Assembly: GCA_017961285.1 (NCBI GenBank)
Contig: JAGCXO010000032.1
Coordinates: 1 to 58,249, forward strand
Reading direction: 5' to 3'
DNA: 58,249 bases
Origin: Alphaproteobacteria bacterium
Lineage (GTDB): Bacteria > Pseudomonadota > Alphaproteobacteria > RF32 > CAG-239
Part shown: positions 1 to 58,249 of the stretch, one piece after another
How positions within the stretch are numbered: position 1 is the first letter of the stretch
Layout of the letters: each line of letters starts with the position of its first letter
Made by a program: the position numbers and the translations under genes
The notes under the pieces: model-generated
Databases searched by the model: none
Told to the model about the DNA's origin: nothing
The model's input: only the letters and a program-made list of their open reading frames with translations

Positions 1-724
1 GTGCCAAATCTTCTTTCGGAGTTGTATAAATGTTTATGTGCTCTTTTTTCAAACCTTGGTCAAGCCACCATTGAATGCGGTTTTCTTTCCATATTTCGTG
101 CCATTTTTCGTCTTCTCCGGGCTCGATAAAGAACTCTAATTCTGCTTGTTCAAACTCGCGAACACGGAAAATAAAATTGCGTGGGGTAATCTCATTACGG
201 AAAGATTTGCCGATTTGGGCAATACCAAAAGGCAACTTGCGTGAGGTAGAATCAACGACATTTTTGAACTGAGTAAAGATTGCCTGCGCGGTTTCGGGGC
301 GCAGATAGCCGAAGGATGAGCCGTCATCAACAGGACCGATTGCGGTTTTAAACATAAGGTTAAACGGACGAGGCTCCGTCAAATCAGTGGAGCCGCAATT
401 CGGGCATTTACCATCTATGTGGTCGGCACGAAAACGACTTTTGCATTTTTTACAATCAACCATCGGGTCAGAAAAAGTGTCTTCATGGCCGGAATAGTGC
501 AAAACTTTTTGGTTGGTCAAAATGGCAGAATCGAGCCCCTCAACGTCATCGCGTTCATAAACCATAGAACGCCACCAAGCAGCTTTGAGGTTATTTTTGA
601 GTTCAACACCAAGCGGACCATAATCATACACACCTTGCAGACCGCCATATATATCTGCATTTTGATAAATAAAACCACGGCGTTTGCACAAAGACACAAG
701 TTGGTCCATAGTTGTAGCAGGCAT
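1..724 (-). CDS. glyQS: Glycine--tRNA ligase, homodimeric alpha2 type (5' part; runs off the window edge)
   Basis: Not in the ORF track. Manual translation from ATG at 724: [84 protein letters not shown]; frame open to the window start. Confidence 0.95.
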
Positions 725-801
725 TGTTTTCTCCATTTGTATAAGATTTGTTAACTTATTTAGGTTATAAAGTATGTCTAGAAAAATAGCAAGCGGAGAA
801 A

Positions 802-1662
802 ATGCAAATGGTGAAAAAATTGAAGGTTGCCTTGATTTATGACTTTGATGGCACTTTGAGTACAACCGATATGCAGGACTATTGTCTTATTCCAAAGTTT
901 GGAATGTGTGCAAAAACTTTTTGGCAACAAGCTAACCAATGGTGGCACGACAACGATGCCGACCAGATTACAAGTTCTATGTATTATTTTGTGAAGATGT
1001 CAAAAGAGAAAAAAATTCCGCTTAGTAAGAAAGTTTTTGCAGAATGCGGTCGAAGTATTGAATATTTTTCCGGAGTTGAGGGCTGGTTTGATAGGATTAA
1101 TCGTTTTGCAAAGCATTTAGAGATTGATATTCAGCATTATGTTATTTCGTCGGGATATGAGGAGATTATTGAAGGAAGCTCTATTCGCAAGCACTTTAAG
1201 GAGATTTTCGGATGTGCTTATGCTTATAATGAAAAAGGGCATCCAATTTGGCCGGCAAGAGTTGTAAATTATTCTACAAAGCCTCAATATCTTTCTAAAA
1301 TCAGCAAAGGATTGAATAAATTTGAAGATAGAGCCGTAAATGAATTTATGCCGGATGAAAAACGTCCGATACCTTTTACACAGATGATTTATTTTGGTGA
1401 TGGAGAGACGGATATTCCTTCTATGACTTTGGTAAAAAAGAACGGAGGATATTCGGTTGCGGTCTATCGTCCCAAAAGCCATTGCAAAAGGACTGCTGTA
1501 AAGCTGTTGAGTGATGGCCGAGTTGATTTTGCTCTGCCGGCTGATTATAGTGAAGAAAGCCAAATTGATACCGTAGTCAAGACTATTTTGGTAAAGATGG
1601 CGACAGAGCGAGATTTGCAGGTTTTGAAAGAAAAAGAAGATAAAAAGAAAACAAAGGAATAA
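802..1662 (+). CDS. HAD-superfamily hydrolase
   Basis: Motif [10 protein letters not shown], motif II ISSG, motif [10 protein letters not shown]. Confidence 0.85.
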
Positions 1663-1686
1663 CTTTTTAACAAAAGGCGGTGCATT

Positions 1687-2949
1687 ATGAACGTTACGGA
1701 AAAAGTTGCTATATTCAAGAAAGACTTAAAGAAAGGCAAGCTAAAACCTTTTAATGTTTGGGCTTTTATTTTCGGGTCTTTTTATTTCTTTTATACAGGG
1801 ATTTCCGTTTGGTATTTTTTCTTATTTTTTGTTTTTCCATGGGTTTTTACGGCGGCCTTAATTCCGCTATATCCTAATGTTTGGCTTTGGGCTGTCATAG
1901 GGTTGATTATCTCGCATATATGCGCCGGTTTTGTTGCCAATCCGGAAGGAAAAAAATATAAGGAAAACTTTATACAACAGTTTAAGAATGCTAAATTGGA
2001 TGCTGATGTTAAATATTTTAATATTTCGCCGTTAAGACTTTGGCTTTCATCATTCTTTACTCTCGGTTTGTATGATATTTATTGGAGCTATCGCAACTGG
2101 TCAGCTTATAAGAAAGCAACAAAGGATGACGTTGAGCCTTTGCTTATGGCTTTGTTTAATTTTTTGACCATATTTTCTTTGCAAAACAAAATTCAGCGCC
2201 TGTTGCCGGAAAGGAAAAAAATCAATTATGTGTGCGCAATATTGTATAGTGTGCTGTTTATATCGGGTGTTGTTGCCTATACATTGTCATTTGCTTTGAT
2301 ATCTTTGTTGTTGATGATAACATATGCTGTGCTTCCGACGTTGCTCATACCGATTCAAAAGAGTATTAACTCTATTTCCGGAAAAACTTCAAAAGAATAT
2401 ACAAAATGGGAAGTTGCGCTGTTGGTTGTCGGTGTTTGTTGCTTTTTATCAAGTTTGCTTTCTCCGTTGCCGCTGGAAGAAAGGCTGAGTAGCTTTAACG
2501 ATAAGCAACAGGCAGATATTGGCGAAACAATCGGCTTTGTTTATCGGCACGAACAAGGATATAAAAAGGTTTGCGCCGCAGAAGGATATGAGTTGAAAAA
2601 ATATCCGAAAGATTTTATGAATTTGTTCGGTAAAAATATTGAAGAATTGAAATCCGCTCTGCATTCCAGAGGAATTACTTTGGAAGAAATTATGAGTCAG
2701 GCAATGCCAGAAGAACTGAAAAATAAGATTTTGCTCAGTGTTTATGACGAGTTAAAGTCTTTGCGTAAAGCTGTGATTTTGAATATGATGGCCGACATGC
2801 AAAATATGTCTCCGGAAAAGGTTGCTTGGAAGGACGAATGGGAGGATCTGATTTCTTTTGAAGAAATATGCAATGTTTTTGATATGGGGGGAATTGATAT
2901 ATTGGAAAACAGCAGTGTAAAAGACTTTTTTAAGGATAAAAAGTTTTAA
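1687..2949 (+). CDS. Multi-pass membrane protein (DUF2628/DUF4234-like segments) with soluble C-terminal domain
   Basis: FNVWAFIFG and FFTLGLYDIYWSYRNW motifs, several hydrophobic segments, polar C-terminal domain. Confidence 0.55.
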   Translation: MNVTEKVAIFKKDLKKGKLKPFNVWAFIFGSFYFFYTGISVWYFFLFFVFPWVFTAALIPLYPNVWLWAVIGLIISHICAGFVANPEGKKYKENFIQQFKNAKLDADVKYFNISPLRLWLSSFFTLGLYDIYWSYRNWSAYKKATKDDVEPLLMALFNFLTIFSLQNKIQRLLPERKKINYVCAILYSVLFISGVVAYTLSFALISLLLMITYAVLPTLLIPIQKSINSISGKTSKEYTKWEVALLVVGVCCFLSSLLSPLPLEERLSSFNDKQQADIGETIGFVYRHEQGYKKVCAAEGYELKKYPKDFMNLFGKNIEELKSALHSRGITLEEIMSQAMPEELKNKILLSVYDELKSLRKAVILNMMADMQNMSPEKVAWKDEWEDLISFEEICNVFDMGGIDILENSSVKDFFKDKKF

Positions 2950-3011
2950 TCGTTTATCAGTATTTAAAACAGTGAAAGCAGATTCCATAAAAAGAATCTG
3001 CTTTCGTTTTT

Positions 3012-3254
3012 TTAGTGGCGCCCTCCTTGTTGTCCGCCACGGTGATGCTGTGGTGGTGGCGGAGGAGGAGGCGGTGTCGGCCGATGGTACCTATACCGCG
3101 GGGGCGGAGGTGTCGGCCGATAGTAATTGGTATAATAGCCGTAGCTGTTATACCTATACTGCGGCTGATAGGTCGGTCTTGTTATTACGACCTGATATGG
3201 TGTGCAGCTAGCCGCAAAAACTGCCAACACCAAGATAACTAATAAGTTTTTCAT
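3012..3254 (-). CDS. Small Pro/Tyr-rich lipoprotein
   Basis: MKNLLVILVLAVFAASC lipobox; repeated RPTPPPP. Confidence 0.65.
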   Translation of the reverse strand: MKNLLVILVLAVFAASCTPYQVVITRPTYQPQYRYNSYGYYTNYYRPTPPPPRYRYHRPTPPPPPPPPQHHRGGQQGGRH

Positions 3255-3421
3255 TTCTTTTTCTTTTTATTTTTATTTAATAATTTTTTTCAGTCTTGAT
3301 ACTATCATAAAAAAACTTTTTTGTCTATATTTTATTTTAAATTTTTGGGATTCAAGAAAATTTTGCATAAAATATTGTTAAAAACTGTGATAAATATTTG
3401 TAAAAATCAATAAGATATGCT

Positions 3422-4792
3422 ATGATTGGACAAAAGAAGAGAGAATCGGAGAGAGGAATGAACGGCGCAGATTTTAAAAGAATTGAGGATATAAAAAAGA
3501 AACACCCAAGAAAGCGTGTTCTTCAAAAGAATCTGTCAGCGCAAGTTGAGAGCAAGAAAGAGCAACCTAAAAAAGGAAGATGGTTAAAATATATTCCTTT
3601 TGCCATGCTCGGTTTTTCTTTGTTTGCAAAGAAAGCTGATGCGCAAACTCCGCAAAAAGCGCCAACACAAACAGTGGTAAAAAAAGCAGGACAGCCGGTA
3701 AAAGCTGATACTACATATTTTTATAATACCTCTTCTATGTATAATGAAATTATGAATATGGCAGTGGAAGAAGTTTTGGAAAATCCGGATTTTGTTAAAG
3801 ATGTTGCTAATGATGCCAAGTTTATTGCAGAAATTTCTAAGAATCCGGAAATTATAGCTGATATATGTGAAAAAGCGGGGATGAATACTATTGGAAATTT
3901 TGATATTAGCGGTTTTGATTGGACTCCCGGTTATCTCCAAGCATTAAAAGGCGGGAAAAACGCTAATACCCTAATCAAAAATATAAACCTAGTCAGAAAT
4001 GGGAATCCCGATGGCCGCAGTTGCCTTGGTGCTGTTAACAATGCCCTAAATAAAATAGATGCTGCTTGTTATGTCAGTACTGTGCATCAGGCTATTCCTA
4101 TGTTGCTATCTAATCCCAACTTGGTGAATCTTGAAAATGTGCCTTATGATTGCTATATATTCTTGCCTAACGGAACGGTAGGTGCTCAGGATGAGAACCC
4201 TGTTTATCCGAAGGTAGTAACCGGGCATATATGGCTGAAGCAAAATGTTAATGGGGTTGCAGAACAGGTCTATGGGCCAGAACATAGACCAGTGCCTGAA
4301 GATAGTATGAGAAACCGCAGAAACGATACATGGTATGGCGATGCTTATGTTTTTGCCCCAGCAGATAATATTGTAACTCGCGGCAATAATAATAATGCTC
4401 CAACTAAAGATGCGCCTAAAGCCGAAGATTTGTTATTGGTTCTTATGTCACAAAAACGCTACAAGGGCGATATAAAAGAAATGTTGATTATGCTCGGAGA
4501 AAAAGATCCGCAAACTTTGGCTGTTCTTTATATTGAGCATTCTAATCTGAAAAATATGTATGGACTTGATCAAATTGCCAAGCCTTCCAAGACAACAAAA
4601 ACGGCAAAGGTTACAAAAGAGCAAAGCAATAAACAACACATTGATGAAAATACAAAGGAAGACAAAGGCGATTCAGTAAAGCAGCATTTGACAAGAGCTG
4701 ATAAGCCTCTAAAAGCCCCAAGTGATAAAAGCAAATTGTTAAAGGCAAGAGATATTGCCGCGCTCATAAGCGATAGAAATAATCGAGTTTAA
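3422..4792 (+). CDS. Exported hypothetical protein, possible papain-fold (NlpC/P60/CHAP-like) Cys-His hydrolase
   Basis: 456-aa ORF; basic N-terminus, then hydrophobic segment and ADA|Q; SCLGAVNNAL and GHIW motifs. Confidence 0.45.
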   Translation: MIGQKKRESERGMNGADFKRIEDIKKKHPRKRVLQKNLSAQVESKKEQPKKGRWLKYIPFAMLGFSLFAKKADAQTPQKAPTQTVVKKAGQPVKADTTYFYNTSSMYNEIMNMAVEEVLENPDFVKDVANDAKFIAEISKNPEIIADICEKAGMNTIGNFDISGFDWTPGYLQALKGGKNANTLIKNINLVRNGNPDGRSCLGAVNNALNKIDAACYVSTVHQAIPMLLSNPNLVNLENVPYDCYIFLPNGTVGAQDENPVYPKVVTGHIWLKQNVNGVAEQVYGPEHRPVPEDSMRNRRNDTWYGDAYVFAPADNIVTRGNNNNAPTKDAPKAEDLLLVLMSQKRYKGDIKEMLIMLGEKDPQTLAVLYIEHSNLKNMYGLDQIAKPSKTTKTAKVTKEQSNKQHIDENTKEDKGDSVKQHLTRADKPLKAPSDKSKLLKARDIAALISDRNNRV

Positions 4793-4858
4793 ATAATGGT
4801 TTACAATCACGAGAAAATTAATTATATTGTCCTGTAGTTTTTTTAGGAGTGTTTTGTT

Positions 4859-5608
4859 ATGAATAAAATTTTAAATTATATAAAAAACGGTAAAGGCTGC
4901 GGTTTGAAGTTTTTGCTTTTATATTCTTTGATACTGTCGATTATTTTTGGTATAGAAATTAAGGTTTTGGGCGATAATTTTGTGCCTGAAATGCAGAGCG
5001 CTGCCGAAAAACTTTTGCCGGTTAAAATTGAGAATGGAACCATTATCGAGCCGAATAATGAGATAAAATCGGTTAATTTGAACTTTGGCGGCGTTATCTT
5101 TCCTCTCGTGCTCGATACTACCGTTGATACAATTGATCCGATTGGTTTGAACCCGGGAATTTATATTGCCAGAAAAGCACTTTATTCAGTCAGTGAAAAA
5201 GATATAAGAGTTATTGATTTTCAGGAAAATATGGACCTCTTGCAGGGAAATTATACTGACTTGTTTAAGAAAATTGTTTGGTTTATTTCTATTATAACTG
5301 TATTTATAGCTTGGATTATGCCTTTTGTCGGATATACTTTGTGTGCGGTTTTATATGCCTTTTGCGGACAATTTATTGCGAAAGTTAAGAAATTATCACT
5401 TGATTTTGCGGCGGCAATGCGTTTGGCTGTTGTTGCTTATTTGCCTACATTGTTAATCGTTCTTGCTTTGAATTTGGTTCGTCTGCATTTTTCATTTTGG
5501 TTTACGTCTACGGCAGTGCTGTTGTTGGAATATATCATAGTTTCTGCGATGCTGCCTGATGATAAACAAGAAAAACCGAAAGGAAATAAGGAAAACAAAA
5601 AAGGTTAA
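4859..5608 (+). CDS. DUF1189-like membrane protein
   Basis: N-terminal TM segment, beta-rich periplasmic region, three C-terminal TM segments. Confidence 0.5.
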   Translation: MNKILNYIKNGKGCGLKFLLLYSLILSIIFGIEIKVLGDNFVPEMQSAAEKLLPVKIENGTIIEPNNEIKSVNLNFGGVIFPLVLDTTVDTIDPIGLNPGIYIARKALYSVSEKDIRVIDFQENMDLLQGNYTDLFKKIVWFISIITVFIAWIMPFVGYTLCAVLYAFCGQFIAKVKKLSLDFAAAMRLAVVAYLPTLLIVLALNLVRLHFSFWFTSTAVLLLEYIIVSAMLPDDKQEKPKGNKENKKG

Positions 5609-5622
5609 CAAAATCCAGTTAT

Positions 5623-5661
5623 AAAAAAAATACCTCAAAAGCAATTTTGAGGTATTTTTTT
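5623..5661. terminator. Bidirectional intrinsic terminator
   Basis: A8-TACCTCAAAA-gcaa-TTTTGAGGTA-T7 between convergent genes. Confidence 0.85.
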
Positions 5662-5669
5662 ATAGAGTT

Positions 5670-6200
5670 TTAATATTGCAGCTTTTGCACAAAAAAATAT
5701 TCCATAACCGAGAAAATACCATAAACTATGACATATAATCCTATTATGGTGCTAATTGTCAGAACTCCGATGAATGGATATGCCAAAATTAGGAATGAAA
5801 ACAAAATCCCGATGATTCCGGTGGCAAGACTCCATACCCATGGCAACTGTATTTGGTGCAAACGATAGGCGCCGACAGACTGGATGACACCTATGGATAA
5901 GCACCCAATTGCAAATATAATCGGCAGAGTGGCGGCGGTTACTCCAAGATTGGTAACAAAAATAATGCCGATAAAAACATCCAATATACCTACAAAAAGT
6001 TCCCATCCGGACTGGAAAGAAAATGAGGTTACAATATAACCAATTCCGGCGATAATAAAAGCTATGCCTATGTAGAGCACCAATGCAAGCAGACTTGCCA
6101 ACGGATTTAGAATTATGAAAAATCCTAAAATTGTCATAATGATACCGATACACATGCGCCAAAACAGGATTTTTTTGATCGTTTGTTCTTTTTCAAGCAT
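5670..6200 (-). CDS. HdeD/DUF308 family membrane protein
   Basis: Repeated GIxxxILGxxxxxNP hydrophobic hairpins; about 6 TM segments. Confidence 0.8.
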   Translation of the reverse strand: MLEKEQTIKKILFWRMCIGIIMTILGFFIILNPLASLLALVLYIGIAFIIAGIGYIVTSFSFQSGWELFVGILDVFIGIIFVTNLGVTAATLPIIFAIGCLSIGVIQSVGAYRLHQIQLPWVWSLATGIIGILFSFLILAYPFIGVLTISTIIGLYVIVYGIFSVMEYFFVQKLQY

Positions 6201-6282
6201 ATTTATACCTCCTTATATATGTTGCTTTGAATAATATATAAGCATTTTTCAGGTGAGTTTTAGGAGGTGAGATTAAAAAAAT

Positions 6283-7002
6283 TTATAAGCCGCCATCCGG
6301 ATCATATGGTTTTTCATAATCGTCTTGATCTGATGAATTGTCTTGATAAGTCGGCCTGCTCTGCCGCTGAGGATATTGTGGTTGATAATATTGCGGCGAA
6401 TAATGCTGTGGAGGATATTGATATTGTTGCTGAGGATATTGCGGTTGCGAATATTGTTGATTTGCTTCCATTTCTCGCTGTTTTTGCTGTTTTAACATTT
6501 CTTCTTCTTGTTTGAGACCATAAATTGCATTAATCACCGTATCGCGAAATTCACGCGGTCTGTTAATGTCTTCAATATAAATTCGACTTTCGTCGTTGCC
6601 AACCTGAATGGCAACATCGGCCGCACCGAACAAGCGTTGGATTATGGATTGGGAAATCTGGACATCGTTTATCTGGGCAAGAGGTATATCTTTTTCTCTA
6701 ATATTGATGATACCGCGTCTGATATACACTCTTTGGTTGGTAACGGCATATATTTTGAGACGATTATCTATCCTTTTGTATATATAAGGAATTAAGAGGC
6801 AAAGACCTCCGACAATGGAAAGCGTTGTCAGCTTAAAGTTTTTGCCGAGCCAACTCACGGTTAAACCATTTACCGCGCCGGTGAATACCATCAAGAAAAG
6901 GATGATGGCTATCGACATAAACAACATGGGCAACACAAAAACTTTATAGCTGAAGTGAACCTCAATTTTTACATATTCGTTTGCTCTTAATATCTGCGAC
7001 AT
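6283..7002 (-). CDS. Bacterial PH-domain (bPH_2) membrane protein with Q/Y/P-rich tail
   Basis: Two TM segments, then YAVTNQRVYIRRGII..IPLAQINDVQISQSIIQRLFGAADV. Confidence 0.8.
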   Translation of the reverse strand: MSQILRANEYVKIEVHFSYKVFVLPMLFMSIAIILFLMVFTGAVNGLTVSWLGKNFKLTTLSIVGGLCLLIPYIYKRIDNRLKIYAVTNQRVYIRRGIINIREKDIPLAQINDVQISQSIIQRLFGAADVAIQVGNDESRIYIEDINRPREFRDTVINAIYGLKQEEEMLKQQKQREMEANQQYSQPQYPQQQYQYPPQHYSPQYYQPQYPQRQSRPTYQDNSSDQDDYEKPYDPDGGL

Positions 7003-7156
7003 ACGGCTGCCCTCTATATAACATTTATTTGATTATAAAATATTTTTTTTATTAACGCAATAATTTTGACTTATTTTTATATTATGTTATGATAAAAGCA
7101 AAAAAAATGAACTTTGAAACCATTATTTTCGTTTTAGACCTTGTAAGGAGGTTGTT

Positions 7157-7408
7157 ATGGATAAAATTTCGGAACTGCTGAGGGAAGCAAAGCCCTTATA
7201 TTTGAAACGCAAGCGCAGACGCAACCAGATGAAAATTGCTTTTACCGCTGTTGTGGCCGCGTTTATGTTTTTGGTTGTAATGCCGCAAAATATATCTCTT
7301 AGAGATGGTGGACAGTGGCTTGATTATGAACAATATATCTCCGCCGGTTCATCTATTGAGGATATGGGGCTGCCGGTTGATGAATATGGGTTGTTGATGG
7401 TCAGCTGA
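7157..7408 (+). CDS. Small single-TM protein, putative anti-sigma factor
   Basis: Basic N-terminus, one TM segment; TGATG overlap with the ECF sigma gene. Confidence 0.5.
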   Translation: MDKISELLREAKPLYLKRKRRRNQMKIAFTAVVAAFMFLVVMPQNISLRDGGQWLDYEQYISAGSSIEDMGLPVDEYGLLMVS

Positions 7409-7902
7409 TGAAGAATATTATCCTGGAAAATAAAGGGCTTATACGCTCGGTAATCCGCAAAATGACGGGGTCTTATAATGATGATATTGAGCAAGAAGTT
7501 TACATTAAAACTTGGCGCAATATGGATAATTATGAGGAGCAAGGTAAGTTTAAGCAATGGCTTTGCGCGCTTACGGCGAATGTGTGCCGCGACTATTTTC
7601 GCTCTAAATCAGTTCGTGAACAAAATGCGGCTGTCGATGATGAGGAAATTCTTGAAAATATCGCAACTCCGGCAACGCAAGAAGAACAATTGGATGCCAA
7701 AATGAGGCAGAAAATTATTTTGAAAGCCGTTGATGAGTTGCCGTATAAAATGCGCAGAGTTATTGAGCTGTATGAGTTTGAGGATATGCCTCTTGAAAAA
7801 ATTGCAAAAAAGCTCGGCGTTCCTGAGGGAACTGTTAAATCGAGACTTTTTAATGCAAGAAAAATACTTGGTCAAAAACTTTCGTTCTTAAAAGGAGAAT
7901 AA
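7408..7902 (+). CDS. ECF sigma-70 factor
   Basis: DDIEQEVYIKTW / FKQWLCALTANVCRD (region 2); EKIAKKLGVPEGTVKSRLFNARK (region 4). Confidence 0.93.
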   Translation: MKNIILENKGLIRSVIRKMTGSYNDDIEQEVYIKTWRNMDNYEEQGKFKQWLCALTANVCRDYFRSKSVREQNAAVDDEEILENIATPATQEEQLDAKMRQKIILKAVDELPYKMRRVIELYEFEDMPLEKIAKKLGVPEGTVKSRLFNARKILGQKLSFLKGE

Positions 7903-7904
7903 TT

Positions 7905-8357
7905 ATGAGAAATAAATTTTTGTTGTCATCTTGTTTGTCAGCAATGTTGGTTTTTGGGGCAAATGCTTTCGCTGTCGAAGATGTTGTGCCTGCAGATGTG
8001 CCGCCGGCTCCTCAACATCAACAATTTGAAGGGAAAAAAATGCACGAAATGCATCAGAAAAAATTGGCTGAAGATTTGGGCTTGACCGCCGAACAACAGG
8101 CAAAAGCCGAGGCCATTCGTAAAGCAGATTTTGAAAAAATGAAACCGCTCATAGAAGAGATGAAGGCTTTGCACGAGAAAATGGATAATATGAGAAAAGA
8201 AAATTTGGAGGCCTTTAAGGAAATTTTGACACCTGAACAAAAGGTGAAGTTTGAAAATATTATTGCTCAACATAAGGAAAAAATGGGAAATGCTCCAAAA
8301 CCTTATTTAGGTAAGCCCATGGGAATGGATAGAAGACATAAACTTCATAATCAATAA
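7905..8357 (+). CDS. Spy/CpxP-family periplasmic protein
   Basis: Signal peptide; two LTxEQ motifs (LGLTAEQQ, ILTPEQK). Confidence 0.85.
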   Translation: MRNKFLLSSCLSAMLVFGANAFAVEDVVPADVPPAPQHQQFEGKKMHEMHQKKLAEDLGLTAEQQAKAEAIRKADFEKMKPLIEEMKALHEKMDNMRKENLEAFKEILTPEQKVKFENIIAQHKEKMGNAPKPYLGKPMGMDRRHKLHNQ

Positions 8358-8361
8358 TGAT

Positions 8362-8392
8362 AAAAAAAGACCCGGCATGATGCCGGGTCTTT
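8362..8392. terminator. Bidirectional intrinsic terminator
   Basis: AAAGACCCGGCA-tga-TGCCGGGTCTTT between convergent genes. Confidence 0.85.
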
Positions 8393-8398
8393 AGTTTG

Positions 8399-9637
8399 TT
8401 AGCGGATATGTTTTACGGCAATATTAACGATATATTTCAGCCAACGAATTATAGTCTTTTGCTCGCGAACGCGCAACTGACTCCACCAATTTAAGCAACG
8501 ACGGAAGAATCCTTCTTTTGCCTTTGCGCTTCTTACTTCGCCTTTTTTGCTTGTTTGCGGGAGATTTGCCTCTTGTTCTTCTTTTGGGAGAATCTTTTCC
8601 CAACCGGAGAGTTTTTTGTTATATTTTTCCAAAATTCGGGCAATTTCATCATCCGGAACATAGGCGCCGTGAACGCGCTTTATCTCGCCATTTTGCGGCA
8701 AAAATAGTGCATCACCTCTGCCAAGTAAATCTTCTGCTCCAGGCATATCCAAAATTGTGCGCGAATCGAACTGCGATGCGACTTTGAAGGCCATTCTGGT
8801 CGGAAAATTGGCTTTTAGAATGCCGGTTACAACATCTACTGACGGTCTTTGGGTTGCCAATATGAGATGGATTCCGGCGGCTCGTGCTTTTTGCGCCAAG
8901 CGTTGAACGTGGTCATCAACATTTTTGTCGGCGGCAATAAGATCGGCAAACTCGTCAATTACGCAGACAATATATGGCAAAAATTCGCCTTTGTCGTTAT
9001 ATTCACCAATATTGCGGACCATTGTTTCTTCAAAAAGCCCATAGCGTCTTTCCATCTCGTCAACAAGATATTTCAAAACGGAAGCGGCTTGTTTGTTGTC
9101 GGTAACTACGGGGCCTAAGAGATAGCTCTTATCGTTATATACCGAAAATTCTATTCTCTTGGGGTCTATCAGGACAAACTTTAATTCACTCGGTTTTTTG
9201 ATGCTGATTAAGGATAGAATAAAGCAATTTAGGGCAACCGATTTTCCGGAGCCGGTGGTACCGCCAATCAACAAGTGGGGCATTTTAGCAAGGTCTGCAA
9301 ATACCGGTTTTCCGGCTATATCAGCTCCGATATAAAGTGGTAACGCTCCTTTTTGTTTTTTGAACTCTTCTGAGGCGACAACTCCTGAAAAATCTACTAT
9401 CTGCATGGTGTCGGCGGCAATTTCAAAGCCCAGTTTTTGGGTGCCGGCAATCGGCTCGACACGCAGTGATGTTACGCCCATTTCTCGCGCTATGTCCGGA
9501 AGAGAAGCAGTGATGTTTTTGATTTTGGTGCCGGCTTCGGGCAAAAACTCTATTTGTTTGACCATAGGACCGACATTTATTCCGGTAACTTCGCCTTTTA
9601 TCCCATAGTGAGAAAGTATTTCAGTTAAGTCTTGCAT
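8399..9637 (-). CDS. FtsK/SpoIIIE-family DNA translocase motor (alpha+beta domains only)
   Basis: DLAKMPHLLIGGTTGSGKS, LIDPKRIEF, VIDEFADL, LAQKARAAGIHLILATQRPSVDV; no N-terminal TM domain and no gamma winged helix. Confidence 0.9.
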   Translation of the reverse strand: MQDLTEILSHYGIKGEVTGINVGPMVKQIEFLPEAGTKIKNITASLPDIAREMGVTSLRVEPIAGTQKLGFEIAADTMQIVDFSGVVASEEFKKQKGALPLYIGADIAGKPVFADLAKMPHLLIGGTTGSGKSVALNCFILSLISIKKPSELKFVLIDPKRIEFSVYNDKSYLLGPVVTDNKQAASVLKYLVDEMERRYGLFEETMVRNIGEYNDKGEFLPYIVCVIDEFADLIAADKNVDDHVQRLAQKARAAGIHLILATQRPSVDVVTGILKANFPTRMAFKVASQFDSRTILDMPGAEDLLGRGDALFLPQNGEIKRVHGAYVPDDEIARILEKYNKKLSGWEKILPKEEQEANLPQTSKKGEVRSAKAKEGFFRRCLNWWSQLRVREQKTIIRWLKYIVNIAVKHIR

Positions 9638-9646
9638 TGTATCCTC

Positions 9647-10204
9647 TTATAGTTTGGTTAGTTTTAGGGCAATTTGTTCAGCCATTTGGTTGATGAGCTG
9701 ACTTTGGGCTTTGACAACATTGTTCAAATTGTCATCTACTGGCTCGCTGAAACGGCTGCGACCTTGATAGATGATATTACCGTTTTTGAAAATTGTCCAC
9801 CACGAATCAAGCGCAACTTGTTGGTTTAGGGTAATGTCAAATTTGCTGATTTCTACGCTGATTGTATAATCAAAATTTTCAGATATATATGTTTTGGGTT
9901 TTATGGTTGCTTTGGGCATATATAATGACATGTCGTCGGCCAAAATTCTGGAAATTGCATAACTCAACGGCTCTGCCCAGCGGTTGAATTCAGAAATTTT
10001 GAGTTCTGATGAGTCTGCTTCTTGCATCACCATTTGCGGGCGATCGGCATATTTTGGGACAATAACTTCATCTATACCGACAGTTATATTTTTTTGTGAA
10101 ATGACAACATCTTGGCTTGCGGCTTGCAAGTGGTAAAATGTCGAAGGTTTGCTTATGCCGCAACCGGCGAGCAGTAAAACAAATAGAAATACGATTTTTT
10201 TCAT
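9647..10204 (-). CDS. PqiC-like ABC transport auxiliary lipoprotein
   Basis: LLAGC lipobox; VIVPKYADRPQMV..SEFNRWAEPL. Confidence 0.85.
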   Translation of the reverse strand: MKKIVFLFVLLLAGCGISKPSTFYHLQAASQDVVISQKNITVGIDEVIVPKYADRPQMVMQEADSSELKISEFNRWAEPLSYAISRILADDMSLYMPKATIKPKTYISENFDYTISVEISKFDITLNQQVALDSWWTIFKNGNIIYQGRSRFSEPVDDNLNNVVKAQSQLINQMAEQIALKLTKL

Positions 10205-10207
10205 TTT

Positions 10208-10978
10208 TTAATATCCTCCTTTTCCTCTTAACAGCGCTTCGGGGTGACGTTCCATATAGTCGGCAAAATTGCCCAAAGTTTTGGCGGCCGATGAAATGTT
10301 TTGCATAGCTTGGTTGAAGCTATCCAAAGTTGTCGGAATATTGCGTGTTCTATCCGGAACAACCGAAAAATCGCTGACAAGTTTTTGCATTTGCGGCACA
10401 ACGTCATGGTTGAGACTGTCCAAAAACATATTGACTTTTTTGAAAGTTTCTCGGAGCGGAATTTCTTGTATGCCTTGAGAAATTTCGGCCATTTGCGAGA
10501 GAACAGTCGGAATTTCGGGGCGGTTATCTTCTGTGTGAGCTCTATATGTTGCTTTGTCTTCCTCTGGTATAAATTCCAGCTCTATCATAAGCTGTCCGGT
10601 GAGATAATTTTGGGTTGCAAGCCGCGCTCTCAAACCTTTGGCGACCAATTCTTTCAAAACCTGCCGAGCACTTTTACGAGGCTGTTTCGAGGTCAATTTT
10701 TTGGCACTGAATGAAACATATACCGGAATGCTGAAGTTTAGATCCTGCAAATCAGTTATAATATCTATTTTTGCCACTTTGCCGATAGATACACCTTTAA
10801 AAACTACCGGAGAACCTACATCTAAACCTTTTATGGATTCGGAAAAGTGCATTACCACCAAGTTTTTGTCGTTGCTTACTATCTTTTCGGATACAAACAT
10901 ACCGATAATTGCGGCAAATAAGGCTATTCCGCTGATGATAAAAAGACCTATCAGTTTGTTATTTGGTTTTTTGCGCAT
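10208..10978 (-). CDS. MCE/MlaD-family protein
   Basis: N-terminal TM; SIKGLDVGSPVVFKGVSIGKV; C-terminal ERHPEALLRGK. Confidence 0.9.
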   Translation of the reverse strand: MRKKPNNKLIGLFIISGIALFAAIIGMFVSEKIVSNDKNLVVMHFSESIKGLDVGSPVVFKGVSIGKVAKIDIITDLQDLNFSIPVYVSFSAKKLTSKQPRKSARQVLKELVAKGLRARLATQNYLTGQLMIELEFIPEEDKATYRAHTEDNRPEIPTVLSQMAEISQGIQEIPLRETFKKVNMFLDSLNHDVVPQMQKLVSDFSVVPDRTRNIPTTLDSFNQAMQNISSAAKTLGNFADYMERHPEALLRGKGGY

Positions 10979-11735
10979 CTTTTTGTTTTCCTCTGGTTAA
11001 AAATTGATAAACTGTTTCATTGGGCGGATTTTTCAGCATTTCGACGGGATTGCCCTGTCCGACAATCGATTTGCTGGTGCCATCCAAAAAAATCGAATTG
11101 TTGCCAATGGCAAATATTGAGGCAAGTTCGTGAGTTACAATAACAATGGTTGTGCCGAGACTGTGATTTATATCCAAAATCAAATCATCTAACAATTTTG
11201 AACTGATTGGATCGAGCCCGGCTGATGGCTCGTCAAAATATACAATTTCAGGATCTAGAGCCAAAGCTCTTGCCAAGCCGGCGCGCTTTTTCATACCGCC
11301 GCTGATTTCTGACGGATAGTATTCTTCAAAACCGGCAAGCCCTACCAATGCCAGTTTTAGTGATACCAGTTCTTTAATTTGCTCATCCGTGTAATCTCGG
11401 TATAGTTGCAAAGGCAAAGCAACATTTTCCGCCAAAGTCATGGAGCTGAATAAGGCGCCGCTTTGATATAAAATCCCGCTGTCTTGCATTATTTGTTTTT
11501 TTTGCTGTTGGTTTGTGCCGGTAAAATTTTTCCCGTTTATGAAAATTTTGCCGCTTATGGGAGGGACCAATCCCGTCAATACCCGAAGAAGACTGCTTTT
11601 TCCGCAGCCGGAACCGCCCATAATCACAAAAATGTCATGCTTATTAACATTAAAGTTAATTTCTTTTAAGAGAATATTATCGCCATATCCGACAGTCAGT
11701 TTTTCTGCTATAATTTGTTTGGTATCATCACTCAT
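10959..11735 (-). CDS. MlaF-like ABC ATP-binding subunit
   Basis: GGSGCGKS, YQSGALFSSMT, ISGGMKKRAGLARALALDP, DEPSAGLDP. Confidence 0.93.
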   Translation of the reverse strand: MSDDTKQIIAEKLTVGYGDNILLKEINFNVNKHDIFVIMGGSGCGKSSLLRVLTGLVPPISGKIFINGKNFTGTNQQQKKQIMQDSGILYQSGALFSSMTLAENVALPLQLYRDYTDEQIKELVSLKLALVGLAGFEEYYPSEISGGMKKRAGLARALALDPEIVYFDEPSAGLDPISSKLLDDLILDINHSLGTTIVIVTHELASIFAIGNNSIFLDGTSKSIVGQGNPVEMLKNPPNETVYQFLTRGKQKDAQKTK

Positions 11736-12850
11736 ATTTCAAGCTCCTGACATATTACGGTGATTATACCGGTCATCACTATCATCCAAATTATGGCCGA
11801 AACAACCGCTTTGGTCGTTGAAACACCGACACTGTCGGCATTGCGTCCGCAATATATGCCATAATAGCAACCGCAAACGGCAATAACAATTCCAAAAACA
11901 AAGCCGTGAAAAATGCCGACCAAAAAGTTATTTAAGCTTATGGCATTAACCGACATCTCATAATATTTTTGTATCGGTATGCCGAGCATGGTTACTCCGA
12001 CAAATCCACCGCCCAACATTCCCATAATATCTGACCACATGGTCAAAATCGGCATGGTAACTACCAAGGCCAGCATACGCGGTGTTACCAAAAAATCTAC
12101 CGGATTTATGCCCATGGTTTTCAGGGCATCAATCTCCTCGTTTACCTGCATTGTGCCGATGGCAGCGGCGTAGGAGGCTCCGGTTCTGCCGGCCATGATT
12201 ATGCCGGTCATTATTGCTCCCATAATGCGTGTCATACCGATGGTGACCAAGCTTGCTACATAGATTTGCGCTCCGAAACTGCTGAGTTGGACGGCACCGA
12301 CAAATGCCAATATCAAACCGACCATAAAGCTTATCAAAGAAACTATCGGCAGAGCATTGAGACTGCAGGCCTCCAATGCGAAAGAAAAATCTATTCCGCG
12401 CATTTGCGATTTTCCGATTATGACTTTGCCAAAGGCCTTGATTGATTGTCCAATAAAAGCCAGCCCTTTGCAAAAACTTTTGTATATATCATAGCCCCAC
12501 GCACCAATTGCCTCCAAACTAAATGACGACTTTTGCTCCGGTGACGGGGGATTGCGATTGACCGCAAATGCCAAATTGATCAGACTGCTCAAGCCTTGCG
12601 GAAAGCTCTTTGGCTCAATATTTATCTTTCGAAAATCGGCAATTTTTATCAACTCAAACAATATAACAACCAAGGTCGAATCCCACTGCCCGAGATTTTT
12701 GGCATCAATAGCAATTTTATTTATGGCACTATTTTTCGCAACATCGTATAAAGCACTTTTTTGCTTTTGGTTATCATATAAAAGATAGTCGCCGGAGAGA
12801 GTTATCTTCAGCAAATCTTTGTTTATTTCATATTTCAAATCTTCATTCAT
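11732..12850 (-). CDS. MlaE-like permease with N-terminal STAS-like domain
   Basis: GRTGASYAAAIGTMQVNEEIDALKTMG; GRNADSVGVSTTKAVV. Confidence 0.93.
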   Translation of the reverse strand: MNEDLKYEINKDLLKITLSGDYLLYDNQKQKSALYDVAKNSAINKIAIDAKNLGQWDSTLVVILFELIKIADFRKINIEPKSFPQGLSSLINLAFAVNRNPPSPEQKSSFSLEAIGAWGYDIYKSFCKGLAFIGQSIKAFGKVIIGKSQMRGIDFSFALEACSLNALPIVSLISFMVGLILAFVGAVQLSSFGAQIYVASLVTIGMTRIMGAIMTGIIMAGRTGASYAAAIGTMQVNEEIDALKTMGINPVDFLVTPRMLALVVTMPILTMWSDIMGMLGGGFVGVTMLGIPIQKYYEMSVNAISLNNFLVGIFHGFVFGIVIAVCGCYYGIYCGRNADSVGVSTTKAVVSAIIWMIVMTGIITVICQELEI

Positions 12851-12897
12851 TACTATAATTTATTATCTTTTATAATTATATCAATGAAAATTGCCTG

Positions 12898-13287
12898 CTA
12901 AACAGCAATATCCTGCAATTTTTTTATAATTTCCTCATCAGCAGGAGGAAATTTGTATTTATTCATATCACTCGCCTTTACCCAAGCAGAATTTTGGTGA
13001 ACATTGAGTTTGATTTTAGCATTTTCGGGAATGGTTACCATATAAACATGGAGACAAAACTCATTTTCGGGATAGCGGTAGGTTGTATCCATTATATGTT
13101 TGCCGACAGTTGCTTCAATATTAAGTTCTTCCCTTAATTCTCTTTTGAGGCATTCTTCAATACTCTCGCCTTCTTCCTGCTTTCCGCCTGGAAATTCCCA
13201 AAGTCCGGCCAAAGGTTTGCCTTCGGGACGTTGTCCGATAAAAATTTTTCCGTCACGGACAATAATTCCTGTGCCTACATCTTTCAT
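12898..13287 (-). CDS. mutT: MutT-like NUDIX hydrolase
   Basis: Nudix box WEFPGGKQEEGESIEECLKRELREEL; start placed at ATG 13287, 1 nt after the gltX stop. Confidence 0.85.
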   Translation of the reverse strand: MKDVGTGIIVRDGKIFIGQRPEGKPLAGLWEFPGGKQEEGESIEECLKRELREELNIEATVGKHIMDTTYRYPENEFCLHVYMVTIPENAKIKLNVHQNSAWVKASDMNKYKFPPADEEIIKKLQDIAV

Positions 13288-13288
13288 A

Positions 13289-14728
13289 TTATGCTCCCAG
13301 TTTTTGCAAAGCTTGTTGAACACGTTTTACGGTCTCTTCTTTACCTAAAATAACCGCAATTTCGGTAGCACCGCCTGATGTAGTTTCTTTTCCGCTCAAG
13401 GCTATGCGCAAGGGATAAAGAATTTGCCCGTTCTTCATTTCATTTGCTACGGCCAAATTTTTCAACTGTTCAAACAGATTTTCGTTGCTCCAATCGGAAA
13501 CGGTTTGCAGTGCAGGCAAAACCAGAGCCAAGGATTTTTTCGCAACTTCGGTATCAGTTTTCATTTTTTTGTTGGTATATAAATCCAATGAATAATCCGG
13601 CATTTGCTCCAAAAAGTCGGTTTGGGCAGCTATATCATTGAATGTTTCGATACGAGGCTGAAGAACGCTACTCAACATCGGCAGATTGAGATTGCGGGTT
13701 AAATATTTTTGATAATAAGGCATTGCCAATTCGTGGAATTTTTCGCTTGAGAGTTCACGAATATAGCAACCGTTCATCCATGTCAATTTTACAATATCAA
13801 AAATAGCCGGCGATTTGTTCAAGCGTTCGGTAGTAAAACATTTTTTGAGTTCCTCAAGTGAAAAAATTTCTTGGTCGGTGCCGGGATTCCAACCCAACAA
13901 GGCAATATAGTTCAAAATTGCTTCGGGTAAATAACCTTTTGCTACCAAATCTTGGAATGAAGCGTCGCCGTTGCGTTTGCTCAATTTGTGCTGGGCATCT
14001 TTCATGACTTGCGGAACGTGAACATAAATCGGCGGTGTCCAACCGAATGCTTCGTAGATAAGATTATATTTCGGAGTTGAGGAAATATATTCATTTCCGC
14101 GAACAACGTGGCTGATTTGCATCAAGTGATCATCAACAACGTTGGCAAAATTGTAGGTCGGTAAACCGTCGGTTTTGAGCAAAACTCCTTCATCAAGTTC
14201 ATCATAATCAATTTCTATATCCCCGTATACTTCGTCATGAAAGTGGGAAACACCTTGTTTGTTGATGGTTTGACGAATGGTGTATGGCTCTCCTTTTGCT
14301 ACGCGGGCTTTTGCTTCTTCTAAAGGAATATGTTTGCAGGGGTCTTTGAATTTGGTCGGAATTTTATTTTCTTCTTCGTCGTTTTCTTCTTCATCATGTG
14401 CGGCACAAAAGCAATAGTGAGCTCCGCCGAGTTCTACCAATTTGTGAGCATATTCCTGATATATTTTCTTTCTTTCCGACTGAATATACGGGCCAAAATC
14501 ACCGCCGATATCAGGACCTTCGTCCCAATCCATATGAACAGTTTTGAGAGTATTGTAAATGATGTCGGTAGAGCCTTCAACATAACGCTTTTGGTCAGTA
14601 TCTTCAATGCGCAACAAAAAATCTCCGCCTTGAGATTTGGCAATTAAATACTCATATAAAGCCGTGCGCAAGTTGCCTATGTGCATATATCCGGTTGGTG
14701 ATGGTGCAAAACGTGTTCGTATTTTCAT
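13289..14728 (-). CDS. gltX: Glutamate--tRNA ligase
   Basis: RTRFAPSPTG, HIGN, RIEDTD, KLSKR. Confidence 0.97.
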   Translation of the reverse strand: MKIRTRFAPSPTGYMHIGNLRTALYEYLIAKSQGGDFLLRIEDTDQKRYVEGSTDIIYNTLKTVHMDWDEGPDIGGDFGPYIQSERKKIYQEYAHKLVELGGAHYCFCAAHDEEENDEEENKIPTKFKDPCKHIPLEEAKARVAKGEPYTIRQTINKQGVSHFHDEVYGDIEIDYDELDEGVLLKTDGLPTYNFANVVDDHLMQISHVVRGNEYISSTPKYNLIYEAFGWTPPIYVHVPQVMKDAQHKLSKRNGDASFQDLVAKGYLPEAILNYIALLGWNPGTDQEIFSLEELKKCFTTERLNKSPAIFDIVKLTWMNGCYIRELSSEKFHELAMPYYQKYLTRNLNLPMLSSVLQPRIETFNDIAAQTDFLEQMPDYSLDLYTNKKMKTDTEVAKKSLALVLPALQTVSDWSNENLFEQLKNLAVANEMKNGQILYPLRIALSGKETTSGGATEIAVILGKEETVKRVQQALQKLGA

Positions 14729-14738
14729 TTTTTATTCC

Positions 14739-16403
14739 TTATGACTTGATTAAAACTTTTGCTGCCGCTCTTGCCTCGTCGCTGATTTTTTCACCGGCAA
14801 GCATGCGGGCGATTTCTTCTTCGCGTTCTTTAGAAGATAAGAGCGTGATATAGGTGGTGGTTATATTGTTTTCTGTTTGTTTGAATACCTTAAAATGACT
14901 TTGTCCGCAAGCGGCAACCTGCGGTGAGTGAGTTACTACCAAAACTTGTTCTTTTTCTGCCAAATCACGCAAGCGAGTGCCAACGGCTTGGGCGGTGGCA
15001 CCGCCGATGCCGGCATCCACTTCGTCAAATATCATGGTTTTTTGTTCTTTGTCGGCGGCAAGATTAACTTTGAGTGCCAGCATAAAGCGTGCTAATTCTC
15101 CGCCGGATGCAATTTTGTTCAAAGGCCCTTGCGGAGAATTCGGATTGGTAGAAACCGTGAACGAAACATTATCTGTTCCAAAAGAATTCCATTGGCTTTC
15201 CGGCAATTCTTCGATTTTGGTAATGAAAGTTGCTTTTTCCATTTTGAGCGGTGGCAGCTCTGCCATAACTTTTTCATCTAATTTACTTGCCGCTTGATGA
15301 CGGAGTTTGCTCAACTCTTTGGCTGATTGCAGATATTGAAGGCGCATTTTTTCTTCTATTTTACTGAGTTCCAGTAAATTATCTTCTCCATTTTCAATGG
15401 TGGCAAGTTTTTCTTGCATTTCTTGTAATTTTTGCGGAAGATCATCAATCGAAACCTGATGTTTGCGCGCGGCAGAGCGCAGAGCAAAAAGCCTTTGTTC
15501 TATTTGATCTGCCTCGTTGGCATTATAACTCAGGCCTGCTGTTGCATCTTCTATCTGGCGGACAGATTCATCAAGATTTATAATAGATTGTTCTAAAGTA
15601 TCGGCAATTTCACCATATTTGTTATCCAACAGGTTGTTGATGCGACTGATTGCGTTCTCGGCACGGCGGATTGAGGAAAAAATATCATATTCCTGCGTCA
15701 AGGAAGAATATGCCAAATTAAAACTTTCCATTATTTTTTCGGAATTCATAATTTCGGTGCGGCGTTTGCTTAAACTTTCTTCTTCACCGAGCACCGGTTT
15801 TAGCTTTTGCAATTCGTCAACCCAGGCTTTCAAATTATCTTCTTCCTGTCTTGAATGTTCAAGCTGTTGCAAAGCTTTTATACGGTTGTTCACGGCTTGT
15901 TTATACTGATTATAAAAATTTTTAACTTGCTCAAGTTTTGCAGGATAATTTCCGTAGTTATCAAGTATGCCAATATGGTTTGCCTGATTAAGCAGGCCTT
16001 GATTGTCAAACTGACCGTGAATTTCAACAAGTTCGGAGGCAAATTCTTTGAGTAATTTAAGTGATACGGGCTGGTCATTGATAAATATTTTGCTCTTGCC
16101 ATCAGCGCTTAAACTTCTTTTGATGATTATCGAGCCGTCAATTTCGATATCGTTTTCTTTGGCAATTGTATTTATGTTGCTTTTTGATGAAGGAGCTGAA
16201 AATGTGGCGGTTACAGAAAGCTTGTCGGTGCCGTTGCGGATTAAATCGACATCAGCGCGGTTCCCCATAACCAATCCGAGAGCCCCCAACAATATTGATT
16301 TTCCGGCGCCGGTTTCGCCGCTTAGAATAGTAAAACCGGATGTAAAATCTACATCCAGTTTTTCAATCAAGACAAAGTTGCGAACCGACAGACTTTCGAG
16401 CAT
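14739..16403 (-). CDS. recN: DNA repair protein RecN
   Basis: SGETGAGKSI, EIHGQFD, ASGGELARFMLALK, IFDEVDAGIGG. Confidence 0.97.
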   Translation of the reverse strand: MLESLSVRNFVLIEKLDVDFTSGFTILSGETGAGKSILLGALGLVMGNRADVDLIRNGTDKLSVTATFSAPSSKSNINTIAKENDIEIDGSIIIKRSLSADGKSKIFINDQPVSLKLLKEFASELVEIHGQFDNQGLLNQANHIGILDNYGNYPAKLEQVKNFYNQYKQAVNNRIKALQQLEHSRQEEDNLKAWVDELQKLKPVLGEEESLSKRRTEIMNSEKIMESFNLAYSSLTQEYDIFSSIRRAENAISRINNLLDNKYGEIADTLEQSIINLDESVRQIEDATAGLSYNANEADQIEQRLFALRSAARKHQVSIDDLPQKLQEMQEKLATIENGEDNLLELSKIEEKMRLQYLQSAKELSKLRHQAASKLDEKVMAELPPLKMEKATFITKIEELPESQWNSFGTDNVSFTVSTNPNSPQGPLNKIASGGELARFMLALKVNLAADKEQKTMIFDEVDAGIGGATAQAVGTRLRDLAEKEQVLVVTHSPQVAACGQSHFKVFKQTENNITTTYITLLSSKEREEEIARMLAGEKISDEARAAAKVLIKS

Positions 16404-16406
16404 AGA

Positions 16407-17156
16407 CTATCCTTTGATGAGAGATGCTGATTTGGCTGTCCAATCACCTTTGGGATAATTATATTCCAAAATTTTATATGCGTTCGAAGCTTCGCTCTTC
16501 ATGCCTAGGAGAGTATAAATTTCTATCTGACGGTATAAAGCTTCTTCTATGTATTTTGTTGTTTGGTAATTGTTAACAACGTTGGAAAATCTGTTCAATG
16601 CCGAAAGATAGTTATGTTGTTTTAGGTAAAAACGTCCGACTTCCATTTCTTGTCCGGCGAGGTTGTCTTTGGTAAAAATAATTTTTTGTCTGGCATCCGG
16701 CGCATATTTTGACATTGGGAAACGTCTTACCAGCTGCTCAAGTGCTTTCATTGCTTTTTGAGTTTTTCCTTGATCACGATTAACATCGGAAATTTGGTCA
16801 AAATAGCAAATTGCTTTCAGATAATAGGCATAAGCAATATTTTCGTTGCCGGGGTGAAAACGGATGAAACGATCAAGCGACATTACCGCTTCATCATAAT
16901 TCTCGGCCTTATAATGTGAATATGCTCCCATCAATTTGGCCTCGGTTGCCCATTTGGAATATGGATATTCAAGCTCAACTTTTTCAAAAGTTTCGGCAGC
17001 TTTTTTATATTTTGTTTTGGCTAGTTGTTTGTGGGCTTTGTTATATAAACGCTCCACGGAAAGATGCTCATCTTGGTCTTCTTTTTCGGTTGAAGCACAA
17101 GAACTCAGCATTGATATTGCTATAAAAGCAAAGAGAAATAATTTTATTTTTGCCAT
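16407..17156 (-). CDS. bamD: Outer membrane assembly lipoprotein BamD
   Basis: Lipobox LSSC; TPR-like repeats; EMEVGRFY; start placed at ATG 17156. Confidence 0.93.
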   Translation of the reverse strand: MAKIKLFLFAFIAISMLSSCASTEKEDQDEHLSVERLYNKAHKQLAKTKYKKAAETFEKVELEYPYSKWATEAKLMGAYSHYKAENYDEAVMSLDRFIRFHPGNENIAYAYYLKAICYFDQISDVNRDQGKTQKAMKALEQLVRRFPMSKYAPDARQKIIFTKDNLAGQEMEVGRFYLKQHNYLSALNRFSNVVNNYQTTKYIEEALYRQIEIYTLLGMKSEASNAYKILEYNYPKGDWTAKSASLIKG

Positions 17157-17157
17157 T

Positions 17158-18012
17158 TTACACCACTTTATAATTAGAATTATCACTAAACAATTTTTTT
17201 AATACTTCGTTATTATGAAAATGTCCAGTCTTGTCGGCATTTAATGCCCCGATTATAAAATATCCCGAAGAATACATATCGCCTATGGCATCCAAAACTT
17301 TGTGATTTACACATTCAAATTTGTGTTTCATACCGTCGGGATTGAGCACACTGTCACCGTCCAAAACAAGCGCATTGTCAAGACTTCCGCCCTTTATCAG
17401 ACCGATTGATTGGAGATAGTCTATTTGTGTTTTTTCGCAAAATGTGCGGCATTGCGCAATCTCCGTAACAAATATTTTTTCATCAATAAGACCGTGAAAC
17501 TCTTGATGTCCGACAATCTTTGAGGGAAATTCTATCGTAAAGTCAATTTTCAGCCCTTCATCAAAAGGTGATAGGGTAATTTTGTTGTTTTTATTATCTA
17601 TAAACTCCACTTCTTTCAAGATTTTTAAGTATTTGCGCGGAGCGTTTTGTTTGGTTAGCGGGATTTTCTTTAGGGTTTGGTATAAAAACTCTGCGCTGCC
17701 GTCCAAAATCGGAATCTCCGGATTTGAGACTTCTATCAACGCATTATCAATGCCCAAAATATATAGCGCAGACATTAAGTGTTCAATTGTGCTTATCAAG
17801 TTGCCATGATTGTCGGCCAAACAAGTGCAGTTACGCGTATCTTTTACATTTGAATATAGTGCGGAAACAGGCTCGGCATCAGAAATATCTGAGCGTTTGA
17901 AGATTATACCGGTGTTTTCTTCTGCCGGTTTTATAACCAATTTTGACGGTAAGCCGGAATGAAGGCCAACTCCGTTTATTTCTACTGATTTTGATAATGT
18001 CTGTTGTTGCAT
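17158..18012 (-). CDS. lpxC: UDP-3-O-acyl-GlcNAc deacetylase
   Basis: GVGLHSG, STIEHLMSAL, EIPILDGSA, HKVLDAIGD. Confidence 0.97.
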   Translation of the reverse strand: MQQQTLSKSVEINGVGLHSGLPSKLVIKPAEENTGIIFKRSDISDAEPVSALYSNVKDTRNCTCLADNHGNLISTIEHLMSALYILGIDNALIEVSNPEIPILDGSAEFLYQTLKKIPLTKQNAPRKYLKILKEVEFIDNKNNKITLSPFDEGLKIDFTIEFPSKIVGHQEFHGLIDEKIFVTEIAQCRTFCEKTQIDYLQSIGLIKGGSLDNALVLDGDSVLNPDGMKHKFECVNHKVLDAIGDMYSSGYFIIGALNADKTGHFHNNEVLKKLFSDNSNYKVV

Positions 18013-18034
18013 TTTTCTCTCCTTATAAGAAAAA

Positions 18035-18430
18035 CAGGCAGCCTGTAAGCCGGGTTCTGTATTCCACTATCTTTGCGCAGCAAAGGTTGGAATGATAGTC
18101 ATTCATCTTGGCGAAACATTGCTGCAACGCTCATCGCGACCTACCTCTGGAGTGGAGTGGAAACGCCCCATGTAACTTTTATTAAAAAAGCTCTCCTAAC
18201 TTGGTCTTGCTTCAAACAGGGTTTACCTATGCCAAAATTATTGCTAATTTTGCGGTGAGCTCTTACCTAGCCTTTTCAACCTTACCAAAGCAGTGTTTGG
18301 CGGTAATTTTCTGCGGCACTTTCCCTTGGATTGCTCCAGCCAGACGTTATCTGGTGTTTTGTTTCCATAAAGCCCGGACTTTCCTCATCCGCGGATTTTA
18401 CCTTCCGTAATGCGACTATCCGGCTGCCTG
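18035..18430 (-). ncRNA. rnpB: RNase P RNA, class A
   Basis: Minus strand: CAGGCAGCCGGAUAGUCGC..GAGGAAAGUCCGGGC..ACAGAACCCGGCUUACAGGCUGCCUG; the ends pair to form P1. Confidence 0.96.
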
Positions 18431-18590
18431 TGTATAAAATTAGTATATTCACAAGGAAAAGCAAGAAAATTTTTGTTTTTTATAAAAAAAATATCATTTT
18501 CTTGTATCCCTTTGTGTGCATGACTTTGAAGAGTGTTTTGCTCGTAAAAATACAGAACAAACAAAGAACATCGAGAAAAAAACTAAAATT

Positions 18591-18625
18591 TCCCATTGAT
18601 TCCCAAAAAATCCCATGCTATACCA
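18591..18625. promoter_or_regulatory. MraZ-binding direct repeats
   Basis: TCCCA at 18591, 18601, 18611 and TACCA at 18621 (10-bp period; TGGGA on the minus strand), upstream of mraZ. Confidence 0.8.
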
Positions 18626-18661
18626 TAGGAAGTTGTCAACTAATTTAACAAGGAATCGGCT

Positions 18662-19126
18662 TTGAGAAAGACTTTTCTCTTTATGGATACAGTAGTCAAT
18701 AAGGTGGACGCCAAAGGGCGCGTCTCATTGCCTTCAGACTATCGTGCAATTGTTAAAGAATTATCAACGGAGATTGTTTGTTATCGCAGCCTTACTTCTC
18801 CTTGCATTGAGGGCTGTGCCGAAGAATTGCTTGAAAAAATTGCCGCAGATATGGAAACCTCACTTGATTTCTTTTCGCAAACACAAGATGAGCTTACTAA
18901 CTTGATTTTTGGTGATGCCAGAAGATTTTCTTTTGACAGCACCGGTAGAATTTTGCTCTCTGAAAAATTGTTAAAACATGCTCAAATCACAGACACTGCA
19001 GTTTTTGTCGGTAAAGGAAGAAAATTCCAAATTTGGAATCCGGAAAATTGGGCAAAAGAAGAAAAGAGGATTCGTAAAGAGATTGCATTAAAAAGACCAT
19101 CTTTAACAATGAAAGGCGGCAACTAG
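18662..19126 (+). CDS. mraZ: Transcriptional regulator MraZ
   Basis: NKVDAKGRVSLP, DSTGRILL, VFVGKGRKFQIWNP; TTG start with an AAGGA Shine-Dalgarno. Confidence 0.95.
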   Translation: MRKTFLFMDTVVNKVDAKGRVSLPSDYRAIVKELSTEIVCYRSLTSPCIEGCAEELLEKIAADMETSLDFFSQTQDELTNLIFGDARRFSFDSTGRILLSEKLLKHAQITDTAVFVGKGRKFQIWNPENWAKEEKRIRKEIALKRPSLTMKGGN

Positions 19127-19127
19127 A

Positions 19128-20054
19128 ATGATGCAGAAACATATACCGGTTATGCTTAATGAAGTTATTTCAAGCTTGGCTCCGACATCGGGAAAGGTAT
19201 ATGTTGACGCAACTTTCGGTAACGGCGGATACAGCGAAGCGATTCTTAAAAAAGCAGATTGCAAAGTTGTTGCTATTGACAGAGATCCCAATGTTTGCGC
19301 AAGAGCCGATGAGTTTAAGAAAACTTATGGCAAGCGTTTTGATTTTTGCCGCGGGTGTTTTGCCGATATCGATTCTTTGGTAAATGAAAATGTTGACGGC
19401 ATTGTGTTTGATATCGGCGTTTCATCTATGCAACTTGATGAAGCAGACAGAGGGTTTTCTTATGCCAAAGAAGCAAAGCTTGATATGAGAATGTCTTGTC
19501 AGGGTGTTTCGGCTTTTGATTTAGTCAATAAGCTTTCGGAAAAAGAGCTGGCAGATTTGATTTATAACTACGGCGAAGAAAGAAAATCGAGGCAAATTGC
19601 TTCGAAAATTGTCGAAGCAAGAAAGACCAAACCCATTCAAACAACAACCGAGTTGGCTGATATCGTGCATCAGGTTTTGTATAAGAAAAACGGTGCTCCG
19701 GATCCGGCAACAAGGACTTTTCAAGCTTTGAGAATTGCTGTTAATGATGAGTTGGCGCAGTTGGAACAAGGTTTGAAAAACGGACTTAAAATTCTGCGTG
19801 AGGGCGGAAAAATGGTTGTTGTTACCTTTCATTCGCTTGAAGACAGAATTGTTAAAAACTTTTTTGCGCAAAATACAAGTAAAAAAATTCATGTTTCACG
19901 CTACGGCAATAATAAAAATGTTTCTAAATTCGCATTTGCAGAGTGTTCCAAAGCAATTGTTCCTTCGGCTGAAGAAATTGCTCAAAACTCACGCGCTCAT
20001 TCTGCAAAATTGCGCTATGCAACAAAATCTATGGAGGTAAATGATGATGAGTAA
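19128..20054 (+). CDS. rsmH: 16S rRNA m4C1402 methyltransferase
   Basis: HIPVML, DATFGNGG, DIGVSSMQLD, FQALRIAVNDEL, FHSLEDRIVK. Confidence 0.97.
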   Translation: MMQKHIPVMLNEVISSLAPTSGKVYVDATFGNGGYSEAILKKADCKVVAIDRDPNVCARADEFKKTYGKRFDFCRGCFADIDSLVNENVDGIVFDIGVSSMQLDEADRGFSYAKEAKLDMRMSCQGVSAFDLVNKLSEKELADLIYNYGEERKSRQIASKIVEARKTKPIQTTTELADIVHQVLYKKNGAPDPATRTFQALRIAVNDELAQLEQGLKNGLKILREGGKMVVVTFHSLEDRIVKNFFAQNTSKKIHVSRYGNNKNVSKFAFAECSKAIVPSAEEIAQNSRAHSAKLRYATKSMEVNDDE

Positions 20055-20433
20055 TACAAAACCGGCTGTTATTTGTTTGTGGTTTACGCTCACTATATTG
20101 GTGGCTTTCGGAACTTTTGTTATGAAGAATTATGTTGCAGATTTGGAAAAAGAATTGGCACAAATTAACAGAAAAATCAATGATGATGTCAGATCTATTC
20201 ATATTCTAAAAGCAGAGTGGAGCCATCTGAACAATCCGGAAAGATTGCGCAGTTTGGCCACAAAACATATATCACTTGAGCCGGTTAAGCCGGAGCAAAT
20301 TATCAGTTATGCTTCTTTGCCTTTTGATTATGAATCAGATGATGTTACGCGTAAGATGATTGCCAGACAAAATATTACAAATACGGCTGAAAAAAACAAA
20401 GAATTGCGCCAATTAGCAAAGGTTCAGAGATAG
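20041..20433 (+). CDS. ftsL: Cell division protein FtsL
   Basis: TM plus coiled coil, ILKAEWSHLNNPERL; lies between rsmH and ftsI. Confidence 0.85.
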   Translation: MMMSNTKPAVICLWFTLTILVAFGTFVMKNYVADLEKELAQINRKINDDVRSIHILKAEWSHLNNPERLRSLATKHISLEPVKPEQIISYASLPFDYESDDVTRKMIARQNITNTAEKNKELRQLAKVQR

Positions 20434-20442
20434 GATAGGTCA

Positions 20443-22176
20443 ATGTTTTGGCGGAAGAGTGAAAAAAATAAATTTTATATTTTAGGAGAGGAGATTAAGG
20501 TTAATCGCTCTTTTTCCAGTTATAATATTGAAAAAGATCCTATATTGAGATGCCGCGCACGAATCGCCCTCCCGATATTGGCTGTGGCTATTGCATATTT
20601 GATTATTGCAACAAAAACTTTTATGGTTTGTTGGCAGGGATATACCCCTCAAAAAGAGACTGTGGATGAAGATGATTTGCCGCAGGTGCAGATTAATAAT
20701 CCGATATCTCGTGCAGATATTTTGGACCGCAATGGTGCTATTTTGGCCACATCTTTGCCTACTGTTAATTTGTATGCCAATCCCGACAAGATTAAAAATA
20801 AGGTAGAAGCAGCGACAAAACTGAGCGAACTTATTCCCGATATGCTGTATGAAGATATTTTAGCAAAATTGAGCTTAAAGAAAAACTTTGTTTATGTTAA
20901 ACGCAATCTTTCTTTGGCGCAAAAATATCAAATTTATGCTTTAGGAATTGAGGGGTTGGGCTTTGAGGATATGGAAAAAAGAGTTTATCCTCATAAGAAT
21001 TTGTTTGCTCATATTTTGGGAAAAACAAATGTTGACAATATCGGTATTGCAGGTCTGGAAAAAGAGCTGAACGAAAGATTGACCACTTCCGATTTGCCGT
21101 TACGTTTGAGTATTGATGCAGGTGTGCAAGATACAATCAGAGAAAAATTGAGTGCTGCTGTTGCGAAGTTTAATGCAATCGGTGCTTCGGCTATTTTGAT
21201 TGATGTAAATACAGGTGAAGTGTTGGCTATGTTGTCTTTGCCGGATTTTGATCCTAACTCAAATTCCGTGCCGGATGAAAGAGCTTTATTCAACTTTACC
21301 ACCAAGGGACTGTATGAACCGGGATCGGTATTGAAGATTTTTAATGCTGCAATGGGCTTGGAGAGCGGGAAAATTAAACTTACAGATAAATTTGATGCCA
21401 CGAAACCTCTGAAATTGAGATATAATACAATTAAGGATTATCGCGGAGAGAATCGTTGGCTGGATTTGCAAGAGATTTTGATCTATTCTTCTAATATCGG
21501 CTCGGCACAGATTGCTTTGAAGGTCGGGAAAAATACTCAACGCAACTTTTTGAAGAGCCTCGGTTTGTTTGATACTGTCGAGGGATTTGAAGTTACCGAA
21601 AAAGCTCACCCGAGTTTGCCTAAAAGGTGGGGAGAAGAAACTACGGCTACGGTTGCTTATGGCTATGGAATTTCGGTTACACCTTTACATTTGATTTCGG
21701 CATTTTCAGCTGTGGTAAACGGCGGAATCTATCACACTCCGACATTGTTGAAAAGGGACACTCCTCAGGAAGGGCGTAAAGTTATGTCATTAAACACTTC
21801 TAAAAAAATGCGCCAACTTTTGAGAGGTGTTGTGGTTAAGGGGTCGGGCAAGAGAGCAAATGTTGCGGGATATGAGGTTGCCGGAAAAACCGGAACGGCA
21901 CAAAAACTCGTGAACGGCAGATATATTGATAAAAAGGTTATGACCTCATTTATGGCGACTTTTCCGGTCTCTAATCCAAAATATGCTTTGTTCTTGATGA
22001 TGGATGAACCAAAGGCCAGCAAAGAAACTTTTGGCTTTGCTACCTCGGGATGGAATACAGTGCCTACTGCCGGCGAAATTATTACGGCAATTGCACCGCA
22101 ACTCAATGTGCAAGCTAATTATGATATAAATGATAAACGAGAAAAATTAATTGAGGCCTCGTATTATCGCGATTAG
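20443..22176 (+). CDS. ftsI: Penicillin-binding protein 3
   Basis: RADILDRNG, YEPGSVLK (SxxK), SSN, GKTGTA. Confidence 0.93.
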   Translation: MFWRKSEKNKFYILGEEIKVNRSFSSYNIEKDPILRCRARIALPILAVAIAYLIIATKTFMVCWQGYTPQKETVDEDDLPQVQINNPISRADILDRNGAILATSLPTVNLYANPDKIKNKVEAATKLSELIPDMLYEDILAKLSLKKNFVYVKRNLSLAQKYQIYALGIEGLGFEDMEKRVYPHKNLFAHILGKTNVDNIGIAGLEKELNERLTTSDLPLRLSIDAGVQDTIREKLSAAVAKFNAIGASAILIDVNTGEVLAMLSLPDFDPNSNSVPDERALFNFTTKGLYEPGSVLKIFNAAMGLESGKIKLTDKFDATKPLKLRYNTIKDYRGENRWLDLQEILIYSSNIGSAQIALKVGKNTQRNFLKSLGLFDTVEGFEVTEKAHPSLPKRWGEETTATVAYGYGISVTPLHLISAFSAVVNGGIYHTPTLLKRDTPQEGRKVMSLNTSKKMRQLLRGVVVKGSGKRANVAGYEVAGKTGTAQKLVNGRYIDKKVMTSFMATFPVSNPKYALFLMMDEPKASKETFGFATSGWNTVPTAGEIITAIAPQLNVQANYDINDKREKLIEASYYRD

Positions 22177-22179
22177 CAT

Positions 22180-22869
22180 CTATTGGCACAATTCACTTTC
22201 TTTGAGATAGTTATCACGCCTATCCAGTTTTTCCTGTTCTATTTGCAGGGTTATTTGAAAACGATTGATTATCGGACGGATTGTTTCGGCATATTTCATA
22301 TTTAGCTTTTCGACTACTTCTGATGATTTTTGATCCTCTTCAATCGGCATAGCTTTTAGAACAGACAGGGCTTTCTCCATTTTTGATTTTATGGTCGGCA
22401 AATAGTATTCTAGAACGGCAATATTTATTTGTTGGTGTTGTTGCTCGTGGCGCAGAGCAACTTTGTAGGTGCAGGTATTCGGAGAAAGTTCTTTGTTGAT
22501 ATAGATAACCGGACTGATATAACCTACAAATACGTCAATCGAGGTTGGAATTACGCATTTTATATCATCAATTATTTTGGTAATGCTGTTAAGTGAAAAA
22601 GACCAGTCCATGTCGCACAAAGAAAGACCTGACATATACATATCGGTATTGTGCGGAAGATGTTGCTTTCGGCTCATTATTTGCAGCTGTTTATCGCTGT
22701 GAGAAAAATCATAACGCAGTTTTCCGAATGAACTGCTGAGATTTAGTTTTGGTGTTTTGGTATATTGGGCACAAGGATTATATGAAGAATCGGCAGAAGT
22801 TTTTTGTGCAAAAGCCGTGTTCGAAAATGCAAAAATGCAAGATGTTAATATAAAAGCAAGATTTTTCAT
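22180..22869 (-). CDS. Secreted protein with HExxH motif (DUF922-like putative Zn peptidase)
   Basis: Signal peptide; ALRHEQQHQQI. Confidence 0.5.
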   Translation of the reverse strand: MKNLAFILTSCIFAFSNTAFAQKTSADSSYNPCAQYTKTPKLNLSSSFGKLRYDFSHSDKQLQIMSRKQHLPHNTDMYMSGLSLCDMDWSFSLNSITKIIDDIKCVIPTSIDVFVGYISPVIYINKELSPNTCTYKVALRHEQQHQQINIAVLEYYLPTIKSKMEKALSVLKAMPIEEDQKSSEVVEKLNMKYAETIRPIINRFQITLQIEQEKLDRRDNYLKESELCQ

Positions 22870-22915
22870 GTATAATATGTTACCATAGATTTATTAAAAT
22901 TGCGTTTAGGTAGAT

Positions 22916-23416
22916 ATGAAAAAAATTGCTTTTTTTACAGTGCTCATCGGGTGTTTTGCCATAAGTATGCTGGCGGCGCAGGCTGGTGGCACTTATGTAC
23001 GAAAAAAAATTAAACCCAGTTTTTTTATGCCGGAAGAAAAGACGGCAAAAGGAGAAATTTTACCTGCTTTTCCGGCATTGGAAAAGGGGATTTTGAAAGT
23101 TAGTGATGACGGGGTTATTTTGGTGAAAAAAAACATAACAAATTATGTTCCATCGGCAAAAGAAAAAGAATTGCCGATGCCGCTAAAAGCCCGGAAACAA
23201 AATTCTTATGAAGAAAACGAGGATGTTGCAACAACTTATACTCCGGATGAGGGGCTTGGCGATGATTTTAGCAAAAGCGAAAGATATCTCGCGATGCAAA
23301 AGGCTTATAACTATGATTTGCAGGTTATCGCCCAAACAGGACAAGCTCCGCAAAATGAGCAGCTGACTAAAGATTTGCAAAAGATGAGCAGTGAAAAGCG
23401 GTTTGAAGTGAAGTAA
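22916..23416 (+). CDS. Secreted hypothetical protein
   Basis: Signal-peptide-like N-terminus; no family recognised. Confidence 0.6.
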   Translation: MKKIAFFTVLIGCFAISMLAAQAGGTYVRKKIKPSFFMPEEKTAKGEILPAFPALEKGILKVSDDGVILVKKNITNYVPSAKEKELPMPLKARKQNSYEENEDVATTYTPDEGLGDDFSKSERYLAMQKAYNYDLQVIAQTGQAPQNEQLTKDLQKMSSEKRFEVK

Positions 23417-23442
23417 TCAGCGAAAGTTTTCTCAATTTATTA

Positions 23443-23472
23443 AAAAAAGGAGAGTAGTGACTCTCCTTTTTT
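23443..23472. terminator. Bidirectional intrinsic terminator
   Basis: AAAAAAGGAGAGT-agtg-ACTCTCCTTTTTT. Confidence 0.85.
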
Positions 23473-23493
23473 GTATTTAAATTTCAAAATTTA

Positions 23494-24546
<1,053 letters not shown>

Positions 24547-24597
24547 CTAAATTAAAAAATTTAGCTAATTTTTATAACAGTTAACGTTTTTTTGCAA

Positions 24598-25551
24598 TCA
24601 TTTATATTGTTTTTTCACACAATTTATAAAAGCCTGTTGACCCTCGTAACATTCTCGCAGAATTATGTCGGCCTTAAATTTGTTTCTAAACCAAGTCAGT
24701 TGCCTTTTGGCATATTGTTTTGTGTGCAAAACTGCCTGTTCAAAAGCTTGGTCCATTGATGTTTTTCCTTTTAGAAATTCGGCAAGTTCGGGAACACCTT
24801 TGGCTGACATTGCAGGCAAGGAAGAAGGCAGATTGCGAGACAGAAGATATTTTACCTCCTCAATGGCGCCATCTGAAAGCATTTTCTTAAAACGAATCTG
24901 ACAACGATCATCCAAAATGTTTTTCGGGGGCAAAATTGCAATATTGAAAAAAGTTGCTTCAGGAAGCTTTTTTACCATGGGTTGCTGATACCAAAAAGAA
25001 ATGGTTTTGCCGGTGGAAAGCCATATTTCATAGGCGCGCATTACACGGGTTTTGTCATTTTTATTCAGCATTGTTGCAGATGCCTCATCTATGGTGCAGA
25101 GTTTTTTATAGATGTGCTCCAAACCATAATCTTTCAACTCATTTGCGGCCTGTTTTCTTATTTCTTGCGGAGTTTCGGGAATTGGGGTAACTCCGTTAAT
25201 GAGGTTATCAATATACATACCGGTTCCGCCTACAAAAACCGGTGTTTGGCCTGATTGCCAAATTTTATGCACGCAATCTACCGCCAAATTCAGCCACGAG
25301 CAGACGTTGCCTTTTGTGGACTCGTCAAGATAGCCGTATAGTCGGTGCTCAACGATTTTTTGGTCTTCTGCACCAGGGGCGGCGGATATAACCGGGATAT
25401 GTTGATACACTTGGGAAGCATCGGCGTTGACGATAACGCCGTTATAAAGTTTTGCCAAATCTATGGCTAAAGCAGATTTTCCTGATGCTGTCGGCCCACC
25501 GATAACGATTATATTTTGCGACAACTTGCTTCCTCTACCAATATTTGACAT
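24598..25551 (-). CDS. miaA: tRNA dimethylallyltransferase
   Basis: GPTASGKS, NADASQVY, VGGTGMY, TKQYAKRQLTWFR; true start may be TTG at 25524. Confidence 0.95.
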   Translation of the reverse strand: MSNIGRGSKLSQNIIVIGGPTASGKSALAIDLAKLYNGVIVNADASQVYQHIPVISAAPGAEDQKIVEHRLYGYLDESTKGNVCSWLNLAVDCVHKIWQSGQTPVFVGGTGMYIDNLINGVTPIPETPQEIRKQAANELKDYGLEHIYKKLCTIDEASATMLNKNDKTRVMRAYEIWLSTGKTISFWYQQPMVKKLPEATFFNIAILPPKNILDDRCQIRFKKMLSDGAIEEVKYLLSRNLPSSLPAMSAKGVPELAEFLKGKTSMDQAFEQAVLHTKQYAKRQLTWFRNKFKADIILRECYEGQQAFINCVKKQYK

Positions 25552-26417
25552 AGTTTTTCATAACTGCCGCCGGTATGGATATATTGTTCAGGAACCAGTG
25601 AAAGCGGTGTCATACCCGGGGCTGTGTTTATTTCAAGAAAGACAATTCCGTCTTTTTCGTTATAGCGAAAATCGCTGCGGGAAACAGTTTTGCAACCAAG
25701 TTCTTTATGGATTTTTTCGGCATCACGAAGGGCTTGGTTGAAAATCGGCTCCGGAATTTCTGCCGGAATAATATGGGTTGTTGCACCATCAGTATATTTA
25801 GCGTGATAATCATAAAAACCTTTTTGAGGGCGCATTTCGGTTACTGTCAAGGCTTTTCCCTGCAATACGGAAACTGTCAACTCTTGTCCTTCTATATATT
25901 TTTCTACTAAAATCTCTGTGTTTATATCAGAAAAGTCAATATTTTCGAGATCTTGGGCAGAATGAATGATATAAACACCTACACTTGAACCATCGCTGAC
26001 AGGCTTTATAACATAGGGATAGTCCACATTTGTGCCGTGCTGACAAAACTCGGCAAAAGTCATTTTTTCACCGGCTGGAACTGAAATGCCGATGGATTGG
26101 CACAATAACTTGGTCATATGCTTGTCCATGCCTATTGCCGAGGCTTTGAGACCGGAATGGGTATATGGAATTTGCATCATATCTAGAAGGCCCTGAATTT
26201 CGCCGTCTTCCCCCCAGTTGCCGTGCAGAGCATTGAAAACAACATCAGGCTTTTCTTTGGTTATGGTTTCAATCAGTTGTATAGAATCGGTCAATTGATG
26301 TGGAACAACGTTATAGCCGACTTTTTTTAAGGCGGCTTCAATCCCTTTGCCGCTGGTAATACTGACCTCTTTTTCTGCGGAAAAACCGCCCATTACTACT
26401 AAAACTTTTTTTGACAT
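25509..26417 (-). CDS. ddl: D-alanine--D-alanine ligase
   Basis: GGFSAEKEVS, LHGNWGEDG, FYDYHAKY, LEINTAPGMT. Confidence 0.97.
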   Translation of the reverse strand: MSKKVLVVMGGFSAEKEVSITSGKGIEAALKKVGYNVVPHQLTDSIQLIETITKEKPDVVFNALHGNWGEDGEIQGLLDMMQIPYTHSGLKASAIGMDKHMTKLLCQSIGISVPAGEKMTFAEFCQHGTNVDYPYVIKPVSDGSSVGVYIIHSAQDLENIDFSDINTEILVEKYIEGQELTVSVLQGKALTVTEMRPQKGFYDYHAKYTDGATTHIIPAEIPEPIFNQALRDAEKIHKELGCKTVSRSDFRYNEKDGIVFLEINTAPGMTPLSLVPEQYIHTGGSYEKLCQILVEEASCRKI

Positions 26418-26478
26418 TTTGCAAAATTCCTTATAAAAAACTGTTATTGTGTTTTAGACTAACAGATTTTTTTTAATA

Positions 26479-27273
26479 ATGAAAGATATTTTAATTAAAA
26501 AAGTTTTATTGACCTTGTTACTTGTTGTTCTGCAAACTGCAGAGCCTTGCGCTATGGAAGTAAAACATTATTTTGATGCAGTCGTCGGAATTTTTAATGC
26601 CGCTGAGGCCGATTTTACTTATGAAATCGATACATCAAGGTATGCTACAAAAACTAACATATATACAAGAGGGTTATTCGATGCGCTATATCCTTTTGCC
26701 GCAAAATATGCAACATCAGGGAAATTTATAAATAATCATATGCAGACTGAAAATTACAGCTATGAGTCGCAATCGCGTTTTAATAATAGAACAAAAAAGG
26801 TTATTTATGACAGCTGCGGTATTCCGTTGAAATCTGTATCAACCAAAAACGGAAAAGAAAAAATTAAAAATATAAAAATAAGAACTGATGTTACTGACAC
26901 AACTGATTTGCAAAGTGTAATGGCTGACGTTATAAATCAATATACAAAGAAACAAACTTGTTCTGCGGTAAAAAAAGTTTTTGACGGGAAACGACGGTAT
27001 AATGTGATTTTTGAAGATTTAGGAAAAGAAGAAGTTATAAAAAGCGATTATTCGCCATATTTCGGAGAGGCTATTAAGTGTTCAATGTATATTGATAAAC
27101 TGAAAGAGCATGGAAATGATATGTTGTGGAAAATGGCCTCAGACAGTCCGGTATATTTATGGATTATGAGAGATAAAGAAACAAATTTCCCTTTTATTGT
27201 GAAAATTATGGTTGAGGATACACCTTTGGGTGAATTAAATGTTTACACTACAAGAATTGAGGTGAAAAAATGA
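26479..27273 (+). CDS. DUF3108-like exported protein
   Basis: Signal peptide; beta-rich; FDGKRRYNV motif. Confidence 0.6.
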   Translation: MKDILIKKVLLTLLLVVLQTAEPCAMEVKHYFDAVVGIFNAAEADFTYEIDTSRYATKTNIYTRGLFDALYPFAAKYATSGKFINNHMQTENYSYESQSRFNNRTKKVIYDSCGIPLKSVSTKNGKEKIKNIKIRTDVTDTTDLQSVMADVINQYTKKQTCSAVKKVFDGKRRYNVIFEDLGKEEVIKSDYSPYFGEAIKCSMYIDKLKEHGNDMLWKMASDSPVYLWIMRDKETNFPFIVKIMVEDTPLGELNVYTTRIEVKK

Positions 27274-28664
27274 TAAAGTCAGAATTGTTATTGCCGGCAG
27301 GCTCTTTGATAAAACTTAAGACCGCCATATTATACGGTGCAGATGCGGTTTATGCCGGAACTCCGGATATGAGCCTCAGGACACAATCAAAATTTTCGAT
27401 GGAAGACATCAAAGAAGGTATTGAGTTTGTGCACTCAAAGGGGAAAAAAATTTATTTGACGCTCAATCTTTATACTCACAATAAAGATATTGCAAAGTTG
27501 CCTCATTTTGTGGATACTTTGCGCGAACTAAAACCGGATGGTGTTTTGATTGCGGATCCGGGAGTATTTTTATATTTGAAAGAAAATGCACCGGAATTGA
27601 AGCGTTTTGTTTCTACGCAGGCGAACATTTGCTCTTATCAAACCGTGAAATTTTGGCAGGATTTGGGCGCTGATTTGTGCGTTTTGGGGCGCGAGGTGTC
27701 TTATGAAGAAATGGCTGAAATAAGAAAAAAATGTCCGGATATAAAATTGGAGACTTTTATTCATGGTGCTATGTGTATGTCTTATTCAGGCAGATGTTTG
27801 ATTTCTAATTTTTTGGCAGATCGCAGCGCTAATCAAGGTAAATGCGCACATTGCTGTCGTTGGCATTATAAACTTCATCTAAAACTGAAAGACGGCACGG
27901 TTAAAGATATTGAAATAAACGAAAACAATAAAGATATGTTTGAATATCTGGTAAAAGAAGAATTTCGTCCCGATGAGCTGTATGAAATTGTGGAAGACGA
28001 GCATGGCTCATACATTATGAACTCTAAGGATATGTGCATGATGCCGAGGCTAGACAAGATTTTGGATTTGGGACTGCATTCTTTGAAAATTGAGGGGCGC
28101 AACAAAACCGAATATTATGCGGCAATTACGGCAAGAGCTTATCGTCAAGCGATTGATGATTATTATACAAATCCAAAAAAGTGGGATAGTGCAAAGTATA
28201 TGCCAGAGCTTTATACCTTGCAAAACCGCGGTTATTGTTTGGGATTTTATGATGGGCATTTGACCAATATAAGTCAAAATTATGAATACACCAGAACACT
28301 CGGAGATTGGCTGTTTGCCGGCTCTATTGTTGAGTGGAACGGAGATGATGCAATTTTTGAAATTCGCAATTTTATAAATTCAGACGAAGAATTTGAGTTT
28401 TTGGTTCCGAACAGTTTGGATGTGATAAAGCTTAAATTAGCAGAGTTTGAAGATGCCGAAAGCGGGGAGATAACGCCAAGAGTTTCAGCCGGACAGGAGA
28501 AAAAAATCCGCATTCGTCCGCAGGCATGGAATATGCCACTTGAAGAAATCAAAAAGCTTTTACCGCAATATACGGTGGCACGCAAATTTATGCCTTTGAG
28601 CGGAGAAAATGCCGAAATGCTCCAACATAAAAAAGAAGAATTTGATTTGTTGTGCAAAGAATAA
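27270..28664 (+). CDS. U32-family protein (TrhP/YegQ-like tRNA hydroxylation)
   Basis: ELLLPAG, GADAVYAG, HGAMCMSYSGRCLIS..NQGKCAHCCRW, SLKIEGR. Confidence 0.9.
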   Translation: MIKSELLLPAGSLIKLKTAILYGADAVYAGTPDMSLRTQSKFSMEDIKEGIEFVHSKGKKIYLTLNLYTHNKDIAKLPHFVDTLRELKPDGVLIADPGVFLYLKENAPELKRFVSTQANICSYQTVKFWQDLGADLCVLGREVSYEEMAEIRKKCPDIKLETFIHGAMCMSYSGRCLISNFLADRSANQGKCAHCCRWHYKLHLKLKDGTVKDIEINENNKDMFEYLVKEEFRPDELYEIVEDEHGSYIMNSKDMCMMPRLDKILDLGLHSLKIEGRNKTEYYAAITARAYRQAIDDYYTNPKKWDSAKYMPELYTLQNRGYCLGFYDGHLTNISQNYEYTRTLGDWLFAGSIVEWNGDDAIFEIRNFINSDEEFEFLVPNSLDVIKLKLAEFEDAESGEITPRVSAGQEKKIRIRPQAWNMPLEEIKKLLPQYTVARKFMPLSGENAEMLQHKKEEFDLLCKE

Positions 28665-29723
28665 TCAAGCTTGTTTTTGGTGCTGTGCCATCCAAAGAGC
28701 TACAACGCTGTTGTTTTCTGCAGATTCTTGCTGTTTGTGCTCTTGGTAGGAACATAGCTTGTCTTGTGAAGAGTTTTCGATATTAAGTTTTGCACGTTCC
28801 TCACGCAGGTAGGCAATACGCTCTTGAATTGTTCTATCCGACTGAGTTTTTTCTTCCTGATTGAGAGAAAGATATAATCCGGTCTCCATGCGCTCTTCTT
28901 TGATGAGATTACCATCGTAATCAAATTCTTGCTGTCTGATTTTAGTATAGTCGTATTTTTTATCAAGCTTAATATCTGTGCCGGAACGAGTTGCAACTTT
29001 TCCGTCAGAAGTAATTTTTTTGATTTGAGCATTATCATAATATTCTACATTAAAATTTTTGTCTTTATAACTTTTAATATTACCATTTTCATAATATGTT
29101 GCATGATAAGAGTATATATTATCTTCTTTATTCGGATAGAATTGTTCTTTTTCTTTGATATTTCCATTGGGGTAATAACTGATCTTTTGCATTACTTTAC
29201 CAGTTTTATTACGGCGAATGGTAATTGTTTTGTTGCCATTATTATCATAAAAAGTTTCGCGATAATAATCGTTATTTTGAAAATCATTTGTCTTTTCGTC
29301 TTCTCTTAACTTACGTCTATGGTATATGCAGACACCTTTTTCATTATACTGAAGATACTCACCTTTATTATTGGAGGTTTCTTTTATTTTCCCGTTAGGA
29401 TAATATTTTACTATTCTGGAAACATCTCCATCTTTATCTCTAAATATCTCTTCACTGGGGGTTGTGCCATTTTCATAGAAATATCTTTCAAGATAAATAT
29501 CTTCCGCTCTTTCAGGGTTGGAATATGAGCCTTTCAAGTATCTGTATCCGATATTTCTAGGATTGCTTTTTTCAATATAAAAATCGGCAACTACATTACC
29601 TTTATCATCAAGGTCTGAAATGCACTTTATATTACCTTCTCTATCGTAATATTCTGTTCTGTGGCCGTTTATATCATTAAATCGATATTGTCGCCATTCC
29701 TTTTTTTTCTCATCATCGGTCAT
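28665..29723 (-). CDS. MORN-variant/YwqK-like repeat protein
   Basis: Repeated YYPNGKIK / YYENGNIK / FYDNNGNK units; no signal peptide; coiled C-terminal tail. Confidence 0.7.
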   Translation of the reverse strand: MTDDEKKKEWRQYRFNDINGHRTEYYDREGNIKCISDLDDKGNVVADFYIEKSNPRNIGYRYLKGSYSNPERAEDIYLERYFYENGTTPSEEIFRDKDGDVSRIVKYYPNGKIKETSNNKGEYLQYNEKGVCIYHRRKLREDEKTNDFQNNDYYRETFYDNNGNKTITIRRNKTGKVMQKISYYPNGNIKEKEQFYPNKEDNIYSYHATYYENGNIKSYKDKNFNVEYYDNAQIKKITSDGKVATRSGTDIKLDKKYDYTKIRQQEFDYDGNLIKEERMETGLYLSLNQEEKTQSDRTIQERIAYLREERAKLNIENSSQDKLCSYQEHKQQESAENNSVVALWMAQHQKQA

Positions 29724-29826
29724 GATTTTTCTCCCGCAGTCCTATGCATCCGTTTTTTTATGTTAACACATTTTAAGTTGTTTGCCAATAGGGGAGAGGC
29801 AAATTTAATTTTTTTGTAACATTAAG

Positions 29827-30114
29827 CTAAACTCTGTGGAAAGTGCCTTCTTCTATCGGGGGAAGAAAGCCGCTGCGGCGTCCGACAATGAACTCAACGC
29901 TGTCGACACGAGAAAAAATCGGTCCTTTGCGGCAAGAGATGAGCATTTGGTCGATTTGTTCTTCTTCTCCGCTCATCAAAATCTCTACGCTGCCGTCAAC
30001 TTCGTTGCGAACCCAACCGGATATACCGCCAATGCGCTCAGCCTCACGCACAGCAAAGCGTCTGAACCCAATGCCTTGTACTCTGCCCTTTATTTTGATA
30101 TAAACTTCTTTCAT
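29827..30114 (-). CDS. acyP: Acylphosphatase
   Basis: GRVQGIGFR, GWVRNEVDGSVE. Confidence 0.93.
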   Translation of the reverse strand: MKEVYIKIKGRVQGIGFRRFAVREAERIGGISGWVRNEVDGSVEILMSGEEEQIDQMLISCRKGPIFSRVDSVEFIVGRRSGFLPPIEEGTFHRV

Positions 30115-30611
30115 TGTTTTAGAAACTTTTCAATATCTTTGAGCTCGTTTAACAAATTTTTTCGGCGATCTTCAGCAAATTTGTCTTTGCCCCAATGCTC
30201 ACTTTGAACAAGTTCTTCCAAAGCAGAGGCTTCAAAAGCCTGTTTGGCATTTATTTTCCCTTTTACCAAAGCAGCAGCCAAAATACCGGAACGCATATTG
30301 AGTGTGGCAAGATAAAAAGCTGCCAACTCTTTGTCGCTCATTTTTTCAACAAATTTTTGAAAATTTTCCATAGTATTCGCTTTTTGTAAAGGAACATCCA
30401 ACTTGGAGGTTGTAACATATTGAGCATGCAAAGTTTCACCCATCCATTGCATTATCGGTCCCCAAACTTCTTGTTGTCTTTTGGCAACCTTGTCGTCCGA
30501 ATCCCAAAAAAGGAGTGAATCTGTTTTGGAAAATTGTAATAATCTGGCAATGATGTCGGAGCGATTTTCTTTTATCTCGCTGACTGCTTGTTGTAATTTT
30601 GTAACTATCAT
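30111..30611 (-). CDS. ATP12-family chaperone (N-terminally short)
   Basis: TDSLLF..QQEVWGPIMQW..LEELVQSEHWGKD. Confidence 0.75.
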   Translation of the reverse strand: MIVTKLQQAVSEIKENRSDIIARLLQFSKTDSLLFWDSDDKVAKRQQEVWGPIMQWMGETLHAQYVTTSKLDVPLQKANTMENFQKFVEKMSDKELAAFYLATLNMRSGILAAALVKGKINAKQAFEASALEELVQSEHWGKDKFAEDRRKNLLNELKDIEKFLKQ

Positions 30612-30613
30612 TA

Positions 30614-32764
30614 TTATTTTTTTCCTTCTTTATTTTTTTGTAATACACCTTTTACCATATTTTTGGCGGCATTCCTTATTTCTTTGGCGTTGTCTTTTAT
30701 CATGTTTATACTGTTATCTACTGCGGCAGATGTTCCCTGATAGGTCTTTTGCGCGGCATTTTTAACGCCGGTTGGTTTGGGGAATTTATCTTGGTATATT
30801 GTTCCCTCCATTGCAGTATAGCATGGCTCCATATCTTTATCCAAAAGCATTTGCGCGCCGGCCAACGTTCCACCTGAAAGAGCTACGCCGGCAAGTGTTT
30901 TGATGGTGTTTTCCTGATTGATCGAAACCTTAGGGGATTGTAAAGTGCCGGTAATTTTTACCAAACTCGAAAGAGCTTGTGTTATGCTGACTTCGGCCAA
31001 GCCCTCACGATAGACATTAAGGCTCAAATTGACCTTGTCCTTCGGCAGGCTGATGGTGCCGCTGCTGACGATATCTATTTTGTTTGTATCAACAGCTATA
31101 CCTTTGGGAAAAGAAAGAATACCTTGCTGAACATCGGCTCTTATTGCGGCGCATTTCAACTCGGCAACTTTATCATCTGTTTTCTTTACGTTTATAACTT
31201 CTAAAAGCTGTGTAATAAAGTCGTTGGTTATAAACTTGACTTTACCGGTTTGAAATTTGGCTTTCTCAATAATGGCGAGAACTTGCCCGTCTAAACTGTC
31301 CGCCACCTGACGATAGGTTAGACCTGTTCCTTTTAAGTCAAAATAAGTCTGGGTGTTGGCACCGGATATAAAACCAAATGTATCGGCAGAGCTCGGTTTT
31401 AGCTGTTGGATCAAGTCAGTCAGCAAAATATTTTCGGTTTTTCCTTTTATGGTGATACTTTTTTGCTGAGAATTGACACTGGCGGTTATATCGGCTTTTC
31501 CGCCGGCAATATCAAATTTTAGATTGGAAATATTAAGAATTCCGTTGTTTAATGCTGAGGTTAGATTAACGTTATTTAGGGCTAAATCAGGATTGACAAT
31601 GAGTTTTTCTAATTGCAATTTTGCTGTGGCGTTAACTGCTTGCATCAAATCATAGGGAATTTTATCGTTGGGAACAAGCGCCGTTGCCTGTGCTGACTTG
31701 ATAAGTGTGAAATTGAGTGCGGTCGGTTTGTTGCGGTTGAATACCCCAAAATCAAAAATGCTACCGGTAATATTGGCATTGATAGTCGGCTTGACTTTGG
31801 ATATATCTGCTTTTACCTGACCTTTAAGAACATTATTTACAATATCAAGTTTGCTGATATTTAATAATACATCTTTGAGAGTTGCGTTCCCTGTGCCTAT
31901 CATCGTGGTTTCGGGGGCATTAAAATTGCCAGCCGGATTGTATATGTTATAATCAAAAGAAGCTTTGAGTTTTTCATTGAGCATGTCTTTGACTTTGGCT
32001 TTTATGACGGATTTTATCCCTAAGGTATTCATATCAACTTTTATGGGGAATTCTCCTTGTCCGGACAGGAATGCCGCTAATGAGCCCAACTCACCTCGGC
32101 CGCTGAAATTCATACCGTTAAAAATTATATCCCATTCGATGTTTATTGGGCTGTTGATCCCCATAGTGCTCAGTTTTATGCTGTTGATTTCAACTTGCAT
32201 AACTGAATTTTTTTGCTGGTTGTAATAATTCAAAAGGCCTTTTTCTATTATTATTTCTTTGGCTACAAAATCTTTCAATTTTCCAAGTGCCGAGGCTGAT
32301 TCTTCGGCATATGCATTTTTTATAATCCAACCGCTTGAAGCTGTCGGTTGTGGACTATTTGAAGATTTTAATTCAATATTCCAACTGTTTTTACCGTCTT
32401 TTGATGTTTCTAAGAAAATTTTCGGTTCGCTCAACAAAATTCGGTCAATAACAATTTGCTTTGAAAGCAACGGAATCAGAGAAAAACTGACTTTTACGCT
32501 GCCAACTTCCACCATTTGCGGATTTTTTGCCCATTCAGGGTTGGCATAGGAAACATCATTGATAACAATGGTAGGAATTAGTGATATACCGATATTTGCC
32601 TCGCCGGCAATGGTTAATTTTCGACCGGTTTGTTCATAGACAATGTTCTCTATGTGTGATTTATATTTATTTAAATCAAAATTTTTCAAGAAAAAGTAGC
32701 CGCCGATAGCAATAGCCACAATCAAAAAGAAAAGAATCGAAAATAACCATTTCAGAAACTTCAT
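30614..32764 (-). CDS. AsmA-family protein
   Basis: N-terminal TM; DLNKYKSHIE..QTGRKLTIAG; long beta-rich body. Confidence 0.88.
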   Translation of the reverse strand: MKFLKWLFSILFFLIVAIAIGGYFFLKNFDLNKYKSHIENIVYEQTGRKLTIAGEANIGISLIPTIVINDVSYANPEWAKNPQMVEVGSVKVSFSLIPLLSKQIVIDRILLSEPKIFLETSKDGKNSWNIELKSSNSPQPTASSGWIIKNAYAEESASALGKLKDFVAKEIIIEKGLLNYYNQQKNSVMQVEINSIKLSTMGINSPINIEWDIIFNGMNFSGRGELGSLAAFLSGQGEFPIKVDMNTLGIKSVIKAKVKDMLNEKLKASFDYNIYNPAGNFNAPETTMIGTGNATLKDVLLNISKLDIVNNVLKGQVKADISKVKPTINANITGSIFDFGVFNRNKPTALNFTLIKSAQATALVPNDKIPYDLMQAVNATAKLQLEKLIVNPDLALNNVNLTSALNNGILNISNLKFDIAGGKADITASVNSQQKSITIKGKTENILLTDLIQQLKPSSADTFGFISGANTQTYFDLKGTGLTYRQVADSLDGQVLAIIEKAKFQTGKVKFITNDFITQLLEVINVKKTDDKVAELKCAAIRADVQQGILSFPKGIAVDTNKIDIVSSGTISLPKDKVNLSLNVYREGLAEVSITQALSSLVKITGTLQSPKVSINQENTIKTLAGVALSGGTLAGAQMLLDKDMEPCYTAMEGTIYQDKFPKPTGVKNAAQKTYQGTSAAVDNSINMIKDNAKEIRNAAKNMVKGVLQKNKEGKK

Positions 32765-32767
32765 TTT

Positions 32768-33691
32768 TTACTCCTTAAAAATGATGCCGACCGCTTTAAG
32801 GCTGTCTTTGAAATATGACGGCAGCGGGGCTGTGATAATTTTTTGCTTTTTATATATTACCGATAAATCTATTTTGTATGCATGAAGATGCAATTTATCT
32901 ACAAATAAATTATTTTTTCCTGATAAATTATATTTATCATCACCCACAATCGGGCAATTTATGGAAAGTGCGTGAACACGAAGCTGATGAGTGCGTCCTG
33001 ACAGCGGTTTCAGTTCCAATAGAGAATATTTGTTGCCGACATTATCAAGAACTTTATATATGCTTTTGGCTTCTTGTCCTTGCTCATTGATTTGCATTTT
33101 TTCACCGACTTTTAGCAATGATGCATTTATTTCGCCGCTATTTTTCGAGGGGCACCCGTTGACAAGAGCAAGATAAGTTTTGGGAAGTTTATGTTCACGA
33201 AAGGCTAATGTCAGTTTTTCTGCCATTTGCCGGTTGCGTGCCAGAAGAAGGATGCCGCTGGTATCTTTGTCTATACGGTGAACAAGGCGCGGACGCTCAT
33301 CTTTTTCAAACATCAGTGCATCTAAAAGTCCGTCGATATGTTTTTTTTGGTTGGTGCCGCCTTGAACGGCCAATCCTGACGGTTTGTTTATGGCAATAAT
33401 GTTGTCGTCTTTATAAATGACCAATGATTGAATCATTTTTTTATCTTTTTCGGAAATAAAATGTTCTTCCAAAGGTGCTTTTTGTTCATCCAACGGAGGA
33501 AGTCTTATTTCTTGTCCGGCCAAAAGTCGGGTTGATGTTTCGGCTCTCTTACCGTCAACCTTGATTTGCTTGGTTCTGAGAAGTTTTTGCAAGCGCGATA
33601 AACTCAATGAGGGGTATTCACGCAAAAACCAGCGATTGAGTCTGATACCGTCATCATTTTCGGCTACTTTTACGGTTGTAACTCCGGCCAT
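32768..33691 (-). CDS. RluA/RluC-family 23S rRNA pseudouridine synthase
   Basis: S4 domain; NKPSGLAVQGG, HRIDKDTSG, GRTHQLRVH. Confidence 0.95.
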   Translation of the reverse strand: MAGVTTVKVAENDDGIRLNRWFLREYPSLSLSRLQKLLRTKQIKVDGKRAETSTRLLAGQEIRLPPLDEQKAPLEEHFISEKDKKMIQSLVIYKDDNIIAINKPSGLAVQGGTNQKKHIDGLLDALMFEKDERPRLVHRIDKDTSGILLLARNRQMAEKLTLAFREHKLPKTYLALVNGCPSKNSGEINASLLKVGEKMQINEQGQEAKSIYKVLDNVGNKYSLLELKPLSGRTHQLRVHALSINCPIVGDDKYNLSGKNNLFVDKLHLHAYKIDLSVIYKKQKIITAPLPSYFKDSLKAVGIIFKE

Positions 33692-34131
33692 TATCTCCCG
33701 CCTTTCTTCGTGGAATTAGGTCTGCCGATTGTGCGCGGAATGTTATATTTTTTTCTCGGATTACTATATTTTTGGTATTCTGGTTCCGGCGAAATCACCT
33801 CAATTGCGCTTGCTTTCCCCATTAATTCTTCGTAGTTTTCTTTTATTATTTCCTCAAAACGTTTATTTTCTTCATCTTCCCGTTTTAGTTCTTCAAGTAT
33901 TAAATTTTTCATTTCTGCAATATCTGCCTCACCTTCTATGGGAGAAGATACAATAACGCATGCTCCACCTTGAGCTATATGCTGGCGCATTTTTTGGTCA
34001 TGAATAGAACCGACCGGCGTAACAACAATTTCAACTTTTTCTTCTTTTTGAAGTTGCTTTATAAATTCCTCTTTCATCTTTTTAAGAGTTTCTTCGGAGA
34101 TAATTATTTTTTTAATTTTTGCTTTACTCAT
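33691..34131 (-). CDS. Hypothetical Lys/Glu-rich protein
   Basis: Overlaps both neighbours (rarA stop, rluA start); no family recognised. Confidence 0.6.
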   Translation of the reverse strand: MSKAKIKKIIISEETLKKMKEEFIKQLQKEEKVEIVVTPVGSIHDQKMRQHIAQGGACVIVSSPIEGEADIAEMKNLILEELKREDEENKRFEEIIKENYEELMGKASAIEVISPEPEYQKYSNPRKKYNIPRTIGRPNSTKKGGR

Positions 34132-35432
34132 TTTTTGGAAGCCTTTTGCTTTCTCAAATTATCAAAATATTCAATGCGTTTTTTTATTTCACGCTCAAAA
34201 CCGCGCTCGACAGGATTGTATAATTTTACCCTTTTCATACCTTCGGGAAAATAATCTTGTCCGGAAAAGCCGTCTTCCAAATCTTGGTCATAGATATATC
34301 CGTCACTGTAACCTAATTTCTTCATCAGCTTGGTCGGGGCATTCAAAATATGTTTCGGGGGCATCAGAGAACCGGTTTTTTGCGCCAGTTCAAAAGCTTT
34401 GTGCATGGCTTTATATACTCCGGCTGATTTTGGAGCAGTAGCTAAATATGCAACCAGTTGCATAACTGCCAAATCTCCCTCCGGAGAGCCAAGTCTTTCA
34501 TAAGTTTCCCAGCAAGCTATGGCTTGATTTACCGCATTGGGGTCAGCGAGAGATACATCTTCAATAGAAAAACGTGTCAGACGGCGCAAAAGATATTTTG
34601 CATCTTCACCCGAATTAAGCATTCGGGCAGTCCAATACAGCGCCGCATCTACATCAGAACCGCGCAAAGATTTATGAACGGCGGAAATAAGGTTATAGTG
34701 TCCGTCACGACCTTTGTCATATACGGGAGCACGCGAGCGGATTATGTTTATGATATTATCTTTGTTAAATATTTCGCCTTCTTGAGCAAAATTAAACACA
34801 CTTTCTGCCATATTGAGAATATATCTGCCGTCGCCGTCAGCGGTGGCTTTCATAAACTCACGAGCTTCATCATCCACCGGAAGTTTGCGCCCGACTTCTT
34901 TTTCGGCACGTTGGAGCAGAACTTCAAAATCATCGGCAGTCAGCCGGTTCAAAACGAAAACTTGGCAGCGTGAAAGCAAAGCGGCATTGAGTTCAAAAGA
35001 AGGATTTTCGGTAGTTGCGCCAACAAGAATTATGGTGCCGTCTTCAACATAGGGTAAAAATCCGTCTTGCTGAGATTTATTGAAGCGATGAATTTCATCA
35101 ACAAACAGCAATGTTCCTTTGCCTTGTGAAGCGCGACGATCAATGGCATATTGAAAAACTCTTTTCAAGTCGGCAACACCGGAAAAAACCGCTGAAATTT
35201 GCTCAAAATAAAGATTGGTATGCTCAGCAATAAGTCTGGCTATGGTCGTTTTGCCGCAGCCCGGTGGTCCCCACAAGATGAATGAGCTGATTTTTCCGGA
35301 TTTTACCATTCTTCCCAAAGGAGAATCGTTGCCAACAACATGGTCCTGCCCAACAACCTCTGAAAGATTTTGCGGACGCAGACGATCGGCTAATGGTCTT
35401 TTTACCTGGTGAGAAAAAAGTGTGTTTTCCAT
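34128..35432 (-). CDS. rarA: Replication-associated recombination protein A
   Basis: PLADRLRP, GPPGCGKTT, FVDEIHRFNKSQQD, HKSLRGSD; start placed at ATG 35432 (AGGA SD). Confidence 0.95.
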   Translation of the reverse strand: MENTLFSHQVKRPLADRLRPQNLSEVVGQDHVVGNDSPLGRMVKSGKISSFILWGPPGCGKTTIARLIAEHTNLYFEQISAVFSGVADLKRVFQYAIDRRASQGKGTLLFVDEIHRFNKSQQDGFLPYVEDGTIILVGATTENPSFELNAALLSRCQVFVLNRLTADDFEVLLQRAEKEVGRKLPVDDEAREFMKATADGDGRYILNMAESVFNFAQEGEIFNKDNIINIIRSRAPVYDKGRDGHYNLISAVHKSLRGSDVDAALYWTARMLNSGEDAKYLLRRLTRFSIEDVSLADPNAVNQAIACWETYERLGSPEGDLAVMQLVAYLATAPKSAGVYKAMHKAFELAQKTGSLMPPKHILNAPTKLMKKLGYSDGYIYDQDLEDGFSGQDYFPEGMKRVKLYNPVERGFEREIKKRIEYFDNLRKQKASKK

Positions 35433-35439
35433 ATTTATC

Positions 35440-36525
35440 CTATCGCTCATTTCCATTTTGTTTTGTGGGTATGTTTATTTGTTTTTCGCGACGGCGATTG
35501 GCTAACTCTCTACGCTTGCGCTCCTCTATTACCTTGCGCAATTCTTCTTTGTTGGCACGATTTTGCTCGCGAATATATTCCATTGTTTCCTTATCTTTTA
35601 CGGGGGCTCCGTTTGACTTGTGGATTTTGGAATATATTTTTTTACTGAATTTTACCAGTTGTTCGGCATCCATTCCTTTGAACCCGCCGACATTCCATAC
35701 TCCGAATTCTTTATTGTTCCCTAAAAACAGTTCGGTTAAATCTATTCCCGCACTTTTTGATTTCTTTTTATTTTTTTTCGGGGCTAAAATTTTTTTTAGT
35801 TCAATTGCTGTTGGCGGGTGGCCGAGGGCTTGGGCAATTTGTTCGGGAGTTATAATACACGAACTTAGATCAAGTTCCATAATGTTTATGCCGGTAAAGT
35901 CAACACCGGTAAAGTCTACTCCTCGCAATGATACTCGGCGCAAATCAATCTTTTTTAAGTCCAGTAAAGTAAGGTTTATTTTGGTTAAATCGAGCTTTTC
36001 CGGATGATATTTGGCTACATATTCTATCAGTTGCTGTAATTCTTCCATGGTTATATCGTCAATTTCTACATCAAGAAGAATTGCATCTTGGAATTTTGCC
36101 TCGGTAAAAATGACATTGTTCAATGTAGCGCCGGTAAAATTGGTTCCAATCAGTTGTGCTCCGGAAAAAGTAGCGCCGGACAGATTGGCTTTGGAAAGAT
36201 TGGTATTTGTCAGATTGGCGCCGGAAAAATCTGCTCCGCGCAAATCTGAACCGGAAAAATTTACTCCGCTCAAATTGGCATAGGAAAAATCGGCATCTTG
36301 AAGATTTTCATTATCAAACTCGCCATTTTCAAGATTTTTGCCGTTAAATTCAATATTAAGCAGGGGGAGGTCTTCGGAAAGCTGAAAGTTGGAAACTGCG
36401 TGCCAACTTTCATCTTCAATATTTGTCTGGTTTGTTGCAGGCAAAGCATTATCAGCAGCCATTTGAGCAAGAGTTTTATCTCTGATGGCTTGAAGTTTGG
36501 CTATTTTATTTTGTTTTTTTGACAT
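35440..36525 (-). CDS. Pentapeptide-repeat protein
   Basis: ADFSY ANLSG VNFSG SDLRG ADFSG ANLTN TNLSK ANLSG run, plus a second repeat block. Confidence 0.88.
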   Translation of the reverse strand: MSKKQNKIAKLQAIRDKTLAQMAADNALPATNQTNIEDESWHAVSNFQLSEDLPLLNIEFNGKNLENGEFDNENLQDADFSYANLSGVNFSGSDLRGADFSGANLTNTNLSKANLSGATFSGAQLIGTNFTGATLNNVIFTEAKFQDAILLDVEIDDITMEELQQLIEYVAKYHPEKLDLTKINLTLLDLKKIDLRRVSLRGVDFTGVDFTGINIMELDLSSCIITPEQIAQALGHPPTAIELKKILAPKKNKKKSKSAGIDLTELFLGNNKEFGVWNVGGFKGMDAEQLVKFSKKIYSKIHKSNGAPVKDKETMEYIREQNRANKEELRKVIEERKRRELANRRREKQINIPTKQNGNER

Positions 36526-36584
36526 AAGCTGCTTTCCTTTACTGTATGTTATATTATTTTATTTTTTTGTATTTTACAAACATT

Positions 36585-37151
36585 TTATGAAAAATCGCCG
36601 ATATTTTCGGCAAAAACAATATCTTTGGCAACATCATAGGGAAAACCAGCGCGGACTATGGTTGCCAAATCCTTTTGGCGATTTTGCTTGCGGCTTTCTT
36701 CATCAGGTCGGAAAGGGCCAATCTTTTTCTTGGCGGCAAAATTCAGTGCCATTTCGCTTTCGTCAATATTACGGTTTTGCAAAATTTTGCCAACCACATC
36801 TTCGCTTATGCCCTTTTGCTGCATTTTCTGCTGTATATAGCGGGTTGGCTTGCCGGCGAGAAGATAGTTGTTTATTTTGATTTCGGCATATCTATCGTCG
36901 TTTATATAGCCGTATCTTTCACAATAGGATATAATTTCATCTATCCAAGTTTTGGCTTCGTTTATGTTAAAATCAGGCACTTCAAAGGAATATTTTGCAA
37001 GGCGTTGTTCCAGAACTTTGCGAAGATTGAGTGCAGAAGAATCGAATCGTTCGAGATAATACAAAGCTATATTTTGCAAACGAGTTTTGGTCATTTTGCG
37101 TAATTTTTTTTTGTTATTTGAAAAATCAGAGCAATATTCCGACATATCCAA
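36585..37151 (-). CDS. recX: Regulatory protein RecX
   Basis: ALYYLERFDSS..GYINDDRYAE..LQQKG-like..RAGFPYD. Confidence 0.85.
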   Translation of the reverse strand: MDMSEYCSDFSNNKKKLRKMTKTRLQNIALYYLERFDSSALNLRKVLEQRLAKYSFEVPDFNINEAKTWIDEIISYCERYGYINDDRYAEIKINNYLLAGKPTRYIQQKMQQKGISEDVVGKILQNRNIDESEMALNFAAKKKIGPFRPDEESRKQNRQKDLATIVRAGFPYDVAKDIVFAENIGDFS

Positions 37152-37237
37152 ACCTTTTGAGGACCGACATCATTAACCACATATTAAACAATAAATATTA
37201 TTTTATCAATAATAATAACAGCTATGGATTGAAGAAA

Positions 37238-37843
37238 ATGAAAAAACTTTTTGCTTTATCGCTTATGTTATTTATCATATCGGCGTGCTCTTCTGCTGAT
37301 GAGGTTCCGGCTCCCCAAAAATTTAGAGAACAACGTTTTGATGCTCAGCAAGTAATTGATCTTAAGGTTAATAAAATTGACGTTGTTTCTGAGTTTATGC
37401 CTTCGTTTACCAGACCTAATGTTGAGCACTTATTCCCTATTTCGATTGAAAAAACCGCAATGAACTGGGGAAATGACAGATTGCGAGCTGTTGATTTTTC
37501 TTCTGCAAAAAAAGCAACATTTATAATTAAGGATGCAAGTGTTACCGAAGAAATTGTCAAGTCTGAAAAGTTTTTTGAAAAAGACAGTCTGAAATATCGC
37601 GCAAGGCTTGCTGTGGTTCTAAAAGTCAGCGATACAGAAAAGTTTGCAAATGCAGAAACATCGCTTGAAGCTTGGCGTGAGCTGACTATTCCTGCTGATA
37701 CGCCTATTGATCAGAAAGAGATTTATTGGAAAAATATGGTTGATAAGCTGTTTCACGAATTTGATGCACGCATGCAGACAAACATACATAAATACTTAAA
37801 CATGTATGTTGATAATTCTCAATATATTACTGATTATGATTAG
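37238..37843 (+). CDS. Lipoprotein, hypothetical
   Basis: MKKLFALSLMLFIISAC lipobox at 37238; the longer ORF start at 37031 overlaps recX. Confidence 0.75.
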   Translation: MKKLFALSLMLFIISACSSADEVPAPQKFREQRFDAQQVIDLKVNKIDVVSEFMPSFTRPNVEHLFPISIEKTAMNWGNDRLRAVDFSSAKKATFIIKDASVTEEIVKSEKFFEKDSLKYRARLAVVLKVSDTEKFANAETSLEAWRELTIPADTPIDQKEIYWKNMVDKLFHEFDARMQTNIHKYLNMYVDNSQYITDYD

Positions 37844-38256
37844 TTATATCTTCTTTTTGAATTTTGACCGGCATTAAACTGTAACATCGGCAGTTTGATT
37901 TTTTGTGCCAATTTTTGACCGGCTCGTAAAACTTGGCAACTTCCATAAAAAACTGCGCTATCAGAGCTGAGAGGAGCTTCTGAGCAAAATTCGTAATATT
38001 CTCCAGGTTCCAAAACAGGTATTTCGCCCTGAAAACCGGGGGTGCTATCAGAAAAGTTATTGCCGAGGGAATCGGTTATGTTCCAATCTTTACCAATGAG
38101 GGTAATTTGTTCATTTGAGGTATTTTCAATGCAAAAATAGTATCCCCACAAAAACTCTTGTCCGGAGGCGCGGCGGCGGGTATCAACCAGCTCTGAGGCG
38201 GCAGTAATAACCAGACCATTTGACTTTAAGGTAACCATTTCTTGAGTATTTTGCAT
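37840..38256 (-). CDS. apaG: ApaG domain protein
   Basis: YYFCIENTS..WNITD..GEIPVLEPGEYYEF. Confidence 0.85.
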   Translation of the reverse strand: MQNTQEMVTLKSNGLVITAASELVDTRRRASGQEFLWGYYFCIENTSNEQITLIGKDWNITDSLGNNFSDSTPGFQGEIPVLEPGEYYEFCSEAPLSSDSAVFYGSCQVLRAGQKLAQKIKLPMLQFNAGQNSKRRYN

Positions 38257-38412
38257 TGTTTAACCTTTTATTAACTATTTATGGAGTCATAGTTAAATGT
38301 ATTTTGTAAAATTGCAAATACGGAATCATTTTGTTCACAAATTTGTGTATATAAATTGGGTAATTGGCTGTTTTTTTAGTGTATTGTGGATATTTTTCGG
38401 AGGGAATCGGAT

Positions 38413-38670
38413 ATGAAGAAGATTGAATTGGCGGTATTACTTGCTTTTGTGATGTTTGCAAAATCGGCAAGTGCAAATTGTTATATGATAAATGACAGTG
38501 ATGCCAAAAATCTTTGTTTGGCGCGTGAAAATAACAGTGCAACATATTGCTATATGATTAATGACGAGGATAATAAAAACTTTTGTTTGGCAACCGTCAA
38601 TCACAGCCAAACATATTGTTATATGATTAACGATAACGATAAAAAGAACTTCTGTCTGTCGTCGTTCTAG
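38413..38670 (+). CDS. Small secreted protein with three CYMINDxDxKNxCL repeats
   Basis: Signal peptide, then 23-aa tandem repeats with 6 Cys. Confidence 0.75.
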   Translation: MKKIELAVLLAFVMFAKSASANCYMINDSDAKNLCLARENNSATYCYMINDEDNKNFCLATVNHSQTYCYMINDNDKKNFCLSSF

Positions 38671-38745
38671 TGTTTTTTGTTGACTTTAGCATATTTTTGT
38701 GCCAGAAATATGGACAGAAAAATTATCTTTATAAAATTATTGTAT

Positions 38746-39168
38746 ATGGAAAAAAATAAAAACAAGTTTATTGTCACAGCAAAAGTAAAGAGGCTTCTTG
38801 TGACAGATGGTTTTGTTAGCTGCATTTTATTGGTTAAGAAAATTCAGCATCTGCAAAAAATTATGGTTAAGAGCCGTTTCGGTGATGGTTTGAGAAAAGA
38901 GAAAACAATTTCGAAAAGATACCTCTTTCCTCAAAAGATTGAATATCGCGTGTACAAAAACAAAAAGAATGTACACAAGATATCATCTTATTATCAATTG
39001 ACTCATTTGCAAGTTGGAAAGACCTATGAGCTCAAGTTCGAGTTTGTTGGTTTTGATGGGGATGAAGAGATCCTCCTCCTACATGATGTGAAAGACTTGC
39101 CTTTGAGATTGGAGAATGTGCTTGACCTCATCCGCAACCGTGCGGACATTATGCAGAGATATTGCTGA
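38746..39168 (+). CDS. Hypothetical protein
   Basis: Open frame; start uncertain (38677 or 38746); no family recognised. Confidence 0.45.
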   Translation: MEKNKNKFIVTAKVKRLLVTDGFVSCILLVKKIQHLQKIMVKSRFGDGLRKEKTISKRYLFPQKIEYRVYKNKKNVHKISSYYQLTHLQVGKTYELKFEFVGFDGDEEILLLHDVKDLPLRLENVLDLIRNRADIMQRYC

Positions 39169-39216
39169 TCTGTTTTTAGAATTCACTTATACGTCGTATG
39201 AAAATGCGACGTTTTT

Positions 39217-39483
39217 TTATTCGGCTTTATCGATTTTGGAAAGAGCTTGTTCAATACCGATTGCCAATTGGTCGGCGCAAGATGTTCCTTTGCCTCGGCA
39301 ATCGTTACCTTTTAGAAGGGCGGCAACTTTGGCAGCGTCGGCACCTTGGAGAAGTTTGCTTACAGCGGCAGTATATCCGGGGCAACCGCCGGAAAATTTG
39401 ACGTCATACAACTTGCCGTTTTCTAAAGCGAATGAAATTTCACGCGCGCAGACACCGCTGGTCTGGAAAGTATAATTTTTCAT
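39217..39483 (-). CDS. TIGR03905-family (TSCPD-domain) protein
   Basis: YTFQTSGVCAREI..GGCPG..CRGKGTSCADQLA; start placed at ATG 39483. Confidence 0.88.
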   Translation of the reverse strand: MKNYTFQTSGVCAREISFALENGKLYDVKFSGGCPGYTAAVSKLLQGADAAKVAALLKGNDCRGKGTSCADQLAIGIEQALSKIDKAE

Positions 39484-39560
39484 GAAAAACCTCCATAAAT
39501 GCTCGGTAATGCAGAATAGATATATGCATTGTCGGCAAAAGTCAAGGGATGAAGAATAAG

Positions 39561-39600
39561 AACAAAAAACTCCGGCGAGAATGTCGGAGTTTTTTGATTT
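39561..39600. repeat. Copy A of a 40-bp terminator direct repeat
   Basis: aacAAAAAACTCCGGCgAGAATGTCGGAGTTTTTTgattt; matches 40452-40492 with one substitution and one indel. Confidence 0.92.
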
Positions 39601-39616
39601 TAATACCCTGTTAAGG

Positions 39617-40000
39617 TTACTTTTCACAAATTGGAGTCACAAAGTAGTTTGTTTGTGCTGCTTCTCTGATTGCTCCTGTGCCTAACCAATCTACCACTCC
39701 TACAGTAACTACACAAAAATCTATAAGGCAACCCAAAAACGTTGTTGCATCTATTTTTGTTTCTACATGTCTTACTGAATCTCGGCATCCTTTTTTTGAG
39801 GCTCTTATTGTGACATTATCTGCCAATTTTTTCTTGGATATTGTTGCTACTCCTGCTCCCGTTCCGGCATATTCTTCCCCAATATAAATCTTTGCATCTC
39901 TGTCTTCTGATTGGACAATAATTGTCTCTTTTGTACCTGAGAACATTGAAGCACACCCTGAAAGCATCAATATTGCAGTTACAATGTATATTTTTTTCAT
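39617..40000 (-). CDS. Small lipoprotein (PEGA-like)
   Basis: MKKIYIVTAILMLSGC lipobox; AGGAG SD. Confidence 0.8.
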   Translation of the reverse strand: MKKIYIVTAILMLSGCASMFSGTKETIIVQSEDRDAKIYIGEEYAGTGAGVATISKKKLADNVTIRASKKGCRDSVRHVETKIDATTFLGCLIDFCVVTVGVVDWLGTGAIREAAQTNYFVTPICEK

Positions 40001-40120
40001 AATTAGGCTCCTTGAGTTGATATATTTAATATTTGCAAGACAGGAAAATGAAGTAAAATTTTATTTTTTTGTTGAACTAAAAATAGTATTAGTCATAATC
40101 CGATACCCTGTCTTTAGTTA

Positions 40121-40335
40121 AAGAAAAACCCACTTTCAAAGAAAGCGGGCGGATGTTCGAAAACCGTAAATCTAATAAGTAAAAAACGGCTCGGCTTATT
40201 CAGCTCATGGCCTTATTCAGCCGACATCCGTCCAAGACAGAAGTCGGCATATTTTTTAAAGTCGCTTATGCATATAGCGACTACTTATTAGATTTAAAGG
40301 GTTTCGATGCCCTAGATATGGTCTCCCATACCTAC
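40121..40335 (-). ncRNA. Candidate structured ncRNA/attenuator, element 1
   Basis: GAGA-loop hairpin; 15-bp perfect closing stem (40167-40181/40282-40296) extended by TCGAAA/TTTTCGA; internal hairpins; terminator at 40124-40149; no ORF. Confidence 0.6.
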
Positions 40336-40340
40336 TAATC

Positions 40341-40369
40341 ACTTTAGATAATAATCATTACTTTGTCAA
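40341..40369 (-). promoter_or_regulatory. Sigma70-like promoter of element 1
   Basis: TTGACA-N17-TAAAGT. Confidence 0.65.
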
Positions 40370-40451
40370 ACAAAAAACTTTTGCTTCACATGATTAAAGA
40401 AATTCGAGGATTCTTGATTTTTGCTGCACAAAAAAGGGATAATATTTTGGA

Positions 40452-40492
40452 AACAAAAAAACTCCGGCAAGAATGTCGGAGTTTTTTGATTT
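40452..40492. terminator. rpsI terminator (copy B of the direct repeat)
   Basis: AAAAAACTCCGGC-aagaat-GTCGGAGTTTTTT, 15 nt downstream of the rpsI stop. Confidence 0.9.
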
Positions 40493-40507
40493 GATAAACA
40501 ACAAAGA

Positions 40508-40981
40508 TTAACGTTTGCTGAATTGATAAGAACGGCGGGCTTTGGCAAGACCGTATTTCTTACGTTCAACAACGCGGTCATCACGGGTCAAGAATCCGGC
40601 TTTCTTCAAAGCTGCACGCAATTCCGGCTCATATTCGTTCAGGGCCTTGGAAATGCCGTGTTTGATAGCACCGGCTTGACCGGACAATCCACCACCGCTA
40701 ACGGTGCAGACTACGTCAAATTCATTTTCACGGTTAGTAACCTCGAAAGGTTGGTTGATTACCATTTTCAAAACTGGACGAGCAAAATATTCGTCAATGT
40801 TCTTTGAATTTACGGTAATATTGCCTTTTCCGGGCTTTAACCATACGCGAGCAACAGCATCTTTTCTTTTACCGGTAGCATAAGCACGGCCGAGTTTGTC
40901 GCGGTTAGATTTGCGAGCCTCGGTTTTTTCTTCTTTTGCGGTTACTTTAATATCTTTTAATGATTCTACTTTTTTAACCAT
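40508..40981 (-). CDS. rpsI: 30S ribosomal protein S9
   Basis: [45 protein letters not shown]. Confidence 0.98.
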
Positions 40982-41448
40982 TATAGTGCACTCCTCTTAT
41001 TCTTTGGGTTTTGAGCGGCGATATCCAACACAATCGGATTTTGAGCTGCATGAGGATGATTTTCACCGGCATAAACTTTGAGTTTTGTCATTTGTTGACG
41101 GCCAAGAGGATTGCGAGAAATCATTCTCTCTACCGCTTTTTCAATCACGCGACCAGGGAACTTGCCGGCCAAAATTTTGGCAGGAGTAGTTTCTTTGATG
41201 CCGCCAATCCAACCGGTATGTTTATAATATACCTTATCGGTCAATTTTTTACCGGTCAATTTTACTTTGTCAGCATTGATAACGATTACATAGTCGCCAC
41301 AGTCCAAATTGGGAACAAAGCAAGGTTTGTGTTTGCCGCGCAAAATTTTTGCAACTTCGGCAGCCAAACGGCCTAATACAACGCCTTGTGCGTCAACTAC
41401 GTACCATTTTCTTTCAATATCTGACGGTTTTGTAGCATAAGTGTTCAT
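40981..41448 (-). CDS. rplM: 50S ribosomal protein L13
   Basis: [36 protein letters not shown]. Confidence 0.98.
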
Positions 41449-41487
41449 ATTATCTCTCTTTTATAAATATGGGTTAAATTCTCGCTT

Positions 41488-41515
41488 AATATATACAAAG
41501 TTTTTTTGTTGTCAA
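41488..41515 (-). promoter_or_regulatory. Putative rplM promoter
   Basis: TTGACA-N16-TATATT. Confidence 0.5.
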
Positions 41516-41595
41516 TATAAAAAAACACAAAAAAATCAAATAAATATTGCACGGTATTATTATACCGTTTATTATCTTGTTGTTTTCTTTTGATT

Positions 41596-41994
41596 TTATT
41601 TACAGGTGTATATCAAATAACGACTATACGAAAAAGCTCCGCCGCCGAAAGCACTGGTATTGAAAGATGTTTGAGATTTGCCGAAACCTTGCGCTGATGC
41701 TCCGTTAGGGAAAATTCCGGCTTGTGCATTGATATTCGTGTTGGTATCTACATTTCCAAAAATCTGATTACCATTCAAAAAGCCGTTTGCCTGCTCGTTT
41801 GCCACAATAACATCAAACCCCATCGGGCAAGTTTTTCCGGCAAGGCGTAAGCAGTCTCCCATATTCAAAGTTTTTAAGTTGCCGCCGCAATCCGCCTGAT
41901 AGACTGTTTGTCCTTTTTCGTTGGTATATAAAATTCTGTTGCTGGTGCAAGCGGATAAGATAATAAAAAATGCAAGGACTAAAAATTTTTTCAT
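41596..41994 (-). CDS. Small lipoprotein of a prophage-associated type
   Basis: MKKFLVLAFFIILSAC lipobox with GAGG SD; VYQADCGG..DCLRLAGKTCPMGFDVI. Confidence 0.75.
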   Translation of the reverse strand: MKKFLVLAFFIILSACTSNRILYTNEKGQTVYQADCGGNLKTLNMGDCLRLAGKTCPMGFDVIVANEQANGFLNGNQIFGNVDTNTNINAQAGIFPNGASAQGFGKSQTSFNTSAFGGGAFSYSRYLIYTCK

Positions 41995-42022
41995 TTCAAC
42001 CTCTCTTTTTGTGAAAAAAAAA

Positions 42023-42266
42023 TAAAAAATACCGCCTTGCAAAAGGCGGTCGGAGAGTTCGAAAATCATATTTCGCAAAATGACTCTTTTAGCCTTTAGA
42101 AAACAAGTTTCCTGGACATACGCTAAAAGCTCCCCGACCTTTATCGGGGATAATTGTTGTTTTTCAAAAAACAACTGACGATGCTATCCAACACCGTGCG
42201 AAATAAGAGCTTTCGACAGCCCCGCACCTTTGCAGGCGCTGGCTTGTTTTGTTACAAAGCAAGCTT
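42023..42266 (-). ncRNA. Candidate structured ncRNA/attenuator, element 2
   Basis: GCAA-loop hairpin; closing stem TCGAAA..TATTTCGCA / TGCGAAATA..TTTTCGA; three internal hairpins; terminator ACCGCCTT-ttgc-AAGGCGGT plus U-tract. Confidence 0.55.
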
Positions 42267-42272
42267 GTTTGA

Positions 42273-42301
42273 AGTTTATGTGTATTTAATATCAAAGTCA
42301 A
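42273..42301 (-). promoter_or_regulatory. Sigma70-like promoter of element 2
   Basis: TTGACT-N17-TAAACT. Confidence 0.65.
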
Positions 42302-42512
42302 TAAAATTATCAAAGTATAAGGTAGTTGTTCTATCCAGCCTGCTAAGATCGACAAATATTGGTTTATCGACAACTTTTTCCGGTTTATAGGGTTCAGCCC
42401 AGCAGCGACAGTTGTAATCTTCCCCTGGGTTGCCACCTTCTGGGGGAATATGTTTGTTAAATATTTTTCCTTCGCGGGCTTTGTGGCTGGGGCGGACTTT
42501 GTCATCGTCTTT
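42276..42512 (-). pseudogene. Phage MuF (SPP1 gp7/Mu gpF-like) head-protein domain fragment
   Basis: Manual translation: KDDDKVRPSHKAREGKIFNKHIPPEGGNPGEDYNCRCWAEPY; no start codon, in-frame stop just upstream; not in the ORF track. Confidence 0.85.
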
Positions 42513-42556
42513 GTAACGCGGGTCTATTAGCTTTTACTATGACACAGCTTATAAAT

Positions 42557-42673
42557 TTATATCATTTGCAAAAAAACAGCTAGAAACCACAGTGAAGATA
42601 AAAAAATACATTTTGCAATCAATGGATGGTTACGCATATTACTTGTTCCGATTAAAAATAGAAGTAAAAAAAT
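42557..42673 (-). pseudogene. 3' fragment of a small two-TM membrane (immunity-like) gene
   Basis: IFLLLFLIGTSNMRNHPLIAKCIFLSSLWFLAVFLQMI begins at the point where the upstream Tlde1-like similarity ends. Confidence 0.4.
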
Positions 42674-42950
42674 TTGGCCCTTTGTTGGCAATATTTTGGT
42701 ATTGGGCACTTTGAAAATCTGGTTGTCCAGACATCGCATCTAAATTAGCTACCTGTCCGTTATTATTATGCAATCCCAAATTTTGCCCATCAAAAGTCAT
42801 ATAACAGTTTGGATCATTAGATGTTGGTTGCAGTTGACTTGACGTCTGCATATTCTTAATATTGCTTCCGATATTAGAAGTTCCAAAGCCGTAGTTATTA
42901 TCCGCATTAGTTCCCCAAAAGTTGGTTGTATACTGTGGATAGTTTGTCAT
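42639..42950 (-). pseudogene. Orphan toxin-tip cassette: shared repeat plus truncated DUF2778/Tlde1-like domain
   Basis: First 36 aa duplicate part of 43193-44017; then YMTFDGQNL..AMSGQPDFQSAQYQNIANKGP, truncated at the GP motif; ATGA overlap with the upstream gene. Confidence 0.65.
42843..42942. repeat. 100-bp direct repeat, copy 2
   Basis: 98/100 identical to 43739-43838. Confidence 0.97.
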
Positions 42951-43126
42951 TCCATCATTCGCAGTTCAACCCACGTTTGTTTACACCAATCTTTCGTTTT
43001 TCCTGATAATATACATTCATTAACATATTCATGTTTTAGATAGACTTCAAATAGAAACAGTAATACTAAATAAATTACAGGTATTGCTAATACGACAAGT
43101 AAGCTCTTAAAAATTTTCTTTTTCAT
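42947..43126 (-). CDS. Small single-TM protein, putative immunity protein
   Basis: MKKKIFKSLLVVLAIPVIYLVLLFLF..ECILSGKTKDWCK; GAGGG SD; directly follows the putative toxin gene. Confidence 0.6.
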   Translation of the reverse strand: MKKKIFKSLLVVLAIPVIYLVLLFLFEVYLKHEYVNECILSGKTKDWCKQTWVELRMME

Positions 43127-43192
43127 GCGTCCCTCAAATATTAAGATATGACGAGCATTATATAAATAAATGCTCATCATATCAATATCAAT

Positions 43193-44017
43193 TTATTTAA
43201 TGCCTAGCTTTCGCATATTTGGCGTTCTTCTATCATCAAGTAAATCCTCGCAACTTGTATTCGGATTATAATATCCTAGATTACTACCATAAAGATTATT
43301 TTGCAAATCTTTTTGACTATCTTCCATGATTTCATCATGACTCTGTCCTGTAATTCTTTTAACTGGATAATCCATAAGGTATTCTTTAGCATAGCCAAGT
43401 GCTATACCATTTCTTCTGCTCTTAGGACTAATTTTGGCAAGTTCACACTGCAAAAGAGGATGATAATAATTATCTATATCCGCACCTTGACCGGAGCCAA
43501 AAGTTTTTACGAGTTGGTTTCCTGTTTGTTTCATTTTTTTCCAATAATCATATGCTATTTTTGTATCAGCCGCTAGTTCTCCTAAATTTTCTCTAGCTTT
43601 CCTAATTTGTTCCGGTATAGACATTATACCATTTACAGCGGTATTTCCCCACTGTTTAACCGTATTCCAAGCACTGCTTTCCGGTTGTTGAGAAACCTGA
43701 GGTTGAACAGGTTGAGGTTGTTGCGGAACAGGTGCCATCGTCTGCATATTCTTAATATTGCTTCCGATATTAGAAGTTCCAAAGCCGTAGTTATTATCCG
43801 CATTAGTTCTCCAAAAGTTGGTTGTATACTGCGGATAGGTCGTTATCCCCTGATTATTCATCTTCGTCATCAGGTCATTTTCTCGGTTAACTCGTGCCGT
43901 TTGATATGCTAACTCATCACGCGTCGTAAACCCAGAGTGATCAACACCATAGGTGTCAATCGGATTACCGTTGCTTGCATACCCCAACGGCGAGGTGTAC
44001 TGTTTCCAAAAGCTCAT
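43193..44017 (-). CDS. Putative polymorphic toxin: novel N-terminal domain, P/Q linker, serum-amyloid-A-like tip
   Basis: GGAGGT SD; GADIDNYYH..CELAK..AKE..DSQKDLQNNLYG resembles SAA GADKYFH..DAAQ..ARE..DSLADQAANEWG. Confidence 0.6.
   Translation of the reverse strand: MSFWKQYTSPLGYASNGNPIDTYGVDHSGFTTRDELAYQTARVNRENDLMTKMNNQGITTYPQYTTNFWRTNADNNYGFGTSNIGSNIKNMQTMAPVPQQPQPVQPQVSQQPESSAWNTVKQWGNTAVNGIMSIPEQIRKARENLGELAADTKIAYDYWKKMKQTGNQLVKTFGSGQGADIDNYYHPLLQCELAKISPKSRRNGIALGYAKEYLMDYPVKRITGQSHDEIMEDSQKDLQNNLYGSNLGYYNPNTSCEDLLDDRRTPNMRKLGIK
43739..43838. repeat. 100-bp direct repeat, copy 1
   Basis: Encodes YPQYTTNFWRTNADNNYGFGTSNIGSNIKNMQT. Confidence 0.97.
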
Positions 44018-44094
44018 TTTATACCTCCTTTGTTGACAATTATAGTAAACAGTATTTTACTACTATCACAAAAAGGAATCAGCGTCTATCCGCC

Positions 44095-44126
44095 ATAGTT
44101 AGCAAGGTTCTAGCTATAGTTAGCAA
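44095..44126. repeat. Short direct repeat ATAGTTAGCAA x2 (21-bp period)
   Basis: Copies at 44095-44105 and 44116-44126, across the stop of the upstream gene. Confidence 0.7.
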
Positions 44127-44574
44127 AAGCTTTTTTAAATTCTCGATTGTTGGCTTGGGCTAATTGATTGAGCTTGTTTTCTATGTTTGTATTTTTATAC
44201 GGAATATCCACAGTTTTAGCTTTATTCTTAAGAAACCAGATAACAAAAGCTCTTGCTGAAAGAGTTTTTCCTGATTTTTGATATTCCTTAAAATGCCGAT
44301 ATTGCAAATTCTTAAAATAATCCCTAAACGGAGCGTATTTTTTATCGCGCTGTTTACCGCGATTTATTGCTTGTTGCTTTCTATCTATTTTTATGGCTGC
44401 ATCAGTGCTTGTTGCACGCATTTCACACCATTCTTCTCTGCTTTCGGCTTGCATCTCTTTTGCCCATGCGATTATTTCTTGTTGTAATTTCTTGTTTTTG
44501 AGCAACTCTTTATTATGTATAAACAAACTATTTAATTTGCGCAAGGACTCGCCGGGTATAGTTTCTTCTTCCAT
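44110..44574 (-). CDS. Hypothetical basic helical protein
   Basis: 154-aa ORF with AGGA SD; no family recognised. Confidence 0.6.
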   Translation of the reverse strand: MEEETIPGESLRKLNSLFIHNKELLKNKKLQQEIIAWAKEMQAESREEWCEMRATSTDAAIKIDRKQQAINRGKQRDKKYAPFRDYFKNLQYRHFKEYQKSGKTLSARAFVIWFLKNKAKTVDIPYKNTNIENKLNQLAQANNREFKKAFANYS

Positions 44575-44590
44575 GTTTTTCCTATAAAAA

Positions 44591-44624
44591 AATCTGCACC
44601 TAACTGTTAATTAAGGTGCAGATT
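44591..44624. terminator. Intrinsic terminator
   Basis: AATCTGCACCT..AGGTGCAGATT flanked by A-tracts (U-tract on the minus strand). Confidence 0.75.
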
Positions 44625-44649
44625 ATAAAAAATCAAGTTTTCGGAAAAG

Positions 44650-45132
44650 CTATTCTTCTACATATTCCTTCAATGCAGATAAAGCTTTTGTGCAGAGATT
44701 GTACTCGTGGTAATGCTTTCCACTTGTGCCATCTAATCCCCCTTGCTTTCTGAAAATTAGGACAATGTCTTTTGATTTTTCAGACGGCTCAACTGTGGTT
44801 GTCTGCCATCCTTGCATTAGAGGGAGCTGAATCACCTCTATTTTGCCGTCGCGACAATCACAAACCCCCATGTTCGGGATAAGAACAACACCTCGTGCGT
44901 TTTTGAAAGGGTTGCCCCAATTGAGCATAAATTTGGGACAGATGGTATCCCCTTTGTCATCTACGAGAGACCAGTAATCTTCTCTCTCGGTACCGGTGTA
45001 TTGATTGCGGTATGTGACGACTTCGTTCACTACCGTAAGGTTGGTACCTTCAATGTTAAACCTTCTTACTTCTTTTTCCTCACAAGAGGATAAGAGTGCC
45101 ATAATGGCAATCACAAATAATATTTTTTTCAT
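44650..45132 (-). CDS. Lipoprotein, hypothetical
   Basis: MKKILFVIAIMALLSSC lipobox. Confidence 0.75.
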   Translation of the reverse strand: MKKILFVIAIMALLSSCEEKEVRRFNIEGTNLTVVNEVVTYRNQYTGTEREDYWSLVDDKGDTICPKFMLNWGNPFKNARGVVLIPNMGVCDCRDGKIEVIQLPLMQGWQTTTVEPSEKSKDIVLIFRKQGGLDGTSGKHYHEYNLCTKALSALKEYVEE

Positions 45133-45288
45133 ATAAAAATCACCGGGTAATGTATTGAGTTAAGTTTCCCCCTGAAAAAAACAAAGAACAGAATATTCTC
45201 TCAATACTATTATTAATAATCAATCTTCTGATGTCTTTTTATCACAAATTAGACAAAAAATCAAGTATTTTTTTCTAATATTTAAGAC

Positions 45289-45320
45289 AAAAGGCGGTTG
45301 ATTAGACCGCCTTATTTTTT
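45289..45320. terminator. Terminator downstream of the cyclophilin gene
   Basis: AAGGCGGT-tgattag-ACCGCCTT. Confidence 0.65.
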
Positions 45321-45335
45321 AGTTCTTGTTGCCGA

Positions 45336-45887
45336 TTATTTCTTGATGTCGGCGACAACTTTCATGGAAATAATTTTATCCGGATCGATAACAGTGCCGT
45401 TGTTGCGCTCGTCACCGCGTTTGATGTTGTCAACATATTGCATACCGGAAATTACTTGTCCCCAAACGGTGTATTGTCCGTCTAAGAAATGTGAATCCTT
45501 AAAGCAGATAAAAAACTGGCTGTCGGCAGAGTTGGGATCAGCTGCACGTGCCATAGAAACAGCCCCGCGAACATGAGGTTTTGTGTTGAATTCGGCATCT
45601 AATTTTTTGCCGCTACCACCGGTGCCATTACCTAAAGGATCGCCGGTTTGAGCCATAAAACCTTCTATAACGCGGTGAAATTTCAGACCATCATAAAAAC
45701 CTTGACGGACAAGCTCTTTGATGCGGGCAACGTGATTGGGAGCAACGTCGGGATACATTTGAATCAATACATCGCCGTCTTTGAGTTTCAAAAGCAATGT
45801 GTTTTCAGGGTCGTTGACCTCATAAGCATTGGCACTTGCACATGTAAGGGCAAAAAACATGGTAAATAATTTTAAGAATTTTAACAT
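45336..45887 (-). CDS. Cyclophilin-type peptidyl-prolyl isomerase (exported)
   Basis: FYDGLKFHRVIEGFMAQTGDP, SMARAADPNSADSQFFI, YTVWGQV. Confidence 0.95.
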   Translation of the reverse strand: MLKFLKLFTMFFALTCASANAYEVNDPENTLLLKLKDGDVLIQMYPDVAPNHVARIKELVRQGFYDGLKFHRVIEGFMAQTGDPLGNGTGGSGKKLDAEFNTKPHVRGAVSMARAADPNSADSQFFICFKDSHFLDGQYTVWGQVISGMQYVDNIKRGDERNNGTVIDPDKIISMKVVADIKK

Positions 45888-48550
45888 TTTGATATCTCCT
45901 TTAGTTTATACAATTCTTCCAAAGCTTCACGCGGGCTCAAAGCGTCGGGATTTATCTGTTCCAAAGCCTCAAGCACCGGCGATTTTTTTGGTATTTCTTT
46001 TTCTATTTTTATCGCAGAAAAAAGCGGTAACTCGTCAGTTTGTTCTTTGATGCTGGTATTTTTCTTGTCGTTTTCAAGTGATGCCAAAACCTGCTCTGCT
46101 CTCTTTACGGCCAAGGGCGGAAGTCCGGCAAGTTTGGCAACATGGATACCATAGGACCTGTCTGCCGCGCCGTCGATTACTTCGTGCATAAAGACAACGT
46201 CACCTTGATATTCTTTAATCTTCATGCAGTGAAGCGACATTTTGTTCAACTTTTGCGACAGAGATGTCAACTCGTGGTAATGAGTGGCAAAAAGCGCACG
46301 ACAATGATTTATTTCGTGCAAGTGTTCAACCACAGCCCAAGCAATGGAAAGTCCGTCAAAGGTTGCGGTTCCGCGGCCGATTTCATCCAAAATAACAAGT
46401 GAGCGCTCATCGGCTTGGTTTAGGATCGCCGAAGTTTCGACCATTTCAACCATAAAAGTTGAACGACCGCGTGCCAAGTCATCAGAGGCTCCGACACGAG
46501 AAAATACTTTATTGACAACGCCAATATGCGCTGATGTTGCCGGAACATAAAAACCGGCTTGAGCCATTATGGCGATTAGTGCATTTTGACGCAAAAAAGT
46601 CGATTTTCCGGCCATATTAGGACCGGTAATAAGCCAAATATTGCTGTTTTTTTCACCCAAAACGCAATCGTTGCAGACAAAGGCATTTTGCCCCTCGGCG
46701 GCAAGAGAAACTTCTACCACAGGATGGCGACCTTCTTTTATTTCAAATAAAAGGCTGTTATCGACTTGCGGACGACAATATTTGCGCTCTATCGCGAGGT
46801 TGGCAAAACTTGAAGCAATATCCAATTCGCCGATGGCTTTAAGGCTGCGGGAAATGTCATCGGATGATATTTTGATGAGGTTAAGCAAGTTATTAAATAT
46901 TTCCAGCTCTATGTTCAGAGCTTTTTCGGCTGCATTGCGAATTTCGTTTTCAAACTCGTTCAACTCTACGGTGGTATATCTGACGGCATTTAAGACCGAT
47001 TGGCGATGGATGAACTGCTTATTTTCCATAAGCTGAACGGCATATTTGCTGGGAACTTCAATAAAGTGCCCGATCAAAGTGTTGTTTTTGATTTTTAGAG
47101 CAGAAATGCCTGTTTCTTCTTGGTATTTTTCCTGCATTTTTTCTATGCATCCCGCGGTGTTTCTTTGCAACTCGCGCAGGTTGTCCAAAGGTGGATAGTA
47201 CCCCTGGGCCACAAAACCTCCGTCACGTGCCAAAAGGGGCAAATCTTCGGCCAGTGCGTTTTTCAGCTCCATCACCAAATTTTGGTGTTCGCCGAATTTT
47301 TGGGTTATTTTTTGGATTGCGGGCGGAAGTTCTTGAAATATGTTTTCTTGCGGTGAGGCTAAAATATTTTTTATCTTTGGTAACAAAGACAAAGTTTCAC
47401 CGATAGAGGCCATATCACGCGGACCGCCGCGTCCGACAATCAGACGAGATAAAGCCCGCTCGGCATCGGAAGTGCCTTTGAGAATTGCCTGCAAGCGGTT
47501 GCGAGGATTGGCATTTTCTACAAAAAAATCTATGGCATTGAGACGGTTGTTAATTTCTTCTATGTTTAGCAACGGATTTGATAATCTCGATGCCAGCATG
47601 CGCGCACCGACAGCGGTGGCGGTATTATCCATTACATCCAAAAGAGAACTGTTGCGCACGGATGATGCGGAACTGATAATCTCTAAACTGCGCCTGGTTG
47701 AGGCATCAATTTCCATAATGTCGCGATTTTGAATTTTTGTAGGTTTTTCTATGCGGACATTTTGACTTTTTTGCGTATTTTGAACGTAGTCAAGCAGAAT
47801 ACCGGCGGCAGTGATTTCTTCTTTGGAAAAAGAGCCGTAAACCTCCATGCTTGAGACCTTGAAGTGCTCTAATAAATTGTGCAAAGCATTTTCGGAATTA
47901 AATCTGGCTTGCGGCAATACTGATAATTGAGGACGATAATCAGCAAAAATTTCAAAAATATGCGGGCTTTGCAAATAATTGTCGGAAATTAAAATCTCAA
48001 CCGGAGAAAGCCGCGACAAGAGAGAGCCCAATTTTGACTGCTCTTCTTTGTTGCCCAAAAAAGGAATTTCTTCGGTGTAAAACTCTCCGGTAGAAATATC
48101 GAGCCAAGAAGCTCCCAGAATACCGGTCGTTCTTACAATACTGAGCAAAAAGTTGTTTTTGCGGCTGTCCAAAAGATTGTCTTCGGTCAGAGTTCCTGCG
48201 GTAACAAGGCGGATAACATCTCTTTTGACAACAGCCTTATAGCCTCTTTTTTTGGCTTCGGCCGGGTCTTCCATTTGTTCGCAAATTGCAACTTTGTAGC
48301 CCTGTTTAATCAGCCTTGCCAGATAGTTTTCGTAGGCGTGAAAGGGAACACCACACATGGGAATCGGTTTATCGTTATAGTACCCCCTTTTGGTCAGTGT
48401 TAGATCTAAGGCTTTTGAGGCAACAACGGCATCATCAAAAAACATTTCATAAAAGTCACCGAGCCGGAAAAACAAGAGGTAGTCCGGATAGGATTTTCTG
48501 ATTTCAAAATATTGTTGTAAAAGCGGAGTTATATTATTTTTTTCGGCCAT
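45881..48550 (-). CDS. mutS: DNA mismatch repair protein MutS
   Basis: FFRLGDFYEMFF, TGPNMAGKSTFLRQ, STFMVEM, DEIGRGT, FATHYHEL. Confidence 0.98.
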   Translation of the reverse strand: MAEKNNITPLLQQYFEIRKSYPDYLLFFRLGDFYEMFFDDAVVASKALDLTLTKRGYYNDKPIPMCGVPFHAYENYLARLIKQGYKVAICEQMEDPAEAKKRGYKAVVKRDVIRLVTAGTLTEDNLLDSRKNNFLLSIVRTTGILGASWLDISTGEFYTEEIPFLGNKEEQSKLGSLLSRLSPVEILISDNYLQSPHIFEIFADYRPQLSVLPQARFNSENALHNLLEHFKVSSMEVYGSFSKEEITAAGILLDYVQNTQKSQNVRIEKPTKIQNRDIMEIDASTRRSLEIISSASSVRNSSLLDVMDNTATAVGARMLASRLSNPLLNIEEINNRLNAIDFFVENANPRNRLQAILKGTSDAERALSRLIVGRGGPRDMASIGETLSLLPKIKNILASPQENIFQELPPAIQKITQKFGEHQNLVMELKNALAEDLPLLARDGGFVAQGYYPPLDNLRELQRNTAGCIEKMQEKYQEETGISALKIKNNTLIGHFIEVPSKYAVQLMENKQFIHRQSVLNAVRYTTVELNEFENEIRNAAEKALNIELEIFNNLLNLIKISSDDISRSLKAIGELDIASSFANLAIERKYCRPQVDNSLLFEIKEGRHPVVEVSLAAEGQNAFVCNDCVLGEKNSNIWLITGPNMAGKSTFLRQNALIAIMAQAGFYVPATSAHIGVVNKVFSRVGASDDLARGRSTFMVEMVETSAILNQADERSLVILDEIGRGTATFDGLSIAWAVVEHLHEINHCRALFATHYHELTSLSQKLNKMSLHCMKIKEYQGDVVFMHEVIDGAADRSYGIHVAKLAGLPPLAVKRAEQVLASLENDKKNTSIKEQTDELPLFSAIKIEKEIPKKSPVLEALEQINPDALSPREALEELYKLKEISKC

Positions 48551-48637
48551 TTTAAATTCTTGCTCTTTTGTTTATTAAATTTAAACGTATTATATACTAG
48601 AATTGTTTTCAGTCCATTGTTTTATGGGATTTATACA

Positions 48638-50083
48638 ATGTTTAAAGCTCGAAATACGGTTTTTGGAATCGAAAAAGATCAGAATTTGGCCATAAGAGTT
48701 TTGGTTTTATCTATTCCTTCGTCTTTGGTTTTTGTTATTTTGGTTGCCCTGAAATTGTTGTCACCGAATATTGCCATTATGGCCTATTCGGCAGTGATTG
48801 TTTTTAATTTGTTTTGGCTGTTGCCGATTACTTTTGAGTTGCAACAACTGAAAAAATATATTTTTAATCTTTCGCAAGAGAATCCAGAACAAATTGAGCT
48901 TTTGCAGATTAATGAGAAAGATACTCAAGATATTGTCAACGCTGTTAATGAAATGCATCACTTTTGGACTAATAAGGCTGAAGCGTTGCAGGCTCAGACA
49001 ATGTCAGATACCGCAGTTCTTGATACTCTGCCCGATCCTATTTTGATGATTGATAAGAACGGGATTATATTGGGGGCTAATGATGCCGCTTATAAACTTT
49101 TGGGAAATAATATAAAAGAAAGCTCCGTTGATAAAATTTTTAATTCTAATAATTTTGTTAATGCAGTAGCAAGAGTTTTGCGCCAGGAAAGCAGTGCCGA
49201 AAATATTATTTTTTATGTTAATTCGGATAAGGATAACAATATTCCGCAAAAGAAACTTTATGCGCATATAAAACGTCTGCCCTGGATTTCTAAGGGAAAA
49301 ACCGTTGCTGTTATTTCTCTTTATGATTTCAGTAAAACCGTTAAAATTGAAAAAATGCAATCTGATTTTGTTGCTAATGCAAGTCATGAACTGAGAACTC
49401 CGCTTTCGGTTATTTCCGGTTTTATTGAAACTTTGCAAACCACTGCTAAAGATGATGAAAAAGCCAGAAATGAATTTTTAAAAATTATGGGTGAACAAGC
49501 CCGATATATGACTATTTTGATTGAGAATTTGCTTTCTCTTTCGCGAATTGAGCTTAATCAGGATAAAAATCCGGAGGATACTATTGTGTTGCCTCCTCTT
49601 ATTGATGATACTGTTGAGGCGGTCAGTTCAAAGGCAAACGAAAGACACATTGTTTTTGAAAAACAAATTGCAAAACAGCTACCAAATGTTGTGGCTGATT
49701 ATGGGCAAATCCGGCAACTATTGCAGAATTTGTGCGATAATGCCATAAAATATGGCGATGAGAACGGAAAAATAATTATAAGCGCAAAAAAATGCTCCAA
49801 AATTCCACCGGCAAAATCTTATCAGGTTGCAAGCGGTCCAGCTGTTGAGATTTCGGTAAATAATCGCGGGTCGCTTATTGCTCCTGAAGAAATAGACAGA
49901 CTGACAGAACGTTTTTATCGGATGAAAACCCATAAGGAAAAAAATATAAACGGAACCGGCTTGGGATTGGCGATTGTTAAGCATATCCTGATAAGGCACA
50001 AAGGCAATCTCAAGATTACATCTTCGGAAAAAGACGGAACCACTTTTACATTCTATTTACCGATTGAATTGGATAAAAATTAG
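48638..50083 (+). CDS. PhoR-like PAS sensor histidine kinase
   Basis: DFVANASHELRTPL, NLCDNAIKYG, RLTERFYR, GTGLGLAIVKH; start placed at ATG 48638. Confidence 0.88.
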   Translation: MFKARNTVFGIEKDQNLAIRVLVLSIPSSLVFVILVALKLLSPNIAIMAYSAVIVFNLFWLLPITFELQQLKKYIFNLSQENPEQIELLQINEKDTQDIVNAVNEMHHFWTNKAEALQAQTMSDTAVLDTLPDPILMIDKNGIILGANDAAYKLLGNNIKESSVDKIFNSNNFVNAVARVLRQESSAENIIFYVNSDKDNNIPQKKLYAHIKRLPWISKGKTVAVISLYDFSKTVKIEKMQSDFVANASHELRTPLSVISGFIETLQTTAKDDEKARNEFLKIMGEQARYMTILIENLLSLSRIELNQDKNPEDTIVLPPLIDDTVEAVSSKANERHIVFEKQIAKQLPNVVADYGQIRQLLQNLCDNAIKYGDENGKIIISAKKCSKIPPAKSYQVASGPAVEISVNNRGSLIAPEEIDRLTERFYRMKTHKEKNINGTGLGLAIVKHILIRHKGNLKITSSEKDGTTFTFYLPIELDKN

Positions 50084-51813
50084 TCAATTTCACTTGAAGG
50101 ATATATTATCAAAGGCTGATTTGGATCAATATCATTGCCTTGGTTTACGGCTTCGTGTAACGGAAGTTTGTAAAAATGCACAAATGTTACCGGTTTCATG
50201 GCGGTAGCTTTTTCTATACGACGGCGTATTTGCGAGCGTATATTATCCAGTATCGCAGTTTCTTGATAATTTAGTCTCGCGGCCGTTTCCGGCAGTAAAG
50301 GTGTTAAATCTTCAACTATTTTATCACGCAAAGCAGAAAATTCTTCAGGATTCCAAATATCTTTTGATGAAATACGCAATGCTATCAACTCCCATTTTTC
50401 ACCAAAAATTACACTAATGAAGACACTGCCGTTATAAGCTATTTGTTTGCGACGGCGGACAACTTCGGATTTTAGGGATATTATGACATTGCGGTCAACG
50501 GCCAAGACATCTGTCGGGACATTGGGCATTGGGACAACGGAATCTTTGCTCAATGCTATCGAGCCGCCGTTTTCAAGACTTATAATATCCTTTATACCGC
50601 AGGTTTCGGCAAAATATTTGTGTTCACGAATAAATTTTTTATCGCCGTGGACAGGCAATACTACTCGCGGGCGCAATATTTGATACATTGATTTAATTTC
50701 TTCTTTGCTACAATGGCCTGAGGTATGAACGAGCGCATCACTGTCAGTTATTACGTTAATGCCCTGGGCAATCAGTTTTTCTTGCATATTATTTATTTTT
50801 TCCTCGTTGCCGGGGATGATTTTTGAAGAAAATATCACACTATCGCCCTGACTTAGTTTTATGTAGGGATTTTGACCGTTGACAACAGAACTTAATACGC
50901 TTCGATAATTGGCCTGCGAGCCGGTGCATATGTATAATGCTTTGTCTGATGGTATGTTTTCACCTTCTTTGATATCGCAAAAATAGGGAACATCTTTAAG
51001 ATAACCGAGTTCTTTTGCTATTTTGACATTATTGAGCATACTACGACCGAACAAAATCGGGGTTCTTCCGGCTTTGTGTGCTGCAAGGATCAAACTTTCC
51101 ATTCTGGCAAGGTTGGAAGCAAAACAGGTGGCAACGACAGTGTTGGGAAGTCTTGGTATGAGATTGAGCAGACATTCTCTGACTTCGGATTCGCTGGGAA
51201 GCTCTTTATCTACCATTATGTTGGTTGAATCGCACACAAACATATCAACTCCTGAATCGCCCAATTCTTGCAGACGTTTGTAGTCGGTATGTAAATTGCT
51301 GATTTTGCCGTCATCAAAGCGCCAGTCGGTAGCATGTATCACTCTGATTCCTCCGGCGGTGATTGCAAGAGCTGACGTTTCCGGCACAGAGTGAACCATG
51401 GAGATAAACTCGACTTCAAAATTCGGCAATTTTACAATTGGATTTTCTTGGATGGATTGTAAAGGAACATTGTTTTCTAAATTATATTCCTTGAGACGAT
51501 TTTTTATTAGGCCGAGTGTGAAATCCGAGGCATATACCGGACATTTTAACAACGGCCAAACATGAGAGATTGCACCGAAATGGTCTTCGTGAGCGTGGGT
51601 TATGAAAATGCCTTCAAAATCTTTAGCTTTATCCGCAAAAAATGAGGCATCAGCAAAACAAAGATCTATGCCGGGGTAGTTATCATTTAGAAAACCATAT
51701 CCGCTATCTACCATTATGTATTTGCCGTTGTTTTCGTAGACATACATATTCATGCCTATCTCATCGGCGCCTCCCAAAGCTATAAAATGTATTTTTTTGT
51801 TTTCGTTATTCAT
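50080..51813 (-). CDS. rnj: Ribonuclease J
   Basis: ALGGADEIGMN, THAHEDH, HSVPE, HTSGH. Confidence 0.95.
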   Translation of the reverse strand: MNNENKKIHFIALGGADEIGMNMYVYENNGKYIMVDSGYGFLNDNYPGIDLCFADASFFADKAKDFEGIFITHAHEDHFGAISHVWPLLKCPVYASDFTLGLIKNRLKEYNLENNVPLQSIQENPIVKLPNFEVEFISMVHSVPETSALAITAGGIRVIHATDWRFDDGKISNLHTDYKRLQELGDSGVDMFVCDSTNIMVDKELPSESEVRECLLNLIPRLPNTVVATCFASNLARMESLILAAHKAGRTPILFGRSMLNNVKIAKELGYLKDVPYFCDIKEGENIPSDKALYICTGSQANYRSVLSSVVNGQNPYIKLSQGDSVIFSSKIIPGNEEKINNMQEKLIAQGINVITDSDALVHTSGHCSKEEIKSMYQILRPRVVLPVHGDKKFIREHKYFAETCGIKDIISLENGGSIALSKDSVVPMPNVPTDVLAVDRNVIISLKSEVVRRRKQIAYNGSVFISVIFGEKWELIALRISSKDIWNPEEFSALRDKIVEDLTPLLPETAARLNYQETAILDNIRSQIRRRIEKATAMKPVTFVHFYKLPLHEAVNQGNDIDPNQPLIIYPSSEID

Positions 51814-51822
51814 TATTTTACC

Positions 51823-52545
51823 TCAAAAATAAATATCACCGGCACTGATTGTCTTTATATCATTGTCAGAGGTTTTTAGCAGCAAATAACCTTGTTTGTC
51901 AAGCCCGGCAAATTCTCCGCTGATTTGTGTTTTTTCTCCTCTGACGGTTATTTTTTGGCCGATTTTATGTGCGTTATCAAGCCACATATCAATAATTTTT
52001 TGTTGTCCTTCTTTTTGATATGTCGAAACTATATTTGTAAATGCTTCTAAGTATGTCCGCATAAATCCTATTCTGTCAACGGCTATTCCGTGTTCTTTCA
52101 GGCAAGTAGCACTATAAGTTGCCGTGTTATCTATGTCGGGGGCCGCACAAATGTTCACGCCGATACCGATTATAACTTTTGAAGGCGGAACAATTTCCAA
52201 TAGAATACCGGATATTTTTCGATTGTTTATCAATACGTCGTTTGGCCATTTGAGCATTATATCGCAATCAGGTTTATAGTTTTTAATTGAATTAAATATT
52301 GCAAGGGATGATATCAGACCTAAAATGTTTGTATTTTCACTTTTCCAGCTGAAACCCAGTGTCATAAATAAATTTCCATCCAGACCAATCCATTTGTGTC
52401 CGAAGCGCCCTCTTCCATCTGTCTGCATTTTTGCAGTAACGACAATTTTGGATTTTTCCACTATAAGTTTTTTGGCCTCATCATTTGTGCTTTTGAGAGT
52501 GTCATAGTCTATCCATTGCCAATCATCAATAGCAATAAACGTCAT
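51823..52545 (-). CDS. birA: Biotin--protein ligase (monofunctional)
   Basis: STND, QTDGRGR, LKWPNDVL, KISGILLE, IGIGVN. Confidence 0.93.
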   Translation of the reverse strand: MTFIAIDDWQWIDYDTLKSTNDEAKKLIVEKSKIVVTAKMQTDGRGRFGHKWIGLDGNLFMTLGFSWKSENTNILGLISSLAIFNSIKNYKPDCDIMLKWPNDVLINNRKISGILLEIVPPSKVIIGIGVNICAAPDIDNTATYSATCLKEHGIAVDRIGFMRTYLEAFTNIVSTYQKEGQQKIIDMWLDNAHKIGQKITVRGEKTQISGEFAGLDKQGYLLLKTSDNDIKTISAGDIYF

Positions 52546-53963
52546 TTCAGTACCGCCATAAGTGTTTTTTCTATATCGTGCATCAGATATTGGGGATCAA
52601 TAATTATTATAACCATAACCAAAATATTTATGATCATACAAATATACACCCCTTTATCAACAATATCAAAACTGTTGTTTCTGGGTTCAAAATATACAGC
52701 GGTAATTATTTTTAAGTAGGCATATACTAAGATTATCATCGCAAACAGAACCGTGCCGATAATAATGAATTTGCCATCTATGACCATATTGTTGATAATT
52801 GAAAGTTTGCCCAAAAAGCCGAGCATTGGAGGAATGCCGATTAAGGATATCATAAAGAGCAACAGTGCGGCCGAAAGATATGGGCGCTGTGAGTGGACAC
52901 CTTTGATATCTTCAAGGCATGAAAGATATTTGCCTTTGCTGCGATAGCCGTAAAACACCGTATATATTCCGCTTACCGCAATTATATAAACAAGCAAATA
53001 GATAAAAGATGAAAGCAGGCTGTAATTGTTCAACGGAAGCAGACCAAGCAGAATTACCCCCATACAATATAGACCGCTGTATGCAAAAATTTTGCGAAGA
53101 TTATCCTCGCTGTTTGCTCCCACGGCACCCATAAAAACAGATAAAATACCGCAGATGGTAAATGTTTTATAAAAATATGGCAGTAAAGGTGCAAAAACAT
53201 TGGCAATAATGTTTATAAAACAAGCAAAATAGGCAAGAATGGGCACTATGGTTAAGTATCCGGCAACCGGCAAAATTGAAATTGAGACAACTTCTGCAAA
53301 CCAAAAATGGAACGGGGCTATCCCCATCATAAACAGCAATGCCATAAATATCAGCGACGCCGATATCAGTCCGATATTAAGAGATATTTGCTTTGTTTGA
53401 ATGCTTTGCAATATATTTGTATAATTTAAGTTCGAAATGTGGGTATGTAATATGAAAACTCCGGAAAAAAAAGCAATAATAAAAAGCAGACTGAAAATGA
53501 AATATTTTGCGGAAAGCTTTTTTTCTTTCGTGGTTTCTTCGATCAAAAGAAGAGGATAATTGCATAAAAAGCTTAATGATAAACTGAAGCATAAAATCCA
53601 TAGATTGGCGGCGGAGATTGCCAATGAGATACACAAAAGATTAAACATCATTATTGTGTAGAATGCAAAACTCGGAGTATTTTTGCTGATAAAGCGCTTT
53701 ACTGATAAATAGTTCCAGATGAGAACCAGTATATATATTAAAAACTTAAACAAGTTGGTGAAACTGTTGTTATAAAAATATTCGGCGGTATTCCTATTGT
53801 AAAAGATAGCACTAAATATTGCTGCCAATAAAATAAAAAAGCGGCTTATGGTATAAAATGTTTTTGGAGTGTATTGATGGCGGAATATACGCACAATCGT
53901 CATTGTGATAATTCCTATAAAAAGCAATATTTCCGGAGATAAAGCTATATATTTTTGAAGCAT
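52542..53963 (-). CDS. nuoN: Divergent NuoN-like antiporter-type subunit
   Basis: About 14 TM; APFHFW, IGIPPMLGFLGK; nuoN-birA-rnj synteny. Confidence 0.8.
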   Translation of the reverse strand: MLQKYIALSPEILLFIGIITMTIVRIFRHQYTPKTFYTISRFFILLAAIFSAIFYNRNTAEYFYNNSFTNLFKFLIYILVLIWNYLSVKRFISKNTPSFAFYTIMMFNLLCISLAISAANLWILCFSLSLSFLCNYPLLLIEETTKEKKLSAKYFIFSLLFIIAFFSGVFILHTHISNLNYTNILQSIQTKQISLNIGLISASLIFMALLFMMGIAPFHFWFAEVVSISILPVAGYLTIVPILAYFACFINIIANVFAPLLPYFYKTFTICGILSVFMGAVGANSEDNLRKIFAYSGLYCMGVILLGLLPLNNYSLLSSFIYLLVYIIAVSGIYTVFYGYRSKGKYLSCLEDIKGVHSQRPYLSAALLLFMISLIGIPPMLGFLGKLSIINNMVIDGKFIIIGTVLFAMIILVYAYLKIITAVYFEPRNNSFDIVDKGVYICMIINILVMVIIIIDPQYLMHDIEKTLMAVLK

Positions 53964-53966
53964 TTT

Positions 53967-55397
53967 TTACCCCATATACCAAAACGGATTGATGAATGTT
54001 GCCAGCAATAAAATTATGACCAGCATTAAAAAGACAAATACCGAAGCCGAAATATCTTGCGCACACACTGCGTTTTCTTGAGGTTCGGTTTGAGGATAAC
54101 GCAGATAAAACAGATGCTGTAAAAGGCTCAATGAACTGAGTACTATTGCCAGTAAAATAAATATGGACATTTTGAGGTTAAATTTAAGAAGGCCTGCAAA
54201 TATCAACATATTATTTAAGAATATTGATGACAGGGGCAGTCCTACGGCCGCTAAAATAAAAAATGATAATGCAAATGAACTGCGTTTTATATTGCACAAT
54301 ATTCCACATTCCATAAGCCCGTTGCACTGTTTTTCTTTTTCGATATGAGATAAAATTATCTCTATCGCCGCTACCACTATTATCCATGCAAAAAGAGAAA
54401 AACCTATGTTTTCCAACAATGTATCTGTCGGCAAAAGTGCTCCCAAAAGGTAGAAAATATAATATACCGAGCTGTATGAAAACAGCTTATATCTCACATC
54501 TCTGTTGCTAAATCCTATTAAAGCTATTACCAACATTGTAATTATGCTGATTATCTCAAGAGCAACAAGATATGGCGTCATTATGCTGGGTGCTGTCAGA
54601 GGGAAAAAGCGAATAAGCCCATAGACACCAGTTAGCGGCAATAAGTTGGCAATGATAAACACCAGCGGATTGGAGAGATTTGTGTTGATTGATGAAATCC
54701 AATAATGGAAAGGCCAAACAGGTATGCGTGATAAAAATGCCACAAAAATTGCACCCCAAACGAAAAACTGCAATTTAGGAATTAGGTGAGCATTACCAAT
54801 GTTTTGAATATTGAAATTTTGTTGGTTGAATAATATACAAAGCGCTATAAACAGAAAAACGGCACCTAACAGATTGTATAAGAAAAATCTGTATAAAATG
54901 TCTTGTTTTTTGATGTTGCCAAATATCCCGACAAGCATAAATAACGGCAGGAGCATTGCCTCAAAAAAGATATAGAATGAAAATAAATCGTATGACAAGA
55001 GATAATTTGTTATCATACTTAAGAAAAGCAGAGCAAATATTATCAAAGTTTTTTGACGATAGGTGTTGTTGCGTATCCCGATAAGGCCTAACAGAACGGC
55101 ACAATGCACCGCGGCTATCAACAACAGTGAAAAAATATCGGCACCGAAAACAAACTCTATTTTGGGCGTGCTGAGCCAATTTATGTTGCTTACGAACTGA
55201 ATATCTCCTTCTCCGCCGGCCACGGCACGAAGGGCAAAAAATATTATCAGCAAATTTGTTAATGTTACCAGCATTCCGAGTGAGAGGATGTTATTTCCCT
55301 TGGCTTCGGCGTTGTCTTTGGAGATGAGGGCAAACAATACTCCCAACAAAGGAATGGACATTATTAAGGGTAAAAAGATATTGGTTTGTTCTATCAT
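53967..55397 (-). CDS. nuoM: Divergent NuoM-like antiporter-type subunit
   Basis: DLFSFYIFFEAMLLP, PVWPFHYW, VGLP. Confidence 0.8.
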   Translation of the reverse strand: MIEQTNIFLPLIMSIPLLGVLFALISKDNAEAKGNNILSLGMLVTLTNLLIIFFALRAVAGGEGDIQFVSNINWLSTPKIEFVFGADIFSLLLIAAVHCAVLLGLIGIRNNTYRQKTLIIFALLFLSMITNYLLSYDLFSFYIFFEAMLLPLFMLVGIFGNIKKQDILYRFFLYNLLGAVFLFIALCILFNQQNFNIQNIGNAHLIPKLQFFVWGAIFVAFLSRIPVWPFHYWISSINTNLSNPLVFIIANLLPLTGVYGLIRFFPLTAPSIMTPYLVALEIISIITMLVIALIGFSNRDVRYKLFSYSSVYYIFYLLGALLPTDTLLENIGFSLFAWIIVVAAIEIILSHIEKEKQCNGLMECGILCNIKRSSFALSFFILAAVGLPLSSIFLNNMLIFAGLLKFNLKMSIFILLAIVLSSLSLLQHLFYLRYPQTEPQENAVCAQDISASVFVFLMLVIILLLATFINPFWYMG

Positions 55398-57049
55398 TTT
55401 GCAACTCCTTTATAATAAGTTGCAGCAAAAAGGACTATTCCGAATATTATGAGTAATATTTTTCCCCATATTTTGTCATTATGCAGGGATTTGAATGTAA
55501 AAATGAAAAAAAGAATCGAGTTTTTTATTGATGATATTATCGTTCTCTCTACCAAAAGAAAATCTATCGCTATGCGCAAACTTCTGCCGATTGCTTGAAT
55601 CGGATGAAGAATCATCCCCGAATAAATTGCTGTTGTAACATCTCCCGCTTGTATAAAACTTATGTTGTGGGCTTTGCCGAAACATTGCAACGGAAATATT
55701 AAGAACAGCAACAACCAAGTTATTATGATGCCTATAAAATATGCATATGTTATTGTCAGGTGGTCGTTATGCAATATAAATGCTACTAAAAATGACAAGA
55801 CCGGTAAGCTGATAAAAAATAATCGGCCGGAACTTATTGATGACTGTTGGCTGCCTTGATTTAGATATATTTCTGAGATGGTTTGTGATGTTATCAGCAT
55901 AATCAGTAATAGTCCACTCAGTGATAGCACTGTATTGTCTTTTGAAAAAATCAGCCAGTTAATGCAATATAGGCATATTGCTGCAAAATATATCAAAAAT
56001 AACATCTTAGAGTGACAGATATTGCCGGCTATTTTTGAAATATAGGTCTCATCACCGGAATCTTTGCTGATTATATTTAGAGAAACATTGAAAAGATATG
56101 CAGATGTGAGCAAAACAAAAAATTTATTGAGCGGGAAATTCGGCAACCATACATAGCCGGCATAGACCAACCCCCATAACAGCATTGCATTATATGAAGC
56201 TTTGCGCTTTAGGCTGTCTGATGAAATATAGCCCGAAAAGCCCCAAACTATGCTGAGACATGAAAAAATTTTTATCAGAGATTCCGAATAGCGGGAAATT
56301 GTCAAAATATTGTTCAACAAAAGCAGAGATATCAAGCCTATCAGCGGCGTGCTGGCAAAAAGAATAAAATTGAGGCGGTTAAAACTGAGTGAGGCTATTT
56401 TTTGATAGGTTACATGGAAAAAAGCCAAACCTGATTTGATAAAAATTGCCGCTAAAAGCATTATGGCAATAAAATCTCTGTGATGCCAGCTTTTGGTGTA
56501 TTCTTCCAAATGGGTTATATCAACTTTTCCCTGCTGTCCAAGAATTATGGCCAATATGTTAAGCAAAACAAAATCGGCAATAAAGTTGCCATAAATGTAG
56601 TATCTTTTGGCATTTAGGTCGTTAATCATTCCATAAACCACAACATCAGCCATTCCGACTGCCGCTAACAGTTGTATATAATTTATTGAACAAAAAGCCG
56701 TAATCATAAAAACACAATTGAAAAGTAGCAAGCCGCTGATGATATTTGGATTTTGCTCTTGCTGTGATATGGTATTGTAATATATGGCGATAGTATGCAG
56801 AATTAAAACGCCCAATATACCATAAACACCTGACTGCCATGGGTTTAGCTCTATGGACACCGGAAGATTGGGAATCGCTTGCCAAACAAAAGAAATTGCG
56901 TTGCCGGGATATGGGCTGAGAATGGAAAATATGCTATATCCCATTATGCATATAACTGCTAACGACCAAAAGGTTTTCATTCTCTTTGCCGGCAACAAGA
57001 GAGACAAAAACCCTACCGCAACCAATAAAAATATAAAATTTATAAACAT
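55394..57049 (-). CDS. nuoL: Highly divergent NuoL-like subunit
   Basis: Multi-TM; NYIQL, FIKSG..FH; C-terminal DFLLVE; position upstream of nuoM. Confidence 0.65.
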   Translation of the reverse strand: MFINFIFLLVAVGFLSLLLPAKRMKTFWSLAVICIMGYSIFSILSPYPGNAISFVWQAIPNLPVSIELNPWQSGVYGILGVLILHTIAIYYNTISQQEQNPNIISGLLLFNCVFMITAFCSINYIQLLAAVGMADVVVYGMINDLNAKRYYIYGNFIADFVLLNILAIILGQQGKVDITHLEEYTKSWHHRDFIAIMLLAAIFIKSGLAFFHVTYQKIASLSFNRLNFILFASTPLIGLISLLLLNNILTISRYSESLIKIFSCLSIVWGFSGYISSDSLKRKASYNAMLLWGLVYAGYVWLPNFPLNKFFVLLTSAYLFNVSLNIISKDSGDETYISKIAGNICHSKMLFLIYFAAICLYCINWLIFSKDNTVLSLSGLLLIMLITSQTISEIYLNQGSQQSSISSGRLFFISLPVLSFLVAFILHNDHLTITYAYFIGIIITWLLLFLIFPLQCFGKAHNISFIQAGDVTTAIYSGMILHPIQAIGRSLRIAIDFLLVERTIISSIKNSILFFIFTFKSLHNDKIWGKILLIIFGIVLFAATYYKGVAK

Positions 57050-57076
57050 TTATGACTCAATATTATGTTATAAGCA

Positions 57077-57105
57077 AAAACAAGGGCATTAACAGCCCTT
57101 GTTTT
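57077..57105. terminator. Intrinsic terminator just upstream of nuoL
   Basis: AAAACAAGGGC-attaaca-GCCCTTGTTTT. Confidence 0.8.
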
Positions 57106-57124
57106 ATTTTTGATTGTTAATTCA

Positions 57125-57439
57125 TCAGCCTAAATCCTTGATACTGCGAATAATACGCATAGGGACTTTGTATTCACGGGCGACATCGTCATTTTCTATT
57201 TCGGCCACCAGAACTTCACTAACCGATTTTAGCGGTGCATGAGCCTCTTCGGCAATATCATTGAGAACAAAAGCGCTCTCTCGGCTGCGATAAAGCAACG
57301 CAGTATCGCCTCCATCGTATAAGATACGCGGATTTTCGGGACCGCCTTCGCAATACTCGATAATAATCAATATTTCACCGGCGGTGTTTTGGAGCATGTC
57401 ATAACGCCCCTTTTGGTTGATTTTATTATTCTCAGACAT
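57125..57439 (-). CDS. Hypothetical acidic protein
   Basis: GAGGT SD before ATG 57439; no family recognised. Confidence 0.65.
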   Translation of the reverse strand: MSENNKINQKGRYDMLQNTAGEILIIIEYCEGGPENPRILYDGGDTALLYRSRESAFVLNDIAEEAHAPLKSVSEVLVAEIENDDVAREYKVPMRIIRSIKDLG

Positions 57440-57591
57440 AGAAACGACCTCATAATTTTTTTTGTTTAACATCAATTTTGAGTGGATGATAACACATAAT
57501 TATTAACAAATAAACTATTTTTTACAATTTATTGTTTTTTTTGTTGACGAACTGTTTTTTATAGATTATACAACAGTTCGTTATCTTATGT

Positions 57592-57667
57592 GGGCCCGTA
57601 GCTCAGTCGGTAGAGCATTTGACTTTTAATCAAAGGGTCGTGGGTTCGAATCCCGCCGGGCTCACCA
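57592..57667 (+). tRNA. tRNA-Lys(UUU)
   Basis: 76-nt cloverleaf, anticodon loop CTTTTAA, GTTCGAATC T-loop, encoded CCA. Confidence 0.97.
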
Positions 57668-57672
57668 ATAGG

Positions 57673-57700
57673 AAAACTCCTCTTTATGAGGAGTTTTTTT
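57673..57700 (+). terminator. tRNA-Lys terminator
   Basis: AAAACTCCTC-tttat-GAGGAGTTTTTTT. Confidence 0.85.
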
Positions 57701-57849
57701 GTATCTTTTTCTTGGCGGGATTCGAACCCGAGGGTTCGTTCAATTCCGACTATTTCTTTTGTTTCGCTTCGTTTTCTCTTGCTCACAAAAGAAAGTCTCA
57801 TTGTGTCTCCTTGAAAAAACTGCATTAAAGCAGTTTTTGCCGCGGCCAT

Positions 57850-57897
57850 CCGCCGGGCTCACCAATAAAAAAACTCCTCCTTGTGGGGAGTTTTTTT
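57850..57897 (+). repeat. Second copy of the tRNA-Lys 3' end plus terminator
   Basis: CCGCCGGGCTCACCAATA (18/18 with 57653-57670), then an AAACTCC..GGAGTTT hairpin. Confidence 0.92.
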
Positions 57898-58016
57898 GTT
57901 GGTCAAGTTGGGATAAGAACCCACGAAAAAGTGGGTTCGACAAGGAGGAGCAGGCGAGACGGAAGTATCGCCGCTCTTGCGACGACGCAGCGGCGAGTGA
58001 AACGTAGCCAATCATA

Positions 58017-58062
58017 GCCGGGCTCACCAATAAAAGAGGTCACCTTTGTGGTGGCCTTTTTT
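58017..58062 (+). repeat. Third copy of the tRNA-Lys 3' end plus terminator
   Basis: GCCGGGCTCACCAATA (16/16), then AGGTCACC/GGTGGCCT hairpin and T-tract. Confidence 0.9.
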
Positions 58063-58249
58063 GTGTTTTAAAACGGCGGGCTTCAAAATAAGAGACAAAA
58101 AATGACAAAAATATCGTATCATGAGTGGGAAAATGTGGTATAGTGTAATTCCTGATAATTAGTATAGAAATTTTTTTAATTATATCCTGTCGCCTTGGGC
58201 AAGTTACATAAAAGGATTCACGCCCCAAAAAAAATAAAAAAAATAAAAA

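What the first reader, a model, noticed from the sequence alone, without database searches (positions are those of the whole stretch)
40121..40369. ORF-less promoter, multibranch RNA and terminator unit (element 1)
Seen: TTGACA-N17-TAAAGT; a 9-bp hairpin with GAGA tetraloop; a closing stem with 15 perfect bp (40167-40181/40282-40296) extended by TCGAAA/TTTTCGA; internal hairpins AGTCGCT/AGCGACT, GCCGAC/GTCGGC and CGGCT/AGCCG; then a terminator. About 210 nt with no coding capacity. It does not look like tRNA, tmRNA, SRP or 6S. Inference: a small RNA or attenuator, possibly related to phage P1 c4 / P4 CI immunity RNAs.
Basis: partly seen in the sequence, partly recalled or inferred. Interest (0 to 1): 0.75.

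Follow-up and report, generated by a model that had tools for sequence, protein, structure and literature searches.

The report
Switch-like leader RNA before lipoprotein gene
The flagged stretch is a real, about 213-base folded RNA leader with its own promoter and stop signal, one copy of a large uncatalogued family that sits in front of surface-protein genes in small-genome gut Alphaproteobacteria and appears built to switch those genes on or off.

Summary
On the minus strand lie a TTGACA-N17-TAAAGT promoter, a 9-bp GAGA hairpin, a multibranch core closed by a 15-bp perfect stem, and an intrinsic terminator. The fold is far better than chance (z = -7.8).

It is not a singleton. A covariance model finds it in 124 of 151 genomes of the same family, at 1 to 19 or more copies per genome. 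It is rare elsewhere in the class. Across 98 distinct copies, 95% of cells pair and 29 of 39 pairs show compensatory changes.

Copies sit upstream of lipoprotein, pilin-like, autotransporter, outer-membrane, kinase and glycosyltransferase genes.

One segment (GGACGGAUGUCGGC) can pair with either of two partners:
- upstream, in hairpin P3, which leaves the terminator and an anti-Shine-Dalgarno sequence free;
- downstream, forming a three-way junction that hides both.

The junction fold scores 31-37.5 bits against sRNA-Xcc1 in all eight other main-type copies scanned (cut-off 53). It scores about 26-28 bits against phage C4 in two of them (cut-off 45).

The trigger is unknown, and computed energies favour the terminating fold. 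This window's copy has lost the Shine-Dalgarno pairing. No Rfam family reaches threshold. Earlier reports of this scan describe the same family.

The parts
40341..40369 (-). Promoter-like site: -35 TTGACA (40369-40364), 17-nt spacer, -10 TAAAGT (40346-40341)
   Evidence: 10 of 12 matches. In other copies the -10 hexamer typically ends 22-29 nt before the conserved core. That places the transcription start just 5' of the P0 hairpin.
40313..40334 (-). P0: 5'-terminal hairpin, 9 bp with a GAGA loop. Its sequence varies between copies.
   Evidence: A hairpin of at least 6 bp occupies this position in 90% of 94 copies (mean -6.4 against -2.4 kcal/mol for shuffles).
40144..40314 (-). Conserved structured core, the match to covariance model R1
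   Evidence: 130.7 bits, E = 1e-26. Covariation across 98 distinct copies.
40300..40307 (-). P1b 5' strand UCGAAACC, pairing with GGUUUUCGA at 40157-40165
   Evidence: three P1b pairs switch between G-C, A-U and C-G in 24-42 of 98 sequences.
40282..40296 (-). P1c 5' strand: 15 perfect bp with 40167-40181. The sequence is hypervariable, a 'barcode' helix.
   Evidence: All nine model pairs of P1c show compensatory changes.
40261..40281 (-). P2 hairpin GUCGCU / AGCGAC. Its loop, AUAUGCAUA, can pair with UAUGC at 40247-40251 to form a pseudoknot.
   Evidence: loop-target pair U-A 68, C-G 14; longest helix with own target 4.52 against 4.12 +/- 0.07 when targets are swapped.
40220..40248 (-). P3 hairpin. 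The 5' strand is GCCGACUUCUGUC. The 3' strand, GGACGGAUGUCGGC (40233-40220), is the shared 'switch' strand and mimics the Shine-Dalgarno sequence.
   Evidence: P3 covariation; alternative partners.
40202..40212 (-). P4 hairpin GGC-CAUGA-GCU, flanked by invariant GAAUAA and (A/G)AAUAA
   Evidence: G-C changes to A-U and C-G to U-A.
40186..40201 (-). J4/1, GAAUAAGCCGAGCCGU. GCCGA pairs with UCGGC of the switch strand (helix B2). CCGU pairs with ACGG at 40164-40167 (helix P5).
   Evidence: P5 pair G-C 82, A-U 10; B2 99.6% paired with A-U compensations.
40147..40158 (-). Anti-Shine-Dalgarno GAACAUCC, overlapping CAUCCGCCC (the 3' strand of helix B1). Its last CCC is the base of the terminator stem.
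40124..40150 (-). Intrinsic terminator: 10-bp stem, 3-nt loop, then UUUUU
   Evidence: A terminator-like hairpin plus T-run is found in 93 of 97 copies.
40100..40112 (-). Degenerate relic of the family's Shine-Dalgarno region: GACAGGGUAUCGG here against GGACAGGAUGUUCGG in the closest full-length copy
   Evidence: Followed by an 11-codon ORF at 40061-40096.
39617..40000 (-). Downstream gene: a 127-aa lipoprotein (MKK...LSGC) with its own Shine-Dalgarno sequence AAGGAG at 40008-40013
   Evidence: About 30% identical to lipoproteins that follow other copies of the leader. No Pfam match.
40456..40492 (.). Terminator hairpin of rplM-rpsI. A 97% identical copy lies at 39564-39600, so the pair brackets the RNA-plus-lipoprotein unit.
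   Evidence: (repeat family D4), (rpsI and rplM confirmed by Pfam).
42023..42301 (-). Element 2: a divergent paralogue of the leader, upstream of lipoprotein 41596-41994
   Evidence: R1 29 bits, E = 4e-5. It keeps all helices of both folds with different letters.

Best explanation
The element is a bona fide member of a large family of cis-acting 5' leader RNAs of small-genome gut Alphaproteobacteria. The family is not catalogued in Rfam.

Transcription starts at the element's own promoter, and the RNA begins with a stabilising hairpin (P0). The core can then adopt two folds.

- Fold A is the ground state and the 'off' state. The 5' half pairs with the 3' half through P1b, the P1c 'barcode' helix and P3. 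This leaves ...GAACAUCCGCCCGCC... free, so the intrinsic terminator forms. In typical copies GAACAUCC can also pair with the downstream Shine-Dalgarno region AAGGAUGUUC.
- Fold B is the 'on' state. The 3' strand of P3 (GGACGGAUGUCGGC) instead pairs downstream with GCCGA (B2) and CAUCCGCCC (B1). Together with P5 this forms a three-way junction like sRNA-Xcc1 or phage C4 RNA. The junction hides both the base of the terminator and the anti-Shine-Dalgarno sequence.

Something that disfavours P3 is inferred to tip the choice. It could be a protein, a ligand, an RNA, processing, or the P2-loop pseudoknot on AUGCC. What it is remains unknown.

In this window the promoter, core and terminator are intact, but the cognate Shine-Dalgarno sequence has decayed. 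Here the unit can only act as a transcription attenuator, or as the source of a roughly 213-nt terminated RNA, ahead of the lipoprotein gene.
For: SHOWN
- The anatomy is in the sequence.
- Family membership: 130.7 bits to model R1. The own genome holds four copies.
- Distribution: 124 of 151 genomes of the family, 20 of 23 genera, 1 to 19 or more copies. Only 9 of 201 genomes across the class.
- Fold A covaries: 95.3% of cells paired against 80.6% in shuffles, 29 of 39 pairs compensated, 25-53% paired when partners are slid.
- Fold B helices and pseudoknots also covary: 24 of 35 pairs compensated. The P5 pair is G-C 82 and A-U 10. B2 is 99.6% paired.
- One copy changes all three partner strands together: GCUGAC, GUCAGC, GGCUGAG.
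- 5'-truncated copies keep B2 through A-U compensation.
- Divergent paralogues keep the three-partner logic with other letters. In the C8 copy these are GACCGGAAG, CUUCCGGUC and Shine-Dalgarno GGAAGU. In element 2 they are UCGGGGAG, CUCUCCGA and Shine-Dalgarno GAGAGGUUGAA. Cognate duplexes reach -17 to -20 kcal/mol against -7 to -11 for non-cognate pairs.
- GGAUGC Shine-Dalgarno variants occur only where the anti-Shine-Dalgarno sequence reads AGCAUCC.
- A gene follows on the same strand in 85 of 102 copies, mostly envelope or secreted proteins.
- The terminator is present in 93 of 97 copies and the P0 hairpin in 90%.
- Fold B aligns full-length to sRNA-Xcc1 in the window copy and in all eight other main-type copies scanned.

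INFERRED: that the two folds are used as a regulated switch, and its direction.
Against:
- Nested-model energies put Fold A ahead of Fold B by a median of 21 kcal/mol over 91 copies, and by about 20-26 kcal/mol in this copy. Fold B therefore cannot be a spontaneous equilibrium partner. It needs a factor, a kinetic route, or pseudoknots that the energy model ignores.
- Most B1 positions are invariant, so support for B1 rests on a few divergent copies.
- Alignment A3 was fitted to the Fold A structure, which inflates pair counts somewhat.
- In this window's copy the lipoprotein Shine-Dalgarno sequence pairs with the anti-Shine-Dalgarno sequence at only -4.6 kcal/mol, and it lies about 110 nt after the terminator's T-run.
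- The promoter consensus scan is barely better than shuffles in this AT-rich DNA.
Confidence: 0.7

Rival explanations
1. It is a trans-acting small RNA. The roughly 213-nt transcript that ends at the terminator would be the functional product. It exposes ACAUCCG between P1b and the terminator as a seed, and would repress mRNAs that carry the GGAUGU-type Shine-Dalgarno sequence. sRNA-Xcc1 is likewise described as a trans-acting sRNA.
For: The window copy has lost its cognate Shine-Dalgarno sequence, yet keeps promoter, core and terminator intact. Fold A, which is strongly favoured, terminates and leaves ACAUCCG unpaired. Some copies elsewhere have no gene behind them. The core resembles sRNA-Xcc1.
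Against: GGATGTT[CT] is not enriched in this genome: 84 sites against about 77 expected. Apart from the C36 copy's own cargo gene, only one gene (C42:6582) carries it as a Shine-Dalgarno sequence. In 85 of 102 copies a gene follows at a fixed short distance, and its Shine-Dalgarno sequence covaries with that copy's own anti-Shine-Dalgarno sequence. That points to action in cis.
Confidence: 0.13
2. It is a metabolite- or second-messenger-binding riboswitch. A small ligand would bind the junction (invariant GAAUAA / AAUAA, J2/3, the P2-loop pseudoknot) and stabilise one fold. That would coordinate a surface-protein regulon.
For: There are many copies per genome ahead of functionally diverse envelope genes. 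Unpaired nucleotides are invariant. The platform combines a terminator with Shine-Dalgarno sequestration. No CsrA gene is present to explain the GGA motifs.
Against: The divergent paralogues (element 2, the C8 copy) replace most 'junction' letters while keeping the helices. That is unusual for a ligand pocket. Much of the unpaired conservation is explained by the alternative pairings. The cargo genes suggest no candidate ligand.
Confidence: 0.1
3. It is a repeated DNA element (MITE- or REP-like) or a decaying relic with no RNA-level function. The 15-bp stem would then be a terminal inverted repeat.
For: It is multi-copy and patchy among close relatives. The unit here is bracketed by a duplicated 37-nt terminator. 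The cognate Shine-Dalgarno sequence has decayed in this copy.
Against: The helix sequences differ in nearly every copy yet stay complementary, and G-U pairs fit only the minus-strand RNA. Flanking direct repeats are not a family feature: 2 weak cases among 74 tested. Orientation relative to the downstream gene is fixed.
Confidence: 0.04

Closest known systems
sRNA-Xcc1 (Rfam RF02221), an 88-nt RNA of Xanthomonas campestris found in integron cassettes, upstream of symE
   Same: The 3' half of the element (40139-40233) aligns over the whole 87-position model: a closing stem, two hairpins, an AAUA-rich internal loop, UUU-GA before the 3' strand, and an RCC tail. The score is 30.7 bits here and 31-37.5 bits in all eight other main-type copies scanned. 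Like Xcc1, it lies upstream of a gene and in the same orientation (bioRxiv 10.1101/2025.06.18.660453, read).
   Different: The match is below the family cut-off of 53 bits. Here the junction is not a free-standing 88-nt RNA (PMC2996969). It is embedded about 110 nt into a 213-nt leader, whose 5' half pairs with it. Its 3' strand doubles as anti-Shine-Dalgarno sequence and as the base of the terminator. The host clade and the cargo genes also differ.
C4 antisense RNA of phages P1 and P7 (Rfam RF01695), immI operon
   Same: It is a three-way junction encoded upstream of, and on the same transcript as, the gene it controls. A hairpin loop is complementary to an upstream site on the same transcript: here the P5 loop pairs with the P1c 5' strand, as b' pairs with b1 in C4 (the C4 details are from my own knowledge). 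There is weak model similarity: 25.7-28.4 bits in 2 of 9 copies, with shared GCCG...CGGUUU.C.AAC.
   Different: The window copy gives no match, and the scores are below the cut-off of 45 bits. The loop 'barcode' has no complementary site near the downstream ribosome-binding site: -5.36 against -5.10 +/- 0.15 kcal/mol for swapped pairs. Repression here uses the closing-stem strand and an intrinsic terminator, not loop-target pairing. RNase P processing was not tested.
Terminator/antiterminator leaders with Shine-Dalgarno sequestration (riboswitch expression platforms, attenuators)
   Same: The layout is promoter, structured leader, intrinsic terminator, then ribosome-binding site and gene. One strand has two mutually exclusive partners. 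Control is dual, over both transcription and translation.
   Different: No sensor is known. There is no leader peptide, no T-box or RAT features, and no Rfam riboswitch match.

Membership tests
sRNA-Xcc1 (RF02221) | Scores at or above the Rfam gathering cut-off of 53 bits | tested here: not met
   30.7 bits for the window copy. 31-37.5 bits in eight other copies.
sRNA-Xcc1 (RF02221) | Closing stem enclosing two hairpins, followed by a C-rich, U-rich tail | tested here: met
   Full-length alignment to model positions 1-87 in the window copy and all eight other main-type copies scanned. The helices B1, B2 and P5 are kept by compensatory changes.
sRNA-Xcc1 (RF02221) | Free-standing transcript of about 88 nt, with its own start at the closing stem | tested here: not met
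   The only promoter-like site lies about 110 nt upstream of the junction, and the 5' half covaries with it. No transcript data were available.
C4 antisense RNA (RF01695) | Scores at or above the gathering cut-off of 45 bits | tested here: not met
   No match at E <= 10 in the window copy. 25.7 and 28.4 bits in 2 of 9 other copies.
C4 antisense RNA (RF01695) | Hairpin loops complementary to target sites at the downstream ribosome-binding site (a2/b2) | tested here: not met
   P5-loop barcode against its own downstream region gives -5.36 kcal/mol, against -5.10 +/- 0.15 when partners are swapped.
C4 antisense RNA (RF01695) | Hairpin loop complementary to an upstream site on the same transcript (a1/b1) | tested here: met
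   The P5 loop is the P1c 3' strand. It forms 15 perfect bp with 40282-40296, and all P1c pairs covary.
C4 antisense RNA (RF01695) | Maturation of the 5' end by RNase P | not testable with these tools
   Needs a cleavage assay or 5'-end mapping.
Transcription-attenuator leader | Promoter, leader, intrinsic terminator and same-strand gene, with a strand that can pair either in the terminator or elsewhere | tested here: met
   The CCC of CAUCCGCCC is shared by B1 and by the terminator stem.
Metabolite riboswitch | Specific ligand binding that shifts the fold | not testable with these tools
   No Rfam riboswitch match. Needs in-line probing.
CsrA-controlled leader | A CsrA protein in the genome, binding GGA motifs | tested here: not met
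   PF02599 is absent from the 92%-complete genome, while the control genomes give hits.

The most novel reading that the evidence does not exclude
The family would be a signal-responsive ON switch built from a domesticated C4 / sRNA-Xcc1-type phage or integron RNA, amplified to as many as about 20 copies per genome. It would form a post-transcriptional regulon for the variable surface repertoire of uncultured gut Alphaproteobacteria: lipoproteins, pilins, autotransporters, Opa-like porins, LicA-like kinases, glycosyltransferases and a methylase.

The trigger could be an undiscovered ligand or protein. Alternatively, terminated leaders could cross-repress each other's Shine-Dalgarno sequences, so that only some family members are expressed at a time.
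Probability: 0.13. Interest if true: 0.85.

Novelty: new variant of a known kind. Interest (0 to 1): 0.6.

Why it matters
If the two-fold model holds, one RNA design controls a large share of the cell-surface genes in a widespread but uncultured gut lineage, acting on both transcription termination and ribosome access.

It would also give a working mechanism, and an evolutionary link to phage C4 RNA, for the poorly understood sRNA-Xcc1 type of RNA.

The family offers more than 100 natural sequence variants with compensatory changes. That is ideal material for structure probing and for synthetic attenuators.

For this window specifically, the copy is an intact attenuator that has lost its translational arm. 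It shows how such leaders decay or are re-used.

Tried and rejected
1. Known Rfam family. Nothing at the gathering cut-offs in the window except RNase P RNA and a tRNA.

2. CsrA binding of the GGAUGU motifs. There is no CsrA gene.

3. C4-style loop-to-RBS targeting by the variable 'barcode'. There is no signal.

4. Mobile cassette with target duplication. The duplicated terminator is peculiar to this locus, and no flanking repeats appear in 72 of 74 other copies. The rpsI neighbourhood is not shared by other copies.

5. Trans regulon through the GGAUGUU Shine-Dalgarno sequence. The motif is not enriched in the genome.

6. Thermodynamic bistability. This is rejected as such: Fold A is favoured by about 20 kcal/mol in nested models.

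7. Promoter consensus as evidence. It is weak, with 73 real sequences against 61 shuffled ones reaching the same score. Only the fixed spacing to the core is informative.

8. RNAalifold on the raw MAFFT alignment. It gave a poor structure because the variable helices were misaligned. I replaced it with a hand-annotated covariance model.

9. RNA-seq evidence.

10. Literature. No paper describing this leader was found in two searches.

Full report
WHAT IS THERE

Reading the minus strand from 40369 downwards, the features are:
- a promoter-like site, TTGACA-N17-TAAAGT (40369-40341; 10 of 12 matches);
- a 9-bp hairpin with a GAGA loop (P0, 40334-40313);
- the conserved word UAGGGC;
- a long closing helix in two parts, P1b (UCGAAACC at 40300-40307 with GGUUUUCGA at 40157-40165) and P1c (15 perfect bp, 40282-40296 with 40167-40181);
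- three internal hairpins, P2 (40261-40281), P3 (40220-40248) and P4 (40202-40212);
- an intrinsic terminator (40150-40128 plus a U-run).

The strand folds to -85.5 kcal/mol, against -52.1 +/- 4.3 for shuffles (z = -7.8). The opposite strand folds less well.

One proviso applies.

Upstream on the same strand lie rplM and rpsI with their own terminator. Downstream lies a 127-aa lipoprotein gene (39617-40000).

IT IS A FAMILY

- BLASTN found a second copy in the same genome and copies in 24 of 61 relatives.
- A pattern scan of GTDB genomes hit 120 or more stretches. Nearly all are gut 'Alphaproteobacteria bacterium' MAGs from humans, rodents and ruminants. From memory, these 'Azospirillum sp. 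CAG/UMGS' bins are the GTDB RF32/CAG-239 group.
- I built a covariance model (R1) from 46 copies with a hand-annotated structure.
- R1 finds four copies in the own genome: C36 at 150.8 bits, this element at 130.7 bits, C8 at 51.3 bits, and window 42045-42223 at 29 bits.
- R1 also finds copies in 124 of 151 genomes of the family and in 20 of 23 genera, at 1 to 19 or more copies each.
- Across the class only 9 of 201 genomes have it. All nine have small genomes.

THE STRUCTURE IS SELECTED AT THE RNA LEVEL

On 98 distinct copies aligned to R1 (A3), 95.3% of cells form standard pairs, against 80.6 +/- 0.4% in shuffles. When the partners are slid, 25-53% pair. Of 39 pairs, 29 show changes on both sides.

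P1b switches as a block between GUCGAAAACC/GGUUUUCGAAC, GUCAGAAACC/GGUUUCUGAAC, CUAGAAAACC/GGUUUUCUAGC and others. P1c differs in nearly every copy yet stays complementary.

The alignment was fitted to this structure, which inflates the counts somewhat. The P1b result does not depend on that, because P1b lies between invariant anchors.

A SECOND, COMPETING FOLD

The Rfam model of sRNA-Xcc1 aligned to the 3' half in a different pairing. That fold has three helices:
- B1: GGACGGAUG with CAUCCGCCC.
- B2: UCGGC with GCCGA, extended over the invariant GAAUAA/AAUAA loop to P4.
- P5: CCGU with ACGG.

These helices are also kept by compensation:
- The P5 pair is G-C in 82 copies and A-U in 10.
- B2 is 99.6% paired, with A-U replacements.
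- A P2-loop pseudoknot onto (U)AUGC covaries (U-A 68, C-G 14).
- Overall, 24 of 35 pairs show changes on both sides.
- One copy changes all three strands together: GCUGAC, GUCAGC, GGCUGAG.
- Two 5'-truncated copies lack the P3 5' strand but keep B2 through an A-U change.

Two divergent paralogues in this same genome are the most telling. The C8 copy reads GACCGGAAG, CUUCCGGUC and Shine-Dalgarno AAGGAAGU. Element 2 reads UCGGGGAG, CUCUCCGA and Shine-Dalgarno GAGAGGUUGAA. It also has its own P5, AGUCAU/AUGAUU.

Cognate 'mimic'-to-anti-Shine-Dalgarno duplexes score -17 to -20 kcal/mol, against -7 to -11 for non-cognate pairs. Anti-Shine-Dalgarno-to-Shine-Dalgarno duplexes are likewise cognate-specific. 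Within the main type, GGAUGC Shine-Dalgarno variants occur only in copies whose anti-Shine-Dalgarno sequence reads AGCAUCC.

HOW IT MOST LIKELY WORKS

What is shown:
- One strand (GGACGGAUGUCGGC) has two conserved partners.
- CAUCCGCCC overlaps the base of the terminator stem.
- GAACAUCC is complementary to the downstream Shine-Dalgarno region.
- Nearly every copy has a 5' hairpin (90%), a terminator (93 of 97) and a gene about 30 nt after the terminator.

What is inferred:
- Fold A (P1b, P1c, P3) lets the terminator form and lets the anti-Shine-Dalgarno sequence cover the ribosome-binding site. This is the off state.
- Fold B hides both. This is the on state.

Nested energy models favour Fold A by a median of 21 kcal/mol over 91 copies, and by about 20-26 kcal/mol in this copy. 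The default is therefore off. Switching on needs a factor, a co-transcriptional route, processing, or pseudoknots that the model cannot score. P1b and P1c may persist alongside Fold B.

The trigger is unknown. CsrA is excluded because the genome has no such gene.

WHAT IS CONTROLLED

Of 85 distinct downstream proteins, 30 have a lipobox and 14 have a prepilin-type N-terminus. Pfam finds:
- PEGA lipoproteins (11)
- APH-type kinases (5)
- autotransporters (4)
- Cthe_2159 (3)
- single cases of an Opacity/OMP barrel, Chlam_PMP, Stealth and GT2 transferases, PLD, and an EcoRI-type methylase.

This is an envelope and accessory set. By my own judgement it resembles the contingency genes of host-adapted bacteria.

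THIS COPY

The promoter, core and terminator are intact. After the terminator, however, the family's AAGGAUGUUC is degraded to GACAGGGUAUCGG, followed by an 11-codon ORF. The lipoprotein gene starts about 120 nt further on with its own AAGGAG.

That Shine-Dalgarno sequence pairs with the anti-Shine-Dalgarno sequence at only -4.6 kcal/mol. The lipoprotein is about 30% identical to lipoproteins behind other leaders.

So the unit still looks like leader plus cargo, but only the termination arm can act here. It may also yield a roughly 213-nt terminated RNA.

The RNA-plus-lipoprotein unit is bracketed by two 97% identical copies of the rpsI terminator. This is not a family trait.

COMPARISON WITH KNOWN RNAs

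No Rfam family reaches its cut-off. sRNA-Xcc1 matches full-length but below threshold in the window copy and all eight other main-type copies scanned (30.7-37.5 bits against 53). C4 matches weakly in two copies (25.7-28.4 bits against 45) and not in the window copy.

sRNA-Xcc1 is an 88-nt RNA (PMC2996969). It lies upstream of symE in integron cassettes (bioRxiv 10.1101/2025.06.18.660453).

The element works like a C4/Xcc1-type junction wired into an attenuator. It fails the membership tests for both families: the score, free-standing size, and loop-to-RBS targeting.

Earlier reports of this scan describe the same family in at least 20 other genomes, with the same closest relatives. I reached the two-fold reading before consulting them, and I tested their main claims here.

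LIMITS

- Two literature searches found no description of the family.
- The direction and the trigger of the switch are inferences.

Noticed in passing
window 42023-42301 (-): Element 2 is a divergent paralogue of the leader (R1 29 bits), upstream of a 132-aa lipoprotein (41596-41994). It keeps P1b, P1c, P3, B1, B2, P5 and the Shine-Dalgarno to anti-Shine-Dalgarno pairing, but with different letters.
   Followed up: partly
window 39564-39600 and 40456-40492: Two 97% identical copies of the bidirectional rpsI terminator bracket the 892-bp RNA-plus-lipoprotein unit. Such flanking repeats are not found around other copies of the leader.
   Followed up: partly
L090:88-212 and L092:2383-2517 (other genomes): These are 5'-truncated copies that keep only the Xcc1-like 3' half plus the terminator, with no gene behind them. 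Helix B2 is maintained by a G-C to A-U change. They may be free-standing small RNAs.
   Followed up: no
own genome C42, near 6582 (-): A lipoprotein gene carries the family-type Shine-Dalgarno sequence AAGGATGTTTTTTGATG but has no leader upstream. It may have lost its leader, or it may be a possible trans target.
   Followed up: no
window 57592-58064: A tRNA gene lies here. Three copies of a 50-nt repeat follow (a tRNA 3' end plus a terminator hairpin, 70-90% alike), spaced 165-197 nt apart. This suggests a small tRNA gene array.
   Followed up: no
window 38474-38661: Three tandem 69-nt repeats, 70-76% alike, lie inside a small ORF.
   Followed up: no
window 42843-42959 and 43739-43855: A 117-nt direct repeat, 93% identical, with copies 896 nt apart, lies within the gene array next to element 2.
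   Followed up: no
window 18030-18431 (-): Bacterial RNase P RNA, class A, at 263 bits.
   Followed up: no

What the first reader, a model, noticed from the sequence alone, without database searches (positions are those of the whole stretch)
42023..42301. Second element with the same architecture, suggesting a family of RNA-plus-lipoprotein modules
Seen: TTGACT-N17-TAAACT, a GNRA (GCAA) hairpin, then GG-N-TCGAAA opening a closing stem, three internal hairpins, and a 3' end TTTTCGAACtcTCCGaCCGC.. matching element 1's TTTTCGAACaTCCGcCCGC.. running into a terminator. The interiors are unrelated in sequence. Both elements lie immediately upstream of MKK..LSxC lipoprotein genes, on either side of rplM-rpsI. 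Inference: a mobile RNA-controlled lipoprotein module (moron- or exclusion-like) whose variable loops may give specificity.
Basis: partly seen in the sequence, partly recalled or inferred. Interest (0 to 1): 0.75.

Follow-up and report, generated by a model that had tools for sequence, protein, structure and literature searches.

The report
Brt-like leader RNA before lipoprotein gene
The flagged stretch is a real, roughly 250-base folded leader RNA with its own promoter and terminator; it belongs to a large RNA family found across Alphaproteobacteria, missing from the RNA catalogue, that includes the Bartonella Brt RNAs and probably decides whether the gene behind it is expressed.

Summary
Element 2 (42301-42014, minus strand) has a promoter, a strongly folded RNA and a terminator 20 nt before a lipoprotein gene. 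Its 3' motif matches element 1.

It is not a private "RNA-plus-lipoprotein" family. A covariance model built only from free-living Alphaproteobacteria hits element 2 at 68.9 bits. It hits element 1 and its relatives weakly but always at the right place. It hits a Bartonella Brt-type locus at 30.4 bits and the traM leader of pTiC58 at 81.9 bits. No Rfam family reaches threshold; element 1 relatives resemble sRNA-Xcc1 below threshold.

The long-range helices covary across 102 sequences. A conserved C-rich tail can pair with a conserved G-rich segment or take part in the terminator. In free-living species the tail instead complements the ribosome-binding site.

Downstream genes are diverse: autotransporters, pilins, nucleases, XRE regulators, lipoproteins. 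The best reading is a riboswitch-like attenuator with an unknown signal.

The "mobile module" idea has partial support. A sister genome lacks element 1 and its gene, which are flanked by 37-nt direct repeats.

The parts
42273..42301 (-). Element 2 promoter: -35 TTGACT (42301-42296), 17-nt spacer, -10 TAAACT (42278-42273)
   Evidence: Homologues in the genus have TTGACA-like and TAnnnT boxes at the same relative position.
42224..42264 (-). Two 5' hairpins, H0 (42264-42242) and H1 (42239-42224). H1 directly abuts the core, as in all family members.
   Evidence: MFE fold. An equivalent hairpin lies before GGGG in free-living forms and in the Brt-type locus.
42045..42226 (-). Conserved core of element 2, as matched by covariance model R1.
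- P1a 5' strand: GGGG 42223-42220.
- P1: TCGAAA 42216-42211 pairs with TTTCGA 42064-42059.
- P2: 42204-42197 pairs with 42077-42070.
- Hairpins: 42196-42179 and 42175-42156.
- P3: 42151-42130.
- P4: 42129-42086, with the near-invariant GTATGTCCAGG (42121-42111) and CTAAAGG (42099-42093).
   Evidence: R1 scores 68.9 bits, E = 2e-14. Helices covary in 102 sequences.
42130..42139 (-). Segment X, GGTCGGGGAG. It is the 3' arm of P3 and also the complement of the tail.
   Evidence: X is nearly invariant. X:tail is paired in 98.4% of cells.
42048..42057 (-). Tail X', CTCTCCGACC. It is complementary to X and mimics the 5' arm of P3. Its last 3 nt are the first 3 nt of the terminator stem.
42014..42050 (-). 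Intrinsic terminator of element 2: stem-loop 42050-42031, T-run 42030-42014
41596..41994 (-). Lipoprotein gene controlled by element 2 (132 aa, MKKFLVLAFFIILSAC...). The SD (AGAGAGG) and the ATG follow 20 nt after the T-run. No Pfam family matches.
   Evidence: No promoter-like site was found between the terminator and the ATG.
40341..40369 (-). Element 1 promoter: TTGACA-N17-TAAAGT
40124..40334 (-). Element 1 RNA.
- 5' hairpin: 40334-40313.
- Core: 40316-40144.
- P1: TCGAAAC 40307-40301 pairs with GTTTTCGA 40164-40157.
- X: GGACGGATGT 40233-40224.
- Tail: ACATCCGCCC 40156-40147.
- Terminator: 40150-40128 plus a T-run.
   Evidence: Fold z = -7.3. R1 scores 17.3 bits at this exact place. sRNA-Xcc1 scores 30.7 bits, below threshold. 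The family consensus shows compensatory changes in P1 and P2.
39617..40000 (-). Lipoprotein gene downstream of element 1 (127 aa, MKKIYIVTAILMLSGC...)
39564..39600 (+). Direct repeat copy (rpsI-terminator sequence) at the far end of the element 1 plus lipoprotein cassette. Its partner lies at 40456-40492.
   Evidence: The sister genome G020 has one copy and lacks 39601-40455.

Best explanation
Elements 2 and 1 are 5' leader RNAs of one superfamily of structured cis-regulators that is spread across the Alphaproteobacteria. Bartonella Brt1-9 are its only studied members.

Transcription starts at the element's own sigma-70-type promoter. The RNA folds into a long closing helix (P1a, P1, P2) around a multi-helix junction. 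P4 in that junction carries near-invariant internal-loop bases.

In this fold, P3 holds the G-rich segment X. The C-rich tail pairs with the 5' GGGG, the terminator forms, and transcription stops 20 nt before the lipoprotein gene. This OFF state is the default.

If the core is not held, X can instead pair with the tail. That removes the first bases of the terminator stem and lets RNA polymerase read into the gene (ON state).

In GC-rich free-living relatives the same core has no terminator. There the tail is complementary to the downstream ribosome-binding site, so the same toggle would act on translation.

What shifts the balance is unknown. It could be a small molecule, a protein or another cue.

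Shown here: family membership, the covarying helices, the conserved complementarity, the two types of output stage, and the gene contexts.

Inferred: the switch itself and its direction.
For: Family:
- BLAST finds both element types in most genomes of the genus, several copies each.
- Model R1 was built from 31 free-living sequences, with no gut or Bartonella sequences. It scores element 2 at 68.9 bits and its genus homologues at 37-67 bits. It scores 11 element-1-type loci at 12.8-24.2 bits, always at the right place and strand. It scores the Brt-type locus at 30.4 bits and the pTiC58 traM leader at 81.9 bits.

Brt identity of locus L153:
- The published Brt probe matches 27 of 29 bases.
- The primer Brt1asR matches the other end about 200 nt away.
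- A 118-aa XRE gene follows on the strand that the model matches.

Structure:
- On 102 sequences, 90.0% of cells are paired against 72.4% in shuffles. The covariation score is 0.50 against 0.21, and 0 of 500 shuffles reach it. All six P1 pairs show double changes.
- Cognate 5' and 3' segments pair at -29.0 kcal/mol against -18.8 for non-cognate ones.

Switch:
- X:tail is paired in 98.4% of cells and P3 in 87.8%. Both use the same X.
- X, the tail and the P3 5' arm all differ between element 1 and element 2 yet stay mutually complementary.
- The tail overlaps the terminator stem by 3 nt.

Two output stages on one core:
- Terminators in the gut forms.
- The tail is complementary to the SD in free-living forms, at -12.2 kcal/mol against -8.1 for control SDs.

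Layout:
- The gene starts 35-90 nt after the tail, on the same strand, with an SD, in most of the 108 loci.

Published Brt data:
- The transcript is abundant while trp is weakly transcribed.
- Deleting the 3' stem-loop de-represses trp1 (PMC5387305, PMC8070961).
Against:
- X and the tail are almost invariant within the element-2 type. The antiterminator pairing therefore rests on conserved complementarity and on the comparison with element 1, not on covariation within the family.
- For element 2, the terminator-ON fold is 10 kcal/mol more stable than the forced X:tail fold. Read-through would need an active trigger, and no ligand or partner is known.
- The alignment used for the pair counts was fitted to the model's structure.
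- Element 1 lies 146 nt from its gene, much further than is usual in the family.
Confidence: 0.7

Rival explanations
1. The elements are stand-alone trans-acting small RNA genes. They end at their own terminator and regulate distant mRNAs by base pairing. The downstream gene is only a neighbour.
For: They have their own promoter and an efficient-looking terminator. Brt1 knock-down changed badA expression, and pull-downs suggested mRNA partners (PMC5387305, PMC8070961). sRNA-Xcc1, which the element 1 type resembles, was described as trans-acting. Element 1 lies 146 nt from its gene.
Against: - The same-strand gene sits at a short, fixed distance in about 100 loci, whatever it encodes.
- No promoter-like site lies between the element 2 terminator and its gene.
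- The same core is coupled to two different output stages, a terminator or SD complementarity. That is hard to explain for a purely trans-acting RNA.
- Deleting the Brt1 3' stem de-represses trp1 in cis.
- A dual role is not excluded.
Confidence: 0.15
2. The elements are parts of mobile RNA-controlled lipoprotein cassettes (moron- or exclusion-like), and their variable loops give specificity.
For: The element 1 plus lipoprotein segment (39601-40455) is absent from sister genome G020 and is flanked by 37-nt direct repeats. Element 2 plus its gene is 99.3-99.7% identical to G020, against 88-96% in the flanks. All three copies in this genome precede lipoproteins. Free-living relatives sit mostly on conjugative plasmids.
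Against: - The RNA precedes many unrelated gene types.
- No recombinase, inverted repeats or phage genes belong to the unit.
- The variable hairpins sit at insertion-tolerant sites. They show no sign of pairing with anything in the window.
- Mobility of some cassettes does not explain what the conserved RNA core does.
Confidence: 0.1
3. The RNA is a constitutive attenuator or a stabilising 5' structure with no sensing function. It would set a low fixed expression level, or act as an RNA thermometer.
For: The default fold strongly favours termination. No ligand is known. The P3 helix of free-living forms is rich in G-U pairs, as in thermometers.
Against: - About 25 near-invariant bases in P4, X and the tail are kept across a whole bacterial class. 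That is far more than a terminator or a stabiliser needs.
- The competing, mutually exclusive pairings are conserved.
- In Bartonella, shifts between 27 and 37 degrees C did not change trp transcription (PMC8070961).
Confidence: 0.05

Closest known systems
Bartonella regulatory transcripts Brt1-9 with downstream trp (XRE) genes (Tu et al. 2016, PMC5387305; review PMC8070961)
   Same: - An RNA of about 200 nt with its own promoter and several copies per genome.
- It sits directly upstream of a promoter-less small gene.
- Its 3' structure attenuates downstream transcription.
- The same helices are present: 5' hairpin, GGG plus P1, P2, a small hairpin, P3 (CTCCCGG/CCGGGAG), the P4 loop (TGATGTTCAGG..CTAAAAG) and the tail (CTCCCGGA).
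- Model R1 matches the Brt-type locus at 30.4 bits.
   Different: - Brt was reported as Bartonella-specific and always paired with XRE genes. Here the downstream genes are lipoproteins.
- The output stage here is a canonical intrinsic terminator, not the GCGAGGGCGCTCGC hairpin.
- Extra hairpins are inserted.
- The Brt link rests on one unnamed 1.6-Mb genome, identified through the published probe and primer sequences.
sRNA-Xcc1 (Rfam RF02221; Chen et al. 2011, as cited in 10.1101/2025.06.18.660453)
   Same: - The element 1 type matches the whole 87-nt model: a G-rich 5' strand closing on a C-rich 3' strand around two hairpins, with a GGUUUU.GA.C motif before the tail.
- Xcc1 also lies directly upstream of a small gene (symE) and travels on integron cassettes, transposons and plasmids.
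   Different: - All scores are below the gathering threshold of 53 bits. Element 1 scores 30.7, its relatives 27.8-37.6, and element 2 scores 20.1.
- Xcc1 covers only the 3' half of the RNAs here and was described as trans-acting.
- Whether Xcc1 has the 5' partner strands was not tested.
Transcription-attenuation riboswitches and T-box-type leaders
   Same: A conserved, covarying sensor domain is followed by interchangeable output stages (terminator or SD sequestration). A shared segment chooses between two helices.
   Different: No ligand or partner is known. No Rfam riboswitch or leader model matches. The regulated genes share no metabolic theme; they encode surface, secreted and regulatory proteins.
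QfsR, an sRNA of RepABC plasmids in Rhizobiaceae (10.1101/533729)
   Same: A structured RNA of about 190 nt, conserved on conjugative plasmids of Rhizobiaceae, near the tra genes of pTiC58.
   Different: It is not related. Model R1 finds nothing at the QfsR locus (best score 6.1 bits elsewhere in that stretch). The family member on pTiC58 is the traM leader, about 11 kb away.

Membership tests
Brt RNA family (Bartonella regulatory transcripts) | Structured RNA of about 190-200 nt, transcribed from its own promoter | tested here: met
   Promoter and terminator scan. Fold z = -5.75. The transcript would be about 250 nt because of the inserted hairpins.
Brt RNA family (Bartonella regulatory transcripts) | Sequence and structure homology to Brt | tested here: met
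   Model R1 was built without gut or Bartonella sequences. It scores element 2 at 68.9 bits and the Brt-type locus L153 at 30.4 bits (E = 7e-7 in the locus). The conserved P4 loop, P3 and tail are aligned. L153 was identified through the published probe (27 of 29 bases).
Brt RNA family (Bartonella regulatory transcripts) | An XRE-type HTH gene (trp) lies immediately downstream | tested here: not met
   In the window both downstream genes are lipoproteins. XRE genes do follow other copies in the genus and in free-living relatives.
Brt RNA family (Bartonella regulatory transcripts) | The 3' stem-loop attenuates transcription of the downstream gene | not testable with these tools
   A terminator lies 20 nt before the gene.
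Brt RNA family (Bartonella regulatory transcripts) | Several copies per genome | tested here: met
   Three copies in this genome. Up to 6 model R1 hits per genome in the genus.
sRNA-Xcc1 (Rfam RF02221) | Score at or above the Rfam gathering threshold (53 bits) | tested here: not met
   Element 1 scores 30.7 bits and element 2 scores 20.1 bits. Twelve matches in eleven element-1-type loci score 27.8-37.6 bits, all full length.
Riboswitch-type cis-regulator | Conserved structured domain supported by covariation | tested here: met
   29 of 39 pairs have double changes, and the covariation score is 0.50 against 0.21 in shuffles. The alignment was fitted to the model.
Riboswitch-type cis-regulator | Mutually exclusive terminator and antiterminator pairings | tested here: inconclusive
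   X can pair with the P3 5' arm or with the tail. The tail overlaps the terminator stem by 3 nt. X:tail shows almost no covariation, and for element 2 it is 10 kcal/mol less stable than the terminator fold.
Riboswitch-type cis-regulator | The same sensor domain is coupled to different expression platforms | tested here: met
   Intrinsic terminators in gut forms. In free-living forms there is no terminator and the tail complements the SD.
Riboswitch-type cis-regulator | A specific ligand binds and changes the fold | not testable with these tools
   The only lead is the published heme-dependent Brt1-gfp read-out (PMC8070961).
Known housekeeping or catalogued RNAs (tmRNA, 6S, SRP, tRNA, any Rfam 15 family) | Match at the family threshold | tested here: not met
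   In the window, Rfam at gathering threshold gives only RNase P and a tRNA elsewhere. ARAGORN finds one tRNA only. Related loci have no hit on the element.
QfsR sRNA family | Homology to QfsR of pTiC58 (139,262-139,075) | tested here: not met
   Model R1 with filters off finds nothing at the QfsR locus. The sequence was read.

The most novel reading that the evidence does not exclude
Elements 1 and 2, the Bartonella Brt RNAs, the traM leader of Ti and RepABC plasmids and perhaps sRNA-Xcc1 form one ancient riboswitch class of about 160 nt. Its invariant P4 loop and junction would bind a single, still unknown small molecule or cellular factor. Through it, Alphaproteobacteria would jointly switch surface proteins, adhesins, pilins, small XRE regulators and the anti-activator of plasmid conjugation.
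Probability: 0.3. Interest if true: 0.85.

Novelty: new member of a known kind. Interest (0 to 1): 0.6.

Why it matters
The only published members, Brt1-9, were described as unique to Bartonella, where they gate a regulator of the BadA adhesin.

This work places element 2 in the same family as the Brt-type RNA. The family also includes hundreds of copies in gut, rhizobial, marine and plasmid genomes, among them the leader of traM on the Agrobacterium Ti plasmid. This turns a genus curiosity into a class-wide orphan regulatory RNA that is missing from Rfam.

If the signal were found, it would explain how many Alphaproteobacteria co-ordinate surface and secreted proteins, small regulators and plasmid transfer. 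It would also give the Brt field easier organisms in which to study the mechanism.

Tried and rejected
- tmRNA or tRNA-like reading of GGTTTTCGAAC..CCGCC: rejected. ARAGORN finds nothing, and TCGAAA/TTTCGA is a covarying long-range helix rather than a T-loop.
- Any Rfam family: none at threshold.
- QfsR as the plasmid relative: rejected.
- A search for sRNA-Xcc1 copies on plasmids, using the Rfam consensus as query, found nothing. I could not test whether Xcc1 has the 5' partner strands.
- Reading Brt on the strand implied by taking 'BrtProbe' as antisense gave only 6.5 bits. The other strand gives 30.4 bits. That strand also carries the XRE gene and fits the cloning orientation of primer Brt1asF.
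- A search for further Brt copies in G200 and in seven other small genomes of that family found only the one locus. The model search of whole G200 missed even that locus at its first-look filter.
- The ORFs overlapping element 2 (113 aa at 42164-42505 minus, 78 aa at 42154-42390 plus) were not pursued as genes. The conservation pattern there is one of compensatory base-pair changes.

Full report
**What is there.**
On the minus strand, element 2 starts with TTGACT-N17-TAAACT (42301-42273) and ends in a canonical intrinsic terminator. The terminator stem-loop is at 42050-42031 and the T-run at 42030-42014. An SD and the ATG (41994) of a 132-aa lipoprotein gene follow 20 nt later.

The roughly 250-nt transcript folds at -90.8 kcal/mol, z = -5.75. 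Element 1 (40369-40124) has the same layout, with z = -7.3. It lies between rpsI and a second lipoprotein gene.

The shared 3' motif TTCGAAC-N0-3-TCCGNCCGC occurs only at these two places in the window and in the whole 1.2-Mb genome.

**It is a family, and a large one.**
BLAST against 40 related genomes finds homologues of both elements in most species of the genus, often several per genome. It also finds a third copy, of the element 1 type, in this genome (C36).

Nearly all are Alphaproteobacteria. They include uncultured gut and rumen MAGs, but also Rhizobium, Shinella, Phyllobacterium, Sphingobium, Ruegeria, Sinirhodobacter, Hellea and Terasakiella. A few hits in other phyla are at the level expected by chance or from mis-binning.

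No Rfam 15 family reaches its threshold on the window or on these loci.

**One model links everything.**
I aligned 31 short forms of about 155 nt from free-living species and built covariance model R1 with a hand-checked nested structure. The model contains no gut or Bartonella sequences. Its scores were:
- 68.9 bits for element 2;
- 37-67 bits for element 2's homologues in the genus;
- 12.8-24.2 bits for eleven element-1-type loci, always full length and at the right place and strand, including the window copy at 17.3 bits.

Separately, every element-1-type copy matches the whole Rfam sRNA-Xcc1 model at 27.8-37.6 bits. That is consistent, but below the 53-bit threshold.

So the two elements are divergent subfamilies of one superfamily. 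Element 1 sits between the element 2 type and sRNA-Xcc1.

**Link to Brt.**
The layout recalled the Bartonella Brt RNAs, which were reported as genus-specific (PMC5387305). I used the published probe sequence (Table S6) to scan 401 genomes of the family that contains Phyllobacterium. One 1.6-Mb genome (G200) matched at 27 of 29 bases.

At that locus R1 scores 30.4 bits (E about 7e-7 within the locus) on the strand that also carries a 118-aa XRE gene just downstream. The aligned parts include P1, P2, P3 (UCCCCGGAAU/UCCGGGAG), the hallmark P4 loop (UGAUGUUCAGG...CUAAAAG) and the tail (CUCCCGGA).

The published primers sit at the two ends of this roughly 200-nt element. The cloning orientation of Brt1asF (BamHI, promoter-proximal, used for antisense expression) agrees with this strand.

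The Brt 3' hairpin GCGAGGGCGCTCGC corresponds to the GCGGGGGCGYACCGC hairpin that free-living forms carry between the tail and the SD.

This makes Brt a member of the family. Two caveats apply: it is one locus, and the genome carries no name.

**Structure.**
On a model-guided alignment of 102 sequences, the nested structure is paired in 90.0% of cells against 72.4% in shuffles. Double changes occur in 29 of 39 pairs. The covariation score is 0.50 against 0.21 in shuffles and at most 0.13 for slid partners.

All six P1 pairs covary: TCGAAA/TTTCGA, TTCAAC/GTTGAA, TCGTAA/TTACGA and others.

An alignment-independent check agrees. Cognate 5' and 3' segments duplex at -29.0 kcal/mol, against -18.8 for non-cognate combinations.

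The element 1 family shows the same closing helices, with compensatory changes.

**A conserved toggle.**
The G-rich segment X (GGTCGGGGAG, 42139-42130) is the 3' arm of P3, which is paired in 87.8% of cells. X is also complementary to the tail just after P1 (CTCTCCGACC, 42057-42048), and that pairing holds in 98.4% of cells. The 5' arm of P3 is a weaker copy of the tail.

Within the element-2 type, X and the tail barely vary. Covariation therefore cannot prove the X:tail helix.

Between the two subfamilies, however, all three partners change together. X changes from GGTCGGGGAG to GGACGGATGT, the tail from CTCTCCGACC to ACATCCGCCC, and the P3 arm from ATCCCCGA to CTTCTGTC.

RNAalifold on the free-living forms actually chooses the X:tail helix.

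In the gut forms the last bases of the tail are the first bases of the terminator stem. For element 2, the terminator fold is favoured by 10 kcal/mol over a forced X:tail fold. That fits a default OFF state, as reported for Brt.

In the free-living forms there is no terminator. Instead, the SD region of the downstream gene is usually CGGGGAG-like and complements the tail at -12.2 kcal/mol, against -8.1 for control SD regions. The share at or below -10 kcal/mol is 76% against 19%.

One conserved core with two kinds of output stage is the signature of a cis-acting sensor RNA.

**What it controls.**
In 108 element-2-type loci, a same-strand gene with an SD usually starts 35-90 nt after the tail. 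By simple signal-peptide rules:
- 11 are lipoproteins;
- 41 are other exported or membrane proteins;
- the rest are cytoplasmic.

Pfam on 103 downstream proteins gave these counts:

| Family | Proteins |
|---|---|
| Autotransporter | 7 |
| XRE HTH | 6 |
| APH kinase | 5 |
| SNase | 5 |
| DUF5818 | 4 |
| PEGA | 4 |
| GT2 glycosyltransferase | 3 |
| OMP beta-barrel | 3 |
| Pilin families (Bundlin 3, PilS 2) | 2-3 each |

In this genus the element 1 type does favour small lipoproteins (9 of 15). All three copies in this genome precede lipoproteins, and those in the window have no Pfam family. The lipoprotein link is thus local, not a defining feature.

**Mobility.**
The sister genome G020 is syntenic with the window. 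Per-segment identities are:

| Segment | Identity to G020 |
|---|---|
| Element 2, its gene and the spacer | 99.3-99.7% |
| rplM | 96.4% |
| rpsI | 91.7% |
| Upstream DNA | 88.0% |

G020 lacks 39601-40455, which is element 1 plus its lipoprotein gene. In the window that segment is bounded by 37-nt direct repeats of the rpsI terminator.

The free-living form is present on 388 plasmid records, 280 of them conjugative.

So RNA-plus-gene units do move or recombine as cassettes. No recombinase belongs to them, and mobility does not explain the conserved core.

**Verdict.**
Element 2 is a real new member of the Brt-type leader RNA family. Here that family is shown to be class-wide and uncatalogued.

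It most likely acts as a transcription attenuator of the lipoprotein gene, with an unknown trigger. The alternative pairings and the direction of the switch are inferred.

Earlier notes of this scan had reached the 'Brt-like' analogy for other gut copies. I had the same lead before reading them (note). I then tested it independently with model R1 and the published probe.

Noticed in passing
L182 2455-2611 (pTiC58, NC_003065.3 149,954-150,110); L174 (pTi1D132): The family member on Agrobacterium Ti plasmids lies between traH and traM. It ends 60 nt before traM, the anti-activator of quorum-sensing-controlled conjugation, and scores 81.9 bits with model R1. In all, 388 plasmid records carry the RNA, 218 of them from Agrobacterium and mostly conjugative plasmids.
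   Followed up: partly
window 39564-39600 and 40456-40492; L181 (G020:C22): 37-nt direct repeats of the rpsI terminator (97% identical) bracket element 1 plus its lipoprotein gene. The closely related genome G020 has one repeat copy and lacks the roughly 855-bp segment.
   Followed up: yes
window 41449-42305 compared with L004 (G020:C22): Element 2, its lipoprotein gene and the spacer are 99.3-99.7% identical between the two genomes. The adjacent ribosomal protein genes are only 91.7-96.4% identical and the upstream DNA 88%. This looks like a recent recombination tract.
   Followed up: partly
L153 2208-2296 (+): The Bartonella-like genome carries a second structured leader about 500 nt from the Brt-type RNA. 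It has its own TTGACA-N17-TATACA promoter and matches sRNA-Xcc1 at 40.5 bits (below threshold). It lies upstream of a 188-aa repeat-rich protein.
   Followed up: no
L153 1503-1703; PMC5387305 Table S6: The published 'BrtProbe' sequence has the same sense as the strand that carries the XRE gene and matches the family model. Read literally as a probe, it would not hybridise to that RNA. The table probably lists the target sequence.
   Followed up: partly
L033-L152, free-living forms, 20-50 nt after the tail: A hairpin with the near-invariant top GCGGGGGCGYACCGC lies between the tail and the SD in Rhizobium, Sphingobium, Shinella and others. It corresponds to the 3' hairpin of Brt. Its G-rich loop is another possible partner of the tail.
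   Followed up: no
L180 2076-2263 (pTiC58 139,075-139,262): QfsR, the published sRNA family of RepABC plasmids, is unrelated to this family.
   Followed up: yes
window 18030-18431 (-) and 57592-57667 (+): RNase P RNA class A (263 bits) and tRNA-Lys(UUU). These are the only Rfam or ARAGORN hits in the window.
   Followed up: no
window 42164-42505 (-): A 113-aa ORF runs through the promoter and the 5' part of element 2, so it is probably not a gene there. Other first-reader notes flag its upstream part as a MuF-like fragment. I did not examine this.
   Followed up: no

Follow-up and report, generated by a model that had tools for sequence, protein, structure and literature searches.

Which kind of system is encoded where a gene for a 274-aa protein, a small membrane protein gene, a partial copy of the first gene and a piece of a MuF domain follow one another on the same strand, and how could its products reach a target cell? 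The locus lies in the window, a 58,249-nt stretch of alphaproteobacterial DNA (contig JAGCXO010000032.1). It very probably represents a single cassette array from a family of polymorphic antibacterial toxins that is restricted to one lineage. The family is an undescribed group of swappable antibacterial toxins in small-genome gut Alphaproteobacteria.

A toxin cassette and the remnant of another

Every element named in the original prediction was found on the minus strand: the 274-aa ORF with a polar N-terminus and no signal peptide, the 59-aa membrane ORF, the ATGA at which the start codon of a third ORF (103 aa) sits on the stop of the membrane protein gene, the repeat, a broken cassette and a MuF relic (Table 1). 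None of the eight ORFs of the locus had a significant match in Pfam, NCBIfam or PHROGs. The repeat had been described as a 98/100-nt copy of the end of the N-domain, and pairwise alignment yielded exactly this number of identical bases; in a repeat search it extended over 117 nt at 93% identity. It encodes residues ∼60–93 of the N-domain, and identity is lost directly past the residues NMQT. The 100-nt junction is the kind of homology that would let spare tips replace the expressed tip.

In the third ORF, residues 55–95 of the N-domain are followed by the initial ∼50 residues of a Tlde1 tip; the ORF ends after KGP and is 89% identical to residues 55–149 of P0085. An independent assembly (GCA_045593845.1, locus L093) contains the intact orphan, a 203-aa Tlde1 protein (PF10908) followed by a 107-aa immunity gene. 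Comparison by blastn revealed a single deletion of 629 bp in the window (L093 positions 7345–7973, junction 42673/42674), which joins the broken Tlde1 tip to the C-terminal third of its immunity gene. This third is the hydrophobic gene fragment noticed earlier. Spare tip cassettes do share the junction, as proposed; the second cassette is a deletion remnant and therefore not usable as it stands.

As the window's genome is a MAG of 51 contigs and contig breaks are frequent at such repeats, the repeat and the cassette array might be an assembly artefact. However, L093 shows the same arrangement in the order mutS, PPIase, lipoprotein, regulator, toxin, immunity gene and orphan. Chance ORFs are contradicted by hundreds of homologues under purifying selection. 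The probability of either explanation is negligible.

The 154-aa protein encoded upstream is the short form of a family of basic proteins. Long forms appear to carry an XRE-type HTH, with weak, sub-threshold matches to HTH_19/HTH_3, and a Pfam search with the window's copy found no match. This regulator-like gene is the commonest non-toxin neighbour; it was seen at 8 of ∼27 loci with an N-domain, in most cases immediately before the toxin gene. We regard it as a putative regulator of the toxin cassette.

Table 1. Features of the cassette array and their positions in the window.
Feature	Position	Strand	Description and basis
Regulator-like gene	44110..44574	-	154 aa, upstream of and co-oriented with the toxin gene; putative regulator
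Complete toxin gene	43193..44017	-	274 aa: N-domain, P/Q linker, SAA-like tip; 332 homologues, AF2 model
N-terminal domain, residues 1–93	43739..44017	-	Alignments, model of the domain alone
Disordered Pro/Gln-rich linker, residues about 94–135	43613..43738	-	pLDDT below 50 at residues 92–143
Toxin tip, prok-SAA (Lipocone) helical bundle	43196..43612	-	pLDDT 82–97, Foldseek, hhalign
Putative immunity gene, 59 aa	42947..43126	-	N-terminal TM helix and short two-Cys periplasmic tail
Orphan cassette remnant	42639..42950	-	N-domain end and first third of Tlde1 tip
Junction repeat	42843..42942	.	Putative recombination site for tip exchange; 98/100 identical to 43739–43838
Remnant of the Tlde1 cassette's immunity gene, C-terminal	42557..42673	-	blastn against L093
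Start-less short-MuF head relic	42276..42533	-	PF04233 match; MuF core C-terminus and start of conserved linker

One constant head on many, probably cell wall-directed tips

The head of the toxin (∼93–95 residues) is a new domain unrelated to any catalogued trafficking domain. Alignments revealed the core (I/V)D(S/T)YGVDHSGF(S/T)xRDE(L/I)xYQxAR .. YPQYxTNFWG .. NNYGFG. Among 277 cluster representatives the domain occupies residues 1–94 in every protein, with 50–90% identity across genera. Modelled alone, it forms a compact fold (pLDDT 80.6, pTM 0.73). No match was obtained in Pfam, NCBIfam, PHROGs, PDB sequences, PDB folds or BFVD folds; Foldseek returned nothing from PDB and two BFVD entries with E≥2. 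Likewise, neither sequence nor fold resembles MuF or any known capsid or ejection protein. The DHSGF motif bears what we take to be a resemblance to the TolB-box DGSGW, which we set aside because the head is folded. Between head and tip lies only a disordered linker of differing length and composition among homologues, without a separate receptor-binding domain. The N-domain is present in 114 of the 283 genomes of the order (1–18 copies each) and, in a class-wide scan, in one of 400 other genomes of the class. Among 2.9 million viral contigs in IMG/VR, it had no relatives.

The N-domain had at first been taken as unrecognised, and this holds. The tip belongs to a known type, as by fold and by homology to sister tips it is a prok-SAA Lipocone domain. 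Foldseek placed SAA3 (6pxz) and SAA1 (4ip8) at the top with a probability of 1.0 and a TM score of about 0.67. The six best matches were all SAA (probability 0.99–1.0), but their E values were only 0.07–0.35. The tip model has a four-helix core and a short fifth helix superposable on SAA. The tip gave no direct Pfam SAA match, and neither the 274-aa protein nor the tip profile retrieved any PDB sequence. Alignment of the tip with Pfam SAA-positive sister tips by hhalign reached a probability of 98.1% (E 1.3e-13). DNYYH and NN..GS are invariant in the tip. At the place of the helix 4 motif sNxxGR of prok-SAA it has an invariant N-N-L-Y-G-S, with S instead of R, and the sister tips read A-N-L-I-G-R. 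Based on the prok-SAA Lipocone study (PMC12419801), the tip is predicted to act in the periplasm, where it would cleave the head group off lipid-linked cell wall precursors.

The homologue search suggested in the original prediction returned what it had anticipated: a constant head, ∼36 unrelated tip clusters and small downstream genes that co-vary with the tip. Thus, homologues of the N-domain do not always end in the same C-terminus. Among the best 120 of the 332 homologues of the 274-aa protein, 25 combine the N-domain with another tip, and 40 carry the same tip on another head. Tip clusters were built from the last 130 residues, since shared linkers otherwise merged 121 tips. In 87 representatives, the recurrent Pfam domains were GH108, PG_binding_3, Tlde1, VgrG3-like_C, SAA, YkuD, Pesticin, SLT and PG_binding_1; single matches to GH46 and Phage_lysozyme follow the same peptidoglycan theme, and no nuclease-type tip was seen. 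About 40% of the tips are without annotation, and for several types (P0065, P0122, P0056, P0181 and others) Pfam and PDB searches returned nothing. All annotated tips act on peptidoglycan or lipid II. From this repertoire we infer that the toxins act in the periplasm of the target, where they would attack peptidoglycan as well as lipid II or carrier lipid. As the annotated tips paired with the head are exclusively directed against the cell wall, the delivery route would have to end in the periplasm.

The 59-aa membrane protein is the putative immunity protein of the 274-aa toxin, as suggested by co-variation of small downstream membrane protein and lipoprotein genes with the tip across loci. 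Its gene, which encodes 77 aa if read from 43180, starts 13 nt beyond the toxin stop. At three of the seven loci with the window's tip, a script paired the toxin with the same small TM family, and at two more a family member overlaps the end of the toxin gene (coordinates read by hand). Of the remaining two, one carries another small TM/2-Cys gene and the other has Ns in this region. The same 59-aa gene was called in L093 and L009. Other tips in the window's genome have other partners: SAA-B a 123-aa TM protein, a pesticin-like tip a convergent lipoprotein, and SAA-C a TM plus 4-Cys protein. No obvious immunity gene accompanies tip type P0076.

Possible routes of delivery

Neither a recognisable trafficking domain in the head nor a cognate secretion system was found among those tested (T6SS, fT3SS, VirB4, Plug). 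The T6SS sheath gene tssC is missing from all 283 genomes of the order including the window's own, where VirB4 and Plug/TonB-dependent receptors were not found either. FlhA is present in the groups g9, g10, g19 and g22. It was not found in the genome ranges of genus g1 or g20/g23, all rich in N-domains, and flagellar export as a general route was therefore rejected.

The MuF fragment proposed earlier is real: 42399–42509 match positions 73–110 of 112 in PF04233 (E 1.1e-6) within a start-less frame of 85 codons. The 274-aa protein itself has no MuF domain, only this relic downstream. MuF is a domain of portal-associated capsid proteins. The piece derives from a second type of head, 'short MuF', and is a relic of it. 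Its intact relatives are toxins of 320–500 aa with local MuF heads of about 135 aa, and 21 of 24 such toxins carry tips also found on N-domain toxins. Both head types occur within one array at L097, L106 and L108. In L116 and L118, a MuF-headed toxin resides inside the head module of a podovirus-like element; that of L116 shares the pesticin-like tip, together with its convergent lipoprotein immunity gene, with N-domain toxins. An HMM of the MuF head found no MuF toxin in 20 sampled elements. The MuF head would be an interchangeable, ancestral way to load the same tips.

The phage-head genes expected to co-occur with the toxins were indeed found, not in the window but in this podovirus-like element, the only co-distributed machine detected. 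In 20 genomes its genes keep the order terminase, portal, scaffold, SU10-like capsid, tail, fibres, holin and endolysin, and a CI/LexA-like S24 repressor lies beside it. In the window's genome this cluster covers ∼13 kb of contig C41 (3759–16616). The capsid gene is present in 154 of 283 genomes, nearly always in single copy, with an identity of 65–97% that tracks taxonomy. It occurs in 104 of the 114 N-domain genomes, and two of the other ten have the portal gene; this co-distribution, in raw genome counts that ignore kinship and completeness, is largely a clade effect. In five of 15 informative sampled genomes, toxin arrays follow the capsid gene at a distance of 9–17 kb, on the side of the lysis genes; by chance, fewer than one of the 15 would be expected to show this. 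In a sixth genome (G238), the match, about 4 kb from the capsid gene, is partial and divergent. Arrays are placed likewise in G090, G257 and the window's genome, in which the first cassette on contig C41 begins 13 nt beyond the endolysin stop. The element without N-domain genes was seen in 50 genomes, and N-domain genes without capsid or portal in five fairly complete ones. The endolysin is missing as well from G086 and G101, both 100% complete and equipped with the N-domain. Most cassettes, including that of the window, are far from the element in housekeeping neighbourhoods, several with a regulator-like gene of their own upstream.

The explanation we favour, although only tentatively, is that the N-domain loads the toxin onto podovirus-like particles. 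The 274-aa protein, in which a disordered linker connects the folded 93-residue head to the prok-SAA Lipocone tip, lacks a signal peptide and is very probably a cytoplasmic product. Through its head it would be loaded onto, or docked to, a podovirus-like particle that is encoded in single copy and inherited vertically, and toxin-bearing particles would be set free when part of the population lyses. Once attached to a rival, the particle would eject its cargo into the periplasm, into which podovirus ejection proteins are ejected. Kin would be spared because they carry the immunity protein. More tentative still is the wider picture of a GTA-like podovirus particle turned 'killer GTA', which would use two interchangeable heads, short MuF and the N-domain, to bring swappable cell wall-directed tips into or onto the particle and would serve kin discrimination in gut Alphaproteobacteria without T6SS.

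Arrays directly beyond the lysis cassette and next to a CI/LexA-like repressor would also suit a free colicin-like bacteriocin. Released by lysis through the holin and endolysin of the element or otherwise, it would bind a conserved outer-membrane or Tol-Pal component via its N-domain, which would carry the tip across the outer membrane as in colicin M and pesticin. The proteins are of small size and carry no signal peptide, both of their ends are modular, and an immunity gene follows directly; their tips share targets with colicin M (lipid II) and pesticin (murein), including matches to PF16754. The dispersed cassettes with regulator-like genes, the N-domain genomes without the element and tolQ/R/A-like ORFs on C41, read by eye, agree with this as well. 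However, the window's genome has no TonB-dependent receptor, and the colicin M/pesticin route is therefore unavailable in kin targets. Moreover, the head is compact and folded rather than an unstructured Tol-/Ton-box translocation domain, its conservation across genera exceeds that usual for receptor-binding domains, and no separate domain of this kind lies before the tip, where the linker is disordered. We consider a free bacteriocin somewhat less likely than loading onto particles.

That the N-domain is an export or recognition signal for a further secretion pathway, be it an ABC exporter of the T1SS type, a non-lytic, holin-dependent route similar to 'type 10' or vesicles, appears improbable. 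Its invariably extreme N-terminal position, the absence of all known systems tested and the toxins in genomes without the element would fit, and closeness to the element would then reflect the usual pile-up of cargo genes at prophage ends. Yet ∼27 neighbourhoods revealed no recurring transporter or apparatus gene, only regulator-like and immunity genes, and 94 folded residues are long for a leader peptide. Very unlikely, finally, is a role as accessory lysis enzymes or virion-associated peptidoglycan hydrolases of the element, with holins or spanins as the small membrane proteins. The tips (GH108, SLT, lysozyme, L,D-peptidase-like) do match the repertoire of endolysins and virion hydrolases, and arrays sit beyond the holin and endolysin genes. 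Against this speak up to 18 copies per genome, many loci in housekeeping regions, start-less or truncated spare cassettes with a common junction, and a specific partner for each tip. These partners include lipoproteins of 150–170 aa on the opposite strand and Cys-rich periplasmic proteins of the type described as Lipocone immunity proteins (PMC12419801).

Relation to known toxin systems

With this family, the known polymorphic toxins would gain a new delivery head, found in bacteria that lack the usual secretion systems tested. The link to the element and the equivalence with MuF heads open a long-standing question to direct test, namely whether toxins associated with phage heads arrive in target cells and by which route. 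The natural compact fusions (Tlde1, VgrG3-type, GH108, pesticin-like, SAA-like) and their immunity proteins are tools for studies of attack on lipid II and peptidoglycan, and the family is relevant to competition among abundant, uncultured gut and rumen Alphaproteobacteria.

Polymorphic toxins are defined by a constant head with many tips, a co-varying downstream gene and spare cassettes with a junction (PMC3482391), all of which were found here. As in Rhs, CdiA-CT and MafB, a conserved N-terminal part precedes hypervariable tips and a downstream immunity gene, and spare tip-plus-immunity cassettes keep a stretch of the conserved junction. In contrast to these systems (PMC3482391), the head comprises only 93 residues unrelated to catalogued trafficking domains, there is no T5, T6 or T7 system, and all annotated tips act on the envelope. 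Tlde1 and the C-terminal domain of VgrG3 are catalytic families of T6SS effectors that recur as tips on the N-domain, here in an order from which the T6SS sheath gene is missing. Colicin M and pesticin are similar in size, likewise have no signal peptide, attack lipid II or murein and are countered by immunity proteins that are anchored in the membrane or periplasmic. The toxins described here differ in being chromosomal and present in many copies, in lacking a TonB-box-like unstructured N-terminus and in the absence of TonB-dependent receptors from the window's genome.

The tip has the fold of, and motifs similar to, the prok-SAA Lipocone domains (PMC12419801), whose immunity proteins are likewise TM-anchored or lipoproteins, including a 4-Cys domain. 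A two-Cys protein such as that of 59 aa is absent from the immunity types given there, and the N-domain is not among the heads, which comprise T4SS, T6SS, T7SS, T9SS, MuF, cystatin-like and others. The MuF polymorphic toxins of temperate phages (PMC5576092; PMC12226406) resemble the family in their phage link and lack of a signal peptide, and in this clade MuF toxins have tips, immunity genes and arrays in common with N-domain toxins. Unlike them, the window's protein has no MuF domain, which persists only as a relic of 38 positions, and local MuF heads carry peptidoglycan hydrolases, whereas described MuF toxins are typically cytoplasmic enzymes. The Bxa toxins of Bacteroidaceae (PMC11699363) are also gut-associated and prophage-linked, with diverse tips behind a conserved N-terminal domain whose role in trafficking is unknown. 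Their head is unrelated, however, and Bxa is an ADP-ribosyltransferase acting in the cytoplasm, whereas the tips described here probably act in the periplasm and the phage-like element is vertically inherited.

Organization of the toxin locus

The locus at 42276-44017 very probably belongs to a family of polymorphic toxins that act in the periplasm, with their immunity proteins and spare cassettes. Its minus-strand ORFs lie as in the original prediction (see table), including the ATGA at which the start codon of the 103-aa ORF overlaps the stop codon of the preceding membrane ORF. A repeat search of the window returned a direct repeat of 117 nt with 93% identity, and the proposed 98/100-nt copy of the N-domain end was recovered by pairwise alignment of 42843-42942 with 43739-43838, identical at 98 of 100 bases. 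Identity is lost immediately past the '..NMQT' codons. The 103-aa ORF, which ends after 'KGP', aligns with residues 55-149 of the N-domain::Tlde1 protein P0085 at 89% identity. In a close relative assembled independently (L093, GCA_045593845.1), the neighbourhood is the same and the cassette is intact, encoding a 203-aa ORF with PF10908 and then a 107-aa membrane protein. Compared with this assembly, the window is short of 629 bp (junction 42673/42674), a deletion after which the broken tip runs directly into the final third of the immunity gene. The linked MuF fragment also stood: its PF04233 match is the sole MuF match in the window's genome, and the relative carries the same relic, somewhat longer. 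None of eight local ORFs had a significant match in Pfam, NCBIfam or PHROGs, nor did the 274-aa toxin match any PDB sequence.

Coordinates of the features discussed (window positions unless a contig is named)
Feature	Position	Strand	Basis or remark
Toxin ORF, 274 aa	43193-44017	minus	ORF call
Small membrane ORF	42947-43126 (or to 43180)	minus	ORF call
Third ORF, 103 aa	42639-42950	minus	ORF call
Start-less MuF frame	42276-42533	minus	PF04233 (Phage_Mu_F) positions 73-110, E 1.1e-6
Basic 154-aa protein	44110-44574	minus	Family mostly directly upstream of N-domain toxins in many genomes
Phage-like cluster, ~13 kb	contig C41 of the window's genome, 3759-16616 (L015/L016)		Outside the window; gene order in text

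The AlphaFold2 model of the toxin, built with an 80-sequence alignment, is partly confident in the N-terminal region, disordered at residues 92-143 and confident in a helical bundle (pLDDT 82-97). Its top six Foldseek matches were all serum amyloid A (SAA) structures (6pxz, 4ip8 and others; probability 0.99-1.0, target-relative TM ~0.67), with weak E-values. By sequence, the tip profile gave no SAA match in the PDB. Profile-profile comparison with sister tips passing Pfam SAA gave a probability of 98.1% (E 1.3e-13). Model and profiles together place the variable C-terminal domain, or tip, in the prok-SAA branch of the Lipocone superfamily. These domains are tips of polymorphic toxins predicted to cut head groups off lipid-linked envelope precursors outside the cytoplasm, with membrane or lipoprotein immunity proteins as predicted counterparts (Burroughs, Nicastro and Aravind, eLife 2025, PMC12419801). 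A stand-alone 137-aa SAA-like protein without N-domain is encoded in a housekeeping context elsewhere in the window's genome (contig C23 41125-41538, L020 6125-6538); its identity to the window's tip is 35% across ~85 residues.

The N-domain family, its tips and partners

The N-domain or head, residues 1-93 of the toxin, had been put forward as unrecognised and as constant before unrelated C-termini, and both statements hold: it was absent from all libraries searched and from the text of the Lipocone paper (PMC12419801), and the proteins found with it fall into 36 tip clusters when clustered on the last 130 residues, several without annotation after searches. Modelled alone (first 97 residues, 53 sequences; pLDDT 80.6, pTM 0.73), the head has an extended N-terminal segment, a long helix at 32-55 and two short helices; Foldseek returned no PDB match and only two from BFVD, both with E>=2.

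The toxin has 332 homologues among 5.8 billion proteins. In the best 120 of these, head and tip are common to 55, the head only to 25 and the tip only to 40, and the window's tip was found on at least six other short N-termini. The head profile matched 277 proteins among 1.84 billion representatives; in the 150 matches listed, proteins of 60-600 aa, the head is N-terminal or nearly so. Genome scans located it in 114 of the 283 genomes of the order RF32 (7/24 genera, 1-18 matches per genome), with 12 matches on five contigs of the window's genome (1.2 Mb, 51 contigs); outside the order, 1/400 genomes sampled across the class carried it. Pfam annotation of 87 N-domain representatives identified GH108 (11), PG_binding_3 (6), Tlde1 (4), VgrG3-like_C, SAA, YkuD, Pesticin, SLT and PG_binding_1 (3 each), and GH46 and Phage_lysozyme tips (1 each), plus one marginal match each to DUF6973 and Glycoamylase; nuclease, deaminase and ADP-ribosyltransferase tips were not among them. 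One tip type, '..NYGLDKIIY(K/R)H..' (L094 5001-6041, 7129-7716), is carried by N-domain proteins, has no family match and no recognisable downstream immunity ORF, and could represent an effector of another kind.

The small genes proposed as immunity-like co-vary with the tips, as judged from sequence: in the window's genome each tip type is constantly paired with its own partner type. The 'DNFFHCKANYEAAKRG' SAA tip (contig C5 and C7 copies, 73% identical) goes with a 123-aa multi-TM protein (78%), the pesticin-like tip (69%) with a convergent lipoprotein (36%), and the 'DDYFHCKGNYEAAQRG' SAA tip with a TM protein bearing a four-Cys domain, an immunity type already known for prok-SAA and Min-Wnt toxins (PMC12419801). 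The window's own tip occurs at seven loci in different genomes. At three, a TM/2-Cys protein of the 59-aa type was paired by script; at two more, a member of this family overlaps the toxin end (coordinates read by eye); one has another small TM/2-Cys gene instead, and one region contains Ns.

Across ~27 N-domain neighbourhoods, the only recurrent neighbours were immunity genes and the basic protein, mostly directly upstream of the toxin. This protein has a conserved C-terminal motif, RDKKYAPFREYFK..NNREFKK, its long forms contain a weak XRE-type HTH, and it is probably a cassette regulator. Five paralogous toxin genes of the window's genome are preceded by a conserved GC-rich hairpin with a T-run (GGAGCC-loop-GGCTCC TTTTTTT) ~10 nt before the RBS (GGGAGAA), namely upstream of C5 5451, C7 4423 and C41 2749, 18010 and 20889; a weaker terminator-like hairpin occupies the equivalent position in the window (44080-44095). 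This suggests control through read-through or antitermination.

A phage-like element and a second toxin head

The C41 cluster, of podovirus-like structural and lysis genes, comprises, in order, small and large terminase, GroES-like, P22-like portal, putative scaffold, SU10-like capsid, tail proteins, GNAT, two fibres, putative holin and Hydrolase_2 endolysin genes. The scaffold, named by position only, and the putative holin have no family match, and the cluster is devoid of integrase and replication genes. Three N-domain cassettes lie at each flank, the first starting 13 nt past the stop codon of the endolysin gene. A CI/LexA-like repressor gene (HTH_3 + Peptidase_S24; C41 22133-22804, L016 7133-7804) a few kb from the element and the toxin arrays hints at SOS-type induction. 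The capsid protein occurs in 154/283 genomes (genera g1, g9, g10, g19, g20, g22, g23), nearly always in single copy; its identity tracks taxonomy (76-97% within genus, 65-78% to other genera), and gene order is kept in 20 sampled genomes. The element thus bears the marks of vertical inheritance and resembles a domesticated GTA-like or killer-particle-like entity.

A capsid gene is present in 104 of the 114 N-domain genomes, and two of the other ten have the portal; the odds ratio is 25 overall (uncorrected) and 4.9 within clade (p 2e-4). Linkage was assessed in 20 elements, 15 of which have >=11.5 kb available downstream of the capsid gene. In five of these 15, N-domain cassettes follow the capsid gene in the same orientation at a distance of 9-17 kb, and a sixth, G238, shows a divergent partial match ~4 kb away; chance alone would account for fewer than one of the 15. 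The layout recurs in the window's genome, G090 and G257 (L009/L037). Seven of the 20 contigs break off less than 12 kb from the capsid gene, which would fit the presence of repeats in this region. MAG contigs often stop no more than a few kb from the lysis end of the element (L054, L055, L057-L060, L066) or inside MuF or N-domain heads (L096, L099, L100, L105), so true cassette copy numbers are probably underestimated in assemblies.

MuF proteins are incorporated into capsids via the portal. Relatives of the window's MuF relic were found at 38 loci, mostly in gut or rumen Alphaproteobacteria MAGs. In the intact short-MuF proteins (320-500 aa), a MuF-like head of ~135 residues is joined to a variable tip through a conserved '..VDLSGLPQYA..' linker. 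Of 24 such tips, 21 match N-domain toxin tips at 24-70% identity; pesticin-like, GH108, SLT, VgrG3-C-like and P0132-type tips are common to both heads, and three arrays (L097, L106, L108) mix both toxin kinds. MuF-headed toxin genes, of a short-MuF::pesticin-like-lysozyme type, also lie inside the element's head module beside the GroES-like gene (L116 3185-4669, L118 ~5750-7400). In L116, the terminase genes are on the other side, and after the pesticin-like tip comes the convergent lipoprotein immunity gene that also goes with this tip on N-domain toxins. The window's tip also occurs behind an alternative short head, '..GESEWYYYDPRG..IDVPSENSPNP..', that is similar to the first half of the short-MuF head, and a related head in L033 matches MuF-head HMM positions 5-64 (E 1e-7). 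With this HMM, no intact MuF toxin was found in the 20 sampled elements or the window's genome.

Delivery and relation to known systems

We tentatively favour delivery by loading of the toxin, through its head, on or into the phage-like particle. Four points speak for this: none of the secretion systems tested for is present, all annotated tips are of periplasmic action, the head and the element share their distribution and are linked physically, and the head can be exchanged for MuF. A T6SS sheath gene was found in 0/283 genomes of the order, the window's genome included, and the latter also lacks VirB4. FlhA, the flagellar export gate, is present in g9, g10, g19 and g22; it was found neither in g1, where 21/29 genomes are N-domain positive, nor in genomes assigned to g20 and g23. 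Export via a secretion system of unrecognised type appears improbable; the ~27 neighbourhoods contained no recurrent transporter or apparatus gene.

Strict dependence on a particle is disfavoured by genomes with toxins and without the element: two complete (100%) N-domain-positive genomes, G086 and G101, lack capsid, portal and endolysin. The same is indicated by the many dispersed cassettes, several with their own upstream regulator-like gene, by the absence of the head from IMG/VR and by its lack of similarity to known virion proteins. The main rival, a free colicin-like bacteriocin released through the element's lysis cassette, is only somewhat less probable than particle loading; for TonB-dependent uptake, no Plug-domain receptor was found in the window's genome.

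A literature search returned no earlier description of a C41-type element, of the head's restriction to envelope tips or of its association with a conserved podovirus-like element. Prok-SAA tips, and the concept of polymorphic toxins with SAA-like domains, had already been published in 2025, and phage-linked polymorphic toxins have been described before in the form of MuF (PMC5576092) and Bxa (PMC11699363).

Follow-up and report, generated by a model that had tools for sequence, protein, structure and literature searches.

Gene organization of the locus

The window, by which we mean the whole analysed stretch of 58,249 nucleotides, carries on its reverse strand a putative toxin gene (43193..44017) that lies between rplM/rpsI and mutS, with phage genes absent nearby. 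A strong ribosome-binding site (AAAGGAGG) is located 7 nt before its ATG, and the 274-residue product is composed of three parts: a conserved, uncatalogued N-terminal domain (N-domain, residues 1–93, 43739..44017), a low-complexity linker rich in Pro and Gln (residues 94–143, 43589..43738, pLDDT 31–41), and a tip with the fold of serum amyloid A (SAA), of the prok-SAA type of the Lipocone superfamily (residues 144–274, 43196..43588), recognized by profile comparison and by AlphaFold2 modelling followed by Foldseek. In the full-length AlphaFold2 model the C-terminal domain is predicted with pLDDT 88–98 and the N-domain with moderate values, and residues 77–144, at pLDDT below 50, are disordered. 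The protein has no signal peptide and no hydrophobic segment (maximum Kyte–Doolittle mean over 19 residues 0.04 for the whole protein), so that the tip is expected to be soluble. Scanned as a single sequence against Pfam, NCBIfam and PHROGs, the toxin gives no match.

Downstream, on the same strand, is a putative immunity gene (42947..43126), with the ribosome-binding site GAGGGA before its ATG at 43126. Its 59-residue product begins with MKKK, has one transmembrane helix at about residues 8–26 (maximum 19-residue Kyte–Doolittle mean 2.95) and ends in a 33-residue tail carrying two cysteines in the motif C-x3-G-x6-C-x3-W-x-E-L. In the 66-nt gap between the toxin stop and the immunity start is a promoter-like site on the reverse strand (TTGATA-17-TATAAT, 43157..43185), which agrees with the consensus at 11 of 12 positions; this is a consensus match alone, in a region without an excess of such sites.

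Upstream of the toxin gene is a reverse-strand gene for a soluble protein of 154 residues (44110..44574), a recurrent partner whose homologues (46–78% identity) immediately precede the toxin in at least six other loci. It matches no family in Pfam, NCBIfam or PHROGs, and a role as an accessory factor of the toxin is possible. Single-sequence scans of the neighbouring genes and of the immunity protein against the same three collections returned nothing useful.

Relationship of the tip to serum amyloid A

An earlier note, made by eye from the sequence, had likened the region 43193–43600 to SAA and taken it for the tip of a toxin. This region corresponds to residues 140–274 of the 274-residue reading frame, and all the motif strings quoted in that comparison are present there: AYDYWKKMKQ at residues 155–164, GADIDNYYHPLLQCELAK at 178–195, AKE at 210–212 and DSQKDLQNNLYGSNLG at 233–248. 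The Pfam model for SAA (PF00277, gathering threshold 30.8 bits) misses it, with no match at E-values up to 10 for the tip or for 24 close relatives, and a six-frame scan of the genome with this model finds four other loci, the locus in the window not being among them. Searches of the PDB sequences with the tip (phmmer) and with a family HMM returned no SAA, and yielded noise such as VirB11 (E 0.6). With no SAA match in single-sequence searches, establishing the link required an intermediate profile.

Eight homologues that share the N-domain and have other C-termini score 49–65 bits on the Pfam SAA model. A profile of the tip type found in the window (A1, 25 sequences) was aligned by hhalign with a profile of the SAA-positive sister tips (A2) with a probability of 97.1% and an E-value of 5e-11 over 78 columns, and A2 in turn retrieves from the PDB sequences the chains of SAA1, SAA2 and SAA3 crystal structures, with E-values down to 8e-22. 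A plain HMM search with A1 of 1.84 billion representative proteins gave 162 matches, 57 of them at E ≤1e-10; of the 85 distant matches that were scanned, 38 are recognised by the Pfam SAA model (best 1.4e-26). In a three-way alignment with SAA fragments from the PDB, D182, H186, E212, D237 and G244 are invariant, and the spacing from His to Glu is 26 residues in the tip, as in mouse SAA3. The tip is thus almost certainly a divergent, remote but true homologue of SAA with the SAA fold, in agreement with the likeness seen in the earlier comparison.

Weak matches to DUF6973 (PF22322), a family for which we found no mention in the literature, are seen in 8 of the 25 tip relatives, with a best E-value of 0.0024, and were given no weight in the assignment.

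Structure of the tip and its predicted active site

The AlphaFold2 model of the tip alone (pLDDT 95.6, pTM 0.87) is formed by four long helices at residues 145–173, 182–196, 198–222 and 227–250 (2–30, 39–53, 55–79 and 84–107 in tip numbering), followed by two short C-terminal helices (113–116 and 123–128 in tip numbering). This arrangement agrees with the Lipocone plan of a four-helix cone core with a short fifth helix. In Foldseek searches of the PDB, the best six matches of the tip and the best seven of the full-length model are all chains of SAA1 or SAA3 (prob 0.99–1.00, target-normalised TM-score 0.62–0.68, r.m.s.d. 3.3–4.4 Å, 106–107 columns), and for the tip alone the top six have prob 1.00 with query- and target-normalised TM-scores of 0.51–0.54 and 0.66–0.67. 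Matches that follow the SAA chains have prob ≤0.20. The E-values of the SAA matches are weak (0.07–0.6), as is usual for small helical bundles; fold alone is therefore insufficient for the assignment, and fold and profile evidence together suffice. Structures of TelC and Wnt are not among the Foldseek matches of the tip, and TelC is also not among its PDB sequence matches.

A generic helical bundle resembling SAA by chance would account for the empty single-sequence searches of Pfam and the PDB and for Foldseek E-values above 0.05. It would not be expected to give a profile–profile E-value of 5e-11, to retrieve 38 Pfam-SAA-positive proteins in a plain HMM search, to share the motif register and spacing of SAA, or to reach a Foldseek prob of at least 0.99 with SAA chains only. 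We regard such a coincidence as negligible in probability, the profile, motif-register and Foldseek results together ruling it out. The profile and structural matches to the SAA helical bundle that the earlier note had proposed to look for were thus both found. A pore-forming, colicin-like bundle was also considered for the tip and rejected, as the hydrophobic hairpin is absent and so is any structural match of that kind.

SAA, Wnt, TelC, VanZ and PTDSS1/2 have been united by Burroughs, Nicastro and Aravind (eLife 2025) in the Lipocone superfamily, in which prok-SAA is one of several toxin tips of polymorphic toxins (PMC12419801). The active site predicted for this superfamily is made up of a His from helix 2 (H2), a Glu from H3 and a polar or acidic residue ending that helix, an Asp from H4 followed further downstream by a polar residue, and a Gly that acts as cap (PMC12419801). 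The key residues of the tip are D182, H186, E212, D216, D233, D237, N241 and G244, together with Cys191 and Cys256, and all six of the predicted Lipocone positions are occupied (H186, E212, D216, D237, N241 and G244). Across the 85 distant relatives the His, Glu and Asp are invariant and the equivalents of D216, N241 and G244 reach a conservation of 90% or more; within the tip family, too, the six positions are invariant or conserved to this degree. In the tip, the clade motif sNxxGR takes the form N240-N241-L-Y-G244-S245: its Asn and Gly are retained, an Asn stands at the ‘small’ position, and Arg is replaced by Ser. C191 and C256 form a near-invariant cysteine pair in the tip family, and a C-terminal extension (…C…LLDDRRTxNMRK) is conserved in the subfamily found in the window.

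The tip shares with the prok-SAA Lipocones the soluble four-helix cone with its short fifth helix, the His (H2), Glu (H3) and Asp (H4) with auxiliary polar residues and capping Gly, and the C-terminal place in a modular toxin next to a membrane-anchored immunity partner. It differs from them in being missed by the Pfam SAA model, in carrying insertions of 11 residues between H1 and H2 and 9 residues between H3 and H4, and in reading HPLLQC rather than HARGNY from the predicted catalytic His and NNLYGS rather than sNxxGR. The prok-SAA immunity proteins described in the main text of the Lipocone survey have a helix, four strands and four cysteines, unlike the 59-residue protein of the window with its one transmembrane helix and two cysteines, and the carriers named there are PAAR, LXG, VirD4-binding, T9SS and MuF, in contrast to the uncatalogued 93-residue N-domain found here (PMC12419801).

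Comparison with the animal proteins SAA1 and SAA3 (PDB 4ip8, 4q5g, 6pxz and 6py0) gives target-normalised TM-scores of 0.66–0.67 and an r.m.s.d. of about 3.4 Å over 107 columns, with the motifs D-x-Y-x-H, R/K-E and D-x3-D-x3-N-x2-G in common and the same His-to-Glu spacing. Sequence identity is 16–21%, and the bacterial tip is set apart by two loop insertions, a 25-residue C-terminal extension and the cysteine pair, as well as by its fusion to a toxin carrier and its pairing with an immunity gene. Animal SAA is a secreted acute-phase apolipoprotein that is not known to be an enzyme.

The N-domain and exchange of tips

A search of 5.8 billion proteins yielded 332 homologues of the toxin, mostly from gut-metagenome Alphaproteobacteria. 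Many of them match over the N-terminal ~95 residues alone and have different C-termini, and the linker varies between homologues in both sequence and length. This genome (1.196 Mb, 92% complete) contains ten complete copies of the N-domain and two partial ones. Among the 151 genomes of the order, 58 carry the domain, at 1–20 copies per genome, and these are distributed over 5 of 20 genera. It has no match in Pfam, NCBIfam, PHROGs, the PDB or BFVD; its profile reaches chance level at best against the PDB and Pfam (kappa-carrageenase, E 1.3), and Foldseek comparison with viral models gives nothing credible. The model of this domain has modest pLDDT, with a helix at residues 32–55. A weak match of residues 16–68 to VP1 (6shl, E 0.32) was taken as chance. 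The N-domain is presumed to be a trafficking, export or loading module.

The tips joined to the N-domain comprise the type found in the window, three Pfam-SAA-positive subtypes, Tlde1 (PF10908), GH108 (PF05838), GH24-like lysozymes and several of no recognised type. The tip of the P0097 type is divergent and reaches an hhalign probability of 92% with A1. SAA-fold tips account for six SAA-superfamily domains in this 1.2-Mb genome, and one toxin, P0101, is a chimera in which the switch of tips lies inside helix 1.

Traces of a second tip are found next to the cassette. A 117-nt direct repeat has one copy at the end of the N-domain (43739..43855) and another, 93% identical, directly after the immunity gene (42843..42959; 88% amino acid identity to N-domain residues 54–93); the copies are 896 bp apart and bracket the linker, the tip and the immunity gene. 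The second copy heads a truncated orphan tip (42639..42950, reverse strand) that lacks a complete N-domain and starts like Tlde1/DUF2778, following the intact toxin P0085 (precomputed PF10908 match) up to ‘NIA.KGP’ and then diverging. A repeat heading an orphan tip in this way is the usual anatomy of tip exchange.

The combination of one N-domain with many C-termini and a repeat-headed orphan tip supports the earlier view of this region as the tip of a toxin. The Rhs-type carrier that had been brought into that comparison is not present here, the carrier being a short uncatalogued domain of 93 residues. Among the features of polymorphic toxins, the locus displays a conserved N-terminal part with alternative tips, a downstream tip-specific immunity gene, and an orphan tip with its repeat; a recognisable trafficking domain with a matching secretion system was not found.

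A small membrane protein accompanies the tip

Tips of the type found in the window occur in 50 of 201 genomes of the family, in 10 of 23 genera, and 30 loci carrying such a tip were drawn from these 201 genomes and examined for the partner of the tip. A mini-protein that is homologous to the 59-residue protein, or built like it, follows the tip directly in at least 24 of the 30. Its gene often overlaps the 3′ end of the toxin gene by about 44 nt, and some members have four cysteines. The mini-protein stays with the tip when the N-terminal part of the toxin is a different one (for example P0108 and L027–L029), and the SAA-positive tips in this genome have another partner, a multi-transmembrane protein of 123 residues. 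The partner thus goes with the tip and not with the carrier, resembling in this a cognate immunity protein. The membrane-anchored partner that the earlier note had placed at 42947–43126 is in this way borne out, and there is good reason to believe that the tip and the 59-residue protein act as toxin and immunity protein.

Proposed mechanism and alternatives

Building on homology, fold, retention of the predicted site, modularity and linkage between tip and immunity gene, the reading we favour, with moderate confidence, is that of a polymorphic antibacterial toxin whose N-domain and linker carry a prok-SAA tip that would attack a lipid-linked head group in the periplasm; its toxicity, substrate, compartment and export route are what we infer. 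On the periplasmic side of a rival cell’s inner membrane, the tip would work as a phosphoesterase or transferase whose target is a lipid head group linked through phosphate. TelC, which cuts lipid II, is the model for this, and other undecaprenyl-linked carriers or phospholipids are possible substrates. Catalysis would be carried out by H186, E212 (with D216) and D237 (with N241), and the 59-residue protein would bind the tip on the same side of the membrane and thereby shield the producer. That the tip is an enzyme attacking such a head group is a proposal we hold to be evenly poised; it draws by analogy on TelC and PTDSS1/2, which are distant members of the superfamily. The retained His, Glu and Asp favour a head-group enzyme over passive lipid binding. 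A lipid-active effector, which we infer as the earlier note did, agrees with the Lipocone hypothesis (PMC12419801).

Several observations of context point to the periplasm as the likely site of action. Those sister tips whose type can be recognised are cell-wall enzymes, and the N-terminus of the immunity protein is positive-inside, which would place its Cys-bearing tail outward. Cysteine pairs are kept in both the tip and the tail of the immunity protein. The Lipocone immunity proteins in the main text of the published survey are exclusively transmembrane proteins or lipoproteins, from which action outside the cytoplasm was deduced there (PMC12419801); the 59-residue type of the window is not one of those named. 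Some tips borne by this N-domain, those of the P0065 type, have no recognisable function, and for them an action in the cytoplasm is possible.

TelC and its immunity protein TipC serve as the template for the mechanism proposed for the tip. According to the Lipocone survey, TelC is a type VII toxin of Streptococcus intermedius that cleaves lipid II where undecaprenol joins the diphosphate, and TipC is its lipoprotein immunity protein, acting at the outer face of the membrane (PMC12419801). The survey gives TelC as the sole tested Lipocone toxin, one that acts outside the cytoplasm only (Whitney et al. 2017, cited in PMC12419801). TelC belongs to another Lipocone clade and has no sequence or Foldseek match to the tip; the two are related at the level of the superfamily only (PMC12419801). 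Unlike the toxin of the window, TelC is delivered by the LXG/type VII route in a Gram-positive bacterium, and its substrate is known. A working analogy to the cassette is provided by colicin M and its immunity protein Cmi. Colicin M is a soluble bacteriocin that cleaves lipid II in the periplasm and lacks a dedicated secretion system, and Cmi is small, N-terminally anchored and periplasm-facing and contains a disulfide. The fold is unrelated, and colicin M has defined domains for its receptor (FhuA) and for TonB-dependent import, neither of which is recognisable in the toxin of the window.

Three other functions can be considered for the tip. Nearest to the wording of the earlier note is a non-catalytic bundle that perturbs membranes or sequesters lipids, damaging the envelope stoichiometrically through its hold on a lipid or lipid carrier. 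Animal SAA binds HDL lipids and retinol, the closest structures to the tip are SAA1 and SAA3, including retinol-bound SAA3 (6py0), no protein of the SAA family is known to have enzymatic activity, and the immunity protein is anchored in the membrane. This alternative is nevertheless unlikely, given that the His, Glu and Asp persist unchanged in subfamilies that have diverged widely, a pattern expected of a catalytic site and not of a surface for lipid binding, that the tip has no hydrophobic helix (maximum 19-residue Kyte–Doolittle mean 0.04), and that those sister tips on this carrier whose type can be recognised are enzymes. We consider it distinctly unlikely that the protein is a phage factor for breaching the envelope, carried in the virion or released on lysis, with the small membrane protein providing superinfection exclusion or self-protection. 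Such a role would suit the close homologues L011/L012 at the end of a prophage with lysis genes and an integrase, the six N-domain genes that flank a prophage on contig C41, the lysozymes among the sister tips, and the presence of Phage_Mu_F in 4 of 85 distant relatives; the copy in the window, however, sits in the interval from rplM/rpsI to mutS, away from phage genes, the N-domain has no match in PHROGs or BFVD, and the 10 full and 2 partial copies, the orphan tips and the tip-specific immunity are what marks polymorphic toxins, as opposed to a single structural enzyme of a virion.

The organism lives in animal guts and the tip has the fold of host SAA, so that a mimic of host SAA acting on the animal through immune signalling or by binding retinol or HDL might also be imagined. 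An identity of 16–21% to animal SAA, the tip’s own insertions and cysteine pair, the membrane immunity gene that accompanies it on the producer side, and its alternation with peptidoglycan-degrading tips on the same carrier all speak against such a mimic, and the proposed descent runs from bacteria to animals (PMC12419801); we hold this to be very improbable. A periplasmic toxin acting on a lipid-linked head group remains our preferred reading of the tip.

Delivery

The markers TssC, Hcp and VirB4 and those of phage sheaths are absent from the 92%-complete genome. Type VI, type IV and contractile delivery were considered, and their markers were not found in the genome. A signal peptide and a recognisable secretion domain are likewise absent from the toxin. 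Two observations on the genomic setting of the family concern prophages. Close homologues (L011/L012) are found at the end of a prophage, next to an integrase and to genes of lysozyme, holin-like and spanin-like type, and contig C41 of this genome carries a podovirus-like prophage, including genes for terminase, portal and capsid, that has six N-domain genes on its flanks. As candidate routes, the toxin might be loaded into such a prophage or released together with it, or it might be taken up in the manner of a colicin once lysis has occurred. We suggest only tentatively, and with rather more doubt than conviction, that the N-domain marks an undescribed route of toxin delivery in small-genome gut Alphaproteobacteria and that the SAA-fold tips it carries are enzymes cleaving lipid carriers.

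Discussion

For decades, to our knowledge, it has been unclear what the SAA fold does biochemically, and the Lipocone enzyme proposal of 2025 is a hypothesis for the SAA family. SAA-fold toxin tips as a kind were already described computationally in 2025, and the surprise of the present finding is limited by this prior publication of the general idea. What is new here is a divergent subfamily escaping the Pfam SAA model, with a mini immunity family of its own that is not yet catalogued, and an uncatalogued carrier domain in bacteria without the secretion-system markers that were sought. The Pfam SAA model thus overlooks whole bacterial subfamilies.

The cassette is compact, consisting of a tip of 131 residues and an immunity protein of 59, and exists in many natural variants. 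Being small, equipped with all the predicted catalytic residues, naturally varied and suited to a read-out of toxicity and rescue, it makes a convenient object on which to test the SAA fold. Should the N-domain prove to be a new delivery route and the tips to cleave lipid carriers, the cassette would offer the first genetically tractable assay of SAA-fold chemistry. With 12 copies of the N-domain and six SAA-superfamily domains in a genome of 1.2 Mb, the locus belongs to a heavy investment in toxins by small-genome gut Alphaproteobacteria.

Genes and gene remnants around the toxin

Directly upstream of the window-type toxin on the reverse strand is a gene for a charged, soluble protein of 154 residues (44110–44574), for which no family match was found. 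Homologues with 46–78% identity lie directly upstream of toxins carrying the same N-terminal carrier domain (N-domain) in at least six other loci, and the product may be the toxin's chaperone, adaptor or regulator.

On the toxin's other side is an orphan second tip (42639–42950, reverse strand), whose start is contained within the N-domain repeat at 42843–42959. This tip matches the intact Tlde1-type toxin P0085 as far as 'NIA.KGP', beyond which it diverges and then meets a stop, a pattern suggesting a Tlde1/DUF2778 cassette that has been truncated. A 60-residue reading frame (42557–42739, reverse strand) is probably the leftover of another immunity gene, its C-terminal half (LLFLIGTSNMRNHPLIAK...) matching membrane proteins of 111–120 residues close to toxins in loci L011 and L015; these two proteins share 42% mutual identity.

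Toxins and SAA-like domains in other contigs and loci

A podovirus-like prophage in the same genome (contig C41:1–22800), comprising small and large terminase, portal, scaffold, capsid and tail genes and a repressor, carries N-domain toxin genes in two sets of three, one set at the end that holds the tail genes and the other in the interval from the small terminase to the repressor. Small membrane-protein genes accompany each, and one SAA-type copy (18615–19309) is frameshifted. The 1.2-Mb genome encodes six SAA-superfamily domains, including a stand-alone 137-residue reading frame without the N-domain (C23:41125–41538, forward strand; GGDNYYHRLAMCENAQ...KE...DSWKDMENNVEG), which the tip of a 372-residue toxin in L015 resembles.

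Adjoining a window-type toxin in locus L013 (5351–8107) are two paralogues of 306 and 312 residues, both of which join a VgrG3-like C-terminal domain (PF21277) to a short N-terminus of a different type. Following each, on the opposite strand, is a gene for a secreted protein of 148–154 residues; this is a second toxin–immunity family sharing the toxin's island.

Divergent and chimeric tips

In five proteins (P0097, P0083, P0096, P0103 and P0109) the N-domain bears another tip type, KHQY.SCVGSTGG...YKE...KDLKNDFIGS. Profile comparison aligns this tip with the window-type tip (hhalign 92%, E 7e-7) and gives no alignment with the SAA-positive tips (hhalign 2%); it is probably an SAA-fold subfamily of still greater divergence. 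The metagenome homologue P0101 is a natural chimera: its N-domain leads into helix 1 of a window-type SAA tip (GELAADTKIAYDYWKKMNQTGKQIVKTFGSGQGA), after which comes a GH108 lysozyme, an architecture that shows recombination inside a tip.
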